Source: Methanothermococcus sp. Ax23 (GTDB lineage: Archaea > AGJL01 > Methanococci > Methanococcales > Methanococcaceae). From it: a stretch of DNA of 64,000 nucleotides. The number at the start of each line of letters is the position of its first letter. Position 1 is the first letter of the stretch. The stretch lies in NCBI RefSeq assembly GCF_049075655.1, contig NZ_CP157522.1:928001-992000 (forward strand), written 5' to 3'. Shown one piece after another: positions 1 through 64,000 of this stretch. Both the position numbers and the translations under genes were made by a program. The notes under the pieces were generated by a model. The model searched no databases. It was not told the DNA's origin and worked only from the letters and a program-made list of their open reading frames with translations.

Positions 1-24
1 CGAAAAACCAAATTAGGTGAAATT

Positions 25-438
25 ATGGTTGTTATAGATGCAGAAAATGCAGTTGTTGGAAGATTGGCATCTTATGCGGCAAAGCTCGCGTTATCAGGGG
101 AAGAAGTTGTTATCGTAAATGCTGAAAAGGCAATAATGACAGGAAACAAAGAATATATATTTGAGAAATACACTCAAAAAAGAAATAGAAAAAGTATTAC
201 AAATCCTAGAAGAATGGGTCCAAAATATCCAAGAAGACCTGATGACATCGTAAGAAGAATTATAAGGGGAATGGTTCCATACAAAAAGCCAAAAGGAAGA
301 GATGCTTTTAAAAGAATTAAGGTTATGGTAGGAGCTCCGGAAGATGTAAATGTTGATGTAGTATTAAATGAAATGCCAAATACAAATAAATATGTAACAA
401 TTGGAGAACTTAGTAAATACTTGGGAGCTAAATTCTAA
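25..438 (+). CDS. rpl13: 50S ribosomal protein L13 (uL13)
   Basis: IDAENAVVGRLAS and P..PDDIVRRIIRGM motifs; followed by S9. Confidence 0.97.
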   Translation: MVVIDAENAVVGRLASYAAKLALSGEEVVIVNAEKAIMTGNKEYIFEKYTQKRNRKSITNPRRMGPKYPRRPDDIVRRIIRGMVPYKKPKGRDAFKRIKVMVGAPEDVNVDVVLNEMPNTNKYVTIGELSKYLGAKF

Positions 439-451
439 TTGAGGTGATTAG

Positions 452-856
452 GTGAAAGTAATTCATACAGTAGGTAAGAGAAAAACCGCTATTGCAAGAG
501 CCACTGCAAAGGAAGGTAAAGGCAGAATCAGAATAAACAAAAAACCAATAGAAATAATTGAACCAAAATACATTAATGCAAAATTGATGGAGCCTGTAAT
601 ATTAGCGGGAGATGCTATTAATGGTATAGACATTGATATTACAGTTAAAGGTGGAGGTATTGCTGGTCAAATGGATGCAGCAAGAACTGCCTTAGGTAAA
701 GCAATTGTGGAATATACTGGAAGCATGGAGATAAAAGAGAGATATTTAGAATATGACAGAACCATTCTTGTTAGCGATGCAAGAAGAACAGAGCCACACA
801 AACCAAGTAAATCCACAAAAGGTCCAAGAGCTAAGAGACAGAAATCATACAGATAA
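452..856 (+). CDS. rps9: 30S ribosomal protein S9 (uS9)
   Basis: [10 protein letters not shown] and C-terminal RAKRQKSYR; GTG start after GAGGTGA RBS. Confidence 0.97.
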
Positions 857-958
857 ATTTATAATTTTTTTATTATTATCTATTTTGAGTATCGCATTAA
901 ATAGAAAAATGAGAGATTTTGAGAGTATTGTTATTTCATACCCATTTGGTGATATATT

Positions 959-1168
959 ATGGTAATGTTTCCAATTAGATGTTTTTCATGTGGTAATGTA
1001 ATATCAGAAGTATATGATGAGTATATTTCACGATTAAAAGATGGGGAAAAACCTGACGAAATATTGGATGATTTGGGAATTAAAAAATACTGTTGTAGAA
1101 GGATGTTTATATCCCACAGGGTAGATAAAGACGGCAGGGAATTGTTCGATGATATTATGGAATATTAA
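959..1168 (+). CDS. rpoN: DNA-directed RNA polymerase subunit N (Rpo10)
   Basis: PIRCFSCG...YCCRRM zinc motif; conserved position after rps9. Confidence 0.96.
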   Translation: MVMFPIRCFSCGNVISEVYDEYISRLKDGEKPDEILDDLGIKKYCCRRMFISHRVDKDGRELFDDIMEY

Positions 1169-1193
1169 TTTAAATATATCATATTTACTTATT

Positions 1194-1271
1194 GGGACTG
1201 TGGGGTAGCCTGGTCCATCCTGTGCGTCTGGGGGGCGTGCAACCCGAGTTCAAATCTCGGCAGTCCCACCA
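1194..1271 (+). tRNA. tRNA-Pro (GGG), CCA encoded
   Basis: Acceptor stem GGGACTG/CAGTCCC, anticodon loop CT-GGG-GG, TTCAAAT T-loop, ends ACCA. Confidence 0.93.
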
Positions 1272-1312
1272 TTTATTTCTAATTATTTATTATATTTCAA
1301 AATACATAGGTT

Positions 1313-1399
1313 CCAAGTTCCACGAAGTGGGACTTGGACTTTGGGTAGCATCCTTTTTTAAAGGATGCGTTTGAATCTAAGCAGTCCCACCATTTATTT
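1313..1399 (+). repeat. Degenerate tRNA-Pro-like duplicate with two hairpins
   Basis: GCAGTCCCACCATTTATTT at 1381-1399 is identical to 1260-1278; hairpins at 1313-1337 and 1348-1368. Confidence 0.6.
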
Positions 1400-1491
1400 A
1401 CTCATCATTTATTTATTACACATATTTAATTTATTAGATATTATTATAGTAAAAAATAATATAACGTAAAAAATAAAAAAGCGTGATTCTG

Positions 1492-1683
1492 ATGAAATGC
1501 ACAAAATTTGAAAAGGCGAGACTAATTGGTGCAAGGTCTTTGCAGATTTCTAATGGGGCTTTTTTGACCATAGATGCAGAAAAACAATCCTCATTGGACA
1601 TTGCTATGGAAGAATTTGAAAAGGGAAAAATTCCATTAAAAGTTAAAGCTAACAAAACAATTAAAGATTTCCACCGCATTTAA
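1492..1683 (+). CDS. rpoK: DNA-directed RNA polymerase subunit K (Rpo6)
   Basis: TKFEKARLIGARSLQIS motif; ATG at 1492 preferred over GTG at 1483. Confidence 0.95.
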   Translation: MKCTKFEKARLIGARSLQISNGAFLTIDAEKQSSLDIAMEEFEKGKIPLKVKANKTIKDFHRI

Positions 1684-1730
1684 TTCATGATTATAAAATA
1701 TTTTCTTCTTAAAATATGTAGGGGATTTTT

Positions 1731-2690
1731 GTGGAAGATGAGACCACTATTGAAAGAATTACTGCAAAAAAAGTTTTTAAAAATTCAAAAATAAGTGTAA
1801 AAATAACAACATTAACAAGGACTGGAATAGGTTATGATATTATAGATGTAGAAAATCCTGATTATGTTGTTTCAGATATAGAAAACATAATCGCACCTGA
1901 GCTCGTAGGGTATCCTGCATCTGACCAAGATTTTATGGATTCAATTATATGTGGCACATCCGTTGATAATCCAAATATCACCATGGGAGTTTCCATAAGC
2001 ATATCAAGAGCTGCGGCAAATAGTATCGGCATGCCTTTGTTTAGATATGTTGGAGGTTCTTTATCTACGGAATTGCCTGTTGTAGGCTGTTCTCTTTTAA
2101 CGGATAATAGCAACGAATTAATAGCCATACCTATGGCTGAATCCATTGATGAAATGATAACCTGCTATGAAAAAATACTATCGGAGCTCTCTTCCAAATA
2201 CGATACAGTAAATATTTATGGGAAGTGTGTATGCAACAATATTTTTGATGAATTAGATAATTTCAAATTTATATTAAATGATATAGCGGAAGAAGAGGAT
2301 GTTAAAATACTTGTAGGAGCTTCAATATATGAGTATGAATATGCCGAAAATCAAGATATTTATGAAAGAATTTCTAGTTTAGACTATTTAGAAAGCCCTG
2401 AAATCGTGGAATTTGATGGCACACTTGCCATAGATGGCATTGATGAAGCAGCCGATTTTTCTAAAATAGAGCCATATACAATGGGGACATTAACTGAAAT
2501 GTACCACTATATAAATTATATATTGGACAAAGGACTGACCCCTATAATTATGAGCAATAATACTTCATTTTCACATATTGCAGTAGGACTAAGGGTGCCA
2601 TTTTTAAGGAGCAATATCAATTCAAATGTTTTAAATGAGTTGTGGGATATTGAAAGGATATTGAATAATCCAAATGTAAATAGATTTTAG
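1731..2690 (+). CDS. Enolase-like protein, truncated and probably non-catalytic paralog
   Basis: Enolase N-terminal features (IENIIAPELVG, GVSISISRAAA, PLFRYVGG); only 319 aa and lacks the SHRSGET motif; occupies the eno position after rpoK. Confidence 0.75.
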   Translation: MEDETTIERITAKKVFKNSKISVKITTLTRTGIGYDIIDVENPDYVVSDIENIIAPELVGYPASDQDFMDSIICGTSVDNPNITMGVSISISRAAANSIGMPLFRYVGGSLSTELPVVGCSLLTDNSNELIAIPMAESIDEMITCYEKILSELSSKYDTVNIYGKCVCNNIFDELDNFKFILNDIAEEEDVKILVGASIYEYEYAENQDIYERISSLDYLESPEIVEFDGTLAIDGIDEAADFSKIEPYTMGTLTEMYHYINYILDKGLTPIIMSNNTSFSHIAVGLRVPFLRSNINSNVLNELWDIERILNNPNVNRF

Positions 2691-2780
2691 TGGAATAAGA
2701 AAACAAAAAAATATAAATACTGTATATATTATATAGGAAATATATTTCCTAACTTAATTTAATATTAAGAGGTGAATCTT

Positions 2781-2969
2781 ATGAGCGTAGTAATTGATTA
2801 TAATAAATGCGAAGGTCCAGAATGTGCAGAATGCGTAAATGCATGTCCAATGGAAGTATTTGAAATTCAAGATAATAAAGTTGTAGTAGCTAGGGAAGAT
2901 GAATGCACTTTTTGCATGGTATGTGAGGATGTATGCCCAGCAGGTGCAGTAAAAGTTAAAGAAGATTAA
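2781..2969 (+). CDS. 2x[4Fe-4S] ferredoxin
   Basis: CxxxxCxxCxxxCP and CxxCxxCxxxCP motifs. Confidence 0.93.
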   Translation: MSVVIDYNKCEGPECAECVNACPMEVFEIQDNKVVVAREDECTFCMVCEDVCPAGAVKVKED

Positions 2970-3055
2970 GATTAATTTTATTATTTTATCAATTTTATAA
3001 TAATATTTTTCAATTATTTTAATGTAAGCATACAATACCTATCATACTAATAATA

Positions 3056-3322
3056 TTATTCTTTTTCCTCTGTTTTAACCCCTTCCATTTCATCTAGGGC
3101 ATCAAATAATTCTTCCCAAGTATCTAGACTTATTTTTGCATCTTCTTCACTCATAACCTCTAAGGCATATCCAGTATGTATAAGTATATAATCCCCTATA
3201 TTCACATTTTCAAGAAGTGCAAGTTTTGCCTTTTGTTTAACCCCTTTATATTCTGCTATAGCATATTTTTCTCCATCTTCTTCATATATTTCTATAACTT
3301 TGCAAGGTATTGCCAAACACAT
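3056..3322 (-). CDS. hypC: Hydrogenase maturation chaperone HypC
   Basis: MCLAIP N-terminus; [11 protein letters not shown]. Confidence 0.96.
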
Positions 3323-3378
3323 GATATAATCACCAAAATAAGATAATATGAGTATTATAATTATTATTAATGATAATT

Positions 3379-3900
3379 CTATAAATGTATATAGCTTAGA
3401 ATATATTTAAAAATATCGGACATATTTGTAGAGCCCCATAACGCAAAGGGTAATATAATTAAACCGTGTTTTATTATCCTACTTAAAAATACTGCAAATA
3501 TGTATCTTTTAAATGGCATTTCAAAAGCACCGCAGACCCAACACATGATTTCAAATGGCAATGGTGTAAAGCTTATAACTATAAACCCTATAACTCCATA
3601 TTTTTTAAAAAAATTTTCTCCCTTTCTATAATCTTCTTCACTAAATAATTTTAGTGCCAATTTTTCTCCATATTTGGATGCCAAATAATAGGTAATTATA
3701 GACCCAGCAATAGTGCCAAATGCACCGGCAAGTAGCACATATTTCCAGTCAAGACCGAGTGCTATTCCTGCTATCATGAATATTTCTGTTGGCAATGGTT
3801 GAAATATTGGTTCTGAAAATCCTATTAAAAATATGCCCAATATTCCATATTCATTAACAAGTTTAAACCCGATGGTTTTGAATATTTCAAAGTTTATCAT
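3379..3900 (-). CDS. DedA/YqaA (VTT domain) membrane protein
   Basis: Hydrophobic; FQPLPTE and TPLPF motifs. Confidence 0.85.
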
Positions 3901-3961
3901 ATTTCTCCTTTTTGTATAATTTTAAAATACTTATATATAAATATATATTTAAATTATTATG

Positions 3962-5179
3962 TTATCTAAACACCTTATAAAATGGGTCTGTTGAAGGGTG
4001 TATTTCTACAAAATCCCTATAAACATCAATTCCCTTTAAATATTGTGCAAAATATGGTATTATCTCCATTGATGGAGACATGGATATAGCACCAACTACT
4101 TTATTACTTTCATAATATATTTTATTTATCCCAATATGGTTTGAAACTCTGAAAAAATCTCCTTTCCCAACACTGTTTGGAATTATTTTATAATTATCTG
4201 TCTGTTTTCCAACATAGGAGATATTTAAATCCATTCTTATGGTGCGAGGTATAAAGTCGTATTTTGGTTTTATAAGTGGTTTATTGTTTAATTCATTGTA
4301 TATATTTTCAGCTACAACCCTACCTTCCATTCTTGCAATTGGAGTGATTCCGCCTTTTCCAACAACACAATCTCCACAGGCATAAATATTTTTTTCTATT
4401 TTATTGGTTTTATTTTCTTCTGTGTTAATTACTCTCATATATTCATCTGTTTCGAATCTCGGTTTTCCACCAACTGCAAGTATTTTTGTATAATCATCAT
4501 TATTTAATAGTCTGTTTAATTCGTTATTGTCATTTGTAATTCTGAAATCAATAAATTTATAAATATACTGTCTGATGTCGTCGTCTTCAATCATCTTTAA
4601 GAATTTAGAACGAACATATACAACAACTTCACTTCCAAAGTTTGAAAATATCGATGCATACTCTGCGGCAACTGTTCCTCCACCGATTATAAGTATCTTT
4701 TCAGGGAGCTCCTCCAAATTTACAATATCGTAATAACCCAAACATTTTATCCCGTTGTATTCTGAGGTATATATCTTTCCATTGGTATAAACTACATAAT
4801 CATAGTTGTTTGTATATTCATCTTTAAATTCCTTATAGTGTATATTTATACCGAGCTCCTTTACTTCACTTTCAAGTTTTATTCTTATTTTATTTTGAAT
4901 ATCTGAAATCTTTTTTTGAAGTTCTTTAAATGAAATAATATCTTCTAAAACTATTTTTTTATTATTGTCATTTTTATTATTTTTTATCAAATTCAAATTA
5001 TTTATTATATCTGCCATTTCTCGTAATCCCGTTATGTATGTGCAACCATAATTTAGGCAGGTTCCCCCGATTTTATTTTTTTCATAAACATCGACGTCAA
5101 AGCCTTTTTTTGCCAATTCAACAGCACAGGATTTTCCAGCAGGACCGCACCCCACAATAGCTATTTTTATACCCTCCAT
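3962..5179 (-). CDS. FAD-dependent pyridine nucleotide-disulfide oxidoreductase (dihydrolipoamide dehydrogenase-like)
   Basis: GCGPAG Rossmann motif, GGTCLNYGC redox disulfide, IIGGG, YACGD, C-terminal HPST. Confidence 0.85.
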   Translation of the reverse strand: MEGIKIAIVGCGPAGKSCAVELAKKGFDVDVYEKNKIGGTCLNYGCTYITGLREMADIINNLNLIKNNKNDNNKKIVLEDIISFKELQKKISDIQNKIRIKLESEVKELGINIHYKEFKDEYTNNYDYVVYTNGKIYTSEYNGIKCLGYYDIVNLEELPEKILIIGGGTVAAEYASIFSNFGSEVVVYVRSKFLKMIEDDDIRQYIYKFIDFRITNDNNELNRLLNNDDYTKILAVGGKPRFETDEYMRVINTEENKTNKIEKNIYACGDCVVGKGGITPIARMEGRVVAENIYNELNNKPLIKPKYDFIPRTIRMDLNISYVGKQTDNYKIIPNSVGKGDFFRVSNHIGINKIYYESNKVVGAISMSPSMEIIPYFAQYLKGIDVYRDFVEIHPSTDPFYKVFR

Positions 5180-5317
5180 ATTTTCACCACATGTTTATTA
5201 ACAAAGTATTAACAATAATTTATTATAGTATCTACATATTTATAATGATTATAGATTTTATAATAATTATTTAATAATAAAAAATTAAAAATAATAAAAA
5301 GCAATTAAAGTGATTAT

Positions 5318-6523
5318 ATGCACCCAACAAAGAAATTAAAAGGTTTAAAATCAAAATTACTCGATGGAAAAAAAATATTGGTTGTAGTATCTTCATCAAT
5401 AGCCGCAATAGAAACTCCCAAGTTAATGAGGGAGCTCATACGACACGGTGCAGAAGTATATTGCATAGCCACGGAAGAGACTAAAAAGATTATTGGAGAA
5501 TATTCATTGGAATTCGGCTGTGGAAATAAGGTATGCTACGACATCACGGGAAGTATAGAGCATGTGATGCTATACGATATATGCGATGCTATGGTAATAT
5601 ATCCAGCTACTGCAAATATAATAAGTAAAATATCCCTAAATATTGCAGATAATATTGTAAATACAACCGCCACAATGTTTTTTGAAAAGAAACCCATATT
5701 TATCGTTCCAGCAATGCACCAGAATATGCTTGACACAATAGACAATCACTTAACCAATCTAGAAAATAAAAAAAATATATACATCGTATCTCCAAAGATG
5801 GAAGAGGAAAAGGCAAAAGTTCCGTCCATTGAAGATGTTGTATTGGATGTGATTGAAAAATTAAGCTGGAAAAATAATAATAACAACAATAAAAACAAAA
5901 GCAAAAAGGTTTTAATACTATCCGGCGGAACTGCTGAATTTATAGATAAAGTTAGAGTGATAAGCAATTTATCTTCTGGAAAAACGGGATATTTACTTGC
6001 AGAGGCATTTTGTAGAGATGGATTTGATGTGGAGGTAATCCATGCTCTTGGAAAAGAACCGCCATATTATGTAAAATCTCACAAAGTCCTTACAGCAAAG
6101 GAAATGCTAAATAAGGCACTTGAACTTGGAAAGGATGCAGACATAATTATATCCTGCGCCGCAATATCTGACTTTACACCAGAAGAACAGATTGAAGGAA
6201 AAATTAAATCAGATAGGGATGTTGTAATAAAATTAAAAAGAAATCCAAAAGTATTGGCTGAGCTCAGAAAGGCATTTCCAGATAAAATTATAGTTGGATT
6301 TAAAGCAGAGTATGGACTGGAAAAAGAGGAGTTGGTGGATATTGCTACAAAAAAATTAAAAGAATATAATTTAAATTTTATTGTGGCAAATGACTTATCT
6401 AAACATTATTTTGGAGATGACTACAACGAAGTAATATTAATAGGTAAAGACAAATTAAAAGAATTTAAGGGAAAAAAATCGGAGATTATGGAAAAGATTA
6501 AAGATGAAATAATAAAAAATTGA
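5318..6523 (+). CDS. coaBC: Bifunctional phosphopantothenoylcysteine decarboxylase/synthetase
   Basis: PATANIISK, PAMH, GGTAEFIDKVRVISNLSSGK, VGFKAE, VAND motifs. Confidence 0.95.
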   Translation: MHPTKKLKGLKSKLLDGKKILVVVSSSIAAIETPKLMRELIRHGAEVYCIATEETKKIIGEYSLEFGCGNKVCYDITGSIEHVMLYDICDAMVIYPATANIISKISLNIADNIVNTTATMFFEKKPIFIVPAMHQNMLDTIDNHLTNLENKKNIYIVSPKMEEEKAKVPSIEDVVLDVIEKLSWKNNNNNNKNKSKKVLILSGGTAEFIDKVRVISNLSSGKTGYLLAEAFCRDGFDVEVIHALGKEPPYYVKSHKVLTAKEMLNKALELGKDADIIISCAAISDFTPEEQIEGKIKSDRDVVIKLKRNPKVLAELRKAFPDKIIVGFKAEYGLEKEELVDIATKKLKEYNLNFIVANDLSKHYFGDDYNEVILIGKDKLKEFKGKKSEIMEKIKDEIIKN

Positions 6524-6587
6524 AATAAAATATAAACAATATATTACATAGTATAATAAAATAAATAAAATAATAAACGGTGAAACT

Positions 6588-7523
6588 GTGAAAAACATAG
6601 GAATTGGATTATTTGGTGATTTTAAAGATGCAGGAAAGAACTTGGGAAAAAAAGGGACTTCAACAGACATTACATTGTATAATTACAAACAGGGAGATGA
6701 TGCAGTATTCTTTGTAGAACCCACCAAATACCCTGAGAAAATCACACCATTAATATATGCTATAAATATGATGGATTATGCCTTGGTGTTCGTTGATGAG
6801 ATTAAGCCAGAACTCGCAGAGACACTACTTGCATTGGATATGATGGGCGTAGAAAAAGGCTCTTTTGTTGTTGGTGAGTATGTGGATGTCGAGCAGTTGA
6901 AGGCGATAATCTCAAACACTTCAATGAAAAATTTTGAAATTAGGGAAAAGGATTATATCAGAATAAGGGAAGATATGGTGGCACTTCCGCAGGAAATGGC
7001 GGGAGAACCAGATAATAGCTTTGTAAAGATACCGATAGACCACTTTTTCACAGTAAGGAGTGTCGGGACTGTTATATTGGGAAGAGTAAAAAAGGGAACG
7101 GTAAAAATCCACGATAATTTAAGAGTTTATCCAACGGAAAACAAAGCAATGGTAAGAAGCATACAGGTAAATGATAAAAACTACGACGAAGCTCCAACAT
7201 TTTCAAGAGTTGGGCTTGCATTGAAGGGAGTAAAATCCGAAGAATTGGAAAGAGGCATGATTTTATCAGATGGTGATTTAAAAGTATCCGATGAAATTAC
7301 ACTTAATATGAAATGGAATCCATACTCTAAAAAGGAGCTCAGCGTTGGTGAGGGTTATCAAATAGCAATTGGATTGCAAACCATAAGCTGTAAGGTAATG
7401 GAAAAAGAAGGGGATACAATTAAATTAAAATTAATCAAACCAGCAGTTTATGAATCAGGAGATAAGGCAGTTCTTTTGGACGGAAGTGCAAAAATAAGAA
7501 TATTGGGAGTTTCAGAGTTATAA
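6588..7523 (+). CDS. Archaeal SelB-like (aSelBL) / EF-Tu domain II-III protein with degenerate G domain
   Basis: IDHFFTVRSVGTVILG and VRSIQ...RVGLALKG beta-barrel motifs; GKKGTSTDITLYN N-terminus; no P-loop. Confidence 0.8.
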   Translation: MKNIGIGLFGDFKDAGKNLGKKGTSTDITLYNYKQGDDAVFFVEPTKYPEKITPLIYAINMMDYALVFVDEIKPELAETLLALDMMGVEKGSFVVGEYVDVEQLKAIISNTSMKNFEIREKDYIRIREDMVALPQEMAGEPDNSFVKIPIDHFFTVRSVGTVILGRVKKGTVKIHDNLRVYPTENKAMVRSIQVNDKNYDEAPTFSRVGLALKGVKSEELERGMILSDGDLKVSDEITLNMKWNPYSKKELSVGEGYQIAIGLQTISCKVMEKEGDTIKLKLIKPAVYESGDKAVLLDGSAKIRILGVSEL

Positions 7524-7699
7524 ATTTATATTTTTTTAGGAGCTCCCAAGGTTAATTTTATTTTATTTTTTTAGGATTTTTAATAGGATGGTGTATGAGT
7601 ATTGGCAGAAAATTAAACATAAAATAAAATTAAGTTATTAAAAATAAAACTAAATAAAAGAGAATAGGATAATATATAGGTTGATATAGTTTAATATTA

Positions 7700-9322
7700 T
7701 TATTTTATCTCAACCTTGGCATTTAAAAATACTGGACCTCTTATATCTATTACTTTATTATTTCCCATTATCTGTTTTAAAGCCAATTCATCTATTTTTA
7801 AATTTACATCGCTTAAACTTCTTACAATTGGGATTCTTATTTTCAACTCCTTGGTGTTTGAAATAAGTGCCTCTTCTATCTTTGAGGTTATTTTAAAGCA
7901 TAATGAGTCAATATATTTTATATTTGTAGGAACACCGTGTTCTTTTGCATCTTTGAGAAGTTTTATATATTCCTCTTTAACACCCTCAAATGATTCTGGA
8001 ACGCCCAGTATATTTCCATCAAATACATAGATTTCATTTAATATTGAAGGACCAAGGAGTTTTTTACCTTCTTCTTTTTCAAATAATGTTATCTTTATGG
8101 TTTTTTCTGCGTTGTAGAATTTTATTTTCTTTTCAACTTTAACCTCGCATGGTGAGCTCTTATCCTTATTTTTTATGCAGGTATCTATTAAATCGTATGT
8201 TAAATTATACAATTCATCTGTAATTGGGACTTTATCAACTTTAACCATATGGGCTATATCCCTATCGCTTAAAATATTCTCATAGAACTGAGGATAAACC
8301 ATTTTCCTTACATCGTCGTAGTTATGGGTAATCATTGCAAGTCTTTCAACACCAAGTCCTAAATTCATCACCGGAACATCGATATTGTATTTACTCAGTG
8401 CAATAGGAGAATATACTCCAAATGTTGCAACTTCAAGCCATTCCTTTAATTTAGGATGGTATGCATAAACTTCTGTCTGTGTTTCTGGTGTGTAGTATTT
8501 GCTTTTTTTCTCATCAGGTCTAAATTGGAATTTTGTAAATCCAAACTGGGATAAAAGCCCTTCTGCAACAACCTTTCCATCATCAATAGTGACGTCTTCA
8601 CCTACTATTACGCAGGATGCAGAGTGATATGTCATTAAATGACTTTTATCCTCTTTCTGCTCCCTTCTGAAACATCTATCTATTGAAAACAACTTAAACG
8701 GTAAAGGTTTTTTATTTATGAGCTCCGATAATGTTATGAACCATCCAGATGTCATGTGGCTTCTTAGGGTGAGAGTTAATGCTTCTGGGGTGAGCTCCTT
8801 AAATTCAGGGAATACTTCTTCCAATATTTTTAATCCCATTTCATTGGAGGTATTTAGTGCGTTCCCTATTTCAAATACTAAATCATCACCATCAAGGGTT
8901 CCCTTTTTATACTGGTGAAGGATTTTTCTTAAATTTTCCTTTTTTTCCTCGCTGTCTTTTATTTTTATTCCAAGTTTCTCAATTTTTTCGATTTTCTCAT
9001 TTCCTAAGCCCACATCTGGTCTTGGAAGCCCTGCTAAATAGAAGCACCTATCCAACACCGCCATTGCCTCAGGTCCAAACTGTTTATAAACATCTCTCTC
9101 ATCCACTATTACGGGGTTTATATACTCCTCAAATCCCATTCTTAAATATGCCTGCCTTAACTGTTCTATTGTGTCAATTACAGGGTGAGATTTTCCAAAC
9201 TCTGGTTTTATTCTAGGGTATTTTTTGTCGATATGCTTATTCGGTATGAGCTCCTTTGTTTCTCTCCATGCCTTTTCAAAATCCTTGTTAGCCATCTTTA
9301 AAATTTTCTTTGTGTCAAACAT
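7700..9322 (-). CDS. sepS: O-phosphoseryl-tRNA(Cys) synthetase
   Basis: TLRSHMTSGWF, CFRREQKED, MNLGLGVERLAM motifs. Confidence 0.97.
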   Translation of the reverse strand: MFDTKKILKMANKDFEKAWRETKELIPNKHIDKKYPRIKPEFGKSHPVIDTIEQLRQAYLRMGFEEYINPVIVDERDVYKQFGPEAMAVLDRCFYLAGLPRPDVGLGNEKIEKIEKLGIKIKDSEEKKENLRKILHQYKKGTLDGDDLVFEIGNALNTSNEMGLKILEEVFPEFKELTPEALTLTLRSHMTSGWFITLSELINKKPLPFKLFSIDRCFRREQKEDKSHLMTYHSASCVIVGEDVTIDDGKVVAEGLLSQFGFTKFQFRPDEKKSKYYTPETQTEVYAYHPKLKEWLEVATFGVYSPIALSKYNIDVPVMNLGLGVERLAMITHNYDDVRKMVYPQFYENILSDRDIAHMVKVDKVPITDELYNLTYDLIDTCIKNKDKSSPCEVKVEKKIKFYNAEKTIKITLFEKEEGKKLLGPSILNEIYVFDGNILGVPESFEGVKEEYIKLLKDAKEHGVPTNIKYIDSLCFKITSKIEEALISNTKELKIRIPIVRSLSDVNLKIDELALKQIMGNNKVIDIRGPVFLNAKVEIK

Positions 9323-9433
9323 TTTATCCTCTTTTTTCTTTTTATATCATTAACTTTTTTCTTAACTATTTTTAAATAAAATAAAATTATTTAAAATTAT
9401 ATGTTATGATGATGTTATTTATAGAAAAGCAAA

Positions 9434-10777
9434 TTAAAATTTATTAGGATATACCTTATTGCTTAGTTTTAAATAGTAATTACTGAGCTCTCTTTTAAAT
9501 TTATCAATATCCAAATATTTTGCCTCGTGGTCTTCTAAATAAATTCCTCTATCTCCTGATGCTGTTAATAAATCCAAACTGCTTGTTATGATTATAAATG
9601 CAGAGCTCAGTTTTTCCCTCTCATTCATTATAATTTCTGAAAGTGGTTTAACTCCTTCAAACCAATTGGATAATAAACCACTTACAAGTAAATTTACGGC
9701 TGAATTATCTTCATCAATTAGTATTAAATCTACACCTGTTGATAATGCCTTCTGAATCTGATAAGCCATAGTCATAGAGCCTGATGCTGTTCCATGAACA
9801 TCCTTTGGAGTGCCTTTTATTCCCTTTGGTAGTTTTTCAAAAAATAAACTTATATCATTTCCATACATCTGCATACATCCTGTTGATGCCTTAGATAAGT
9901 TTTTTGTGGTAATAATATACTCCCTTCCATCTCCAATTAAATGGTCATCCTGCCCGCTGTCAATTGCCTCTATCAAAGTTGTTTTTCCCTGAGCATTTCT
10001 TCCAGTAATGATAAATATTTCCTTTTCTTTTATACCAAGCCCTGTAATAATGTTGCCATCGTAGAGCTCTACCTCTATTGGATTCAATTCCTCGGGCGTT
10101 TCAAATGGTATATTTACACCTTTTTTTGGTCCTGCAATTCTGTAATGTCTCCTTACATTTGTATAACTCCTCGCAGGTTTTGAATTATCTCCTATAAAGG
10201 ATACGAGCCCCAACTCCTTTAATCTGTTCCTTAAATCCTTCTGATTTATTGTGTTAATATTCTCTTTTTCAAGGATTTTGTAAGGTATTTTTTGGATGAA
10301 ATCATTTAATTCATAAGACAGTTCGTCAATTCTTTTTGCCATTATTTTTGGAGCTCCCTCCTTAAATATCATCCTTAATAACAAATGAATTTCATTATTG
10401 GTTATAAAGTTGTATTTATCAGCTCTCCATAAATCGCTACCTATATTCAAATCGCTATTTATCACAGTTATGGGCTCAAATAATGCAGTATATCGTTTTC
10501 CAAGACTTCCAGATAATTCAGGGAATTTTTTCTTTTTTATCTCCTCTTTAATACATTCAATAATCCGTGCCGTGCTTCCCTCTAATCCTTTTTTATTTAA
10601 ATTAGTTAAATCATCCCTTTTAAAAACAAATGGCAACACTATTTTTATATTTTTATCTGCCTGTTGGGCTGCATAGAAAACCTTATTTTTGTTAATTTTT
10701 GTTAAAATTTTACGATTTAGATATGGTGTGGTTATGTTCTTTATAATATCCTCAATCAATGAAGCCTTTGAATTCAT
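9434..10777 (-). CDS. Predicted ABC-class ATPase domain protein (soluble P-loop NTPase)
   Basis: Walker A GRNAQGKTT, GDGRE, ASGS, Walker B LILIDED. Confidence 0.75.
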   Translation of the reverse strand: MNSKASLIEDIIKNITTPYLNRKILTKINKNKVFYAAQQADKNIKIVLPFVFKRDDLTNLNKKGLEGSTARIIECIKEEIKKKKFPELSGSLGKRYTALFEPITVINSDLNIGSDLWRADKYNFITNNEIHLLLRMIFKEGAPKIMAKRIDELSYELNDFIQKIPYKILEKENINTINQKDLRNRLKELGLVSFIGDNSKPARSYTNVRRHYRIAGPKKGVNIPFETPEELNPIEVELYDGNIITGLGIKEKEIFIITGRNAQGKTTLIEAIDSGQDDHLIGDGREYIITTKNLSKASTGCMQMYGNDISLFFEKLPKGIKGTPKDVHGTASGSMTMAYQIQKALSTGVDLILIDEDNSAVNLLVSGLLSNWFEGVKPLSEIIMNEREKLSSAFIIITSSLDLLTASGDRGIYLEDHEAKYLDIDKFKRELSNYYLKLSNKVYPNKF

Positions 10778-10881
10778 ATTCTCACTTTAAATTTGCAATA
10801 AATAAAAATGAAAAAATAATAATTAAAAGATGTAAAAAAATAAATTATTATATTGTTATTATATTGTTATATTATAGTATA

Positions 10882-12789
10882 TTATTTCATTCTAATGGCA
10901 TCTAGATTCATAGGAGCTCTTGTTTCTTTCTTGAATAATTTGTATGCTGTGCTTGCCAAATCTACACATTTTGAAGCTTCACCATGGACGGTTAATATTC
11001 TTTCAGGCATAGGTTTGAGTTTTCTTAGGTATTTTATAAGCTGTTTTCTGTCGCTATGTCCTGAGAATCCTTCCAATGTATGAACGCTTAAATTTACCTT
11101 TATTGCTTTTGATTTTCCATTTCTGTTCATTATAGGGATTTCACTCCATCCTCTTTGAATCTTTCTTCCAAGGGTGCCTTCCGCCTGATAACCTACAAAT
11201 ACTATGGCATTTCTCTCGTCATCTGCAAGGGATTTGAAGTATTCGACACTCGGACCTCCGCTGAGCATACCTGATGTGGTTAATATTATGCACGGCTCAT
11301 CACTATCAATTATATTTCTCCTGTTGTTTGTGTTTTTTACCTTTCTAAATACCTCTGATAAAAATGGATTGTCCCCTTCGTGGAAAATTCTGTTTCTTAT
11401 GTTTTTTGAAAGATATTCAGGATATGCCGTATGAATTGCAGTAGCCTCCCAAATCATACCATCCAAATAAACTGGGGCATTGAATATACCTTGATTGTAT
11501 CCTTCTTCCAAAACAAGCATGAGCTCCTGAGCTCTACCTATACCAAACACTGGGATTATTACTTTACCTTTTCTTTTTATGGTCTCTGCAACAACATTCA
11601 AAAATTCTTTTTCCGTTTCTGCCCTATCTGGAAGCACATCATCGTATCCACCGTATGTGGATTCAATTACAATTGTTTCCAATCGTGGAAACTGACATAC
11701 TGCTGGCTCCAATAACCTGGAAGCCTCAAATTTTATGTCCCCAGTATATGCAATATTATATAATCCATCCCCAATATGACAGTGAGCTATTGCAGAACCT
11801 AGTATATGCCCTGCATTGTGCATTGTTAATTTTATAGCCGGTGCAATATCCGTAGTTACCCCATAATCTATTGGTATAGTGTGTTTTACACATTTTTTAA
11901 TATCTTTTGATGAATAGGGCATCACTTTACCTTCTTTTTCTGCAATATCTAAATAATCCTTTTGTAAAAGAGTCATTAAATCTCTTGTAGGTTTTGAGCA
12001 ATAAACAGGACCATCATAGCCATACCTAAAAAGCCCTGGAACAAATCCACAATGGTCTAAATGAGCATGTGTAATTACTACTGCATCGATTTCCTCTATT
12101 GAAAATTCTGGGGCATCAAAATGTGGAAATGCCTTATCTCCTTCAACTGCAACATTTATCCCACAATCTATTAAAATTCTACTTTCAGGGGTTTGAAGAT
12201 AATTACAGGTTCTTCCAACTTCTCTGGAACCTCCCAAAAAAGACATTCTTATCCAACAGTCATCTCTTAATCTAACATCCCGGTGTATTCTTCGGCCTAT
12301 CTTTCTTAGGATTTCTTTTACATCGGTTCTTTCCCTATAAAGGGTAGCTCTTATCGCTTTAATTGTTTCAGAAGCTATTGGTGGAGTTCTTACGGGCTTA
12401 GGAGCCCATTTTATTGCTTTTTTTATTTCTTCCAGAGTGCTTCCTTCTTTTCCAATTACCAATCCCGGTTTTTTTGATTCTATTATGACTTCACCAGTGT
12501 TTGCATCAAATATGCAGTTGGTTATTTCAGCATCTTCTGGAACGATTTCTAAAATTTTATTCTTCGCAACATCCGGTTCCATTAAAACAGATGGGTCAGG
12601 TCTTATGGCTATCCTTTTTCGGAATATTCTTGCAAGTTCTTTAACAAAAGAATTGGAAAATATCTCGGGGTTCTTTGCATATATTACTACCTCAGGACCT
12701 TCAAACTGCACATCTGTAATCACTGCGTTTCCAGGTGAATTTTTTATCACATACTGTTTTATCTCGTTTAAAATCTCTTCTGCTGACAA
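10882..12789 (-). CDS. fttA: Beta-CASP ribonuclease aCPSF1 / termination factor FttA
   Basis: N-terminal KH domains, THAHLDH metallo-beta-lactamase motif, FSGHSD; downstream of psmB; TTG start. Confidence 0.96.
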   Translation of the reverse strand: MSAEEILNEIKQYVIKNSPGNAVITDVQFEGPEVVIYAKNPEIFSNSFVKELARIFRKRIAIRPDPSVLMEPDVAKNKILEIVPEDAEITNCIFDANTGEVIIESKKPGLVIGKEGSTLEEIKKAIKWAPKPVRTPPIASETIKAIRATLYRERTDVKEILRKIGRRIHRDVRLRDDCWIRMSFLGGSREVGRTCNYLQTPESRILIDCGINVAVEGDKAFPHFDAPEFSIEEIDAVVITHAHLDHCGFVPGLFRYGYDGPVYCSKPTRDLMTLLQKDYLDIAEKEGKVMPYSSKDIKKCVKHTIPIDYGVTTDIAPAIKLTMHNAGHILGSAIAHCHIGDGLYNIAYTGDIKFEASRLLEPAVCQFPRLETIVIESTYGGYDDVLPDRAETEKEFLNVVAETIKRKGKVIIPVFGIGRAQELMLVLEEGYNQGIFNAPVYLDGMIWEATAIHTAYPEYLSKNIRNRIFHEGDNPFLSEVFRKVKNTNNRRNIIDSDEPCIILTTSGMLSGGPSVEYFKSLADDERNAIVFVGYQAEGTLGRKIQRGWSEIPIMNRNGKSKAIKVNLSVHTLEGFSGHSDRKQLIKYLRKLKPMPERILTVHGEASKCVDLASTAYKLFKKETRAPMNLDAIRMK

Positions 12790-12864
12790 AATAGACCCTC
12801 CTATTAAAATTATAAATTAAATTCTGTTCAAATTAAAATTGTAATAAAATATTTTATTAACACT

Positions 12865-13111
12865 TAAAACCAAGGTTTTTACATTTTTGTATGCTCATTA
12901 TTGTTCGCTTGAAAGCACGTTTGTAAATATCTCCTTTAAAAATCTCAAAATCCTTCGGATTTCACAGTCCTACGGACGCCCTATGACTCCGAAGGATTTT
13001 TTCCGATTTACTCACTTCGTTTGTAAATAATAATAAAAAAATAATAATTCCATAATGCCTCTAACAAAATTATTTATTAGTTTTGAGTTATAAAAACCAA
13101 AAGGTTTTATA
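12865..13111 (+). repeat. Cluster of degenerate palindromic (MJRE/REP-like) hairpins in the psmB-fttA spacer
   Basis: AAAACC-AA-GGTTTT-type palindromes at both ends; AAAATCCTTCGGA/TCCGAAGGATTTT arms at 12947-13000; ATTTAC-TCACTTCGTT-TGTAAAT at 13006-13028. Confidence 0.6.
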
Positions 13112-13173
13112 AAAAATTTTTATGTTTGATGGTGTAGAAAATAATTAATTTAGAAATAAGGTTTTCTTTATTT

Positions 13174-13836
13174 TTATCTTCTTTTACTTTTTATTTTTTC
13201 CACCATCTCTTCGACTTCTTCATTTGAATAGATTTTTACTCCATTTTTATCAATTACTGCGAGAGAGACACCATTTCCAGAATATGCATCTCTCTCCATG
13301 GCGGATACGAGTGCTTTAACTGCAAGTTCTTTTCCTTCGTTTAACGTCATATCTTTTTTATATTCTGCCTCCAAAACACCGAAGGCAGTAGGAGACCCAG
13401 AACCGGTGGCAGTAAATGAAGTTTCTTCATTTAATCCTCCAACAGGGTCAAGTGAAAATAATTTTGGACCGTGGAGGTTATCGTATCCACCAATTACCAA
13501 TTGAGTTAAAAAAGGAAAATGTCTATTTCCATGCAATATGTTGCTCAGCAATGTTGCACAGGAATGTGGTGGCATGTAGTTTCCAGTTCTCATCTTGTAT
13601 ATTTTGGTTTCTGCGGATATTAATCTAACAAGTGATTGAGCATCTCCAACACTTCCTGCTATGGTCATTGCTATGTAGTCATCTATCTTATATAACTTTT
13701 TCGCTTCTTTGTCAGCTATAAGGTTCCCCATTGTAGCTCTTTTATCGGTTGCCAATACTACACCGTCTTTACATATCATTCCTATTGTAGTAGTCCCCTT
13801 CATGTATTCCTTATAGTGGTCGTTGGTTGCCATCAT
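13174..13836 (-). CDS. psmB: Proteasome subunit beta
   Basis: Propeptide followed by G|TTTIG; ATDKRAT, TGSGSP, ERDAYSG. Confidence 0.97.
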
Positions 13837-13955
13837 ATAAAATCCTCCTAAATTTAATATTTATAAGATTATTAATTAAATAATTTTAAAAAAGTAATTA
13901 TTTATTATTTATTTTTATCCTTTATATACTTTTAACATTTTTATTTTATTTTTAA

Positions 13956-14339
13956 TTAGTCCAGCTTATCTCCAACAATGTCTATTTTGTTATTTTCTAA
14001 ATCAATTTTATAGTGGAAACAGGTGTGGTATCCCTCATGACATGCCCAGCCAGTCTGTTCAACAACAAATAATAAAGCATCTCCATCACAGTCCTTGTAA
14101 ATTTCTTTAACTTTCTGCACATTTCCACTTTCTTCCCCTTTTCTCCAAAGTTTTTGCCTGCTGGTTGAGTAGTAGTGCATGTATCCTGTTTCAAAGGTCT
14201 TTTTTAAAGATTCTTCATCCATAAATGCCGTCATTAAAACATTTTTATCTTCATCTGTGGCTATGGCAATTAATAGTCTTTTTCCATCTATATTTCTAAA
14301 TTTCAGATTTAAATTTTCAATTATTGAATCCATGTCCAT
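13956..14339 (-). CDS. hisI: Phosphoribosyl-AMP cyclohydrolase
   Basis: [31 protein letters not shown]. Confidence 0.96.
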
Positions 14340-14416
14340 AATATACCTCCCAATTATTAATCTAATGTTATATCAGCATTGAATTTATTAAATAGTAGTA
14401 TAAATTTATTCTCTAA

Positions 14417-15577
14417 TTATTTTTTAATTAATTCACTCACCATGTTTTTGAGAGTTTCTTTATCGACACAATCGCCATGGACAAATTTAACGAAGTCATG
14501 AATTATTCTTTTTGCAAAAACCTCTGAAAATTTTTCTAAAACCTTTTCCGGCTCTTTTCCGTTTTCCATCATTTTTAGTGCTTTTTCGAGCTCCTTTTTT
14601 CTTATATGTTCAACATAATTATCGTAATCTTTTATAATGCCCTCAACATTAAGTTTTTTCAACTGCTTTAAAAGAAGCCGGAGCTCATTCTCAATAATAT
14701 TCTCAACAATGGGTATTTCATTTTTTCTCTTTTTTAGGTTTTCATCAGATACTAGTCTTAAATCGTCAATGGTGTATAATATAATATTTGGGAGCTCCCT
14801 AACATTATCATCTACATCCCTAGGGTTTGCAATATCTACAATTATCTTTTTTCCTTCAATGTCTTTAAGATTTGATTTATCCAATATGTGGTGTGGAGAA
14901 GCTGTGGCACAGATAATTATATCGCTGAAGTTCAATGCCTCTTTAAGTTTGTCAAAATGAACAGCTATACCCTTTAACTCGTTTGCAAGTCGTTCTGCTC
15001 TTTCATAAGTTCTGTTTGCAACCACGATTGCTTTTGTATTTTTTTCAATCAAGGCCTTTGCCACAAGTGTCCCTATTTCACCCGCCCCTATGACTAGTAT
15101 ATTTTTATTTTTCAGACCCACAGTTTTTTCAACGAGCTCGACAGCAGCACTGCCGATGGATACCCCCCCTTTGTTTATTTTTGTTTCCTGTCTAACTCTC
15201 TGACCTACATGCACGGCTTTTAAAAATATGGTATCTAAATATTTTGTAGTTTTTCCAAGTTTTTTTGCATTATAATGACTTTTTTTAATCTGGCCGATAA
15301 TTTGGTCTTCACCAACAATCATGGATTCAAGTCCTGATGCAGTTCTTAGAAGATGTATTATAGCCTCACGACCTTCTAAAACATCAAAACCTTTAAAATC
15401 ATCTTTTAATCTATCTAAATCCACTACAAAATGAGAGTCAAAATATATTTCGATTCTATTGCAGGTTTGGAGCAAAATACAGTTGTCATATTTTTTGTAG
15501 AATTCCTCTTCATCAAACCTTAATTTTTCGAGCTCCGATACAGGATATTTTTTATAATCTGCCATAAATAACAGCAT
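14417..15577 (-). CDS. hemA: Glutamyl-tRNA reductase
   Basis: [29 protein letters not shown]. Confidence 0.96.
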
Positions 15578-15591
15578 AATTACACCAATTT

Positions 15592-16212
15592 CTATTTGTA
15601 TTTATTAATTAATTCTAAAAATTCTCTTTTAAAATCTTCATTTTTAAACACTTCTTCAAGAATTTTTTTCCTATCCTTCTGTGAAGAAATATTGTCTTTT
15701 AAAAAATCCCTTAAAGTGTTTTGAATAAGTATTTCATATTCGTGATTCTTTAAATAGTTTTCAACAAGTTTTCTTATATTTTTTGCCATCAATGGACTTT
15801 TTCCTTCTGTATATACTGTAAAATATACTCCATCTACATTACAGTAGGCAGGTATTATTATATTAATATCTTTTTCAAAAGTGGATGAGCTGATGAATTT
15901 GTTTAATTTTTTTGAAATATTGACTATTCGTTTATTGTTTTTCTCATCAATTGCAGTAATGATAAAATCATATTTTTGAATAATATCTTTTAAATCATCA
16001 TCTGACATATTGTTTATATCGCAGATTACAAATTCAACATTTCTATAATTATTTTCATATTTATTGATTTCCTCTTGGTCAATATTTTTTGTGTAAATGG
16101 TTATTTTATCGGGATTTGCATTTAGAATTTTGTTAAATCTCCTCTTCCCAACATCTCCAAATCCAAAAATACAGACTTTAAATCCTTTTAAATCAACGAA
16201 CAATGGTATCAT
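15592..16212 (-). CDS. sirC: Precorrin-2 dehydrogenase (SirC/CysG N-terminal type)
   Basis: [20 protein letters not shown]; adjacent to hemA. Confidence 0.88.
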
Positions 16213-16320
16213 GTTATCATTTTTTTATTTTATTTTTCTATTTATCCTATTTTATTTATCGGTTCTTTTATTATTTTTAGTTATTAATTTAATTATTTAA
16301 TTTGGTATTTGCTTTATCTG

Positions 16321-17409
16321 TTATCTATTCAGCAGTTCTTTATAAATTCCATCTATCCTTTTTGCAGTTTCTTTCCATGAAAATCTTTTTGAAAATCTCT
16401 TCCCATTTTCCCCCATTTTTTTCTTTAAATCCTTATCATCAATTAAAATGTTTATTTTTTCCCTCAATATATTTGGATTTTTTGGTTCAACTAAAAAACC
16501 GTTGTAATTATCCTTAATTAATTCAGGAATTCCTCCAACATTTGTTCCAATCGTGGCTTTTCCCGATGCCATGGCTTCAAGCAATACCATTCCAAGACCT
16601 TCTGAAATGGAAGGGAGCACTAAGAAACTGCATTTTTTGATATACTCAGAAACTTCTTTCTGGTTCTTTTTTCCAAGAAGTTCAATATTGGATATATTCT
16701 CTTTATCGATTTTGTTTTTAATAGCGTCGAATAAAACACCATCTCCGATGAGTTTGAAATTAAAGTCAATATCTTTAACTGCATCAATTAAAATATCAAT
16801 TCCTTTTTGTGGAACAAATGAACCAACAAAAAGTCCATAACTTTCATCTTCACTGGTATCATAAAATAAATCAAAATCCACGCCGTTATAAACCACTTCT
16901 GTTTTATTTCGATAGGATTTTGGCAGTTGATTTTTTAAAAATTCGCTCACACAGATGATTTTATCGCAGTTTTTAATGGCATAATTGAAAAATAGTTTTC
17001 CCACGGGATTTTTTGATAGTTTTAATACATCGCTTCCGTGAAGTGTTAATATGTGGGGGATGTTGTATTTGTTTCTTAGGAGAGCTCCTACAAATCCCTG
17101 AGGAAATGCGTAATGGCTATGAATTATATCAATATCTATATCATTTAATAACTCTTTTCCAATTTTATATCCTTTGTGAGTATAACTTATTCCCCGAAGT
17201 TTTGGAATATAAGGAACCTCGTGTATATGAATATTGTTGATATTAATATTATTATAATTGTTATTACTATTATCTATCCCTTTTGATTTATAATTCAAAA
17301 TATGAAATTCATAATCTCCAAGGTTATTTAAATTATTTATTATATTTTCAACATGAAAGGTGATTCCTCCCATATATGGATGAAATATTGTAGGCATAAG
17401 TATTTTCAT
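16321..17409 (-). CDS. Glycosyltransferase family 4 (GT-B)
   Basis: HSH, TLHGSD, EGLGMVLLEAMASG, GGIPE. Confidence 0.92.
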   Translation of the reverse strand: MKILMPTIFHPYMGGITFHVENIINNLNNLGDYEFHILNYKSKGIDNSNNNYNNININNIHIHEVPYIPKLRGISYTHKGYKIGKELLNDIDIDIIHSHYAFPQGFVGALLRNKYNIPHILTLHGSDVLKLSKNPVGKLFFNYAIKNCDKIICVSEFLKNQLPKSYRNKTEVVYNGVDFDLFYDTSEDESYGLFVGSFVPQKGIDILIDAVKDIDFNFKLIGDGVLFDAIKNKIDKENISNIELLGKKNQKEVSEYIKKCSFLVLPSISEGLGMVLLEAMASGKATIGTNVGGIPELIKDNYNGFLVEPKNPNILREKINILIDDKDLKKKMGENGKRFSKRFSWKETAKRIDGIYKELLNR

Positions 17410-17466
17410 AATATCCCTGATTTATAGAATAAAAAATAAAAAAAACAATAATATCAAATGGTAGAT

Positions 17467-18069
17467 TTAGTGTTCCATATGTTGGTGTTCTTTCCATTTA
17501 ACAAACAAATAGTATTTTTGTGTTTCTTTTAACTCTTCCTCTATTCTTTTTGCAATGGCATCCAATAAATTTCTATGCACTCTCTTTTCAACATCTTCAA
17601 AACTTTCAAATGGTTTTACTTCCCTTTCCTCAATTATTTTCCACATAATGGTTTTGCCAATACCTGGAAGGAGTTGAAGAGAATGCATTTTGTTGGTTAT
17701 TGGTTCGCATTCATTTATAAATTGTATGAATCGTTTTTCATTCTTTTTAATTGCTTCTTTTATAACATAGAATAACTCTGTTTTTGCCGTAGGTGTTAGT
17801 TCTTCATATTTTAACATTCTCGAAATATATTCGACCTTATCCCTCTTACCTTTTCCAATATAAACCCTCTCCGCCAATTCAACAGTCTTATCGTCTTTTA
17901 ACACTAATTCCATTAATACAAATTGTTTTTCACCAAAAGCCTGTGCAATAGGTTTTCGTTGGTGAAGTGGTCTTTTGTCCTCTGGATACCCATATTCAAG
18001 AAAATCCAAAACATAGGCGTAGCTCTCAAATTTCCTTTTTTTAGATTTTTTAGATTCATGTCTTTTCAT
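17467..18069 (-). CDS. DUF655 family putative RNA-binding protein
   Basis: YVLDFL, ERVYIGKGKRDK, HSLQLLPGIG HhH motif; normally follows rpoF; ATG at 18069 preferred. Confidence 0.9.
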   Translation of the reverse strand: MKRHESKKSKKRKFESYAYVLDFLEYGYPEDKRPLHQRKPIAQAFGEKQFVLMELVLKDDKTVELAERVYIGKGKRDKVEYISRMLKYEELTPTAKTELFYVIKEAIKKNEKRFIQFINECEPITNKMHSLQLLPGIGKTIMWKIIEEREVKPFESFEDVEKRVHRNLLDAIAKRIEEELKETQKYYLFVKWKEHQHMEH

Positions 18070-18112
18070 ATTATGCACCCTATGACATTCTCTTCGGTTT
18101 AATAACCGAAGT

Positions 18113-19360
18113 TTATAAGGAATAAATCCTTATTGGGTTGCCAAGCCCACTATCCCTATCCTTTGAAGGATTCGGGACTACCTTTTTCAAAATATTCAAA
18201 GCACCATTTACATCAGCATTTATTATTAAACCACATTTAGAACAAATATATAGACCTCTATATTTTCTATTACTTTTCTTAACGATTCCACAATTACTAC
18301 ATGTTTGAGAAGTATAAGATTCATTAACCTGTTCTACTGTTATTCCATATCCTACTGCTTTATATTGTATCATCTGAATTAACTTTCCAAAAGGTATTCT
18401 GTGTAGTTTTTGATTATTTATTTTCCCTATGTTCATTGAGGTTATTCCTTTGTTCATTTCACCAATTACAATTTTTGAAACTTTATCATTCTTTGCTAAT
18501 TCTACAATCATTCTACTAACTTTATGAATATAATCTTTGACATAATTTTTTTCCTTTACTGTTAATTTTGATAATCTTTTGGAGGTTTTTAGTTTTTGTT
18601 TGGATAAAATAGACATTAGTTTTGCTTTTGTTTTGTTGAACCATCTTAATTTAGATACTAATGTTTTGCCATTGAAAATATAAGGTTGTTTTTCATTCTG
18701 TATTACTGTTGTTGCTAAATTCTTAATTCCTAAGTCAATAGCCATTACTTTTTCATTGTTAAATGTTAGTGGGGTTATTTTTTTCTTATAAATCAAATGA
18801 AGTATAAAATATCTTTTACCGTAAATATCATGCGGGACTATCTCAACTTCTTTAATTTTCATGGTATTGAGCGATAAGATTTTCGGTAATCTTATCCATA
18901 GATACTTGGACTCAATACCATGCTTTTCTTTTAGATAGTTTTTGGTTTGTTTTGAAAGAGATAATCTCAATTTATTGTCTATTATTTTGAATCCGTTCTT
19001 TTTCCATTTAACTGGAAAATGACCATCTTTTGGTTGGAATTTAGGTTTTTTAGTATGTTCGGAGCGAAGCGGAGAGCAACGAAAACCTTCGGTTTTCGTA
19101 TAATGTTTGAAAAAATTATCCCACGCTATTGAAAGTTTTTGACATACTGCTTGTGCTGACTGTGAGTGTAAGTTTTTAAACCAGAAATTGTTCTTCATTT
19201 GAACATCTATTTTGTTAGGGTTAATATTTCGTTGCATTACTTCGTAGTTAGATACATTCCATAGTTTTGATGCTGAATAGGTTAAATGGTTTAGGATTGT
19301 TAATTGTTCATTGTTTAATTGTCTTGTTATGTTCAGCGTGTGGACTCTTGAAACTTCCAA
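18113..19360 (-). CDS. tnpB: RNA-guided endonuclease TnpB (IS200/IS605)
   Basis: AIDLG (RuvC-I), NESYTSQTC, CSNC/CSKC Zn finger, NADVNGALNI (RuvC-III); TTG at 19360 after GGTG preferred, ORF open to 19384. Confidence 0.95.
   Translation of the reverse strand: MEVSRVHTLNITRQLNNEQLTILNHLTYSASKLWNVSNYEVMQRNINPNKIDVQMKNNFWFKNLHSQSAQAVCQKLSIAWDNFFKHYTKTEGFRCSPLRSEHTKKPKFQPKDGHFPVKWKKNGFKIIDNKLRLSLSKQTKNYLKEKHGIESKYLWIRLPKILSLNTMKIKEVEIVPHDIYGKRYFILHLIYKKKITPLTFNNEKVMAIDLGIKNLATTVIQNEKQPYIFNGKTLVSKLRWFNKTKAKLMSILSKQKLKTSKRLSKLTVKEKNYVKDYIHKVSRMIVELAKNDKVSKIVIGEMNKGITSMNIGKINNQKLHRIPFGKLIQMIQYKAVGYGITVEQVNESYTSQTCSNCGIVKKSNRKYRGLYICSKCGLIINADVNGALNILKKVVPNPSKDRDSGLGNPIRIYSL
19055..19102 (-). repeat. 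48-bp in-frame palindromic insertion within tnpB
   Basis: ACGAAAACC-GAA-GGTTTTCGT hairpin plus CGCTTCGCTC motif; AACAT direct repeat at both junctions; encodes YTKTEGFRCSPLRSEH. Confidence 0.75.
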
Positions 19361-19361
19361 G

Positions 19362-19446
19362 CTAAACACCTTTTTGATTATCATATTGTCTAATTATATC
19401 AAGTGATACTGTCCCTACAGTTTTTAATAGGTGTTTTTATCTTCAT
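19362..19446 (-). pseudogene. tnpA: Internally deleted Y1 transposase (tnpA) remnant
   Basis: GGTGA RBS and MKIKTPIK start joined out of frame to TVGTVSLDIIRQYDNQKGV*, resembling the TnpA C-terminal helix with the catalytic Tyr. Confidence 0.7.
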
Positions 19447-19688
19447 ATTTATCACCATGATTTATATGCGCTCTACTCATATATATCTTAAAATAATTAT
19501 TGATATTATTAATATCATCACCGCTTTAAAAAGCGGTGCTTTCAAATTCAATGGTAAAATATAATAAAATTATGGAATTAAAAATTTAAATTGTCTTTAA
19601 TTATATAATATATATCATTAATAGAATAAAAACATATTGATTTAAAACAGATATGAAAAAAGTTTTATTTAATAAAACAAAGGTTTTA

Positions 19689-20012
19689 TTATTTATATTG
19701 GCTTACAATATCCAATATTTCTTCCGAATTCTTTGGAATATCGGATTTATAGAATATTAACTTTAAATCCTCGGTATCTTCTGGAAGTATATCTGCTATT
19801 TTAATTGCTGTTTTTTCATCCAACCCGAGCTCGACCAAATCTTTAACGAGATTTTCTACATCTTCGGCACTCAATCGTGCAAATTTTTCTAAATAATCCA
19901 ATGCACAGCCGTGCTCATAGGATAACTCGTCAATATTTGCTTTGTCTGTCATTATCTCCTTAGCATGAGATATTGTAATATATCTCTCAGAGATTATTTC
20001 TTTTCCTATCAT
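19689..20012 (-). CDS. rpoF: DNA-directed RNA polymerase subunit F (Rpo4)
   Basis: MIGKEII, LSYEH..ALDY, KIADILP; between rpl21e and DUF655; ORF open to 20024. Confidence 0.95.
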   Translation of the reverse strand: MIGKEIISERYITISHAKEIMTDKANIDELSYEHGCALDYLEKFARLSAEDVENLVKDLVELGLDEKTAIKIADILPEDTEDLKLIFYKSDIPKNSEEILDIVSQYK

Positions 20013-20034
20013 AATAATACCCATCTTAAAAAAA

Positions 20035-20229
20035 GTATTTTGTATTAATACTGACCTACTCCAACGAGTGAACTCGTTGGGTTCTTTTAGTAGGGTTTAA
20101 CCCTACACGGGTGGCCAAGCCCACTACCCCTACCCATTAATGGGTTCAGGGCTACGCTATGCACTTCCAACCACTACCAGCGGTAGAGTTTTCACTAACC
20201 CTACCCATAGATACTTGGACTGGTAGCGT
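20035..20229 (-). ncRNA. Putative stand-alone TnpB omegaRNA (scaffold plus 16-nt guide)
   Basis: GC-rich nested hairpins homologous to the tnpB 3' end (18082-18180); TATA-like AATATAAATA at 20251-20260; T7 run right after the guide. Confidence 0.6.
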
Positions 20230-20335
20230 TACTTACTACTAATCTTCATATATTTATATTTTACTACTTACTAGCCGATATAATGTCCGCCTCTCATCCA
20301 ACGACTGAAGTCGTTGACTTTCCCGGCGGTTTATC
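20051..20335 (-). mobile_element. Protein-less IS200/IS605 mini-element (PATE-like), 285 bp
   Basis: Minus strand: TTAC target, AAAG guide, LE hairpin CAACGAC-TTCA-GTCGTTG; RE GAAC guide, hairpin CCAACGAG-TTCA-CTCGTTGG, ending TCAG. Confidence 0.85.
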
Positions 20336-20366
20336 GTAAAATAATTAATAAATATTAATAAAATAA

Positions 20367-20663
<297 letters not shown>

Positions 20664-20861
20664 GTTTATTCCTCCTTTTATGTTTAATGTGTTTCAGTAT
20701 ATAAGCCGTTTAGAGTATATAAATATAATGTATATTACAACGTATTGTTTTACATATAAATATATAATATTCTATAAATAATTTCACTATAATATTTATT
20801 CTAACTATAAAAAGTTATTGTTTTTATGTTTTTATTTTATATATATTTTATGATGATGATA

Positions 20862-22268
20862 TTAATTTTCTTCATAATTTTCCATATCATGAACATCCAA
20901 TACGTCCAGCGTTTTACAGATGCATTTTTTATTTAAAATCTCTGAAACTGACGGGGAAGTTCTTCCCTCATCTCCACTTATGAGCTCCTTTATATACAAC
21001 CCACCATCGCAGTATAATGTGAGCTCGAAAGTTTTGGAATCTATCCTATTGGCACATGCTTTATATACCTTACGAACTCTTACCAAGTCTGCTCTTCTGT
21101 GGGATACTCGTATAGGTGTTCTCTGATTTATAGTTAAGTTTTCAAGTTTCTCCACTAATTTTAAAATTTCGTCATCATACACATCTTCTTCACATTCTAC
21201 AACAGCGAGATAGGTTTTTTTATGGGGCTCATTTTTGAAGAAAACAACATCTTTTCTAACACCGTAATCTAAATTAAGAATTTCAACCTTTCCACTTTTA
21301 TTTACTTCCTCTTTAAGTTTTTCCAAATCTGCCTTTCTTATTTTCGGTTCTTTTATTTGGAGAACAAAAGGCCTTCCATTTCCAAGCATTCTAACATCTA
21401 TATCTTCTCTCCCTGCACCATGGAATGCCTCATCCTTTCCTTTAAATACTTTCATAAAAGGTTCTGCTATTATCTCCTCGACAGATGTGGGGTATTGTTT
21501 CCCTGTGTAATTGCATTTTTCGCACCCTTTTCCCCTACAATACCTACAAGGCCAGCGTGTTTGTGGAATGCCCCTTACAAGTTTCCTATATCTTCCTTTT
21601 ATAAATATGGAATTTATTTGTAGTTTTATTTTTTTATTGTAGGGATTTATCATAATCACAATATCGGGGCTATTTTTATCCACAGTCTTTCCAGTTTTTT
21701 CAACGAGAATTTTACCCATGATTCTGTTGAATTCCTGCTTTATGCTCTCCATATATGGTGTTTCAAATTCTTTTTCAAGTTCTTTAATCTCCTTTGGAAG
21801 CATGGTTCCAGCTAAGAATGTTTCATATTCGTAATCTTTTAGTAAGTCTATCACTTTTTCTGAAATGATTTCTAAATTTTCCTTATCAAAGATATTTTTA
21901 CACCAAGGGCATAAATCTAATTTATTTTCCCCCTCTTCTTCATTTATCTCTTCTGGTATATCCACTAACTTTATTTCAGTTAATCCACTTTTGTATATAT
22001 ATTTTAGCTGTCCCTTTATTTCAGTTATTTCTGATGCTATTTTTAGTTTTTCTGTATCAGTTTTTTCTATTTCGTCCGGGTTTCCTGATTCAGTTAATTC
22101 ATTATATTTTCCCATTAAATTTAGTAATTTTGATTCTAATTCAATTGCTTTTGCAATTTTTAGCGATTTTCCCCTTTCGTAGTTTGATGTATGCAGTAGC
22201 TTTGCATAAAGTCTTCCAAAACATCTATGACACAAGGGGTATTTTTTTAATATTGTAATAATGTCCAT
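20862..22268 (-). CDS. pus10: tRNA pseudouridine(54/55) synthase Pus10
   Basis: LCHRCFGR, GRYRKLVRGIPQTRW, HGAGREDIDVRMLG, GLYIKELISGD. Confidence 0.96.
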   Translation of the reverse strand: MDIITILKKYPLCHRCFGRLYAKLLHTSNYERGKSLKIAKAIELESKLLNLMGKYNELTESGNPDEIEKTDTEKLKIASEITEIKGQLKYIYKSGLTEIKLVDIPEEINEEEGENKLDLCPWCKNIFDKENLEIISEKVIDLLKDYEYETFLAGTMLPKEIKELEKEFETPYMESIKQEFNRIMGKILVEKTGKTVDKNSPDIVIMINPYNKKIKLQINSIFIKGRYRKLVRGIPQTRWPCRYCRGKGCEKCNYTGKQYPTSVEEIIAEPFMKVFKGKDEAFHGAGREDIDVRMLGNGRPFVLQIKEPKIRKADLEKLKEEVNKSGKVEILNLDYGVRKDVVFFKNEPHKKTYLAVVECEEDVYDDEILKLVEKLENLTINQRTPIRVSHRRADLVRVRKVYKACANRIDSKTFELTLYCDGGLYIKELISGDEGRTSPSVSEILNKKCICKTLDVLDVHDMENYEEN

Positions 22269-22598
22269 TGGATAACCTCCTATATAATTAATTATGATTT
22301 ATGATGGCTAAATAAATGATAATAAATTTGCTAATTACAAATATGATTTAAAAACCTAATTCTAAACTATGGTATATTTATACTATATCTTTACCTTTAA
22401 TTTACTTTTAAAAAATTTCCATAAAACCCGTTAAATATATGTTTTTATTTATTACTAAATTATATATATCAAAAAATTATATTATATCATCAATTATAAA
22501 GAATAATATTTTATTAGATAATAGGTCTCCCTGGTAATTCTAGCCCCTATATAATATTTATATATGTATATACCCACCCCATATGTCGAAGTGATAAA

Positions 22599-22955
22599 AT
22601 GCATAAAGAGCAACTTATGGAACTCCATCAATTTTTTGTCCATGTATATCGGGAGCTCGTCCCCAATGAATACAACTGTGAATATATAAAAATTTATGAA
22701 GAATTGGATGTTAGGCCCCACCATATCCATAAATTAAAAACTGAACAGAGAGCTGCTATTTTTTTATTGTCTGCATGTATTGCTAATTATTTATCCCATG
22801 ATGACGATACCGTTTCAAAAAATTTATCTATAAAATTATTGGAAAACGCGTTTAAATATATAAATCCAAAATCAGAAAATATGAAAAAATATATTGGGGA
22901 GCATTTAAAGATATTGGAGAATAAAGAATCAGACGATATTGAAAATACCATCTAA
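22599..22955 (+). CDS. UPF0058 family protein
   Basis: MHKEQLMELH...PHHIHKLKTEQRAAIFLL. Confidence 0.8.
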   Translation: MHKEQLMELHQFFVHVYRELVPNEYNCEYIKIYEELDVRPHHIHKLKTEQRAAIFLLSACIANYLSHDDDTVSKNLSIKLLENAFKYINPKSENMKKYIGEHLKILENKESDDIENTI

Positions 22956-23047
22956 ATTTTTATTTTTTATTTTTATGCATGATATTTTTTCATAGATTTC
23001 ATTTTTAATTTTAATAATTTATTTCATAAATATTTGAGAGGGACACC

Positions 23048-24421
23048 ATGGAAAAGGAGAATTTTAAACCAGATGATTTTAACGAGATATTGGATGGGCT
23101 ATTGAATGATATAGCTCCAAGTAAGGAGGAGGAAATGGAATTAAAAGAATTTTCTGAAAAAATAATAAATGAATTATATGCTGAGATAGACAGTGAAAAA
23201 TTAAGGAATTTAATTGAAGATATAGTTCAGGTAGGTTCAACTGCTAGAAATACCAATTTAAAAAATGATTATGACATAGATATTTTTATAAGGTTTAAGA
23301 AGGATGTAGATAAGGAAGTGTTAAAAGAAACTGTTTTAAAAATTGGTAAAAAGGTAATAGAAAAATTAGATGGTAAATATTGGATAGAATATGCAGAACA
23401 CCCTTATTTATCTGCAAAGATTGGAAAATACGATATAGATATAGTCCCATGTTATAAACTAAATTGGGGGGAAAATATAATATCTGCGGTAGATAGAACG
23501 CCCTTACATAATGAATTTTTAAAGAAAATGTTAAAATCTAAAAAATCAAAATCAAAAAACGCACTGAACAACGATATTCGACTTTTAAAAAAATTCCTAA
23601 AAGGTATTGGCATTTACGGCTCTGATTTAAAAACTAAGGGATTTTCTGGGTATTTATGCGAGCTCCTAATAATACATTATGGGGGATTTATAAATACATT
23701 AATGGGAGCTCAAAAATGGAGAGTTGGAAAGAGAATAATTTTAGATGAAATATTTAATATTTACAATTTGGATGAAGATTATAAATTTGCCGATTTTAAA
23801 GACCCACTTGTAGTTTATGACCCAGTAGATTTAAATAGAAATGTAGCCGCAGCTCTGAGTAAAGAGAATTTTTGCAAGTTTATATTTTATTCTCATCTGT
23901 TTTTGAAAAATCCTTCAAAAGACTTTTTTTATGACTATGTTAAAAAAGTAAATGAAAATCTTGATAATAGGGAAAAAGGAGTGTTTATTACATTGGGCAT
24001 AAAGAGAAACAAGGATATAGTTGATGATATAATATACCCCCAAATGGAAAAACTACAAAAAAGCATCAACAAATTTTTAATTGAAAATGATTTTGAGTTT
24101 TTAAGGTATGGAAATTATGCAGATGATGATATGTGTTATTTATCATGGGAATTTTTAGTATGGGAGCTCCCAAATATTAAGCTTAGAGTAGGTCCGCCAG
24201 TGTTTAGTAAAAAAGGTGTGGATAACTTTATAAAAAAGAACAGCAAATATTTTGTCAAGGACTGCAATGTCTGTGCCTATATCGAGAGAAATTATAAAAA
24301 TATATATGAACTCTTTGAGGATATTGTAAGCGGAAAATTAAAAAAGAAAATCACATGCCCCAAGTATGTATCTCCTGAAAATGCCGTAATATTTAAGGGA
24401 GTGTATAAAGAAAGGGAATAA
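23048..24421 (+). CDS. cca: CCA-adding tRNA nucleotidyltransferase (class I)
   Basis: GSTARNT, DIDIF, YAEHPY, SAVDRTPLH, GFSGYLCELL. Confidence 0.96.
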   Translation: MEKENFKPDDFNEILDGLLNDIAPSKEEEMELKEFSEKIINELYAEIDSEKLRNLIEDIVQVGSTARNTNLKNDYDIDIFIRFKKDVDKEVLKETVLKIGKKVIEKLDGKYWIEYAEHPYLSAKIGKYDIDIVPCYKLNWGENIISAVDRTPLHNEFLKKMLKSKKSKSKNALNNDIRLLKKFLKGIGIYGSDLKTKGFSGYLCELLIIHYGGFINTLMGAQKWRVGKRIILDEIFNIYNLDEDYKFADFKDPLVVYDPVDLNRNVAAALSKENFCKFIFYSHLFLKNPSKDFFYDYVKKVNENLDNREKGVFITLGIKRNKDIVDDIIYPQMEKLQKSINKFLIENDFEFLRYGNYADDDMCYLSWEFLVWELPNIKLRVGPPVFSKKGVDNFIKKNSKYFVKDCNVCAYIERNYKNIYELFEDIVSGKLKKKITCPKYVSPENAVIFKGVYKERE

Positions 24422-24532
24422 ATTATAAGAAAGGGATAACTTATTTTTTATTTTACTATTAATTATTCATTATTATATTACAATTATATTATTATTTACA
24501 TATTTAATTATATTCTTTAATATGGTGATATT

Positions 24533-25369
24533 ATGAAGTTTGGAGTATCTTCTCTTGTGTTTTTACCTGAAACATTGCAGTCATCCATAGAAAAGGTTGC
24601 TGAAAATAGGTTTGATTGTTGGGAAATCGTATGTGAAGGCAGTCATCAATTGAGACCTAAAAATGTAAAATATCTTATGGAGTTAAAGAACAGGTATGAA
24701 GTGGATATTGTGGTTCATGCTCCATTTTCCGACTTAAATCCAGCTTCAATGAACGACAGGGTAAGGCGGCTAACTATTGATTGTATAATGGAGGCAATTG
24801 AAGGGGCATTTGAACTTGATGCAAATGTTGTAACGGTTCATCCGGGATACCTTCCGCCGTTATGGTCAAGCTATGTTGAAGAGCTCCTGGATAATAATTT
24901 TTCAACATTAAATGATATAGTTGAGATAGCGGAAGATTATGAGGTTATGATAGGTTTGGAGAATATGCCCAATTATATGGGAGTCTTAGGCATAACTCCT
25001 GAGAGTTTGAGAGATATTGTAAAAGATATAGATTCTAAGTATTTGGGTATTACCTTTGATATTGGTCATGCAAATACTGCCTGCGGAAATCCAAGTGAGT
25101 ATGTTAAAGAATTAAATAAAATAGGAGAGGGCATTGTTCATGTTCATTGCCATGACAACAATGGAAATGATGATGAACATTTAAAAGTTGGAGATGGAAA
25201 CATTGATTTTTTCAGTGTATTTAGGGAATTAAAAGACATAGGTTATGAGGGTGTTATATCCTTTGAATCCAAAAATATAAGGGATGCAGTTAAAAGCAGA
25301 GAGATTGCTAAGGAATTATTATCCGATATTGAGTTAGATGAAAGTAGGGTATTGAATATAAAAATATAA
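24533..25369 (+). CDS. Sugar phosphate isomerase/epimerase family (xylose isomerase-like TIM barrel)
   Basis: VHAP, VHPG, LENMP, FDIGHA, VHCHDN...DEHL metal ligands. Confidence 0.85.
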   Translation: MKFGVSSLVFLPETLQSSIEKVAENRFDCWEIVCEGSHQLRPKNVKYLMELKNRYEVDIVVHAPFSDLNPASMNDRVRRLTIDCIMEAIEGAFELDANVVTVHPGYLPPLWSSYVEELLDNNFSTLNDIVEIAEDYEVMIGLENMPNYMGVLGITPESLRDIVKDIDSKYLGITFDIGHANTACGNPSEYVKELNKIGEGIVHVHCHDNNGNDDEHLKVGDGNIDFFSVFRELKDIGYEGVISFESKNIRDAVKSREIAKELLSDIELDESRVLNIKI

Positions 25370-25439
25370 AATATATTATGTAGTATTGATTATAGTTATT
25401 GGATATAGTTAAGATTGAGTTATTGAATTTGGTGATAAA

Positions 25440-26111
25440 ATGAAAATAGCAATTTTAGGTGGAACAGGAGACCAAGGTTTTGGTTTAGCACTCAGATTTG
25501 CCAAAAATCACGATGTTATAATAGGTTCAAGAAAGAAGGAAAAGGCAGAAGAAGCATCAAATAAAGTAAAGGAAATACTATCTTCAAAGGGAATAGAATA
25601 TAAAAATATAATAGGTTTAGACAACAAAGAAGCTTCAAAAGAAGGGGATGTTGTTATTTTATCATTGCCATATCAGCACACCATATCAACATTAAAGGAT
25701 TTAAAAGAAGAATTAGCAGGTAAAATAGTTGTATCTATTGGAGTTCCACTGGCAACGGCAATAGGGGATAAGGCAACAAGAGTGGTTTTACCGCCTCAGG
25801 GTTCAGTTGCTGAAATGGTTAAAGATTACTTAAAGAATTCAAAAGTGGTAAGTGCATTCCAAAATGTATGCTGTAAGGAGCTCGAAGATATAGACAACCC
25901 TGTGGATTGTGATATACTTGTTTGTGGAGATGACGCTGAATCAAAAAAAGTTGTAATGTCTCTTGCAGAAGAAATCGATGGAGTTAGGGCAATAGATTGC
26001 GGAAAATTGGAACTATCAAGCTACATAGAACAAATTACGCCACTTTTAATAGGATTAAATATAAAATATAAATTAAAAGGTTCTGGAATAAGGATAACTG
26101 GATTAAAATAA
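25440..26111 (+). CDS. npdG: F420-dependent NADP oxidoreductase
   Basis: GGTGDQGFGLALR, IIGSR, GSVAE, SAFQN. Confidence 0.94.
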   Translation: MKIAILGGTGDQGFGLALRFAKNHDVIIGSRKKEKAEEASNKVKEILSSKGIEYKNIIGLDNKEASKEGDVVILSLPYQHTISTLKDLKEELAGKIVVSIGVPLATAIGDKATRVVLPPQGSVAEMVKDYLKNSKVVSAFQNVCCKELEDIDNPVDCDILVCGDDAESKKVVMSLAEEIDGVRAIDCGKLELSSYIEQITPLLIGLNIKYKLKGSGIRITGLK

Positions 26112-26121
26112 TAAAAAATAA

Positions 26122-26571
26122 TTAAATACTATTTTTTATATTTTCAGCAAACTTTTTTGCATTTTCAATATCTTCTTTATTAGGATGTCCCTTATTTTTT
26201 CCGCCAATTAATTTAAATACTGAATAATCTTCGTAGCCCTTGCATGAGAATTCTCCAATAATTTTAAATCCCTTATTTTTTAATTTATTTCTTAAAGGCT
26301 TGTGATAAATGGATAAATCTATGCCGTATGTAGAGAATATGAATGCCTTTTTGTTCTCCCCTGGAAGTTTATCTACAAGTTTCAAGAGCTTTTTATGATG
26401 CTTCCCAAAGTATATTCCAGAGCCAAATCCTATTAAATCGTATTTTTTAATTTCATCAGGGTTTATTTTCTCCGGCTCAACAACATCTGCATTTAAGACC
26501 TCTGCCATAGCATCTGCTATTTTTTTGGTGTTGTTGTGGTGGATGGATTTGCATATAATTAAGATTTTCAT
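26122..26571 (-). CDS. Flavodoxin family protein
   Basis: SIHHNNTKKIA, GFGSGIY, FST.G, GHP. Confidence 0.88.
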   Translation of the reverse strand: MKILIICKSIHHNNTKKIADAMAEVLNADVVEPEKINPDEIKKYDLIGFGSGIYFGKHHKKLLKLVDKLPGENKKAFIFSTYGIDLSIYHKPLRNKLKNKGFKIIGEFSCKGYEDYSVFKLIGGKNKGHPNKEDIENAKKFAENIKNSI

Positions 26572-26602
26572 GATGCCCCCCAAATTGATTGTAAATTGAT
26601 TG

Positions 26603-27955
26603 TTATTCTTTAAACATTAACTGCCTCATTATTTTACCCATTGGACCTCCCATTTTAAGCATTTTTCCTCTTTTTAAGTTCTGAAATGCGTTTTTAGTTG
26701 TGGCATAATATTTTAGGAGCTCCTTTACCTCCTCCTGCTTAACCCCTGCACCCCTTGCTATTCTCTTCATTCTTGAAGTTTTAATTATCTCAGGGTTTTC
26801 TTTTTCCTCCCTGGTCATGGAATCCATTATAATTTTGTACCTTTTCAATTTTTGCTCTGTGAGATTTGCCGCATCTTTTGGAATGGCTCCTCCAAATCCT
26901 GGAATCATGCTCATTATTTGTTTCATAGGACCCATTTTAGATATTGCTTCTAGCTGAGAGTATAATTCATTAAGTGTGAATTTTCCCTTTAATATGGCAT
27001 CTATGCTTTCCTCCGTATCATCATCTATTAAATCCTCTGTTTTTTCAAGAAGTGAGTCTAAATCTCCCATTCCTAAAAGCCTTGAAATAAATTTATTGGG
27101 GTCGAATGGCTCCAAATCATCTACATTTTCCCCGGTACCTATGAATTTTATAGGTGCGTTTATCTCTGCTACTGCACTTAGAGCTCCCCCTCCTTTTGCA
27201 GAACCATCCAATTTTGTAACAAGTATGCTTCCTATTTCACCGACAGCATCTTTAAATGCCTTTGCCTGGTTTTTCGCCTGCTGTCCAAGTGTTCCATCTA
27301 TTACAAGTATAATTTCATCTGGATTTACAACATCTTTTATTTGTTTCATTTCATCTAAAAGTCCTTTTTCTTCTTTGTGTCTTCCTGCGGTATCTATTAT
27401 CAAAACATCCATCTTTTTAAGGTTATTTATTCCATCTTTTGCAATTTCTATTGGAGTCTTTGTTTTTGTTTCATCACCATATAATGGAACATGTATCTTC
27501 TCTGCAAGCTGTTTTAACTGCTGGTATGCCGCAGGTCTGTATATATCCGCCGCTATTAATCCTGGTTTTAAACCTCTTTTTTGGATGTATCTTGCAAGTT
27601 TTGCGGCACTCGTGGTTTTACCACTCCCCTGAATACCTACAAGTAATATAATTGTCTGTTTTTTTGGGTTTAACTCCAATTTTTGCCCTTCCTCACCAAG
27701 TAGTTTTACTAGTTCTTCATAAACAATTTTTATTATATGTTCTTTTTTTGAAAGTCCCTTTGGTATATCCTCATTTATTGCTCTTTTTTCTATCTCTTTA
27801 CTCATTTTAAATACAAGTTTTACATTGACATCCGCCTGAATTAGTGCCTTTTGGATATCTTTAATTACCTCTTTTATAAGCTTCTTATCTACGAATGTGG
27901 CATTTTTTATTTTATTCAATGCGTTGGTAATGTTTTGTCCCAATTTATCAAGCAT
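26603..27955 (-). CDS. srp54: Signal recognition particle protein Srp54
   Basis: [20 protein letters not shown], Met-rich M domain. Confidence 0.97.
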
Positions 27956-27990
27956 AATTCCACCTAAATTTTAAATATTATTTATTATAA

Positions 27991-28551
27991 TTATTCTTTC
28001 CATCTTTTAAATAAATTGTTTTTTATCCCTAAATTATCCAATATTCTCCCCACTACAAAATTAATGATGTCATCTATTGTTTTTGGTTCATTGTAAAATC
28101 CCGGAATTGGGGGCATTACTAAAACTCCTAATTTTGAGAGTTTTAGCATGTTTTCAAGATGTATTGCATTAAAAGGCATTTCTCTTGGCATAAGTATTAA
28201 TTTTCTTTGCTCCTTTAAAGCTACATCACAAACTCTACATATTAAATTACTACTGTATCCATTTGCTATTGACGATAATGTTTTCATGGAGCATGGAACT
28301 ACAACAACAGCATCAAATATATTTGAACCAGATGCAACAGGCGAAAAGAAATCGTTATTTTCGTAGTATTCATCGGATAATTTTATAAAATCATCAATTG
28401 TAGTTTTTAACTCATGTTTTATTATTTCTTTTGCTGAGTTGGAAACTATTAGACAGGTTTTTACATTTTCGTTATCCTTTAAAACTTCAAGAAGTCTTTT
28501 AGCATAGTGAGCTCCGCTTGCACCACTTACACATACCACTATTTTTTTCAT
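27991..28551 (-). CDS. ubiX: Flavin prenyltransferase UbiX
   Basis: SGASG, ASGS, PCSMKTL, PREMP, PPIPGFY. Confidence 0.95.
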   Translation of the reverse strand: MKKIVVCVSGASGAHYAKRLLEVLKDNENVKTCLIVSNSAKEIIKHELKTTIDDFIKLSDEYYENNDFFSPVASGSNIFDAVVVVPCSMKTLSSIANGYSSNLICRVCDVALKEQRKLILMPREMPFNAIHLENMLKLSKLGVLVMPPIPGFYNEPKTIDDIINFVVGRILDNLGIKNNLFKRWKE

Positions 28552-28679
28552 GTTATTTCTCCAATAATTATGTAATTATATATTGTATAAAATGGAGTAT
28601 TATTTTTATATAAAATTACTTATTTGTTGAAGTATACTTATATATTAAAATAAATAAATATTATCTTCGCAAAAAATAG

Positions 28680-28764
28680 TGCGGGGGAAGGGATTTGAAC
28701 CCTCGAACCCCTACGGGACTAGGCCCTCAACCTAGCGCCTTTGGCCAGACTTGGCAACCCCCGC
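28680..28764 (-). tRNA. tRNA-Leu (GAG), CCA not encoded
   Basis: Reverse complement GCGGGGG...CTAGG-TT-GAG-GG-CCTAG, long variable arm, TTCAAAT; followed by ACTA. Confidence 0.95.
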
Positions 28765-28817
28765 TCACTTACTATGGTTTTGCGGTTTAAAAACGCATAG
28801 TGTAGTTTTACATAATA

Positions 28818-28850
28818 GTATATAAACCTTTCGGCGAAAAGTATATATAT
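28818..28850. promoter_or_regulatory. Back-to-back BRE-TATA promoters for the divergent tRNA-Leu and tRNA-Met
   Basis: CGAAAAG-TATATATA on + and CCGAAAGG-TTTATATA on -. Confidence 0.7.
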
Positions 28851-28891
28851 GAGATATTATTATCTAAGGATGCGTTCAATAATTTAATAAT

Positions 28892-29009
28892 GCCGAGGTG
28901 GCTTAGGCTGGTTATAGCGCTCGGCTCATACGGATATTCCCAAGGGGTTTTATATCTCCTTGGGTCCTGGGAAACCGAGAGGTCGGGGGTTCAAGTCCCC
29001 CCCTCGGCA
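28892..29009 (+). tRNA. tRNA-Met (CAT, elongator) with 43-nt intron at 37/38 (28931-28973)
   Basis: GCCGAGG/CCTCGGC acceptor stem; CTCGG-CT-CAT-A|intron|A-CCGAG; bulge-helix-bulge (CTCA/TGGG). Confidence 0.93.
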
Positions 29010-29087
29010 TTTTTTATATGCTTATTGATTTATAGGTTTAAATATTTAATTAGTTGTTTAAAAAAAATAAAGAATAAAAAAATAGAA

Positions 29088-30422
29088 TTAAATGGGTTTT
29101 CCAAAGAAATTTATTTTTTCAATTAATTCTTCAAATGCATTTTTTTCGAATTTTAAAACCTCTTCTTTTGTCAATGTTCCGCTTACTTCTCCATCAAGGG
29201 ATAATTTATCGACTCCTCTTAAAATCATTCTATTATTTCCATCTCTGTTTAATATTTCTTCTGCAACCCTGTCATGAACAAACGCCATTGGTGGGATAAA
29301 CACCGTATCTTTTAGCTCTTTTAAATCAACAGTTTCTAAATCTTTTGCAGTGATTAAATCTGAAATGTCCTTATTAACTTTAATGACATTAACTGGAGTA
29401 TCTTTAAATATTTTATTTAAAAATGTATATGATATATTTCCTGTAATTATGGTAGCTTCGGATTTTATTTTGTTTCTTAATTTTTTCAATAAACTCTCTT
29501 CATAAGATATGGCAAATGGTGCATTTGTCAATGGGTCATAAAGTGGTGTGCCTGTAATTCTTATTTTATCTCCAAATTCTTCAAAAGTTTTTCTTACAAT
29601 TTCTTTAAATTCTTCAACCCTATGGCTTTCGATTCCATCGATAATTGGTGCATTTTCCAGTATAAGTCCTTGTTCGGTTTTATTTGCAAACCTCATTAAT
29701 ATTGCTGCATGAGCTCCCCAGTCTATCAAATCGTTAATGGTTTTTTTAAGTTCTTCGCCATCATTTACACCGGGAATTAATATAATAGCACAATGGACTT
29801 CACAGTTTTCACAGAAGTATTTTAAGCATTTTAGGGATTCTTCTGCATTTTTATCATTTAACCATTTTTTTCTGATTTCTGGATTTGTAGAGAATACTGA
29901 AAATGTAATTTCATCGACACCATAATCAACAAGATTTTTAGCAATTTCAACAGATTCAAATCCTTTTCCAGATGTGTATCCAAGATGAATCTTTAAACCA
30001 ACATCACTTATGTATTTACAGAGAGCTTCCAAGTCCGGATAAAAGCTAACATCTCCGCCACTTGTAATATTCACTTTATCGTAGTTTTGGAAAAATAATG
30101 CGTTTTGAATTTGCTGTATTGCAAAGGGCAATGGTATGAAGTCTCCATTAATTTCCCTTATGGAGTATGTGCAGTAATCACAGCCCATTTGGAATGTGCA
30201 GTTTTTACAGCCAAATGGTGATGGGTTTGAATTGTCCACTTTTTTAAAATAACAAAATTTGCAGAATCCTCCGCAGTTCTTACCGGGCTCTCCTTTTAAA
30301 TCAACTAAAAGCTGAGATTGGGATTTTAAAACGTTATTGTCCTTTTCAGAATCCTCAAAACCCATGCCAAATATATTAGGGTTGGAAGTATCTCCTAAAC
30401 TATTGTTAAAATTGAAATTCAT
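29088..30422 (-). CDS. mmp10: Methanogenesis marker 10 radical SAM protein (McrA arginine methyltransferase)
   Basis: [13 protein letters not shown], extra Cxx[14 protein letters not shown]; divergent from mcrB. Confidence 0.93.
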
Positions 30423-30600
30423 AAATATCCTCTAACTTTTTTATTAGTGTATTATTTTTTAACCTATAAATAAATTATTGGTAAAAATCGTAAAGGGCAT
30501 CGTATAATAAAGAATGCTTAAAAAGAAATAAGATTAAGTTAAAATACTAAATTTAAATATATAAATTAGTTTTTATACAACACCCCTATTTTAAAAAATA

Positions 30601-30660
30601 TCCTATATATACTTTTCGATTTGAATTCAATGGAAAAATGAATATATAAATAAAAATATA
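30601..30660. promoter_or_regulatory. Divergent mmp10 / mcr promoter region
   Basis: CGAAAAG-TATATATA on - (30603-30618) and AAAAATGAATATATAAA on +. Confidence 0.5.
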
Positions 30661-30698
30661 GGATGTAGTGCATATATCAAATGATAGGAGTGGTTCCT

Positions 30699-32030
30699 AT
30701 GGTAAAGTATGAAGACAAGATAGATTTGTATGATGCGAAAGGTAATCTTGCAGCAGAAAGTGTGCCATTGGAGGCTATAAGCCCGTTGTACAACCCAGTT
30801 GTAAAAGAGATAGTAAAGAACATTAAAAGAACAGTAGCAGTTAACTTAGCAGGTATAGAAAACAGCTTGAAAACCGGAGCTCTCGGAGGCAAAGGTTGTA
30901 AAATCCCAGGAAGAACCTTGGATTTACCAATAGTTGAAAACGCTGACGCTATTATGGAAGAAGTTGAAAAAATATTAAGAATTTCACCAGATGATGATAC
31001 AAACATCAGAACAATTAACGGTGGAAAACAGGCAGTTGTTCAGTTGCCATCCAGAAGATTAGAAGTAGCGGCAGAATATTCAGTATCTATGTTAAACACA
31101 GCAATGGCTTTGAAAGAAGCTATTATTAAAACATTCGACGTAGATATGTTCGAAGGTTCAACAGTGCATGCAGCAATTATTGGAAGATATCCACAAGTTA
31201 TGGACTACATGGGAGGAAACATAGCTTCATTATTAGGAGCTCCTTCAAACATGGAAGGTTTAGGTTACGCATTGAGAAACATTATGGTAAACCACTATGT
31301 GGCTACAACAAAGAAAAACATCATGAACGCTATTGCATTTGCGTCAATCATGGAACAAACAGCTATGTTTGAAATGGGAGATGCAGTAGGTTCATTTGAA
31401 AGAATGCACTTGTTAGGTCTTGGATACCAGGGTTTAAACGCAGATAACCTTGTAATTGACCTCGTAAAAGCAAACAGTAAGGGAACAGTTGGTACAGTTG
31501 TTGCTTCATTGGTTGAAAGAGCTCTCGAAGACAAAGTAATTGTAGAAGACAAAACAATGGATTCAGGATTCACAATGTATAAGCCAGCAGATGTGGCTAA
31601 GTGGAATGCTTATGCAGCAGCAGGTTTAGTTGCAGCTTCCATTGTAAACTGTGGTGCGGCAAGAGCTGCTCAGAACGTTGCTTCAACAATCTTATACTAC
31701 AACGATATATTAGAATACGAAACAGGATTGCCTGGTGTTGATTTCGGTAGAGCAGAAGGTACTGCGGTAGGATTCAGTTTCTTCTCACACTCAATCTACG
31801 GTGGTGGAGGTCCAGGTATCTTCACAGGAAACCACGTAGTTACAAGACACTCCAAAGGATTCGCTATACCACCAGTATGTGCTGCATTATGTATAGATGC
31901 AGGAACTCAGATGTTCTCACCTGAAAAAACATCAGCATTAGTTGGTGCGGTATATAGTGCTATCGATGAATTCAGAGAGCCATTGAAGTATGTAATTGAA
32001 GGGGCTATTGAAATAAAAGACAAACTTTAA
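30699..32030 (+). CDS. mcrB: Methyl-coenzyme M reductase beta subunit
   Basis: YEDKIDLYD; [13 protein letters not shown]. Confidence 0.98.
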
Positions 32031-32083
32031 TTTAATTAATAGTTATCAATCATACCATTAAAACTACAATGATAGGTAATAAA

Positions 32084-32578
32084 ATGATAGAAATAGAAGT
32101 CTTCCCCCATAGGTATTTAAAAGCTAAAACTACTGAAAAATTCCTTAATGAAGCTTATTCCTTAGATACGGTGGAGAGAATCATAATCCACGGTGAGCCT
32201 TTGCCAAAAACCGTATATTACGGTCCTGCAAGAGGAACTCCTGTGAATCATCCTGAGAGAAAGGAAATTAACGTTCATGGAGTTCCTGTCGAGCTCACAG
32301 TGATGGCAGGGAGATTCTGGATAACATTAAAGGATGATAGTGAAGTAGATAAAATTGAAGAAATCTGTAAATCACTGTTTCCATATGGATACAATATAAA
32401 GGTCGGTAAATTTACCAGAAGTAAAGCAACCGTAACAGATTATATGAAATACGGTGAAAAACTGGTAAATATGATGGATAGAACTATGATAGGCTTAACC
32501 GACCCAAGAAGCAAATATGAATCCGCAGTAAAAATTATTCCAAAAGATGAAAAAGAAGCTGAAATATCCAATGAATAA
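32084..32578 (+). CDS. mcrD: MCR operon protein D
   Basis: IEVFPHRYL, IHGEPLP, YGPARG. Confidence 0.96.
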   Translation: MIEIEVFPHRYLKAKTTEKFLNEAYSLDTVERIIIHGEPLPKTVYYGPARGTPVNHPERKEINVHGVPVELTVMAGRFWITLKDDSEVDKIEEICKSLFPYGYNIKVGKFTRSKATVTDYMKYGEKLVNMMDRTMIGLTDPRSKYESAVKIIPKDEKEAEISNE

Positions 32579-32604
32579 TTGCAATAAACCATTAAAGTGA
32601 TTAT

Positions 32605-33201
32605 ATGCCAGTAGGTAGAAGAGAGCAAATTGTAGATTGCAGGTCCGTAATGGGATTGGGCGAAGGCGGTGGATTGGCTCAAAGAGGAACCTTCGCAGAA
32701 GGTTTAGAAAATGATGTTGTAGTTGTAGCTATGTCTCCTGGAAGGAGGCATATCACAAAACCAGTTTGTGAAATTACCTATGGTATAAGGGAAGCAGGAA
32801 TCCAAACAAGCGTTCTTGTATTGGATGCAGGTAGTGGTATTCCTCATGATGCCCCTCATGGAAGTCTTGGTTCAACATTTGGATTAAAACCCAAAGAGGC
32901 CGAGCAGGTAAATAGGCATAAACTCTGCGTTGTCCATTTTGGGAATGTTAAAAGTCATATTGTATATAAGGCAAGATTATTTCTAAGGTATGTTAAAATA
33001 CCAACAATAATTGTTTGCCAAACTCCTATTGATATGGAGGATTTTGCTAAGGTGGGTATTAAAACTAAGGATGTTATGCCTATTGAACCTAAAACTGAAG
33101 GTATGGTTGTGGATATTATTACAGGAGTTGTTAGGGGTGAATCAGCTCCGCAGTCTAAAATTGATGAAGTAATTGAAAAAATCAAGAAGCATTTAACTTA
33201 A
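32605..33201 (+). CDS. mcrC: MCR operon protein C
   Basis: [35 protein letters not shown]. Confidence 0.97.
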
Positions 33202-33212
33202 GAGGTGATTTT

Positions 33213-33995
33213 ATGGCATACAAGCCTCAATATTACCCTGGTGCAACAAAAATTGCACAGAACAGAAGAGACCACTTGAACCCAGAAGTTGAATTGGAAA
33301 AATTAAGGGAAATTCCAGACGATGAAATTGTAAAAGTTATGGGACACAGACAACCTGGTGAAGATTATAAAACAGTTCACCCTCCATTGGAAGAAATGGA
33401 CTTGCCAGAAGATTATGTAAGAGACTTAGTTGAACCTATCACAGGAGCTAAGGAAGGGCACAGGATTAGATATATCCAGTTCGCAGATTCCATGTACAAT
33501 GCACCTGCTCAGCCATACGACAGAGCAAGAACATACATGTGGAGATTCAGAGGTGTAGATACAGGAACACTCTCAGGAAGACAAGTTATTGAAATGAGAG
33601 AAAGTAACCTTGAAGAAATCTCAAAGAACTTCTGTATCGATACAGCATTCTTTGACCCTGCAACCTGTGGTATGAGAGGAGCGACCGTTCACGGACACTC
33701 ATTAAGATTGGATGAAAACGGATTAATGTTCGATGCTCTCCAAAGATACATCTATGATGAAAAAACAGGTCATGTATTATATGTAAAAGACCAGGTTGGA
33801 AGACCATTGGATGAACCTGTTGATGTTGGAGAACCATTACCTGCTGAAAAATTGGCAGAAATTACAACAATATATAGAAAAGATGGAGTTCCAATGAGAG
33901 ATGATGAAGAGCTCATAACAGTAGTTAAGAGAATCCACAGGGCAAGAACATTAGGTGGATTTATGCCTACTGAAGAAACATTTAAGGGATTGTAA
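33213..33995 (+). CDS. mcrG: Methyl-coenzyme M reductase gamma subunit
   Basis: QYYPG, RGATVHGHSLRLDENGLMFD. Confidence 0.98.
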   Translation: MAYKPQYYPGATKIAQNRRDHLNPEVELEKLREIPDDEIVKVMGHRQPGEDYKTVHPPLEEMDLPEDYVRDLVEPITGAKEGHRIRYIQFADSMYNAPAQPYDRARTYMWRFRGVDTGTLSGRQVIEMRESNLEEISKNFCIDTAFFDPATCGMRGATVHGHSLRLDENGLMFDALQRYIYDEKTGHVLYVKDQVGRPLDEPVDVGEPLPAEKLAEITTIYRKDGVPMRDDEELITVVKRIHRARTLGGFMPTEETFKGL

Positions 33996-34065
33996 TTAGT
34001 GTATATTATCTTAATTAAATTATTTAATTAATTATTACCTCTATAAACTTTTGAGGTGAATATTT

Positions 34066-35724
34066 ATGGAAGCTGAAAAGAAATTGTTCTTAAAAGCATT
34101 AAAAGAAAAATTTGAAGAAGACCCAAAAGAAAAATATACAAAATTCTACACCTTCGGTGGATGGAAACAGTCAAAGAGAAAAACAGAGTTTGTTGAAGCA
34201 GCAAAAGAAGTGGCTGAGAAAAGAGGCGGAATTCCTGGATACAACCCAGATATTGGGGTTCCACTCGGACAGAGAAAATTAATGCCTTACAAACTCTCAA
34301 ACACAGACAGCATTGTAGAAGGAGATGACTTACACTTCATGAACAACGCTGCTATCCAGCAAATGTGGGACGACATCAGAAGAACAGTTATTGTAGGTAT
34401 GGACACAGGACACGCTGTTCTTGAAAAAAGGCTTGGTGTGGAAGTTACACCTGAAACAATCAACGAATATATGGAAACAATAAACCACGCATTGCCTGGT
34501 GGTGCTGTTGTTCAGGAACACATGGTTGAGGTAGACCCTGCATTAGCATGGGACTCATACGCTAAGATATTCACAGGAGACGATGAATTAGCAGATGAGC
34601 TCGACAAAAGAGTATTAATTGACATTAACAAATTATTCCCGGAAGAACAGGCAGAACAGTTAAAAGCTGCTATTGGTAAAAGAACCTACCAGGTATCAAG
34701 AGTTCCTACATTAGTAGGTAGAGTATGTGATGGAGGTACCATAGCAAGATGGTCTGCTATGCAGATTGGAATGTCATTCATTACAGCATACAAACTCTGT
34801 GCTGGGGAAGCTGCAATTGCTGACTTCTCATACGCTGCAAAACACGCTGATGTTGTAGGTTTAGGTACTGCACTACCAGCAAGAAGGTCAAGAGGAGCAA
34901 ACGAGCCAGGAGGTATCCCATTCGGTGTATTATGTGATGTAGTGCAGACAACAAGAGTGAGTGATGACCCAGTTGAGCAGTCCTTAGAGGTAGTTGCTAC
35001 TGGTGCTATGTTATACGACCAGATATGGCTCGGTGCATACATGTCAGGTGGTGTAGGATTCACACAATATGCTACCGCATCATACACAGACGATATTTTG
35101 GATGACTTCTCATACTATGGATACGACTATGTAGAGAAGAAATACGGAATAAACAACACAAAACCAACAATGGATGTCGTAGAAGACATTGCAACAGAAG
35201 TTACACTCTACGCATTAGAGCAGTATGACGAGTTCCCAGCATTGTTGGAAGACCACTTCGGAGGTTCCCAGAGAGCAGCAGTTACAGCTGCAGCAGCAGG
35301 TATTTCAGTATGTATGGCAACAGGAAACTCAAATGCTGGTGTTAATGGATGGTATTTAAGCCAGATATTGCACAAAGAATACCACAGCAGATTAGGATTC
35401 TACGGATACGACTTGCAAGACCAGTGTGGTGCTTCAAACTCACTTTCAATTAGAAACGATGAATCATCACCATTGGAATTGAGAGGTCCAAACTATCCAA
35501 ACTACGCAATGAACGTAGGTCACCAGGGAGAATACGCAGGTATTACTCAGGCAGCTCACTCAGCAAGAAGAGATGCATTTGCAACAAACCCATTAATCAA
35601 GATTGCATTTGCAGACCCATCATTAGTATTCGACTTCGCACACCCAAGAAAAGAATGTGCAAGAGGAGCTCTAAGAGAATTCGAACCAGCAGGAGAAAGA
35701 GACCCAATTATCCCTGCACACTAA
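34066..35724 (+). CDS. mcrA: Methyl-coenzyme M reductase alpha subunit
   Basis: [29 protein letters not shown]. Confidence 0.99.
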
Positions 35725-35736
35725 AAAAATATTTTT

Positions 35737-35761
35737 AGGAAACTTTAACGTTTCCTTTTTT
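35737..35761 (+). terminator. mcr operon terminator
   Basis: AGGAAAC/GTTTCCT hairpin followed by a T run just after mcrA. Confidence 0.6.
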
Positions 35762-35966
35762 ACTTCATATTATAAGATACCGATAATATTGTTATTCTAT
35801 TTTAATTATACATATTATTTTTCCATTTAGTTAAAGAATGCTTTATTAAAAATAAACAATATTTGCCGTATTTTTATGGAATCAAATAGAAAATAATATA
35901 TATTATCACAAATGAATGATACATTCGGGAATAAAACAAAATTAGTGTTTTATACGAGGTGAAATA

Positions 35967-36869
35967 ATGGACCCAACATTGTTGGCTCTTGGGGCATTGG
36001 CATTATCCGGTGCTGCGGCTACCGTGGCAGGATGTGCGGAAGATTTGGAATCCGATGTAGGTTCTCAGTCAAACCCTAACTCTCAGGTTCAGTTAGGACC
36101 TCAGATGGGTAATATACACAGATACTTTAACAAAGCTATATCTGGGGAACCTGTATCCTATGGTTTATATGTTGCTGCGGCAGGTGCAGTTGCATGGGCT
36201 TTAATGGGTGCAGGACTTAATACAGTATTGGCACTTATTGTAGGTTCAGGAATTGCAGCATTAGTTCATGGTGCTTATTCAGTAAGTGCATACTTAGGAA
36301 GGATAGTAGGTCAGTCTAAAAACTTCGGTCAGCCAGTATATATGGATGTAATTACGACACATTTAGGTCCTATAGTAGGACATGGTTTTATTGCAGTATT
36401 TTGTATATTATTCGCTGCACATTTGGCAAGCACAGCATTAGGAAATCCATTCCCATTACCATTAATTGCATTGATATTCGGTATTACAGTAGGTGCTATT
36501 GGTTCATCAACAGGGGACGTTCACTACGGTGCTGAAAGAGAATATCAAAAATACCCATTCGGTGGAGGTATTCCTGTTGCAAACCAGGGGGACATTGATA
36601 TTAAAGCAGAAACTGGTATTAGAAATGGTATGGATTCATCTTATTTTTGTTCTAGATTAGGAGGTCCATTGACAGGGCTTGCATTTGGTCTTATCATATT
36701 CCTCGACGGCTGGAGAGGAATTGTTGGAAGTATTCTTGGTGGAGATTTAATTACAAAGTCAGCAATTGCTATTGTTGTAGGACTTATAATTGTTGCAATT
36801 GCAGCATACCTCAACAGAGTAATAGAAGTATATGCTAGAAACAAATATGGTCCATACACAAACAGATAA
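35967..36869 (+). CDS. mtrE: Tetrahydromethanopterin S-methyltransferase subunit E
   Basis: AEDLESDVGSQSNPNSQVQL, NKAISGEP. Confidence 0.97.
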   Translation: MDPTLLALGALALSGAAATVAGCAEDLESDVGSQSNPNSQVQLGPQMGNIHRYFNKAISGEPVSYGLYVAAAGAVAWALMGAGLNTVLALIVGSGIAALVHGAYSVSAYLGRIVGQSKNFGQPVYMDVITTHLGPIVGHGFIAVFCILFAAHLASTALGNPFPLPLIALIFGITVGAIGSSTGDVHYGAEREYQKYPFGGGIPVANQGDIDIKAETGIRNGMDSSYFCSRLGGPLTGLAFGLIIFLDGWRGIVGSILGGDLITKSAIAIVVGLIIVAIAAYLNRVIEVYARNKYGPYTNR

Positions 36870-36899
36870 TAGATTAAGAAATAAATTTGGTGATAAACT

Positions 36900-37607
36900 A
36901 TGGATGCTGTAAGTTTAATACTGCCTCTTGCAGAGATTACAGTTGCAGGTGCCATAATTAATGCAAGTGTTCATTTTGTTCCAGTGGGTGGAGCTCCCGC
37001 AGCTATGGCTACATCAACTGGTGTAGGGACAGGAACTACTCAGTTAGCAGCAGGTGCTGGATTTACAGGATTAATGGCTGCTGCTATAATGGCTGCACAA
37101 AGCGGTATTAATTTAATGAACCCAGTGCATTTAGCAATTATATTATTATCCGGAGCAGTAGGTTCCATGATTATGCTGGGTTTAACAATGTTGATTGGTC
37201 AGTTGATTTATGTCTTTGGTGTTGGAGTAGTTCCAGCAGCAGATAAGTGTGATAAAGACCCAATTACAGGAGATTATCAAAAATCATACATTACACCGGG
37301 GACCACAGGGCATGCCATACCTACTGTATGTTTCATCAGTGGTTTAATTGGTGCAGCACTCGGTGGTATCGGTGGAGGTCTTGCATATATAGCATTTAAA
37401 CAGTTAGGATTCAGTTCAGAGATTGCAGGGGTAATTGCTGTTGGTTTCTTTTTCATGAATGCGGTTCTTGCATCATACAACATTGGAGGAACAACAGAAG
37501 GATTCCACGACCCAAAATTCAAGAAGATACCAAATGGAATTATAGCATCATTTGTAGCTTCATTAGTGGCAGGAGCTATCGTAGCAGGTATGGCTCTTGG
37601 AATTTAA
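36900..37607 (+). CDS. mtrD: Mtr subunit D
   Basis: [26 protein letters not shown]. Confidence 0.97.
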
Positions 37608-37639
37608 ATTATAATAATATAAATAAATGAGGTGTTATT

Positions 37640-38452
37640 ATGAGTCATGGTGGTGGAGGACATGCAGCAGAACTTTATCCAGAAAACCAGGTTTTAATAT
37701 TTGGTGCGGTCCTTTCAATTGTTGGAATGTATATTGCACAATTTGTCCCTCAATTAGCCATGCTTGTTGGAGGACTTTTAGCAGCTGCGGCTACTGTGGC
37801 AGGTGCAAACACTACAAGAAGAGTAGCAGCTTATGGGCTTGGGACTGGTGTTCCATCCATCGGTATGGTAAGTTTAGGTATGGGAACAATGTCAGCATTA
37901 GCAGGAGTATTGTTGGCTAATGCAATGGTTACTCAATTTGGACTTCCAAATAGCGTCATCTATGCCATACCAATAATTGTGGCAGTGGTAGCTATAGTTT
38001 TAGGATTTATTGTAGGGAAATTAACAGTAAAACCAATTGGAATGAAGATACCAATTATGGTTGAAAGTATGACAAAGTTGGCTCTTATGGGAGCTCTGTC
38101 AATTATGGGATTCTGTGTAGCTTTCGCAGGTGGATTTTCACCTGATGTGCTTATTCCAGGAGCAATTAAAAATGGAATAATTGGGTTAGCATTTATTGCA
38201 GCAGGTATGGCTATATTACACCCATTTAACGCATGTTTAGGTCCAAATGAAAGTCATAAAAGGACATTGCTATTGGCAATAGCATGTGGATTGCTAACAT
38301 GGTTTATATTCTCAGTAGCTAAATTGGATGTAGTATCTTCAATAGCTTCTGTTGCATTATGGGCAGTTGTGTACAGGTCATTTGTGAAACAGTCATTAAA
38401 CGATGCCTGCGATGTTTTATACACCCCAGAATTACCTAAGAAGGAAATGTAA
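37640..38452 (+). CDS. mtrC: Mtr subunit C
   Basis: [22 protein letters not shown]. Confidence 0.97.
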
Positions 38453-38461
38453 GGTGGTAAG

Positions 38462-38788
38462 ATGGAAATAATAAAAATATGTCCTGAAATTGGAGTTGTA
38501 ATGGATGTAGATTCAGGACTTATCGCTGAGATGAGAAAGGATATCCTTGTAGTAGATTTAAATCCTGTTGAGGAAGAAATAAATAAATTAGAAAAATTGG
38601 CAAAGGCATTCGAAAATTCACTTGACCCAAGACATGCTCCATTAAAAGCATATGCGGGTAGGGAAGGAACCTATGAAATTGGAGGTCTCTTTCAAGGAAT
38701 GTTCTTTGGTTTCTGGATAACATTGGCAATCGCTATATTGGCTATAATATTAGTTATTAAAATGAATCCAGGTTTGATAGGGTTATAA
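38462..38788 (+). CDS. mtrB: Mtr subunit B
   Basis: SLDP...GREG motif with a C-terminal TM helix; operon position. Confidence 0.95.
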
Positions 38789-40074
38789 GTTTGGAGGTGC
38801 TAAAATATGGCAGATAAAAAAGCCCCTGCATCAGGATGGCCAATTGTAAGTGGTGAGTATGTAGTGGGAAATCCTGAAAGCTGCGTTGCAGTCGTAACAT
38901 TGGGTTCCCACGGAATAGATGAGGCTGCTATTGAAGCAGGAGCCGCTATTTCAGGACCTTGCCACACAGAAAATCTTGGAATTGAAAAAGTTGTAGCAAA
39001 CTACATATCAAATCCAAACATTAGATTTATGGTAGTATGTGGTTCCGAGGTTCAGGGACACATTACAGGACAGTGTTTTAAAGCATTGCATGAAAATGGT
39101 ATTGGAGACGATGGAGGAATCATCGGAGCTAAGGGAGCTATCCCATTCTTGGAAAACGCAGGTAAGGATGCTATTGAAAGATTCCAAAGACAGATTGTAG
39201 AAGTTGTGGATTTAATCGATGTAGAAGATACGGGTAAAATAGCACAGGCTATTAAGGACTGCATTTCAAAAGACCCTGGTGCTATCGACGAAGACCCAAT
39301 GATATTGGACTTAGAAGGTGGCGCTGGCGGTGCAGGTGATGATGAATCCACTTCAATAAAACCATCTTCACCAGAGTTAGTATTGTTGGAAACAAGAATG
39401 AGATTAATTTCTGAAAAAATAAACGATGCTGCGTTAGTTGCAAAATTTAACTCAGGATACTATAACGGAAAGATTCAAGGTATAGCAATAGGTATGTTCC
39501 TATCCTTGCTGATATTCTCGTTGTTATAAGTTTGGAGGTGCTAAAATATGGCAGATAAAAAAGCCCCTGCATCAGGATGGCCAATTGTAAGTGGTGAGTA
39601 TGTAGTGGGAAATCCTGAAAGCTGCGTTGCAGTCGTAACATTGGGTTCCCACGGAATAGATGAGGCTGCTATTGAAGCAGGAGCCGCTATTTCAGGACCT
39701 TGCCACACAGAAAATCTTGGAATTGAAAAAGTTGTAGCAAACTACATATCAAATCCAAACATTAGATTTATGGTAGTATGTGGTTCCGAGGTTCAGGGAC
39801 ACATTACAGGACAGTGTTTTAAAGCATTGCATGAAAATGGTATTGGAGACGATGGAGGAATCATCGGAGCTAAGGGAGCTATCCCATTCTTGGAAAACGC
39901 AGGTAAGGATGCTATTGAAAGATTCCAAAGACAGATTGTAGAAGTTGTGGATTTAATCGATGTAGAAGATACGGGTAAAATAGCACAGGCTATTAAGGAC
40001 TGCATTTCAAAAGACCCTGGTGCTATCGACGAAGACCCAATGATATTGGACTTAGAAGGTGGCGCTGGCGGTGC
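38782..40074 (+). repeat. 552-bp direct repeat (38782-39333 and 39523-40074) covering RBS and MtrA domain
   Basis: The two copies read as identical at offset 741. Confidence 0.9.
38807..39529 (+). CDS. mtrA: Mtr subunit A
   Basis: [25 protein letters not shown] (cobamide His). Confidence 0.97.
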
Positions 40075-40312
40075 TGAAGGTGGAGATGAAGAAGGTCTCT
40101 CAATTGAAGGTATTCCAACAGTTGTGGAACCTGATTTGGAATATGCTAAAAAACTTATGAATGTTTTGGATTACAAAGTAGGATTACTTACAAGAGACTT
40201 TGGTTTGGCATCAGGAGTACAATCCAAGGCACTTGAAGGAGCAGCATATGGTGCATTGTTCGCGGTAGTTTTAATTGGAATTCCAATTGCATTAAAATTC
40301 TTATTAGGGTGA
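39548..40312 (+). CDS. MtrA-MtrF fusion protein
   Basis: Second MtrA domain fused to an MtrF-like tail ([17 protein letters not shown] plus TM helix); sits at the mtrF position. Confidence 0.9.
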
Positions 40313-40316
40313 TTAG

Positions 40317-40544
40317 ATGACTGAGATACCCACAGTAGTTACTCCATCAAAAGATTTTAAAAGATTACAGGAAAAATTAAATGACATAGATGAAACCGTA
40401 GAGAATACAAATGCCGAAGTAATACAAAGGTTAGGTAAAAAGGCAGGTAGGGATGTTGGTATTGTCTATGGATTCATGATAGGATTTATAATTATGATGG
40501 TAATTGGAAAAATATTACCAATATTTCAATATTACCTAAAATAA
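40317..40544 (+). CDS. mtrG: Mtr subunit G
   Basis: VENTNAE...GKKAGRDVGIVYG. Confidence 0.96.
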   Translation: MTEIPTVVTPSKDFKRLQEKLNDIDETVENTNAEVIQRLGKKAGRDVGIVYGFMIGFIIMMVIGKILPIFQYYLK

Positions 40545-40571
40545 AATAAAGGATAATTGAGGTGGTAATAG

Positions 40572-41531
40572 ATGTTCAAATTTGACAAAGAACAGATGGT
40601 AATCGAAATCGCAGGTAGGAAATTTGGTGGTCAGCCAGGAGAATACCCAACAGGTTTATCAGGAACCATATTCTACGCAAGACACAAAATCGTTGAAGAT
40701 GAAAGAAAAGGTATTTTCGATAAAGCAGCTGCGGAAGATTTAATAAACAAGCAGGCAGAAATGGAAGATACCACAGGAAACCCAGCACTTGTTCAGGTAT
40801 TTGGTGGGAACCCTGAAGCATTGACAAAATACATAGACTTCGTTGCTGAGGTATGGGATGGACCAATGTTATTGGACTCCACCTCAGGAGAAGCAAGAAT
40901 GGCAGCAGCAAGAAGGGCAACAGAAGCAGGTTATGCTAATCAGTGTATTTACAACTCTATTAATGTTTCAATTGAAGAAGAAGAATTCCAGAACTTAGTA
41001 GAAAGTGACTTAGAGGCATCAATTGTTTTATGTTTCGACCCAATGGACCCATCAGTTGAAGGTAAATTGAATGTTTTATTAGATGGTGGTAAAACAACAG
41101 ATACTGGTATGTTGGAATTAGCTGAAAAAGCAGGAATTAAATACCCGTTGATTGACGTTGCTGTTACACCATTAGGTAGCGGTGCAGGTCCTGCTGTAAG
41201 AGCATCATTTGCAGTTAAAGCAAAATTGGGTCTTCCAGTAGGAAGTGGTATTCACAACATTCCATCTGCATGGGACTGGTTAAGGGAATTCAGAAAAGGA
41301 TTAAGAGAATCAGGTTTAACCCAATTGTCAAAAGATGTTCATCATGTTTGTGATATTGGGGCAAACATTGTTCAGACAATGGCTGCAGGGGACTTTGTTT
41401 TATATGGTCCTATTGACAACGCACAGTTAACATTCCCTGCAATAGCAATGACCGATGCAGTAATCGCAGAAGCTGCAAAAGAAATGGGTATATCCCCAAT
41501 CGATGCTCACCCAATAAACAAATTGTTGTAA
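40572..41531 (+). CDS. mtrH: Mtr subunit H
   Basis: MFKFDKEQ, GGQPGEYPT, YNSIN, SGIHN. Confidence 0.97.
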   Translation: MFKFDKEQMVIEIAGRKFGGQPGEYPTGLSGTIFYARHKIVEDERKGIFDKAAAEDLINKQAEMEDTTGNPALVQVFGGNPEALTKYIDFVAEVWDGPMLLDSTSGEARMAAARRATEAGYANQCIYNSINVSIEEEEFQNLVESDLEASIVLCFDPMDPSVEGKLNVLLDGGKTTDTGMLELAEKAGIKYPLIDVAVTPLGSGAGPAVRASFAVKAKLGLPVGSGIHNIPSAWDWLREFRKGLRESGLTQLSKDVHHVCDIGANIVQTMAAGDFVLYGPIDNAQLTFPAIAMTDAVIAEAAKEMGISPIDAHPINKLL

Positions 41532-41697
41532 TTAAAGTTAAAAAAATAAATATAACTAATTTTTTAATCTTTTCTATTTTAAAAAATTACTGATTGTAGT
41601 TTTTCATAATTTTATAATTTAATTTCAATAATGCGTTTTTAATAATAACTAAAAGGAGCTCTACAATTTTCAATAATTTAAATTAATTAATATTATG

Positions 41698-42225
41698 TTA
41701 GTATTTCCAAATTATGGAGAAATCCTTCAATGCGTTTTTTACTTTATCCTTATTGCCTTCAATTATAACGGTATTATCCAATTCCTTACTGAATTCAAAA
41801 ATAACACCATACCATTCGCTTAAATCACCCAATATTTCAGTTTGAAGTTCCTTGTTTAGTTTTATCCTTATGGACTCGATATCCTTTCTTTTTTTAACTT
41901 CTGTGTTAAATGTGGTTTTTTTAAGGGGAAACTCTGCATCAAGTTCATTCCTTACAGCCTTAGCCATTTTGTCTAAATATTCTTTGGCGAGCTCATTATC
42001 ACACAAACCAAAAAGAATCATCTGCACTTTTGAAAGCTCTTTTTCAGCATCCCTCAAAGCCTCAAAAGATGAATGCTCATCCAGCAAGTAGTATGTAATT
42101 ATATTGTTTGCCAGTCTCAATCTGAAAAAGGCTTCTTCTGGAACCATCCGTCCCTTGCTTGCCAATATAGATGCGAGCTCCGCTAAGACTACCCACTGTT
42201 TATCTATTCCTCGTGCATCTTTCAT
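41698..42225 (-). CDS. DUF2096-like methanogen conserved protein
   Basis: DKQWVVLAEL N-terminus, SEWYGVIFE. Confidence 0.65.
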   Translation of the reverse strand: MKDARGIDKQWVVLAELASILASKGRMVPEEAFFRLRLANNIITYYLLDEHSSFEALRDAEKELSKVQMILFGLCDNELAKEYLDKMAKAVRNELDAEFPLKKTTFNTEVKKRKDIESIRIKLNKELQTEILGDLSEWYGVIFEFSKELDNTVIIEGNKDKVKNALKDFSIIWKY

Positions 42226-42229
42226 ATTA

Positions 42230-42955
42230 TCACTTCTGTTTTTTTAAGTAATACAATCTTTTTTCTTTATCAAATTTTTCGACAGCATACCTAAGCATCG
42301 TTCTTGGCATTACTACACAGTATTTTTCTAAAAATTCTTCTTCAACAGCCCTATTTCTCTTTCCAACTTCCCTCAGCATCCATCCAACTGCCTTATGAAT
42401 TAAATCATGCCTATCATTTAATAGAATCTTGGAGATTTTTAATGTATCGTTAAAATCATATTTCCTAATAAATTCAAATGTTGATACAATTGAAATTCTT
42501 CTTTCCCAAAGATTTTCCGATTTTGCGAGCTCATACAACACATTTCTATTTTTATCAAATAGATAATTCCCAACAATCTTATAGCAAGATGTATCCACCA
42601 AATCCCAATTATTTATATTTTTTGTATTTTTTAGATAAAATTTATAAATATCTCTTTTTAAGTCTTCGTTAGATTTTGCCCTTTGATATTTGTAGGTCAA
42701 TATTAAAAGAGCCGTAAGCCTATGCTCATGAATCCTTGAATTTAAGAGCTCCTGCAATTCATCAAAATTTAGATGGATATATTTTTTTGCAAGTTTCCTT
42801 TGCTGTGGAACTGTGATTCCTAAAAATACATCCCCTTCTGCATACTCTCCTTTTCCAGTTTTAAAAAACTTTTGAATTGTTTCTGCCTTTTTAGGATTTT
42901 TTAAGGAATCCATTTCAGAGAGTAAATTATTTAGACAATTACCTGATGGACACAT
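42230..42955 (-). CDS. DNA alkylation repair protein (AlkD-like HEAT-repeat family)
   Basis: FFKTGKGEY.EGD.FLG, NNWDLVD, KAVGWMLREVGK, MPRTMLRYA. Confidence 0.9.
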   Translation of the reverse strand: MCPSGNCLNNLLSEMDSLKNPKKAETIQKFFKTGKGEYAEGDVFLGITVPQQRKLAKKYIHLNFDELQELLNSRIHEHRLTALLILTYKYQRAKSNEDLKRDIYKFYLKNTKNINNWDLVDTSCYKIVGNYLFDKNRNVLYELAKSENLWERRISIVSTFEFIRKYDFNDTLKISKILLNDRHDLIHKAVGWMLREVGKRNRAVEEEFLEKYCVVMPRTMLRYAVEKFDKEKRLYYLKKQK

Positions 42956-42966
42956 AATGCCACTTT

Positions 42967-43269
42967 TTATTTGTTCATCCTTTCAATGTATCTTTTTAGC
43001 GTTTCCTCTGAATCGTAATTTAATGAAGTTTCCATCTCATTTAACTTTGTTTTAATATAGTCTATGCTTTCCTCTCCATCTATAAAAAATGCCTGATAAC
43101 TTGTGGTTCCGGATATATTAAATATTGCTACAACATTGTCGTTTTTTAGTTCCCTTTTGTCAATATTAGCCCTCATTCTTATACAGTCTGCCACTTCACT
43201 TTTTAACCCCTCTTCAACGCTTATTATACTTATTAATTTCGCTGTAAATGTATTTGCATTACACTCCAT
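42967..43269 (-). CDS. DUF749-like protein
   Basis: FTAKLISI...IFNISGTTSY. Confidence 0.65.
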   Translation of the reverse strand: MECNANTFTAKLISIISVEEGLKSEVADCIRMRANIDKRELKNDNVVAIFNISGTTSYQAFFIDGEESIDYIKTKLNEMETSLNYDSEETLKRYIERMNK

Positions 43270-43300
43270 GATATCACCATAATATTAATTATTTATCAAA

Positions 43301-44053
43301 TTAAATATTGAATAATTTTTTCGTGTTATTGTATATAATATTAACAATCTCATCATAGTTATAGGTCCCATCATTCTTTTTTATATCGTATATCTTTTCT
43401 ACAACTTTTGTTACATTTGTAGGCTGGTTTTTTTCCCCTTTCACAGGGGATAAATATGGGCTATCCGTTTCAACCACAATATTTTCCAAATCCAAATTCT
43501 TAACAAGTTCTTGGTGATGATTGGAAAAACAAACAAGTGTGGATATGGAAATATAATGATTGTTATTAATTAGTTCCTTTACAAGACTAATATCGCCACT
43601 ATAACAGTGAAACATGGATATTACTCGATTATTTATTAAATTGTAGCATTCTCTTTCAAGACCTCTTCCATGAATTATGACAGGTTTGTTCAGTTCCTCA
43701 GCTAAATTTACAAATTTATTAAATATTTCTTTTTGACGGCTTATATTTTGCACATTTACATCGAGCCCTATTTCACCAACCCCTAAAATTTCCTTTTCAC
43801 TCTGTTTTATTAGATTATATACTTTATCTATCACCTTATCATCAGCCCGCACATTACCGGGATGAAAACCCAAAGTTAGATATACATTATATTCTTCTTT
43901 GAGTTCCAATGCCCTTTTACACCCTCCGAAACTTGCACCACTAGTTATCATCTCCACATTTTTGTTTTTTGCGAGCTCTATAATTTCACGTCTATTTTTG
44001 TTAAATCCTTTATCTTCAATATGGCAGTGGGCATCAATGTATCTAAGTTTCAA
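43301..44053 (-). CDS. tatD: TatD family metal-dependent hydrolase/DNase
   Basis: DAHCH, GFHP, GEIGLD, ETDSPYL. Confidence 0.93.
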   Translation of the reverse strand: MKLRYIDAHCHIEDKGFNKNRREIIELAKNKNVEMITSGASFGGCKRALELKEEYNVYLTLGFHPGNVRADDKVIDKVYNLIKQSEKEILGVGEIGLDVNVQNISRQKEIFNKFVNLAEELNKPVIIHGRGLERECYNLINNRVISMFHCYSGDISLVKELINNNHYISISTLVCFSNHHQELVKNLDLENIVVETDSPYLSPVKGEKNQPTNVTKVVEKIYDIKKNDGTYNYDEIVNIIYNNTKKLFNI

Positions 44054-44077
44054 TTTTTCACCAAATTGTTATTTATT

Positions 44078-44545
44078 TTATTTTTCTAATTCTTTTATCA
44101 TAAATTCTTTTACCTTTTGTTCTTTATTTTTCGGAACATAGATTTTGAAATTTATAATAATTCTTATAACATCATCTCCATCTACCAACTTACATTCTTC
44201 AAGATATGCCTTTTGCTTATCGAATCTTAAATAAATTTTGCTTTTTTCAAGTCTTAAATCAATATCCTTTTTTAATTTAGTGATATTTCTCTCATTAGAT
44301 TTCACAAGTTGCATAATGTGATTAAATACTTTTTTGGCTATTTTGCTTTTATCTATTGTAATTTTATGAATAAAAATGGGATTTCCAAAACATCCTTCGG
44401 AATCTACTGTTTCAATCTCTAAATCTTCATCATCAATATTTTCCGGCAAAAAATATGCCATTGCTTCCAAAACTTTATCTTCATCTTCTGTGGCATGAGA
44501 AATTGAAGAAATGGTTATATTATTTATTCCAATATTCTCAGTCAT
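44078..44545 (-). CDS. Archaeal RNA-binding protein (COG1325 / DUF54-like)
   Basis: HATEDEDKV, G.FGNPI, YLRFDKQKAY. Confidence 0.8.
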   Translation of the reverse strand: MTENIGINNITISSISHATEDEDKVLEAMAYFLPENIDDEDLEIETVDSEGCFGNPIFIHKITIDKSKIAKKVFNHIMQLVKSNERNITKLKKDIDLRLEKSKIYLRFDKQKAYLEECKLVDGDDVIRIIINFKIYVPKNKEQKVKEFMIKELEK

Positions 44546-44882
44546 AATACACCTTCTGTTTTTATTTTTTATTTTTATATTTAGTTATTTATTTAAATTA
44601 TTTATTTAAAAAACATATATAATTTTAAATATACATGAATATAATTAAAACCAATATCTCGGTTAAAATAGGTATTTTTACATTTATTAAATGTTTTATT
44701 TATATTTTCTGCATTTTTTTAATATATTCAATTCATAAAATGCACAATATTTTTACGACATGTGCCGTATAACAAAAAGCTTTATATAATATATTTTATA
44801 ATGATTAATAATGATGGTTAGGATTGATTAGACAATAGCCTTAATAAATATTTTTCATTATATATCATAATGAGGTGAAGTG

Positions 44883-45413
44883 ATGATTGAAGTTAGATTT
44901 CATGGAAGGGGCGGTCAAGGAGCAGTTACTGCCGCTCAAATTTTAGCAAAAGCTGCTTTTTACGATGGTAAGTTCTCCCAAGCTTTTCCGTTTTTCGGTG
45001 TTGAAAGAAGGGGAGCTCCGGTGATGGCTTTTACAAGAATTGATGATAAAAAGATAAGGCTGAGAAGTCAAATATATGAGCCTGATTATGTTGTAGTTCA
45101 AGACCCAACACTTTTGGATACCACTGATGTTACAGGCGGTTTGAAAAAAGGTGGAAAAATTGTAATAAACACGAATAAGGACATAAAATTGGAAGGCTAT
45201 GAAGTTTATACAATTGATGCGACAGGCGTGGCTCTTGAAGTATTGGGGCTTCCTATTGTGAATACCGTTATATTGGGAGCATTTACTGGAGTTACAGGAG
45301 AAGTTAGTATTGACTCACTTAAAAAGGCAATTATGGATACATTCCCAAAAAAACTCGGAGAAAAAAACGCAAAAGCTGCGGAAGTTGCTTATAACATGGT
45401 TAAAGGGGAATAA
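44883..45413 (+). CDS. porC: Pyruvate:ferredoxin oxidoreductase gamma subunit
   Basis: [21 protein letters not shown]. Confidence 0.95.
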
Positions 45414-45483
45414 GTATACTACACTACATAAATACATAAAACAGAGTAAAATAACAAAGATTAAAATTATATAAGGTGATTTG

Positions 45484-45741
45484 ATGGTTACTATTGGGAC
45501 CATAATATACGAACCAGGGAATTCCGTTAATAATAAAACAGGTAGTTGGAGAGTATTTAAGCCAATAATGGATAAGGATAAATGCGTAATGTGTGAAAAC
45601 TGCTTTATATTTTGTCCAGAGGGATGTATTAAGGAAAAAGATGGAAAATTTGAAATAGATTATGATTACTGCAAAGGATGCCTTATATGTGTAAAAGAAT
45701 GCCCTGTTAAAGCCATAAGTAGTATTAGGGAAGAAAAATAA
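45484..45741 (+). CDS. porD: Pyruvate:ferredoxin oxidoreductase delta subunit
   Basis: KTGSWR; two 4Fe-4S motifs; YDYCKGC. Confidence 0.95.
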   Translation: MVTIGTIIYEPGNSVNNKTGSWRVFKPIMDKDKCVMCENCFIFCPEGCIKEKDGKFEIDYDYCKGCLICVKECPVKAISSIREEK

Positions 45742-45831
45742 GGTTATAATTAATTATTTAATGCTGAGTTAATAGAAAATAAATATTTGCTTTTTTAGAT
45801 TAAAAATAGAATAGAGAAAGGTGGATAAATT

Positions 45832-46995
45832 ATGAGTAAAGTTAAAATTATCACTGGAACATCTGCTGCTGCGGAAGCTGCAAGGTTATGTGATGTGGAT
45901 GTTGTTTCAGCTTATCCGATAACTCCTCAGACAACATGTGTGGAAAAATTGGCAGAGTTTGTTGCAAATGGGGAGTTGGATGCAGAATTTATTAAAGTAG
46001 AAAGTGAGCACTCAGCAATGAGTGCATGTATTGGGGCAAGTGCAGCAGGTGCAAGGACTTTCACTGCAACTGCATCGCAAGGACTGGCATTAATGCATGA
46101 GACCTTGTTTATAGCGTCAGGTATGAGATTGCCAATAGTTATGATGAATGCAAATAGGGCATTGTCTGCTCCAATAAACATTTGGAATGACCAGCAGGAC
46201 AGTATATCTCAGAGAGATACTGGATGGATTCAAATATATGCTGAGGATAACCAAGAAACACTGGATTCACTAATTCAAGCGTTTAAAATTGCAGAACATG
46301 AAGATGTATTATTGCCCGTTATGGTTAATTTAGATGGTTTCATATTAACTCATACAGTTGAACCGGTGGAATTGCCTGATGAAGAAGAAGTAAGGGATTT
46401 CGTAGGAGTTTATGAACCTAAACATGCATACATGGACCCAGATAGACCAATAACACAGGGACCTGTTGGTGTTCCAAGTTGCTATATGGAATCAAGACAC
46501 GATGTTCAATTAGCTATGGATAATGCTGAAAAGGTTATAATGGATGTTAATGAAGAATTTGCAAAGAAATTTGGAAGAAAATACGGTAATGGATTAATAG
46601 AAACATACAACATAGAAAATGCAGAAACTGTGCTTGTTGCTATGGGCTCAGTTTGCGGAACAATTAAAGAAGTTATTGATGATTTAAAACAGAAAGGGAA
46701 AGAGTACGGTCTTTTAAGAATAAGAACATATAGACCACTTCCAATAAACCATATAAAGGAAGCATTAAAGAATGCGAAAAATATTGCCATTCTTGATAAA
46801 AACATAACGCTTGGTATGAATAAAGGTGCATTATATATTGATTTGGCAGCCTTCTTAAAGGACAAGAAAACTATTAATTACATCGTCGGTTTGGGAGGAA
46901 GAGATATCAAACCAGAAGATATTAAAGAAATTATGGAACATGCTGAAAAAGCAGAGGATGGAGAAACCAAGTGGGTAGGATTAAAAGAACAATAA
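45832..46995 (+). CDS. porA: Pyruvate:ferredoxin oxidoreductase alpha subunit
   Basis: AYPITPQT, ESEHSAMS, ATASQGL. Confidence 0.96.
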   Translation: MSKVKIITGTSAAAEAARLCDVDVVSAYPITPQTTCVEKLAEFVANGELDAEFIKVESEHSAMSACIGASAAGARTFTATASQGLALMHETLFIASGMRLPIVMMNANRALSAPINIWNDQQDSISQRDTGWIQIYAEDNQETLDSLIQAFKIAEHEDVLLPVMVNLDGFILTHTVEPVELPDEEEVRDFVGVYEPKHAYMDPDRPITQGPVGVPSCYMESRHDVQLAMDNAEKVIMDVNEEFAKKFGRKYGNGLIETYNIENAETVLVAMGSVCGTIKEVIDDLKQKGKEYGLLRIRTYRPLPINHIKEALKNAKNIAILDKNITLGMNKGALYIDLAAFLKDKKTINYIVGLGGRDIKPEDIKEIMEHAEKAEDGETKWVGLKEQ

Positions 46996-47046
46996 ATAAA
47001 AATTAAAATTAAAAAAATTAGGAAGAAGAATAATTTGGTGATAGAA

Positions 47047-47943
47047 ATGGCTGAAAAACAATTTCCAAGAGAGGAACATTTTGCTCCAGGTCATAGGGGT
47101 TGTGCAGGCTGTGGAGCAGCAATTATCGTTAGGCAGGCATTAAAAGCTGCTGGAAAAGATACAATAGTAGCAAATGCCACAGGATGTTTAGAGGTTATGA
47201 CCACACCATATCCTGAAACAGCTTGGAGAGTTCCATGGATACATGTTGCTTTTGAAAATGCCGCAGCTGTTGCAAGTGGTATGGAAAGTGCAGTAAAGGC
47301 TTTACAGAGAAAGAGAAAAAAATATGCCGATAAAAAAATAAATGTAATAGCATTTGGTGGAGATGGAGGAACAGCAGACATTGGTTTCCAGGCATTAAGT
47401 GGTGCCATGGAAAGAGGGCACAATATGGTATATATTATGTATGACAACGAGGCATACATGAATACAGGTATTCAAAGAAGTAGTTCTACACCATTACTTG
47501 CATCAACAACAACTTCTCCTGCGGGTAGTGTCATAAGAGGGGAAGATAGACCTAAAAAGGATATGCCTATGATTATGGCTGCACATGGGGTCCCTTATGT
47601 TGCTACCGCATGTTTGAGCTATCCTGAGGATTTCATGAATAAGGTTAAAAAAGCATGCGAAATAGATGGTCCAGCATTTATTCACGTATTCCAACCATGT
47701 ACTACTGGATGGAGATATGACCCAAAGGATACAGTAGAAATGGGAAGATTAGCAGTAGAAACTGGTGTATTCCCACTGTATGAAATCGAAAATGGAGAAT
47801 TTAGAATATCATACAAGCCAGTAAAAAGAAAACCATTGAAAGAATATGTAAAAATGCAAAAGAGATATAGGCATTTAACAGATGAAGATATTGAAATGTT
47901 GCAAAAATGCATAGATGAGAAATGTAAATTATTGGGATTATAA
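47047..47943 (+). CDS. porB: Pyruvate:ferredoxin oxidoreductase beta subunit
   Basis: GCAGCG, GGDGG TPP motif, [13 protein letters not shown]. Confidence 0.96.
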
Positions 47944-48041
47944 ATTTAATAAATTATACGATTTAAACCTTTAATTTATTCAAATTTTTTTATTTTAATA
48001 TAAATATTTTAATATAATTATACACGCTAATTGGTGTTATC

Positions 48042-48557
48042 ATGAAAAAGATAGTAATGATTAATGATAAGTGTGATAACTGCGGAGATTGTGTTAAAGC
48101 ATGTATGGGACTTCATGGAGTAAGTAGGATTGGTATATTGGAACATGATGGTAGATATTTGCCCGTAGTATGTCAGCATTGTGCGTCAGCACCCTGTAAG
48201 GAAGTATGTCCTGTTGAGGCTATTGAAAATAAGGATGGGGTTATTTACTTAGAAGAATCTAAATGTATAGGTTGTGGATTGTGTGCTATGGCTTGCCCAT
48301 TCGGTGCTATTTCTATGTCCGATGTGGCACACAAATGCTCACTGTGTATGGAACAGGAAGATGATGAATGTGCCTGTGTTAAAGCATGTTCAAAGAGATG
48401 TTTGGATTTGGTAGATATATTTGATATTGTATTTGATAAAAGAGTTAAAAATCTTGAAAACATGTCCAAATTAAATTTAAAGTCCGGTAAAAAAGAAGGT
48501 GGCACTCTTTTATCAAAAATCGCCAGTTCTGCAAAAGTGGGTAATCCACTGAAATAA
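48042..48557 (+). CDS. porE: POR-associated polyferredoxin-like subunit
   Basis: Multiple CxxCxxC motifs, VCQHCASAPC; follows porB as in Methanococcus. Confidence 0.85.
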   Translation: MKKIVMINDKCDNCGDCVKACMGLHGVSRIGILEHDGRYLPVVCQHCASAPCKEVCPVEAIENKDGVIYLEESKCIGCGLCAMACPFGAISMSDVAHKCSLCMEQEDDECACVKACSKRCLDLVDIFDIVFDKRVKNLENMSKLNLKSGKKEGGTLLSKIASSAKVGNPLK

Positions 48558-48588
48558 ATTTTTACAGCTTAACTAAGTGGTGAGTAGT

Positions 48589-49005
48589 ATGAAACTAATG
48601 CCTAATATTAAACTCTGTGTAGATTGTAAAAGGTGTGAAAGGGTTTGTCCGACCAATGGAATGTTTGTTGTTGAAGGCGTCCCTGTAAAATGTATGCACT
48701 GTGAAGATGCACCATGTTTAAATGTATGTCCTGAATATGCCATTGAAAGAATAGATGATAAAGTAGTGGTCCATAAGGAGAAATGTGTGGGATGTGGATT
48801 ATGTATGGATGCCTGCCCATTCGGTGCCATGAGGATGAATCATAATTTAGGAGTAGTATTTAAATGCGATGGATGCTATACAAAAGATGAAGAATTATGT
48901 AAAATCGTCTGCCCTACTGGTGCATTAGAATACAGTGAAAAAACAGTGGAAAATAAACAAAAAGAACTTGTATCAAAACTTAAAAAAATATATTCTTACA
49001 TTTAA
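48589..49005 (+). CDS. porF: POR-associated 4Fe-4S protein
   Basis: CVDCKRC, CMHCEDAPC, CVGCGLC; follows porE. Confidence 0.85.
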   Translation: MKLMPNIKLCVDCKRCERVCPTNGMFVVEGVPVKCMHCEDAPCLNVCPEYAIERIDDKVVVHKEKCVGCGLCMDACPFGAMRMNHNLGVVFKCDGCYTKDEELCKIVCPTGALEYSEKTVENKQKELVSKLKKIYSYI

Positions 49006-49033
49006 TTTTGTATCTATTTTCTATTTTTTATCT

Positions 49034-49552
49034 TTATTTTATTTGAAGTGGAATTAAGTTAGGTTTTATCATATTATTTTTAATTTCAATTTTCATAATG
49101 GTTTTAAGTGGAAACCTTGGAACTGTTGGGCTCCCGGGATTTAATAAAAGGATTTTTTTGTTTAATTCAGGTATTTTTATTTCTTTTATAAGTGGAATAT
49201 GAGTATGTCCAGATATGAGCACATCTAAATCTTTTTCTAAGCTGTAATATTTCATCTTTAATAAATCCCCCCTGGGATAAATTATGTCCCCATGGATAAT
49301 GCCTATTTTAAAGTTTTCAATATTCAAAACTTTCTCCCTTGGAAGTTCGAGATGGTCCATATTTCCCTTAACTGCTATTACTTCCGCCATATCATTTAAT
49401 TCATCTAAAATAGATTTTGACGTTAGGTCTCCACAATGGATTATTATATCTACATCTGAAAACTGTTTATAAACCTCTTTTGGTATTTTATCTACCCTAT
49501 CGCCCATGTGGGTGTCTGAAATAACACCTATAATCAATTTATCACCTACCAT
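49034..49552 (-). CDS. YfcE-type metallophosphoesterase
   Basis: SDTH, HCGD, GNMD, HG, GHTH, NPGS. Confidence 0.92.
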   Translation of the reverse strand: MVGDKLIIGVISDTHMGDRVDKIPKEVYKQFSDVDIIIHCGDLTSKSILDELNDMAEVIAVKGNMDHLELPREKVLNIENFKIGIIHGDIIYPRGDLLKMKYYSLEKDLDVLISGHTHIPLIKEIKIPELNKKILLLNPGSPTVPRFPLKTIMKIEIKNNMIKPNLIPLQIK

Positions 49553-49765
49553 TTTTCATAAAACTGGTTTAATGATATATACAAAATATGGTTGAAAATA
49601 TATAAATAAATTTGGATATATTATATAAAATTGAATGATAAAATATTTATGAAATAACCCTTGGAAAATATAAAAAAGTATAATATGCCTATTTATTGGA
49701 TAGATTGCTTAAAATAAAGATGATGGAAATAAGAAAAAACAGCAAAAATCCTTTTAATAAAAAGT

Positions 49766-50071
49766 GGCTTCCTTGGGGTGGATATGAGCTCCTACTGTCC
49801 ATCTACCCCAAGTCCTACTCGATTCCGCTACCCTGTGAGCGTCGGTGTCCCACCTACCGCTGCTCCCTTCCGGGCCTGACGGGGTTCGGTGGATTAAGGA
49901 GGTTTGCCCACTCCCTACAGAGTGGGTCCCTCCACCGCCTTACCCCACAGGACGAAATGTCAACGCAGAACTTGGGAATGAACAGTAGAATGCCCATACC
50001 GCCCCCAAGTTTTCGGCTCCCGCATAAGACGATTTCGGGTTACAGGGGACGCCTAACCCCCCAGCCTAGCC
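49766..50071 (-). ncRNA. ffs: Archaeal SRP (7S) RNA
   Basis: GC-rich ~305 nt; minus strand has helix 8 CCGTCAGGCCCGGAAGGGAGCAGCGG and the Alu-domain TGTAACCCG; ends approximate. Confidence 0.95.
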
Positions 50072-50265
50072 AAATTACTATTTATATTTAACGTATATAT
50101 ACTTTACTATTATTATTTGATATTATCCATCTATTATCTATTATTTGTCTATCTGATATATCTTTAATTTAATTAAAAAGGAAAATATAAATATGTGGTG
50201 TTATAAAATTGAGTATATATTAAATTATATTATGATTAATATTTATTTATGTAAAGGAGGATAGT

Positions 50266-51363
50266 ATGAGACTAGTCAATGAAGCATTATCGAAGAACAA
50301 CGATGAATTATACAATAAACAAATTTCAAAAGATGATTTTGGAAATGCCAGTATTATTGTAGTTGGATGTGGCGGTGCAGGGAACAACACAGTTCATAGG
50401 CTTATGGAAATAGGTATTGAAGGTGCGGAAACCATAGCCCTTAATACCGACAAACAGCATTTAGAGCATATAAACGCTGATAAAAAGATTTTAATCGGTT
50501 CCACATTAACAAGAGGGCTTGGAGCAGGGGGCTATCCTGAGATTGGAAAAAAATCAGCTGAGCTCGCAAAAAATGTTTTGGAAGATGTTTTAAAAAATGC
50601 AGATTTAGTATTTGTCACTGCTGGAATGGGTGGTGGAACAGGAACTGGTTCTGCGCCAATTGTAGCAGAAATAGCAAAAGAAAATGGTGCAGTAGTTATT
50701 GGAATGGTTACATATCCTTTTAAGATAGAAAGAGCAAGGTTGAAAAAGGCCGATGAAGGTCTTGCAAGACTAACTGAAAGTTGTGACACAGTTATTGTAA
50801 TTGACAATAACAGACTTGTTGATTTTGTTCCAAACTTACCTATAAATGAGGCATTTAAAGTTGCAGACGAAATAATAGCTCAGGCAGTTAAAGGTATCAC
50901 TGAGACCATATCTAGAAAGAGCTTAATAAATATAGATTATGCCGATGTGAGGTCAATTATGACCGATGGTGGAGTGGCAATGATTGGTGTTGGTGAAGTA
51001 GATTATGAAACAAAAGGAGATAGGGTTGAAAAAGTTGTTAAAGATACATTAAGCTGTCCTCTTTTAGATGTAGATTATAAAGGTGCCACAGGAGCTCTGA
51101 TACATATCACGGGAGGTCCTGATTTAACACTTGGAGAGGCTAACAGAATCGGGGAAGGCATCACTGAAAGCATGGAATCTAATGCAAATGTGATATGGGG
51201 TGCGAGAATTGACCCTACCATGGAAGGTTGTATTAGAGTTATGACAATAATAACTGGTGTGAAATCTTCAAGTATATTAGGAAGTGGAGAGATGCCAAGA
51301 AGAATAATACCTAAATCTTCTCAAAAAAGTAAATCATCATTAGGTATTGATTATATTGTATAA
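50266..51363 (+). CDS. ftsZ: Cell division protein FtsZ
   Basis: [24 protein letters not shown]. Confidence 0.97.
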
Positions 51364-51437
51364 TTAACTTATTATATTTATCTTATATTGTATATATTTT
51401 ATATTTTTATATCATAACAACTTATTTTTGTGAAACC

Positions 51438-51950
51438 ATGAAAGCACATGAGAGGCTTTTATTAAGCTTGGATTCGGATAAATTTACAGATGAATTTAAA
51501 AAAATTCTACTGGAACTTAATATACCCTTGAAGGAGTTTTCTGAAATATCTGACATACCATACAGCACACTTTATAAAATAGTGCAAGGGAGGGATTTTA
51601 GGGTATCTACCCTCAAAAAAATCATAGATACTATAAAGGAATTTGAAAAAGATAAAGATGAGATTGATAAAATAGCTGTGATTGCGGCTAGGCCTTCATT
51701 AAACAAAATAAAAACTAAAATATTCTCTGTAAAAGGTAAGGACTACCTATTAAAAGAATATCCTGCAAATTCCTTAGAAGACTGTATCACTGCATCGATA
51801 CAGGCAGAAAGGGAAGGGGTCAAGGCGATAATTTGTGCCCCTATTGTAAGTTCGAGCATTGAAAAAGTTGTAAGAGTTCCTGTTGCTGTGGTCATACCTG
51901 AAAAGGATGCATTTATGAATGCTCTCGAAATCGTTGCAAATAAAATCTAA
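51438..51950 (+). CDS. XRE-type HTH transcriptional regulator (archaeal)
   Basis: IPYSTLYKI HTH; C-terminal IAARP and ICAPIVS. Confidence 0.8.
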   Translation: MKAHERLLLSLDSDKFTDEFKKILLELNIPLKEFSEISDIPYSTLYKIVQGRDFRVSTLKKIIDTIKEFEKDKDEIDKIAVIAARPSLNKIKTKIFSVKGKDYLLKEYPANSLEDCITASIQAEREGVKAIICAPIVSSSIEKVVRVPVAVVIPEKDAFMNALEIVANKI

Positions 51951-52044
51951 AAAATAACAATTTCTTTTTTGTTGTCTATCCTATATAATAAAAAGAGCAA
52001 AGAAAAGAAATAAATTTATAAAATGTATTATTTGAGTATTTTAA

Positions 52045-52830
52045 TTATTTTATTTTTTCCACAAATGAATTGATTCTCTTCATATTTTTTGATAATATTT
52101 CATCTATTTCTGGGGCAATATCTTCATCTAAACAGCTTACAGTTATTGCAGGAGCATTTACTTCACTTATAAACTTTTTAGCATTTTTCTCGTGGAATAG
52201 CATTCCCTCATAGTATTTCAAATTAGGCATGGCATAAAGCACTCCGTCGAGCTCCCTTATTTCATTACATGAATCAAGCACAGTATCGATAGTTAGAGTC
52301 ATAGTTCCAGATGTTTTCGAAACTTTCGATGACCTAAATGTGTTTAACAGACCTCTTTTTTTACCGGTATTTAGTCTTTCCATGGAGTTGTCTATTTCAA
52401 AAACATCTATATCGTATGTGCATTTTGGATTTTCTACAATAAGCACATCTGGATTAAATTGTGATAAAATTTCTGGTTCTATACCGCCTATTCCAGTTAT
52501 ATCAACAATCAAATCAGGGTTTAGTTTTCCATTTCTTAATGCTAAATTGAATTTGTTTGAATCCATAAATGTTATTTTTTCGTTGATTATTATATCTTTT
52601 AAATGTGGATAGACATCTACAAGTATTACCTCATCTGAATCTCTTATTAGTGAGTGAGCCATATAATTTCCACATAAATAAGCACCAAAAACAATAGCTT
52701 GTTTAAATTCCTGCCCTTCTAAAAAGTATTTTATGGCGTTTGTCTTTTTTTCTACAATGTCATAAATAATATCTTTAACTTTTGTTTTTGATTCTATTGT
52801 TTTTACAGTTTCTGTTATGCCATATTTCAT
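52045..52830 (-). CDS. hcgC: FeGP cofactor biosynthesis methyltransferase HcgC
   Basis: MKYGITE, GAYL.G, DITGIGG, KTSGTMTLT; adjacent to hcgB. Confidence 0.88.
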   Translation of the reverse strand: MKYGITETVKTIESKTKVKDIIYDIVEKKTNAIKYFLEGQEFKQAIVFGAYLCGNYMAHSLIRDSDEVILVDVYPHLKDIIINEKITFMDSNKFNLALRNGKLNPDLIVDITGIGGIEPEILSQFNPDVLIVENPKCTYDIDVFEIDNSMERLNTGKKRGLLNTFRSSKVSKTSGTMTLTIDTVLDSCNEIRELDGVLYAMPNLKYYEGMLFHEKNAKKFISEVNAPAITVSCLDEDIAPEIDEILSKNMKRINSFVEKIK

Positions 52831-52834
52831 ATTA

Positions 52835-53335
52835 TCACCAACGATTATCTGTAATTCCAATCCTTTTTAGTGCATCGATTAATTCATTTTTTACTGTGTC
52901 TTCAATGCTTTCTTTATGTATAATTGACGATGGAGATAATGAACCTGTTAGTATCCTCCCTTTATTATCCATAATCAATAACATTGAGCCAGAACCTGGA
53001 ACGCCGAACCTACCTCTTGCAATAACAATATCTGCATTTGAAGTATCCACGGCAATTAAGCCCTTATTTAATGCAGGCATCCTTGTTAAATCTGAAACTT
53101 CTGTGGGCATATCTATTTTTGATACAACTATATTCTTATTTTTTTCTTTATCCAATATCTCTAAGAGAATATCCCTTACTACTTTAAATTTTTTTGGATT
53201 GTTTGTTGCAACAACAATATTTTTTGCATTTAATATTGTCTGTTTAATCAATTCAACCTCTTCTTTTTTATCTCCCTTTCTAGTTCCATTGTATGATTCA
53301 ACATAGGCGCACTTTATAGATTCTTCAATTTTCAT
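52835..53335 (-). CDS. hcgB: FeGP cofactor biosynthesis guanylyltransferase HcgB
   Basis: RKGDKKEE, DLTRMPAL.KG, ARGRFGVPGSGS. Confidence 0.9.
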   Translation of the reverse strand: MKIEESIKCAYVESYNGTRKGDKKEEVELIKQTILNAKNIVVATNNPKKFKVVRDILLEILDKEKNKNIVVSKIDMPTEVSDLTRMPALNKGLIAVDTSNADIVIARGRFGVPGSGSMLLIMDNKGRILTGSLSPSSIIHKESIEDTVKNELIDALKRIGITDNRW

Positions 53336-53388
53336 TTTTTCCCTATTTTTTATAGTTTTAAGTTTTGCCGCTTTTACTTTACTGCTTT

Positions 53389-54894
53389 TTACTGCCTGTA
53401 TTTAACCTTTTTAAGCCAGTTCAATTCATTCTTGTGGAGCTCCCTTATATCAGTTAATCCCAATCTGAGCATAGCCAACCTACTCAATCCAATGCCCCAT
53501 GCTAAAACTGGTTTTTCTATTCCAATAGGTTTAAGCACCTCAGGTCTGAATATTCCAGCTCCAAGAAGTTCTAGCCATCCTTTTCCTTCCAAATAAACCT
53601 CTGCCTCCAATGAAGGTTCTGTAAATGGGAAGTATGCAGGTCTTACTCTGACTTTATCAAAGCCTAATCTATTTAAAAATTCCACTAAGATGCCCATTAG
53701 GTTATCAAAATTAACATCATCATCCATAATTATTCCTTCACACTGATAAAATTCAGGAAGATGCTTATAATCAATAGCTTCGTTCCTAAATACCCTATCT
53801 ATACAAAATACCTTATGGGGCTGGTTTTTTTCTTCATCCGATAATGAAGCTAAATATTTTATTGATGAAACGGTTGTATGGGTTCTTAAAACTGTTCTTT
53901 TGGATATATTTTCGTCAAATTTATAGCCCCATCCCTTAGAAATCTTTTCACCATCGGCAATACCGTTCTCATGTATATCTTTCACTTTTTTTAGGAGCTC
54001 AGCTGGAACATCCCCTTTGTCAGGGTATCTTAAAAAGAATGTATCCTGCATATCCCTTGCTGGATGGTCTTGTGGTTCAAATAATACATCAAAGTTCCAA
54101 AATTCTGTCTCAACGATAGGGTTTTTTACTTCTTTGAATCCCATTCCAATTAAAATATCCTTAACTTCGTGTATCACTCTTGCCATAGGATGCAGTTTTG
54201 CAGGATATATATCTTCTGTTGGGATATTCACATCATAAGGTCTTATGTGGCATTCTTTCCATTTTCCGCTGATGATATGTTCTCTGGTTAATTGGGAAAT
54301 TTCTTCCTTTATTTCAATTGGATTTTTTATGAATTCCTTTCCTTTTTCTGTTAATTTAATTGTCCTATCGACTATTTCTTCAACTTCAATAAATCCTCTT
54401 TTTTTCAAGTTATCAAGGGCTTTTGCATTTTTATATTCTTCTAAATTATTATTTATTTTTATTTTTTTTAGGAGCTCCTCCTCTTCATCCACATAATCTA
54501 AATTGTCTATAACAATATTCCCTTTATCAATTTTCGCAATCTTTTTTTTCTTCAAATTTCCCAATGCAGGGCTTATTTCAGCTTTATCCAATATATTTCC
54601 AAGGTCTTTAATTGGTATTGAATTTACACCTTTTTCTTTTAAATAATTTGCAATTTTTCTTTCTGGAAGACCTTCATTTAATGCCTTTTCTCCCCTTTCT
54701 GTTAATCTGACATATTCTTTTTTATTCTCAATAATTTCTACCAGTTCCTTTCCGGATAACCATAATGCAGTTCTCATAACCTTTGTTTCTGAACCCATTA
54801 ATTCATTTTTTGCTAACTCTTCAACTGTGATTTCATCTTTCCCGCTGTCTTGAAATATTTTTAGAAGTTTCTTCTCATCAATATGAAGTTCCAT
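53389..54894 (-). CDS. pheS: Phenylalanine-tRNA ligase alpha subunit
   Basis: [23 protein letters not shown]. Confidence 0.97.
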
Positions 54895-55081
54895 TATTCC
54901 ACGCTCCAAATTATGTATTTTTACAAATAAATCCTTAAAACCATATTTTAATATAAATCATACTTAAATATCATTTATATTTAAATAGTTATTAAATATA
55001 TAATTTATCCATCTTTTTTAATTCAATTATGGATTTTATGAATAAACTACATATAATTTAAATACTAAATATGGTGAGTTT

Positions 55082-56179
55082 ATGACTAAATTAAAACCCC
55101 TTAATCCTGATAAAAGGGATGCTAAAATTAATATTAATAAAGTTAATACAGCTACAAATAATATAAATTGTAATAAGACACACTCTCCAAACAGAAATAT
55201 TGCTAATAATGTTATTGATAAACATGTCATCGATAAAATTTATTTGGATGGTTTTCCAATAGCACAATATGGATTATATATGAAAAAGGCAAAACCTTAT
55301 AGAACTTTTAAAATACCTGTTGATGCAGGATTTTCATGTCCAAATAAGGACGGCACTATCGATACAAAAGGCTGTATATTTTGCCCAAAGATGGGCAGAC
55401 CCATAAGTGTAAAATACTGTAATGTGAAATACTCATTAAAGGAACAAATTGAAAAACAAATTGAAAAACAGAAAGGCAAAGGCATTGAGAAATTTTATAT
55501 ATATTTTTATCCTGGAACAAATACCCACGGAACTCCTGAAAAACTAAAAGAGCTCTGGGATTTTGCACTATCCTATCCTGATGTAATTGGGCTATCTATT
55601 GGAACTAGACCTGACTGTCTTGAAGATGAAAAATTGGATATTTTGGAAGATTATGTAAAAGAAGGTTATGAAATATGGATTGATTTAGGAATCCAAACTA
55701 TGCATCAGAGAACATTGAACTTTTTGAACAGAAAGCACAAGGTTTCAGACACTGTAAGGGCAATATTGAACTGTAAAAAAAGGGGCATTTTTGTGTGCGG
55801 TCATATTATTTTGGGGCTCCCCAATGAAACATGGGACGATATGATGAAAACTGCCCAAATTTTATCTAAACTGGAAATTGATGCACTTAAAATATATCCA
55901 TTAGTTGTAATCCAAAATACAGAATTGGAAAATCTTTATTGGAAAGGAGAATATAAAACCCTTGACGAAAAACAATACATAAAACTTGTATGTGATTTTT
56001 TAGAGCATTTATCTCCTTATGTGCTTATTCAAAGGGTGTCAAAAGATAAAACTCCCGACGAAATAAAAATATCTCCCGAATGGAGATTACATAGGTTAAG
56101 GATATTAAATGAGATTTCCAATGAATTAAAGAGAAGAAATACAAAGCAGGGTATATATCATAAGGATAAAATTAACTAA
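55082..56179 (+). CDS. Radical SAM protein (TIGR01212 / YhcC-like)
   Basis: GFSCPNKDG...GCIFC, IGTRPDC, HIILGLP; Asn-rich N-terminal extension, start uncertain. Confidence 0.88.
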   Translation: MTKLKPLNPDKRDAKININKVNTATNNINCNKTHSPNRNIANNVIDKHVIDKIYLDGFPIAQYGLYMKKAKPYRTFKIPVDAGFSCPNKDGTIDTKGCIFCPKMGRPISVKYCNVKYSLKEQIEKQIEKQKGKGIEKFYIYFYPGTNTHGTPEKLKELWDFALSYPDVIGLSIGTRPDCLEDEKLDILEDYVKEGYEIWIDLGIQTMHQRTLNFLNRKHKVSDTVRAILNCKKRGIFVCGHIILGLPNETWDDMMKTAQILSKLEIDALKIYPLVVIQNTELENLYWKGEYKTLDEKQYIKLVCDFLEHLSPYVLIQRVSKDKTPDEIKISPEWRLHRLRILNEISNELKRRNTKQGIYHKDKIN

Positions 56180-56197
56180 AACTGATAGCGTGATTTT

Positions 56198-56782
56198 ATG
56201 AAGTTTGAAGTGGTAATCACATCTGGAAAAAATAACCGAGCTCCGATAGGAGTATTTATAAAAGATACAAAAAAGGATAAAATTGACAATAACAAGGAGA
56301 TTATACTGCATCTCTATGAAGGTTCCCATACCTACGATAATTTAAAAAATGAAGATTATTTTATAATAAACATATGTTCCCCCTATTTAATAGCTGAATC
56401 AGTTTTGGATGATAATGGAAATTATGAATATTTTGACTACAACAATCATTCAATACCCTACTTGAAAGATTCCTACAAAATATGTTTAGCAAAAATAAAT
56501 GATAGAAAAATCATAGAATCTAAAAATGAGTATGGGAGCTCTAAACTTATGATTGTTGAGGGAACCATAATTTCAGAAAAAGAATTAAAATCTCCCTCAT
56601 TTGAGCCATATAATAGGGCAGAAGGTCTTATTGTGGAGATGGCAGTATTGTATTCGCGGTTAAATATTGTAGATGATGAGAAAAGAAAAAAAATTAAAGA
56701 AGAGATGGAAAATTATTTTAAAACCATCAAAAAAGTAGGGTCTAAAAAATACATTGAGTTGGGAAAAAAATTTTTAGAGTGA
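56198..56782 (+). CDS. DUF447 family protein
   Basis: EVVITS..NRAPIG, LYEGSHTYDN, YNRA. Confidence 0.75.
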   Translation: MKFEVVITSGKNNRAPIGVFIKDTKKDKIDNNKEIILHLYEGSHTYDNLKNEDYFIINICSPYLIAESVLDDNGNYEYFDYNNHSIPYLKDSYKICLAKINDRKIIESKNEYGSSKLMIVEGTIISEKELKSPSFEPYNRAEGLIVEMAVLYSRLNIVDDEKRKKIKEEMENYFKTIKKVGSKKYIELGKKFLE

Positions 56783-56797
56783 ATTTTATTTTTAATA

Positions 56798-57364
56798 TTA
56801 TTCATTTATCAATCCACAAACCCTACAAAAATTCTTTAATAATTCAGAACCACATTCTGTATGGGATACTTCTGGATGAAACTGCACGCCGTATATTGGT
56901 TTTTCCTTATGTTTTATGGATTCCACATCGCAAATGTCAGAATATGCGAGAATCTCGAAACATTCAGGGACTTTTTTAACCTCGTCCTTGTGGGATGCCC
57001 ATGCAGTGAATTCTTTTGGCATATTTTTGAATAAGTCATTTTCATTTTTAACATATATCTTTGTATGGGCATATTCTTCTGATTCTGCTCTTCCAACCTC
57101 TCCACCATAAGCCCGAGCTATTAACTGATGACCTAAACAAATGCCCAATATTGGGAGTTTTGAATTTAAAGCAATATCCATACAGTTTGATGCTTTTTCA
57201 ATATCTGGACCGCCACTTAATATTATGCCTTTTATCTCCTCATTTCCTTCAATTTCTTTTAATGGTGTGTCATTTGGAATTATTTTTGAAGCTATGCCTA
57301 AATATCTCAAACTCCTATGTATTCTATGAACATACTGACCGCCGTTGTTAAGAATTACAATCAT
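56798..57364 (-). CDS. guaAA: GMP synthase glutamine amidotransferase subunit A
   Basis: NGGQY, LSGGP, LGICLGHQ, VQFHPEV. Confidence 0.95.
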   Translation of the reverse strand: MIVILNNGGQYVHRIHRSLRYLGIASKIIPNDTPLKEIEGNEEIKGIILSGGPDIEKASNCMDIALNSKLPILGICLGHQLIARAYGGEVGRAESEEYAHTKIYVKNENDLFKNMPKEFTAWASHKDEVKKVPECFEILAYSDICDVESIKHKEKPIYGVQFHPEVSHTECGSELLKNFCRVCGLINE

Positions 57365-57425
57365 GAAATCACCGTTCATTTATACTTGCGATAATAAATA
57401 ATATTGATATTATGTTTTTTATTTA

Positions 57426-58367
57426 TTATTTCTTTGTTATGATTTTTGCCCCATTTTCAGTAATTAAAACTGTATGTTCCGACTGGCTCACCATACCGCG
57501 GTTTTTCTCAATTAATGATGGGTATCCATAGAGACAACCTGAGCTCATCAAATTTCTCAATCCTGCCTTGTATTTTGGGTCCTCATTTGCGAGCCATCTC
57601 TCTGCAAATGGTAGATATGGGTATTTTTTTTCAATAATTTTTAATATTTTCCTTGCAGAAGGTAATCTGACCGGTCTTGATGTTATATATTTAAAGATAT
57701 ATTTTTCACTTCCATCTACAACCTGTCCAAATCCATCTGTTGCAAAAGGCTCTATTGCCACAATATCCCCAACATCAATGTAATCTTTTGATTTCTCCTT
57801 TATATTGGGAATGCTTATTCCAGAATGTAAAACATACTGTTCCATAACATGTCCAGATAGGTTTGATATTGGTTTGTATCCATAACTTTCAATTACTTCT
57901 TGGATAATTGCCCCCATATCTCCAATATTCATTGGTGGCACAATTTCCTTAATTACGGTATGGAGTGCATCCTCTGACGCCTTTTTTAAATCATTGTAGG
58001 AGCTCGACAAATCAATAGTTATGGCACCGTCTGCTATGTATCCATCAACATGAACTCCAACATCTAACTTTACAACATCATTTTCAGAGAATGCCTTTTC
58101 ATCCCCATAAAAGGGCGTATAATGTGCTGCAATATCATTTATTGATATGTTGCAAGGAAATGCAACTTCTCCTCCGAGCTCTCGGGTTCTGTTTTCAATA
58201 TATTCTGCTACATCGTAAAGTTTAGTATCAGGTTTTATAAGCTTTACGGCTTCTTCCATTATTTCAGCATGGATTTTTCCAGCTTTTGTTAGTTTTTTAA
58301 CCATGTTGGTTTCTTCATCCTTTCCTTCTTCCATCTTATTTTTTTTAGTTATGTCTTCAATTGTCAT
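57426..58367 (-). CDS. map: Methionine aminopeptidase type II
   Basis: AFPCNIS, AAHYTP, DVGVHVDGYIAD, AIEPF, EHT. Confidence 0.96.
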   Translation of the reverse strand: MTIEDITKKNKMEEGKDEETNMVKKLTKAGKIHAEIMEEAVKLIKPDTKLYDVAEYIENRTRELGGEVAFPCNISINDIAAHYTPFYGDEKAFSENDVVKLDVGVHVDGYIADGAITIDLSSSYNDLKKASEDALHTVIKEIVPPMNIGDMGAIIQEVIESYGYKPISNLSGHVMEQYVLHSGISIPNIKEKSKDYIDVGDIVAIEPFATDGFGQVVDGSEKYIFKYITSRPVRLPSARKILKIIEKKYPYLPFAERWLANEDPKYKAGLRNLMSSGCLYGYPSLIEKNRGMVSQSEHTVLITENGAKIITKK

Positions 58368-58426
58368 TATATCCCATTTTTAATTTATTTTTTATTTTTT
58401 TATTTATTTTATTTTTATTTATTTAT

Positions 58427-58782
58427 CCAATGTCGGCGGGAAGTTTGATAAATTCCTTCGGAATTTATAAATGTCTTCGCTATCGCTCAGACATCCCCTT
58501 CCGTAAGGTGGAGATGAGATCAGATGAAATGCTTCGCATTTCATTACTTTCCTTCGCTATCGCTCGGAAATCCGACGAAAAATATAAATATTATGGCATA
58601 ATAAAATAGATATATAAATGGGCGAAAACCAAGCCCATTCTACACTATTTCCATACACCTGCGGAAGGCGGGGGTGAGCCTGTGGAGAAGTGAGCCCCTA
58701 CCTAGGTAGTTAATAACTACTGATGATGGCAAGCTCGTTCAGTGAAGCAGGAAGCCCCTTCCGTAAGGAAGGGGTACTTCAC
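58427..58782 (+). mobile_element. Protein-less IS200/IS605 mini-element with two nested palindromic inserts
   Basis: LE TGTCGG..CCCCTTCCGTAAGGTGGAG..CCGACG after TTTAT; RE GAAG-CCCCTTCC-GTAA-GGAAGGGG-TACTTCAC. Confidence 0.85.
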
Positions 58783-58798
58783 GTTCTTTTAATTACAA
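58620..58798 (+). ncRNA. Putative stand-alone TnpB omegaRNA, second family
   Basis: GC-rich tnpB-3'-like scaffold (CCTGTGGAG...GAAGCAGGAAGCCCC) preceded by AATATAAATA at 58581-58590. Confidence 0.55.
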
Positions 58799-59879
58799 TC
58801 GTAAGGATATCTCCATCTTCCAATACATGATTAAGCCCTACCCTTTGACCAGGATGTTTTGCAGATTTTCCCCATACTTGGGCATATCTAAAATTCTTTA
58901 CAAAATCTCTGTGAAGTTTATTACATACATCTTCAACAGTAGAACCTCTTAAAATAATAAGTGGTTCGTCAAGGTCTGGTTTTTTACCCTGTGGTTTTAA
59001 ATAAACCTTCATAAATCCAAGGGTATTAAAAATTTGTTCTTTTAATTCTTCAATATTAATATTTTTATGCCCTGAAACAAGAATGTGCGGTCTATCCTTC
59101 AAAACTTCTTCAATTCTCTTAATATGCTCTTCATCAGCTAAATCTATCTTATTCACAATAACAAGGGATGGGATATACACTCTGTTTGCACTAATCACAT
59201 CTATAAATTGGTCTGTTGTGATATCATCCCTTATTACGATATCTGCGTTGTGTATCCTATGCTCATGTAAAATTGCTACAATCGTTTCTTCATCTATGTT
59301 TGTTAAAGGAACTGTGGTGTTTATATTAATTCCACCCCTATCCTTTTTTACAATCTTAACATCTGGTGGTCTTTGGTCTAATCTAATGCCAACATTGTAG
59401 AGCTCCCTTTCAATCACTGGGATGTGCTCAGGTGAGAACACATCAACAACAAGCATCACTAAATCCACATTTCTAATGGCGGCTAATACCTCACTACCTC
59501 TACCTTTTCCAAATGATGCACCAGTAATAATCCCTGGAGCATCTAATACCTGTATTTTTGCCCCCCTATACTCTAAAATTCCTGGAATTATTGTTAATGT
59601 TGTGAAAGCATATGCTCCAACTTCTGAGTTGGCATTTGTAAGTTTATTTAAAAGTGTAGATTTACCTACTGATGGAAATCCTACAAAAGCAACTGTGGCA
59701 TCCCCTGTTTTTTTAACCGCGTAGGAGTATCCTGTCCCTGTGCTTTTTGGTTTATTTTGCATATCTCTTAATTTTGCAAGTTTCGCCTTCAATATCCCGA
59801 TATGTTTTTGAGTAGCCTTATTATACTGTGTATTTTTTATTTCGTCTTCTAATCTTTTAATTTCTTCTTGAATCCCCAT
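58779..59879 (-). CDS. DRG/Rbg family (OBG superfamily) GTPase with TGS domain
   Basis: GFPSVGKST, YAFTTL, DAPG, NKID, WGKSAKHPGQRVG. Confidence 0.95.
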   Translation of the reverse strand: MGIQEEIKRLEDEIKNTQYNKATQKHIGILKAKLAKLRDMQNKPKSTGTGYSYAVKKTGDATVAFVGFPSVGKSTLLNKLTNANSEVGAYAFTTLTIIPGILEYRGAKIQVLDAPGIITGASFGKGRGSEVLAAIRNVDLVMLVVDVFSPEHIPVIERELYNVGIRLDQRPPDVKIVKKDRGGININTTVPLTNIDEETIVAILHEHRIHNADIVIRDDITTDQFIDVISANRVYIPSLVIVNKIDLADEEHIKRIEEVLKDRPHILVSGHKNINIEELKEQIFNTLGFMKVYLKPQGKKPDLDEPLIILRGSTVEDVCNKLHRDFVKNFRYAQVWGKSAKHPGQRVGLNHVLEDGDILTIVIKRT

Positions 59880-59986
59880 AATTTCACCAAATTTAATACA
59901 TTATATTTTTTATAAATTTTAAATTATATTATATTTTAAATTTCATTATGATTCATATTTGAAAATATAAAAAATCTATGATACTA

Positions 59987-60012
59987 AATACCCTCGCTTT
60001 GCTCAGGATATT
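59987..60012 (+). repeat. Isolated hairpin with CGCT(T)TGCTC loop
   Basis: AATACCCT-CGCTTTGCTC-AGGATATT; same loop motif as the inserts at 19055 and 58471. Confidence 0.45.
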
Positions 60013-60067
60013 GTAAAACATGTTTAAATTTAAATAAAAAAATATTAAAAAAAGAAATAAAGTGATA

Positions 60068-60358
60068 TTATTCATTAATCATCTCATCCATTGTAGATAT
60101 TATGTCTTTAACTTTTGGATTTACTATATAATAGTGATTCCATGTTCCTTCTTTTCTAGCTTTTATTATGCCAGATTTTTTTAATATATTTAAATGATGG
60201 GATATGGTTGGTTGAGGCTTTTTTAATTCATCTATTATATTACACACACACATGCTATCATTTTCACTTAATAATCTCAATATCATTAATCTTGTTGGGT
60301 CAGCAAATGCTTTGAAAATTTCTGCCATGTTTTCATATTTGCTTTCATCTACAACCAT
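60068..60358 (-). CDS. ArsR/SmtB family transcriptional regulator
   Basis: FKAFADPTRL, MCVC, QPTISHHL, RKEG. Confidence 0.92.
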   Translation of the reverse strand: MVVDESKYENMAEIFKAFADPTRLMILRLLSENDSMCVCNIIDELKKPQPTISHHLNILKKSGIIKARKEGTWNHYYIVNPKVKDIISTMDEMINE

Positions 60359-60609
60359 TTTATCACCAAAAAAGCCATTTATAATTTTATTTTGTAAAAT
60401 ATATAAAATATATTATTGTTGCCATGTTAATACAATGCTAAAATTAAAAGATTATTGTAATAATATGTTTCATAATATTTATATATTTTTCAATATTTAT
60501 ATTTAATTACGTTAGTGATTACATATTATAATTGTTTGTATATAATATTTATGAATGATGATTTTTGATAACGATTTTTATGTGTGGGCAATATAAAATA
60601 AGGTGATAA

Positions 60610-61302
60610 TTAAAACTCTTTAATTTTTATAGATATATTTTTTGGGTCATCTACGCCTTTTAACGAGCTTATTATACCTTTTAACGTGTTTTTAATTATG
60701 ATTGAAACAAATGGATTCATAGGAATGGTTTTTCCATTAACTACCATTTCCACTCCTTTTGATATCACACACTGGTCCCATTTTAGTTCTCCACTAATGA
60801 CTTTTTCTACAAACGTTTTACAGTTATGTCCACAATGACCGCAATTTAGGTTGTATGTTGGAACTATACTTTTTTCAAGCACTTTTTCTATAACTTCGTC
60901 AATATCATATTCATAGTCTTTAACTACCATAATAGTTTGAGAATCTCGGAGCTCCGACCCTTCATCTCCTTTAACCATAAGTATCTTTGGAATATTTAAT
61001 TCTTTTAACTGCTCTTTAAATCCTTCCACTATAACAATCTCATTATCTAATTTGGAAAGTATCTCATATAAGCTCATTTTATTGTAAAAAAATGTAGTTT
61101 TATTACTATCTGATAGAACAGATATATCTGAATAATGTTTGAACTTGTAGGAATCTGTTCCTTCTTTATCAACTTCAACATCATGAAAACTATGTTTTAT
61201 GGATGCAACACTAATGTTCATCTCTTTTAATTTCTTTAAAATATCGCATATAAGCGTAGTTTTCCCGGATTTTTTTGGACCGATTACTCCAATAACTCTC
61301 AT
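60610..61302 (-). CDS. mobB: Molybdopterin-guanine dinucleotide biosynthesis protein B with Fe-S domain
   Basis: GPKKSGKTT, IKH, DKEGTDS, VEGFK, NCGHCGHNC. Confidence 0.92.
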   Translation of the reverse strand: MRVIGVIGPKKSGKTTLICDILKKLKEMNISVASIKHSFHDVEVDKEGTDSYKFKHYSDISVLSDSNKTTFFYNKMSLYEILSKLDNEIVIVEGFKEQLKELNIPKILMVKGDEGSELRDSQTIMVVKDYEYDIDEVIEKVLEKSIVPTYNLNCGHCGHNCKTFVEKVISGELKWDQCVISKGVEMVVNGKTIPMNPFVSIIIKNTLKGIISSLKGVDDPKNISIKIKEF

Positions 61303-61487
61303 AATATCACATCATAGTATTAGCAATATTCATTTAACAATATTAATATATAAAGTTTTTTAATATAAATTATTGATACATAATCATAAAATAAAAATAA
61401 ATGACATAAAAAACATAAATAAAAGAAATAAAAAAATAATCAAAAGATAAAATAGAAAAATTAAAAATAATATGTTTGGGTTAAAGT

Positions 61488-62105
61488 ATGATATATATTG
61501 TAGGAATAGGTCCGGGGGATAAAAAATATTTAACATTAAATGCAATCGAAACTGTGGAGAGCTCAGATATTGTAGCAGGTAGTGGCAGAGCATTGGAGTT
61601 ATTTAACATCGAAGAACATAAAAAATATATATTAACAAAAAATTTGATTGAGGAGTTAAAAAACTTAGTCATGAATAATAAAGATAAAAACATTGCAATA
61701 TTGTCCACAGGAGACCCGTGTTTTAGTGGATTGTTGAAAACAGTTTTAAAATATAATATTGCAAAAAGGGATGATATTCAGGTAGTTTCAGGCATATCCT
61801 CTATTCAGGTTGTAGCATCCAAGCTTAAAATCTCATGGGAAGATTACCATATATTGACGCTTCATGGAAAGGAGGAAAATAGAAAAATCCTTCTGGATTT
61901 AATAAAAAATAACGAAAAAGTAATATTTCTGCCAAGTAACCTAAAAGAAGATGTAAAATATTTAATAGACAATGGTATAAGCCCCAATAAAAAAATAATA
62001 GTTTGTGAAAACCTCACATACAAAAACGAAAGAATAATAAATGATGAATTAAAGAATATAATAAGTATGGATTTTTCATACCTGTGTGTTTGTGTTATGG
62101 AATAG
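61488..62105 (+). CDS. cbiE: Cobalt-precorrin-7 C5-methyltransferase
   Basis: VGIGPG, STGDPCFSG, GISSIQ, LHG, ENLTY..ER. Confidence 0.93.
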   Translation: MIYIVGIGPGDKKYLTLNAIETVESSDIVAGSGRALELFNIEEHKKYILTKNLIEELKNLVMNNKDKNIAILSTGDPCFSGLLKTVLKYNIAKRDDIQVVSGISSIQVVASKLKISWEDYHILTLHGKEENRKILLDLIKNNEKVIFLPSNLKEDVKYLIDNGISPNKKIIVCENLTYKNERIINDELKNIISMDFSYLCVCVME

Positions 62106-62121
62106 TATATTTGGTGATTAT

Positions 62122-63105
62122 ATGGAAAATATAAAGAAAATCAAAAAAGATTTTCTAAATACCTCGTCGATTTCAAGGATAAAAATAATAGTGATGCTCG
62201 GGATTTTATCTTTTCTAATGTGTTCAGTTAATGCCACAGAAGTTGCAAAGATTGTAGATAATAGTCCATATCCTGAGTTTGTATATGTTGATAATTCCAT
62301 AGTGTCAGAAGTTATCAGCCAAAATTCTGGAAAAAATATTCCTTCATTTTTCTTTTATTTTATAGATGGGGTGTATCTCAACCCAAATAATCCAAATGAG
62401 ATTGCTATAAAAACTCCATTATGGTTTATAGGAAAACTGTTTAAATCTGATGAAATTAATCCTGAAAATGGATATATTTTCCTAAATTCCAAATATGTGG
62501 GAAAGCCTGACAATAAATGGGTGGATTATATTACACCAAGTGATGTAATAATATATACCAATGAAACTGCAATATGTGCAAGAACTTATGATAAATATAC
62601 TGATGTGGATATAATAATGTATAATAATGAAACTTTGAAGCAATTAATAGGTGGATTAAAAAGTATCAATGGTATAAAGGTTATAAAATCCAGTGCTGAA
62701 ACTAAAAACAATATGTTAATTGGCAAATTAAGATTGGATGCTAACATAGATAAATTTATGAATATGAATGAATTCAATCCAAACTATGTTCCAATCAAAG
62801 TTGAAGTCAATGGATGGAATAAAAAAGACCAAAATACCTATACCAAAGGATATGATACCATAATATTATACAAATTGCCAGTGGATAAGGAAACTATAAA
62901 AAATATAGTTAAAGAACAGACGAAAAATCAAAATCTGAAAAAATTAAAGGACAGTTCATACAACGGATGGGATGTTGAAGAATATTCCTATAACAATATA
63001 GGAAGCCAATATATCTGTTGCAAAGAATTTGAATATGGCTCCGTATGTGTAATCACAAACAAATTGAAAAATCTTGATGATATAATAATCTCTGAAACCA
63101 AATAA
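62122..63105 (+). CDS. Hypothetical secreted or membrane-anchored protein
   Basis: Basic N-terminus, hydrophobic stretch and VNA cleavage-like site; no family recognised. Confidence 0.7.
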
Positions 63106-63121
63106 AAAGTTGGTGATTTCG

Positions 63122-63424
63122 ATGGACATAACTCAATTTTTGCCCGATTTGGGAACCGGATTTATAAGTGGGGCAATTATAGGATGGGGCATAAAGAAAG
63201 CCATAAAACTAGTTGCTGCATTAGTGGGGCTTTATTTTTTAAGCCTCCTGTATTTGGCAAAACTTGGTGTGATATCAATAAACAAAGAAGCATTCACAGG
63301 ATTGCTGGGCAATTTTGAGTCTTCTATTGTAGCATATGGTAGCCAGGCTGCTGGATTGATTCATTCTGCATCTTTGGGAGCAGGATTTGCGACTGGATTT
63401 GCACTGGGATTTAAGAAGGGATAA
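63122..63424 (+). CDS. FUN14 family membrane protein
   Basis: G..SG..IGW.IKK, LYL...GVI.IN, GF..GFKKG. Confidence 0.85.
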
Positions 63425-63546
63425 TTCTTGCAATATATCTTATTTTTTTATTCTTTATTCTTAGTTTTATTTTTTTCATCATATCATCATATATCACCAT
63501 ATATAATCATATATTATTTATTAAAAACCGAGTTATAAGTGAAATC

Positions 63547-64000
63547 ATGATAAAAGCAAGGTTAAGGGATTTTGTAGAAACAGAAATCGGATTTTTCGCA
63601 GTAAATACCTATGAACATCCAAAAGATAGGATTTTTGCTTTTTTAAGGTATTTAAACCTTGATGCAGTAGATGACGATGTAATAAATAAATACAATTTGA
63701 ATAGAAACGATATACGGCAGCAGATGAACGGAAAAAAATATATAAAAATAACAGATACGACGAAAACATACGGAATTTTAAAGGATTATTTTCCAGAATA
63801 TTTATTTTACGATGAAACAAAAGACATTACGATACATGCAGTTCCAAAGGAACATGTAATTAATATATTAAGCCCAAATGATAGACTAAACGAGATATTG
63901 GACGCACAAAATAATGAATTTGAAGAAAAATGTAAAAATTTAGCTGATAAACTTCACGATTATGGATTAAGCTATAAATACATGGGAGTTTCAGGTTCAA
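63547..64000 (+). CDS. Predicted nucleotidyltransferase (COG1665-like), partial, runs off the window end
   Basis: MIKARLRDFVET..FAVNTYEHP..AFLRY...MGVSGS; absent from the ORF track because it has no stop within the window. Confidence 0.75.
   Translation, partial: MIKARLRDFVETEIGFFAVNTYEHPKDRIFAFLRYLNLDAVDDDVINKYNLNRNDIRQQMNGKKYIKITDTTKTYGILKDYFPEYLFYDETKDITIHAVPKEHVINILSPNDRLNEILDAQNNEFEEKCKNLADKLHDYGLSYKYMGVSGS

What the first reader, a model, noticed from the sequence alone, without database searches (positions are those of the whole stretch)
20035..20335. Guide-RNA-only mini-transposon whose scaffold covaries with the neighbouring tnpB omegaRNA
Seen on the minus strand: TTAC | LE (AAAG plus hairpin), a TATA-like AATATAAATA, about 180 nt of nested hairpins, then RE (GAAC plus hairpin, ending TCAG, which fits the IS608 guide rule). 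The 3' part aligns with the tnpB 3' end with compensatory changes: ATCCT-TCAA-AGGAT vs ACCCA-TTAA-TGGGT, shared TAGTGGGCTTGGC, and TAAGGA..TCCTTA vs TAGGGT..ACCCTA. Exactly 16 nt (TATTAATACAAAATAC) separate the RE from a T7 run. Inference: this is not a simple deletion of the local IS (sequence diverged, structure kept). It looks like a self-promoted omegaRNA cassette that borrows TnpA and TnpB in trans, i.e. a dispersed guide-RNA system.
Basis: partly seen in the sequence, partly recalled or inferred. Interest (0 to 1): 0.8.

Follow-up and report, generated by a model that had tools for sequence, protein, structure and literature searches.

The report
Gene-less IS200/IS605 mini-transposon carrying guide-RNA scaffold
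This 285-base stretch is one copy of a small, gene-less mobile element that kept only the ends, a likely promoter and the guide-RNA part of a larger TnpB transposon living in the same archaeal genome, a kind of element already described in outline, so it is a clean example and not a new system.

Summary
Window 20051-20335 (minus strand) is a 285-nt element inserted 3' of TTAC and ending in TCAG. Its hairpin and guide-tetranucleotide geometry matches IS608.

It is not unique. The genome holds 27 intact copies, one copy split by another insertion, and 9 full-length tnpB-only IS elements of about 1.4-1.57 kb with the same ends. The mini-element is a three-block deletion derivative of that family. 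It keeps the left end plus the upstream TATA-like region, a 43-nt piece from the middle of tnpB, and the last ~105 nt (omegaRNA-type scaffold plus right end).

The scaffold covaries with the neighbouring tnpB 3' end and with relatives: 99.2% of cells paired, 15 of 28 pairs changed on both sides.

So this is a PATE/MITE of the IS200/IS605 family with a guide-RNA scaffold. That concept is already in print, and the element resembles Rfam HgcC below threshold.

- The cognate TnpB is not the neighbour but two intact copies elsewhere.
- No TnpA gene exists in this genome.
- The T7 run predates the insertion.
- The 37 flank "guides" have no other targets.

Expression evidence is only a weak hint. The internal tnpB hairpin kept by the element is a robust, unexplained conserved structure.

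The parts
20336..20339 (-). TTAC target / transposon-adjacent motif, outside the element
   Evidence: TTAC precedes all 27 aligned MITE copies while the sequence upstream of it is unrelated. The same holds for the 9 full-length IS.
20051..20335 (-). The mini-transposon (PATE/MITE), 285 nt, with no ORF of 50 aa or more
   Evidence: Boundaries come from the 27-copy alignment and the end motifs. No ORF of 50 aa or more lies within it. It is absent from the orthologous spacer of relatives G016 and G010.
20282..20335 (-). Left end: 18 nt, including GL AAAG (20318-20321), then the hairpin at 20298-20317
   Evidence: Read directly. The left-end hairpin shows a compensatory T:A to C:G change among copies. 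The geometry matches that of IS608 (passages of PMC3201880). This copy lacks the 37-nt two-hairpin insert that 21 of 27 copies carry.
20233..20281 (-). AT-rich block with a BRE/TATA-like GTAAAATATAAATA (TATA-like core 20251-20260); putative promoter
   Evidence: Conserved in 27 of 27 copies. It aligns weakly (about 70%) with the parents' region between the left end and tnpB. The promoter role is inferred and not shown.
20168..20232 (-). Two-tier hairpin module. The inner 43 nt derive from the middle of tnpB; the outer stem CTACCAG/CTGGTAG is made of sequence not found in the parents
   Evidence: 88-91% identity to IS positions ~661-703.
20085..20155 (-). omegaRNA-type scaffold: stems A, B and D and the invariant UAGUGGGCUUGGC
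   Evidence: Alignment A1 and its pair counts. Sub-threshold Rfam HgcC matches fall on sister copies.
20051..20084 (-). Right end: GR GAAC (20081-20084), hairpin 20061-20080, then 10 nt ending in CR TCAG (20051-20054)
   Evidence: 7 of 8 hairpin pairs change on both sides. GR/CR covary between families: GAAC/TCAG here against GAAA/TCAT in relatives.
20035..20050 (-). Flank that would serve as the 16-nt guide
   Evidence: This position varies among copies. No TTAC-adjacent match with up to 2 mismatches exists elsewhere for this guide. The guide role is inferred.
20028..20034 (-). T7 run: pre-existing spacer sequence upstream of rpoF, not part of the element
   Evidence: Conserved with the following AAGATGGG... 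in the MITE-free relatives G016 and G010.
18082..19553 (-). Neighbouring tnpB IS of a sister subfamily, used for comparison. It is not the parent
   Evidence: TnpB domains PF07282 and PF01385. Its end hairpins differ. A tnpA C-terminal remnant lies at 19365-19430. The left boundary is inferred from TTAC plus AAAG plus the hairpin.

Best explanation
[quoted passage not shown] It arose from a tnpB-only IS family of the same genome by loss of nearly all of tnpB.

It keeps four things:
- The two TnpA recognition ends: TTAC target, AAAG and GAAC guide tetranucleotides, and subterminal hairpins.
- The parents' upstream TATA-like region.
- A conserved hairpin from the middle of tnpB.
- The 3' ~105 nt that in full-length elements form the omegaRNA scaffold.

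Shown: anatomy, family, parentage, insertion rule and structural conservation.

Inferred mechanism:
1. The element is transcribed, from its own TATA-like box or by read-through of the L21e-rpoF operon.
2. The product is an omegaRNA-like RNA whose last ~16 nt are the flank.
3. TnpB from the two intact parental copies loads it in trans.
4. The complex cuts the empty site (TTAC plus flank) after excision.
5. Recombination then restores the element (homing).

Spread to new TTAC sites needed a Y1 TnpA, which this genome no longer encodes.
For: Family and ends:
- 27 intact copies, one split copy and 9 full-length IS share the same ends.
- TTAC precedes 27 of 27 aligned copies, and the flanks are unrelated.
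- The left end is 18 nt plus AAAG plus hairpin. The right end is GAAC plus hairpin plus 10 nt ending in TCAG. IS608 has 19 nt and 10 nt with guide tetranucleotides 5' of each hairpin (PMC3201880, passages).
- GR/CR covary between subfamilies: GAAC/TCAG against GAAA/TCAT.

Parentage:
- Three blocks are 81-93% identical to the full-length IS over most of the shared blocks.

Scaffold:
- 99.2% of cells paired, 15 of 28 pairs changed on both sides, many G-U pairs, slid controls 40-55%.
- MITE-only compensatory variants exist: the right-end hairpin pair G:C against C:G or T:A, and stem B A:U to U:A in one copy.

TnpB supply:
- 2 of 9 parental ORFs are intact and carry PF07282 and PF01385.
- The IDLG, GEL and NAD motifs are visible in the ORFs. 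The Asp of IDLG (aligned to VDLG) and the NAD motif also appear aligned to a solved relative.

Recent activity:
- Some copies are 99-100% identical over the core.

Expression hint:
- In an RNA metatranscriptome, summed contig depth is 628 over the 3' part, 137 over the middle, 33 over the left end and 4-9 over the flanks.
- Three runs of unrecorded kind are flat: 167/115/146, 69/98/117 and 62/112/109.

Precedent:
- Meers et al. state that PATEs often encode omegaRNAs needing TnpB in trans.
- A PATE-derived RNA is expressed in H. salinarum (PMC4615843).
- HgcC RNAs are expressed in T. kodakarensis, some without a transposase gene (PMC4247193).
Against: - No transcript start, end or strand is shown. 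The RNA data are assembled contigs whose depth the tool warns cannot rank parts of a gene.
- At position 20108 all high-depth RNA contigs carry the variant of other copies, not of this one.
- No TnpA is found in the genome: PF01797 gives 0 hits, and tblastn with a relative's TnpA finds only a 23-aa remnant. Present mobility is therefore doubtful.
- 7 of 9 parental tnpB genes are broken by a 47-nt insert.
- The G-U pairs and the covariation fit the top-strand ssDNA seen by TnpA as well as they fit RNA.
- Several stem variants are shared between MITEs and full-length IS. Part of the covariation is therefore inherited or exchanged, and did not arise within the MITE lineage.
- 18 of 27 copies carry a 50-nt insert between the scaffold and the right-end hairpin. 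Its effect on a guide RNA is unknown.
Confidence: 0.7

Rival explanations
1. It is an inert relic. The element is a decaying deletion derivative whose structure is explained by descent from the parental IS and by DNA-level constraints on TnpA hairpins during a past burst. No RNA function exists.
For: - No TnpA is found in the genome.
- 7 of 9 parents are broken.
- Stem variants are shared with the parents.
- Other internally deleted tnpB derivatives in metagenomes keep or lose the internal hairpin without a rule: 3 types keep it and 3 lose it.
- Orientation relative to upstream ORFs is about even, 15 co-oriented against 13 by my tally on a crude ORF map.
Against: - The scaffold outside the TnpA hairpins (stems A, B and D) is also kept, with compensatory changes and G-U pairs.
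- The outer stem of the internal hairpin is re-formed from unrelated sequence in all copies.
- The TATA-like box is conserved in 27 of 27 copies.
- RNA-library depth is skewed to the 3' part, unlike the flat runs.
- Copies up to 100% identical point to recent activity.
Confidence: 0.2
2. It is an exapted small RNA or a cis element. The RNA (HgcC-like) or the DNA insertion serves the host, for example by modulating the L21e-rpoF operon in which it sits, independently of TnpB.
For: - It sits in sense orientation inside a conserved operon, L21e | element | rpoF | IS | DUF655.
- Contigs from the RNA library run from both flanks into the element (records 6 and 8).
- Overexpression of a PATE RNA improved growth in H. 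salinarum (PMC4615843).
Against: - The closest relatives lack the insertion at this site.
- The family is found in only 1 of 23 genomes of the taxonomic family.
- 27 dispersed copies with unrelated flanks argue for selfish spread.
- Nothing specific to this locus is conserved.
Confidence: 0.07
3. It is a dispersed guide-RNA system. The many copies would supply TnpB with guides against other loci or invaders.
For: There are many copies with different 3' flanks, and intact TnpB genes are present.
Against: - Each 'guide' is simply the insertion-site flank.
- Across 37 guides, only 3 low-complexity TTAC-adjacent matches with 2 mismatches exist elsewhere in the genome, including the 7.7-kb contig.
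- There is no fixed terminator distance.
- Viral collections were not searched, because a 16-nt AT-rich word would match by chance.
Confidence: 0.03

Closest known systems
PATEs (palindrome-associated transposable elements) of IS200/IS605, as noted in Geobacillus stearothermophilus by Meers et al. 2023 (PMC10055086, passages read) and first named in Haloquadratum walsbyi (PMC3119063, search listing only)
   Same: A protein-less element bounded by the left and right ends of a resident IS200/IS605 family. It is presumed to be mobilised by TnpA in trans. The paper says PATEs 'often encode omegaRNAs' that need TnpB in trans.
   Different: - The host is a Methanocaldococcus-type archaeon with no TnpA gene.
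- The copy number is high: 27 copies against 9 parents.
- It keeps an extra hairpin from mid-tnpB and a TATA-like box.
- Most copies carry small two-hairpin inserts.
Rfam HgcC family (RF00062)
   Same: The HgcC consensus 3' part aligns with the right-end hairpin and with ...GAGUAGGUCAG plus flank of sister copies. HgcC RNAs are expressed in hyperthermophilic archaea, some from within transposase genes and some not (PMC4247193). They were linked to IS1341-type right ends in PMC4615843.
   Different: Scores are below the family threshold: the best is 29.6 bits against a gathering score of 50. The window copy gives no match at E up to 10.
IS608 of Helicobacter pylori (TnpA end recognition)
   Same: TTAC target, AAAG guide 5' of the left hairpin, a cleavage tetranucleotide 10 nt 3' of the right hairpin that is paired with a 4-nt guide 5' of it, and no target duplication.
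   Different: CR/GR are TCAG/GAAC here instead of TCAA/GAAT. The IS608 GR value is recalled and was not seen in the passages. There is no tnpA, the hairpin sequences differ, and the host is an archaeon.
VNG_R0052, the PATE-derived RNA of Halobacterium salinarum (PMC4615843)
   Same: An intergenic RNA made of fused left- and right-end parts with the right-end-like tetraloop hairpin.
   Different: It is 99 nt and lacks the long scaffold and the internal tnpB hairpin. It was studied before TnpB was known to be RNA-guided.
ISDra2 TnpB-omegaRNA (solved structures 8exa and 8h1j appear as distant relatives)
   Same: A TnpB of the OrfB_IS605/Cas12f-like family whose guide RNA is encoded at the 3' end of tnpB and runs across the right end into the flank. 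This function is recalled from the literature.
   Different: The protein relationship is distant (E about 5e-6). The TAM here is TTAC. The scaffold sequence is unrelated.

Membership tests
IS200/IS605 non-autonomous element (PATE/MITE) | Subterminal hairpins at both ends instead of terminal inverted repeats | tested here: met
   The left hairpin is at 20298-20317 and the right hairpin at 20061-20080. In the right hairpin, 7 of 8 pairs change on both sides. The left hairpin shows a compensatory T:A to C:G change.
IS200/IS605 non-autonomous element (PATE/MITE) | Insertion 3' of a fixed tetranucleotide without target-site duplication | tested here: met
   TTAC precedes 27 of 27 aligned copies and the 9 full-length IS. 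The right flanks are unrelated to the left flanks.
IS200/IS605 non-autonomous element (PATE/MITE) | Guide tetranucleotides 5' of each hairpin that match the cleavage sites (the IS608 rule) | tested here: met
   AAAG pairs with TTAC, and GAAC with TCAG. The sister subfamily has GAAA with TCAT, a covarying change. The rule itself comes from PMC3201880. The pairing register is recalled.
IS200/IS605 non-autonomous element (PATE/MITE) | No transposase or accessory gene, plus a full-length partner with the same ends | tested here: met
   No ORF of 50 aa or more lies in 20051-20335. Nine full-length tnpB IS share the same left and right ends.
IS200/IS605 non-autonomous element (PATE/MITE) | Mobilisation by a Y1 TnpA | not testable with these tools
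   The own genome gives 0 PF01797 hits at 98.9% completeness and only a 23-aa remnant. Relatives L059 and L074 carry tnpA directly upstream of a homologous tnpB.
TnpB omegaRNA | Scaffold homologous to the RNA encoded at the 3' end of tnpB, ending at the right end with the flank as guide | tested here: met
   Alignment A1 with 9 parental and 6 related tnpB 3' ends (29 MITE or parental-IS rows plus 6 others), 99.2% paired.
TnpB omegaRNA | Transcribed as a discrete RNA | tested here: inconclusive
   Only contigs of one metatranscriptome are available. Depth is skewed to the 3' part (628/137/33) against flat runs of unrecorded kind. No ends or strand are shown.
TnpB omegaRNA | Bound by TnpB and directs TAM-dependent DNA cleavage | not testable with these tools
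   Needs RIP-seq or in vitro cleavage.
Rfam HgcC (RF00062) | Score at or above the gathering threshold of 50 bits | tested here: not met
   The best sister copy scores 29.6 bits. The window copy gives no match at E up to 10.

The most novel reading that the evidence does not exclude
The mini-element is a natural minimal construct. It shows that this TnpB clade's RNA has a second functional module. The two-tier hairpin lies about 0.75 kb upstream of the scaffold inside the tnpB reading frame. It is conserved by covariation across 40 distinct sequences from archaeal genomes and diverse metagenomes, including a Gly third-codon position covarying with a Thr/Ser/Ala first position. In the MITE it is fused next to the scaffold with a rebuilt outer stem. 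It could be a distal guide-RNA domain, a TnpB binding or processing signal, or a 5' protective cap. I found no description of it: Rfam has no match, and my paper searches were not aimed at this structure.
Probability: 0.2. Interest if true: 0.6.

Novelty: new member of a known kind. Interest (0 to 1): 0.38.

Why it matters
It is a well-resolved archaeal example of a guide-RNA-only derivative of a TnpB transposon. It has 27 copies, identifiable parents, two intact TnpB genes and no TnpA. That makes it a convenient system for three questions.

- Do PATE-encoded omegaRNAs really work in trans?
- How do such families persist without a transposase?
- Which parts of the parental element are needed in cis? 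Natural minimisation points to the ends, a TATA-like box, the 3' scaffold and, unexpectedly, a hairpin from mid-tnpB.

It does not reveal a new kind of system.

Tried and rejected
- **Rfam.** The gathering search of the window and the E<=10 search of 17900-20500 gave no family for this copy.
- **T7 run as a designed terminator.** Rejected: the run is conserved in MITE-free relatives and there is no fixed distance in the family (one search stopped on a script error after printing the distances and was rerun).
- **Empty-site evidence from sequencing runs.** No contig joint skipping the element was seen in X18-X20, and X18 holds the same left junction. The orthologous spacers of relatives show absence of the element but not an exact empty site.
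- **Off-site guide targets.** None specific. Viral and plasmid collections were not searched.
- **Long-range pairing.** The idea was that the hairpin's conserved UCCAAG pairs with the scaffold's CUUGG. CCAAG occurs at that place in 13 of 15 elements, but both partners are invariant, so there is no covariation to test it. It is unsupported.
- **Archaeal bulge-helix-bulge intron.** I considered this for the 47-nt insert that breaks 7 of 9 tnpB genes. I saw no fitting geometry by eye. It was not computed.
- **Independent deletion derivatives as a test of the hairpin's necessity.** The result is mixed, 3 types keep it and 3 lose it.
- **Literature.** One search failed on term syntax. Searches (TnpB + MITEs + guide RNA + in trans; HgcC) gave nothing useful. 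The Suyama 2005 paper is not held. Supplementary files were not consulted.
- **Row dropped.** L072 was dropped from A3 and L083 from A5 because a 45-nt loop insert misaligned them.

Full report
**1. Observation**

Read on the minus strand, the region shows TTAC at 20336-20339 and then an element from 20335 to 20051. In order, the element contains:
- 18 nt ending in AAAG (20318-20321).
- A hairpin at 20298-20317.
- An AT-rich block with GTAAAATATAAATA (core 20251-20260).
- A two-tier hairpin at 20168-20232.
- A 105-nt structured 3' part at 20051-20155, holding GAAC (20081-20084), a hairpin (20061-20080) and 10 nt ending in TCAG.

Then follow 16 nt of flank (20035-20050) and T7 (20028-20034). 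A 217-nt stretch folds at -76.4 kcal/mol with z = -4.2 against shuffles. No ORF of 50 aa or more lies inside.

**2. It is a repeat family with identifiable parents**

The own genome is 1.66 Mb plus a 7.7-kb contig, with 32% GC, and it carries an archaeal SRP RNA. Record titles of the nearest relatives read Methanocaldococcus.

- The genome holds 27 intact copies of 283-405 nt. It also holds one copy split by about 1 kb of other DNA, a solo left end, and 9 full-length elements of 1.38-1.57 kb with the same left and right ends.
- In the 27-copy alignment every copy is preceded by TTAC and followed by unrelated sequence.
- The full-length elements encode TnpB, with PF07282 and PF01385. Solved TnpB and Cas12f structures are relatives.
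- Two of the nine ORFs are intact, at 408 and 420 aa. The other seven are interrupted by a 47-nt two-hairpin insert that shifts the frame.

The mini-element consists of three blocks of the full-length IS:
- The left end plus part of the region upstream of tnpB. This is 88-98% identical in the left end, and the TATA-like part aligns only weakly, at about 70%.
- 43 nt from IS position ~661-703, in the middle of tnpB, at 88-91% identity.
- The last ~105 nt, at 83-93% identity to three of the parents.

Short stretches not found in the parents join these blocks. That IS has different end hairpins, and its TnpB is 63-71% identical. But parents do exist elsewhere in the genome.

**3. Transposon ends**

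For IS608, passages of PMC3201880 state three things:
- The left cleavage site TTAC lies 19 nt 5' of the left hairpin.
- The right cleavage site lies 10 nt 3' of the right hairpin.
- Each site is read by a 4-nt guide 5' of the hairpin foot, with AAAG at the left.

Here the distances are 18 nt and 10 nt. The guides are AAAG and GAAC, and the cleavage sites are TTAC and TCAG. In the sister subfamily (the window's own IS relatives L056, L059, L072-L074), the right pair is GAAA with TCAT. The fourth positions therefore covary. The pairing register is recalled from the IS608 literature. The right hairpin has 7 of 8 pairs changed on both sides across the alignment.

**4. The scaffold**

Alignment A1 holds 35 distinct sequences: 22 MITE, 7 parental IS, the window's IS and 5 relatives. 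I scored it with a structure I derived by eye from that same alignment.

- 99.2% of 959 cells are paired.
- 15 of 28 pairs change on both sides.
- None of 500 shuffles reach the observed value on four of the five measures, and 6 of 500 do on 'further standard pair types'.
- Slid controls give 40-55% paired.

The tool warns that related sequences can beat shuffles, and that a structure derived from the alignment favours itself. The slid controls and the number of double changes are still clear. Many G-U pairs (for example 13 U-G at pair 54-83) show that the structure belongs to the sense strand, as RNA or as top-strand ssDNA. Some stem variants are shared between MITEs and parents, which suggests exchange between copies. 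Others are MITE-only, such as the right-end hairpin G:C variant and one A:U to U:A flip in stem B.

Rfam HgcC (RF00062) matches sister copies and parental 3' ends below threshold, at 29.6 bits or less against 50. The alignment shows that the HgcC consensus ends in a right-end hairpin plus GAGGAGGUCAG. The window copy itself gives no Rfam match.

**5. What does not hold**

- **The T7 run is not part of the design.** The run and the following AAGATGGGTATTATTATG are present in the MITE-free orthologous spacers of G016 and G010. Only 9 of 37 family elements have a T5+ run starting 10-30 nt downstream, against 11.2% of all 13,482 TTAC sites.
- **No TnpA gene is present.** PF01797 finds nothing in the own genome at 98.9% completeness, and finds a match in only 3 of 23 genomes of the taxonomic family. 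tblastn with a relative's TnpA finds only a 23-aa C-terminal remnant directly upstream of the window's tnpB. Relatives L059 and L074 carry tnpA-tnpB elements of the sister subfamily.
- **The guides have no other targets.** Across 37 flank guides there are only 3 low-complexity TTAC-adjacent matches, each with 2 mismatches, elsewhere in the genome.
- **The family is narrow.** It is found only in this genome among 23 genomes of the taxonomic family.

**6. Expression**

One metatranscriptome (X1) holds this strain's sequence, with 0 differences over 440-nt contigs. Only assembled contigs are available.

- In X1, summed depth is 628 over 20022-20135, 137 over 20136-20249 and 33 over 20250-20363, with 4-9 on the flanks.
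- Three runs of unrecorded kind are flat across the element, at about 15-28 times their flanks. That fits the copy number.
- This is compatible with an RNA covering the hairpin module and, above all, the scaffold.

The tool states that contig depth cannot rank parts of a gene. The 3' part is also shared with the full-length IS. At 20108 all high-depth RNA contigs carry another copy's variant. Contigs from the RNA library run from both flanks into this copy, which fits read-through of the L21e-rpoF operon (Pfam assignments). I count this as a weak hint only.

**7. Mechanism and comparison with what is known**

The best-supported reading is a PATE/MITE of IS200/IS605 that carries an omegaRNA gene without tnpB. 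It would be maintained by TnpB in trans through cleavage of its own empty site, and it was spread in the past by a TnpA that is now lost.

This concept is stated in the discussion of Meers et al. 2023 (PMC10055086, passages). A PATE RNA was shown to be expressed in H. salinarum (PMC4615843, passages). HgcC RNAs without a transposase gene are reported in T. kodakarensis (PMC4247193, passage). I saw no experimental proof in these passages that a PATE RNA guides TnpB. Supplements were not consulted. Hence my rating: a new member of a known kind.

**8. The unexplained part**

The 43-nt block kept from mid-tnpB is the core of a two-tier hairpin, with an outer stem of up to 13 bp and an inner stem of 9 bp.

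- It is conserved inside the tnpB reading frame.
- In 20 sequences of this genome and relatives, 92% of cells pair and 10 of 22 pairs change on both sides.
- In 40 distinct sequences, including 32 from 49 hairpin-bearing loci among 66 metagenome loci, 92.7% pair and 17 of 22 pairs change on both sides. Slid controls give 36-47%.
- A Gly third-codon position covaries with a Thr/Ser/Ala first-codon position.
- In the MITE the outer stem is rebuilt from sequence not present in the parents.

Its role is unknown. Other internally deleted tnpB derivatives keep it in 3 types and lose it in 3 types. Breakpoints at the stem could mean that the hairpin merely promotes deletions. Rfam has no match there.

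**9. Small two-hairpin inserts**

- A 37-nt insert sits in the left hairpin of 21 of 27 MITEs and 8 of 9 IS.
- A 50-nt insert sits between the scaffold and the right hairpin in 18 of 27 MITEs and 3 of 9 IS.
- A 47-nt relative breaks tnpB in 7 of 9 IS.
- Roughly 20 or more further copies lie elsewhere in the genome at E <= 1e-3, including in the ends of other tnpB families.
- Copies of the MITE that are 99-100% identical differ in having or lacking these inserts. The window copy lacks both.
- These are probably the palindromic repetitive elements reported for M. jannaschii by Suyama et al. 2005. I saw only the citation, in PMC2229807. The paper is not held, and further details are recalled.

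Noticed in passing
window 18859-18923 (-), inside tnpB; homologous places in L056, L059, L072-L131: A two-tier hairpin lies inside the tnpB coding region, about 0.75 kb upstream of the omegaRNA scaffold. It is conserved by covariation across archaeal genomes and diverse metagenomes: 17 of 22 pairs change on both sides in 40 sequences. Synonymous Gly positions covary with Thr/Ser/Ala codons. It has no Rfam match and its function is unknown.
   Followed up: yes
G000:C1, e.g. 66263-66318, 475882-475938, 1012380-1012435, 1043315-1043370, 1214761-1214814, 1266021-1266079; inside most MITE/IS copies; window 19072-19107 (-): A family of ~37-50-nt two-hairpin inserts with compensatory changes in both stems. 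They sit in the left-end hairpins, the tnpB ORFs and the pre-right-end position of two different tnpB IS families, and at solitary sites. A decayed in-frame copy lies in the window's tnpB. They are present or absent among MITE copies that are otherwise 99-100% identical. They are probably the palindromic repeats of Suyama et al. 2005 (citation only seen).
   Followed up: partly
window 19365-19430 (-): A 23-aa remnant of the C-terminus of a Y1 TnpA (65% identical to a relative's TnpA) lies directly upstream of the window's tnpB. The neighbouring IS is therefore a tnpA-deleted IS605-type element.
   Followed up: partly
window 17467-20663 (-): Two independent IS200/IS605-type insertions (the MITE and the tnpB IS) sit in successive spacers of one conserved operon, L21e - rpoF(Rpb4) - DUF655. 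Both are in sense orientation.
   Followed up: partly
G000:C1:1542609-1544034 (-): One MITE copy is split by about 1.05 kb of inserted DNA, which I did not identify.
   Followed up: no
G000:C1:199792-200841, 336582-337625, 1308629-1309672 (+): A second tnpB family has left ends preceded by TTAAC and a different hairpin (GTCCCCnCCCGTAAGGG...). Each of three copies carries a two-hairpin insert at a different place in the left end.
   Followed up: no
L120-L139 (metagenome loci): Several lineages of internally deleted tnpB derivatives occur in other organisms. Some have deletion breakpoints at the internal hairpin (residues ~135/195).
   Followed up: partly

Follow-up and report, generated by a model that had tools for sequence, protein, structure and literature searches.

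Between two co-directional genes on the minus strand of the window, which is the 64,000-nt stretch of DNA that was analysed, lies a short gene-less insertion of the IS200/IS605 type. It abuts, and in fact completes, the 3' end of a gene for a DRG-type GTPase. The features of the locus are the following.

57426..58367, minus strand: Peptidase_M24 gene (methionine-aminopeptidase-like), downstream of the GTPase gene and co-directional with it, with its start 59 nt from the left end of the element
58422..58426, plus strand: TTTAT target (transposon-adjacent motif), directly 5' of the element and the left flank in most copies of its family
58427..58782, plus strand: non-autonomous IS200/IS605-type element (PATE/MITE, family B) of 356 bp, with both ends common to other copies
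58494..58512, plus strand: left-end subterminal hairpin, CCCCTTCC GTAA GG.., from a repeat search and a DNA fold
58600..58782, plus strand: structured 3' half of the element (RNA fold z = -3.8)
58755..58774, plus strand: right-end subterminal hairpin, CCCCTTCC-GTAA-GGAAGGGG, with an 8-bp stem that is 100% complementary
58778..58782, plus strand: TTCAC right terminus (transposon-encoded motif), which reads G-TGA-A on the minus strand
58779..59879, minus strand: DRG-type GTPase gene of 366 aa, which ends ...IVIKRT and whose stop is element DNA
58783..58802, plus strand: right-end flank, which adjoins the element and is antisense to the last DRG codons

The predicted GTPase matches PF01926 (MMR_HSR1, 2.1e-24), PF16897 (MMR_HSR1_Xtn, 9.9e-38) and PF02824 (TGS, 1.8e-22). 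This combination of a GTPase domain, the MMR_HSR1 C-terminal extension and a C-terminal TGS domain assigns the predicted protein to the DRG subfamily of Obg-like GTPases. The last codons of the gene are AAA AGA ACG TGA. Its stop is the TCA at 58779-58781, and the C at 58782 provides the third base of the threonine codon. Because TTCAC is kept in every copy of the element, both the stop and this third base are element DNA. On the other side of the element, the minus-strand reading of 58423-58426 is A-TAA, which corresponds to the ancestral last-codon base and the ancestral DRG stop. In-silico removal of 58427-58782 yields a DRG gene that ends ACA TAA. A preliminary description of this DNA had claimed that the last four bases of the gene are the TCAC end of the element, and the coordinates confirm it.

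The boundaries of the element are established by its copies and by its anatomy. [quoted passage not shown] The right-end hairpin has an additional outer stem, in which 58742-58747 pairs with 58777-58782. Its DNA fold has a z of -4.3, none of 200 shuffles folds equally well, and stem substitutions between copies preserve pairing. The element is without terminal inverted repeats and without a target-site duplication, and its left and right flanks are unrelated. The G+C content of the block 58427-58782 is above that of its surroundings between the DRG and Peptidase_M24 genes. The only ORFs that overlap the element, of 82 and 41 aa, run across hairpin and AT-rich DNA and represent no credible gene. 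Its AT-rich centre (58578-58622) contains TATA-box-like words on either strand and, on the minus strand, a T5 run, and this segment could serve as a terminator of DRG transcripts or as a promoter towards either side. The structured 3' half has a short identity to the right ends of tnpB-bearing copies (blastn), and the sole Rfam match on the element, RAGATH-18, scores 22.1 bits, below the cut-off of 44.9. In the known TnpB/omega RNA architecture, the right end of the transposon marks the limit of the omega RNA (PMC10055086). By analogy, 58600..58782 is a putative omega RNA (guide-RNA) scaffold that may descend from the 3' end of a tnpB element. The flank at 58783..58802 would then be the guide segment if the right end were transcribed as omega RNA.

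Copies of the element were collected from the 1.67-Mb genome by blastn of the block, followed by alignment of the ends and by a pattern search that added two more copies. Family B, as defined in this way, comprises 11 paired copies of 255-1490 bp that include full-length and internally deleted forms. The right end is TTCAC in 11/11 copies, followed by a variable base and then by unrelated DNA. The left end is C[C/T]AATGTCGGCG, which follows TTTAT in most copies, TTTAA in two and ATAT in one. Copies of 1.4-1.5 kb carry TnpB. An example is the 1490-bp copy at genome 1424256-1425745, which encodes a 421-aa protein with matches to PF01385 (OrfB_IS605, 2.1e-20) and PF07282 (Cas12f1-like TNB, 4.3e-11). 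The TnpB zinc-ribbon/TNB domain (PF07282) has 21 matches in the genome, and the Y1 transposase (TnpA, PF01797) has none in this genome. Within the taxonomic family, 3 of 21 genomes have PF01797 matches, and the relative G015 carries an intact Y1 TnpA. Without a resident Y1 transposase gene the element counts as non-autonomous, and we infer its mobilising enzyme. Since TnpB copies share its ends and Y1 is absent, the window element can be placed as a derivative, devoid of genes, of an IS200/IS605-type element that carries TnpB. It has the subterminal hairpins, the TTTAT-type target, the right-end motif, the TnpB-bearing relatives and the lack of coding capacity of the IS200/IS605 (PATE) class. 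All of its features fit the family except for the missing resident Y1 transposase. The end pair that the preliminary description had recognised as IS200/IS605-type is thus upheld by the hairpins, the target, the TTCAC end and the TnpB-bearing relatives.

Two further families were mapped in the same genome. Family A has 37 paired copies, a TTAC target and a right end that finishes ..GGTCAG. Family C has nine right ends (one at genome 372234-373553), a TTCAC target and an end that finishes ..CTGAC. This end holds no stop on the opposite strand, so family C is unable to swap a stop. Since the TTCAC that family C targets is also the right terminus of family B, family C could in principle insert directly after family-B right ends. 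Altogether, at least 57 IS200/IS605-type end pairs or right ends were mapped genome-wide in the three families. The window itself holds two more features of this kind.

18113-19393, minus strand: TnpB ORF of 427 codons, stop to stop
20051-20335, minus strand: family-A MITE

In a congener, G010, at locus L056 (G010:C1:316500-320300, minus strand), a left end follows TTTTAA and has a CCCCTTCCGTAAGG hairpin with the same motif as the window element. It is followed by two Y1 transposase fragments (a frameshifted tnpA) and then by a 424-aa ORF that is probably tnpB.

The gene end before the insertion can be read in relatives. DRG orthologues are present in 31/31 genomes, and the gene ends were read in the orthologues from 30 relatives, of which the five closest (L002-L006, 90-95% identity) were examined. 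All five end KRT with an ACA codon. The stop that follows is TAA in L002 (95% identity) and L004 (91%), and TGA in L003 (94%), L005 (90%) and L006 (90%). ACG is the last DRG codon in the window genome only. Therefore, the C-terminus of DRG is ancestral, and the A-to-G change and the TGA came with the element. The predicted empty site is matched by the orthologues, and the ancestral gene end is thus established. The preliminary description had held that removal of 58427-58782 restores ACA TAA and the same K-R-T-stop; the in-silico removal and the orthologues agree on this point, and a longer C-terminus, one of the findings that it had named as contrary, appears in none of these five. Its more exact expectation of ACA TAA ATA in orthologues was borne out in part, since L002 reads ACA TAA A and the following bases differ. 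Contigs from three public runs, which belong to three studies, span the junction of the right end with DRG, and two of them span the left junction. An assembly artefact can thus be dismissed as the source of the occupied state. No contig in four public runs joins across 58427-58782 to give an unoccupied DRG end, although contigs drop rare variants.

Two observations on the relatives belong beside this comparison. The ACA TGA ends of L003, L005 and L006, which have no element, were considered as excision footprints. This idea was rejected because the codon is still ACA rather than ACG. Excision is seamless in the IS200/IS605 family, which is a second reason against it. In L002 (G003), from a sister species, a different PATE of ~414 bp, of the same broad family, lies at about 1068-1482 in the spacer between the DRG and aminopeptidase genes. 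Its orientation is likewise antisense and its target is TTTTAA; it lies 15 nt past the DRG stop. It is an independent insertion into the same spacer.

The stop swap is not confined to the DRG gene. The TTAT target is A-TAA on the minus strand and the TCAC end is G-TGA, and therefore a convergent gene that ends xxA-TAA becomes one that ends xxG-TGA. The TCA of the element is the TGA of a convergent gene in 4 of the 11 family-B copies, at the genes for DRG, a nitrogenase-component-1-like oxidoreductase, RNase HII and NadA. The equivalent arrangement is found in 3 of the 37 family-A copies. The changes to the last codon are as follows.

Family B: ACA to ACG, Thr, silent
Family B: AGA to AGG, Arg, silent
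Family B: AAA to AAG, Lys, silent
Family B: ATA to ATG, Ile to Met
Family A: TGG to TGC, Trp to Cys
Family A: AAG to AAC, Lys to Asn
Family A: CTG to CTC, Leu, silent

With the same junction present at other loci, the swap is no one-off, and its recurrence is established. The reading of TTAT as the reverse complement of A-TAA and of the TCAC end as G-TGA, first made at DRG, holds at the three other family-B loci. The accompanying claim that these elements insert silently at stop codons is true of three of the four family-B cases and fails for the change of ATA to ATG and for two of the three family-A cases, in which the last residue is altered. The TTAT/TCAC pairing is silent except at ATA, and silence is not general across families. 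In three congeners, 2 of 16 family-B-like right ends fall on a convergent stop, and the rest all lie more than 5 nt from one (the 16 right ends derive from 16 loci, one of them without a pattern match, plus L002).

How often such landings are expected was calculated from simple ORF-based gene calls, made without annotation, that cover 88% of the sequence with 1725 genes, of which 722 end in A-TAA. For the null model, 48 mapped copies were removed in silico and the ORFs were called again, which gave 1692 genes. Each TTAT, TTTAT, TTAC and TTTAC site was then classed by its insertion position, and all TTAT and TTTAT sites were assumed to be equally good targets. The class in which an insertion falls on a convergent stop makes up 6.4% of the non-disruptive TTAT sites and 5.9% of the non-disruptive TTTAT sites. 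The observed counts compare with this null as follows.

Family B on a convergent stop: 4/9 non-disruptive copies, 6.4% expected, P=0.0016
Family B on a convergent stop, all copies as trials: 4/11, 6.4% expected, P=0.0038
Family B on a convergent stop, discovery case left out: 3/8, 6.4% expected, P=0.011
Family B within 5 nt of a convergent stop: 7/9, 10.8% expected, P=5e-6
Family A on a convergent stop: 3/30, 7.5% expected, P=0.39
Congener family-B-like right ends on a convergent stop: 2/16, P=0.27

An excess over the uniform-target null is thus established for family B only, in this genome. There is no excess in the congeners, so the family-B signal rests on 9-11 copies from one genome. The enrichment at stops that was anticipated from the DRG locus is therefore borne out by family B but not by family A or the congeners.

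The distances of the copies from neighbouring stops and starts add to this picture. The six family-B copies between co-directional genes are all antisense and lie from 4 nt inside to 5 nt beyond the stop of the upstream gene, 21-120 nt from the downstream start. Three family-B copies adjoin stops at 0, 1 and 5 nt without a swap, next to an unnamed 164-aa ORF, PyrI and EhbP. When the TTAT-type targets of a spacer are ranked by their proximity to the stop, the sites used at five family-B loci have the ranks 1/9, 1/3, 1/4, 2/9 and 1/5 (exact P=6e-4). At the locus with rank 2, an on-stop site is free and unused, and the neighbouring site 5 nt off was taken. Family-A copies lie 9-105 nt away from stops, compared with the tight placement of family B in the same genome. 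Of the 30 non-disruptive family-A copies, 11 are in convergent spacers, which account for 13% of spacer length, and the seven that are antisense in co-directional spacers are all closer to the 3' end than to the 5' end of their neighbours. The right end faces a convergent gene in 18/30 copies of family A, 9/9 of family B and 7/9 of family C. Pooled, this is 34/48 against about 48% expected (P about 0.001); for the nine non-disruptive family-B copies alone, the expectation is 47% (P about 0.001). Neither GC skew nor gene-strand counts, both taken per 100 kb, showed a clear origin/terminus pattern on which a replication-strand account of this orientation bias could be built.

Some copies do interrupt ORFs. 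Taking the element out in silico restores a longer ORF at nine copies, which therefore appear to interrupt genes. Seven of the 37 family-A copies are of this kind (genome 415274, 524127, 993048, 1135161, 1247043, 1375406 and 1520822). So are two of the 11 family-B copies (genome 1071337 and 913228), and the 66-aa ORF at 913228 may be spurious.

Several explanations of these findings have to be weighed. That the DRG junction is a pure coincidence of one locus, with no pattern behind it, is very improbable. Any TTAT insertion that overlaps A-TAA gives the swap automatically, and about 6% of the candidate non-disruptive sites are of this kind, so a single case would need no further explanation. 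However, the same junction is present at three more family-B, three family-A and two congener loci, strong Pfam matches occur in three of the other junction genes, and the family-B excess keeps its P=0.011 when the discovery case is left out. The preliminary description suggested that silent insertion at stops could be a general safe-harbour strategy. In an evolved strategy of this kind, the TTAT-type target and the TCAN-type end would be kept for neutral landings on antisense TAA codons and the element would seek such sites. In favour of this proposal are the family-B count on stops (4/9 against 6.4%), the reading of the ends as TGA on the other strand in two of the three families examined, and the size of the available class, as 722/1725 ORF-genes end A-TAA. 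Yet family A has no excess (3/30 against 7.5%) and alters the last residue in two of its three swaps, the CTGAC end of family C is unable to supply a stop, and only 2/16 congener right ends are on a stop. Moreover, one locus used a site 5 nt off despite an available on-stop target, three family-B copies adjoin stops without a swap, and 2/11 family-B and 7/37 family-A copies interrupt ORFs. The proposal is thus unsupported beyond one family in one genome, with family A, family C and the congeners against it, and we regard an evolved strategy as unlikely. It is just as doubtful that convergent stops form a genome-wide neutral landing class, with the motif pairing kept by selection on the element and the family-B excess as a signature of adaptation. 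If the safe-harbour idea were true, it would mean that both the target and the end motifs of a transposon have been selected for harmless landing, and it would offer a new view of the persistence of Cas12 ancestors in small genomes.

A different kind of selection might act on the guide. The right-end flank would become the guide of the TnpB omega RNA, so it might need to be unique coding DNA. Copies that face such DNA would be tolerated, and copies in low-complexity AT-rich spacers would send TnpB to many sites and would be lost. The 21 TnpB matches in the genome agree with this idea, as do the right ends of the non-disruptive family-B copies, 9/9 of which face a convergent gene (47% expected, P about 0.001). 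TAM-adjacent near-matches to the flanks were also counted across the genome (12-nt seed, no more than 2 mismatches). Within the DRG spacer, the site that was used has 56 of them, compared with 330-535 at six of the eight unused sites and with 30 and 59 at the two unused sites nearest the DRG stop. These counts are suggestive but confounded with position. The match criterion is also lax, the used sites still have tens of near-matches, and family-A right ends lie in spacer DNA without obvious penalty. Selection for a unique guide is an explanation to which we give little credence, somewhat less than to an evolved landing strategy.

The explanation that we consider probable is an insertion rule combined with purifying selection in short spacers, rather than an evolved strategy. 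A PATE from a TnpB-carrying IS1341-type lineage would have inserted 3' of a TTTAT that overlaps the A-TAA of DRG on the other strand. The insertion presumably proceeded by the single-strand chemistry of a Y1 transposase supplied in trans. Through the conserved TTCAC end, the minus-strand ACA TAA has become ACG TGA, with the protein unchanged. The stop swap is the automatic result of the target motif and the end motif of the family. Copies would cluster at stops mainly since selection purges insertions elsewhere in short spacers or within genes. Where a spacer is 43-121 nt long, the upstream region of the downstream gene takes up most of it, and the stop-proximal edge would be the least harmful place. 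A landing on the stop itself would be harmless because the end motif rebuilds the stop. The family-B copies that hug stops without a swap, and the use of the stop-proximal target within spacers, point to selection that spares the upstream region of the downstream gene more than to a stop-codon strategy. Survivorship therefore appears to be the simplest account of stop hugging. Selection alone gives no obvious, full reason why family B is tighter than family A.

These results bear on genome annotation: a gene end beside such an element can be a chimera, and what reads as a G-TGA or C-TGA stop may belong to the element. By the genome-wide count, the stop swap is a real by-product of the way in which IS200/IS605 elements insert, and one that recurs. 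The apparent preference for stops varies with the family, and selection in a compact genome is the better explanation for it.

Among known systems, IS608 (ISHp608) of Helicobacter pylori inserts 3' of TTAC, and its right end finishes TCAA. Its Y1 HUH transposase binds subterminal hairpins, and transposition proceeds via single-stranded DNA. Family A resembles IS608 in that it has a TTAC target and a TCAG end, where IS608 has TTAC and TCAA. Unlike IS608, the window element carries neither tnpA nor tnpB, and its genome has no Y1 transposase gene.

A system with the same target motif is ISGst2 of Geobacillus stearothermophilus (TnpB2), which has the transposon-adjacent motif TTTAT and an omega RNA bounded by the right end (PMC10055086). 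TnpB-only and PATE-like copies of the ISGst2 type are presumed to be mobilised in trans (PMC10055086). ISGst2 shares TTTAT with the window element and is likened to it by motif and architecture, not by sequence. Its host is bacterial, whereas the host of the window element is archaeal.

PATEs derived from IS605/IS1341-type transposons have been described in Haloquadratum walsbyi (PMC3119063) and noted in Geobacillus stearothermophilus (PMC10055086). In the available portions of these accounts, the likeness to the window element is close. Like the PATEs, it is gene-less and has near-terminal palindromes related to those of TnpB-carrying elements of the same genome. It is likewise without terminal inverted repeats and target duplication, and has a short conserved terminal oligonucleotide. 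A targeting sequence of 4-5 nt lies at the 5' side in both cases, and full-length and internally deleted copies coexist. The term 'stop codon' has no occurrence in the available text of PMC10055086, and the available passages of PMC3119063 (12/31) do not tie stop codons to PATE insertion. More broadly, the accessible portions of the full-text literature, including PMC3119063, PMC7290912 and PMC10055086 and leaving supplements aside, hold no statement on elements that land on or replace stop codons. The window element differs from the described PATEs in its host, a methanogen with a genome of 32% G+C, and, as far as the accessible descriptions go, in that it sits on the stop codon of a gene and supplies the stop.
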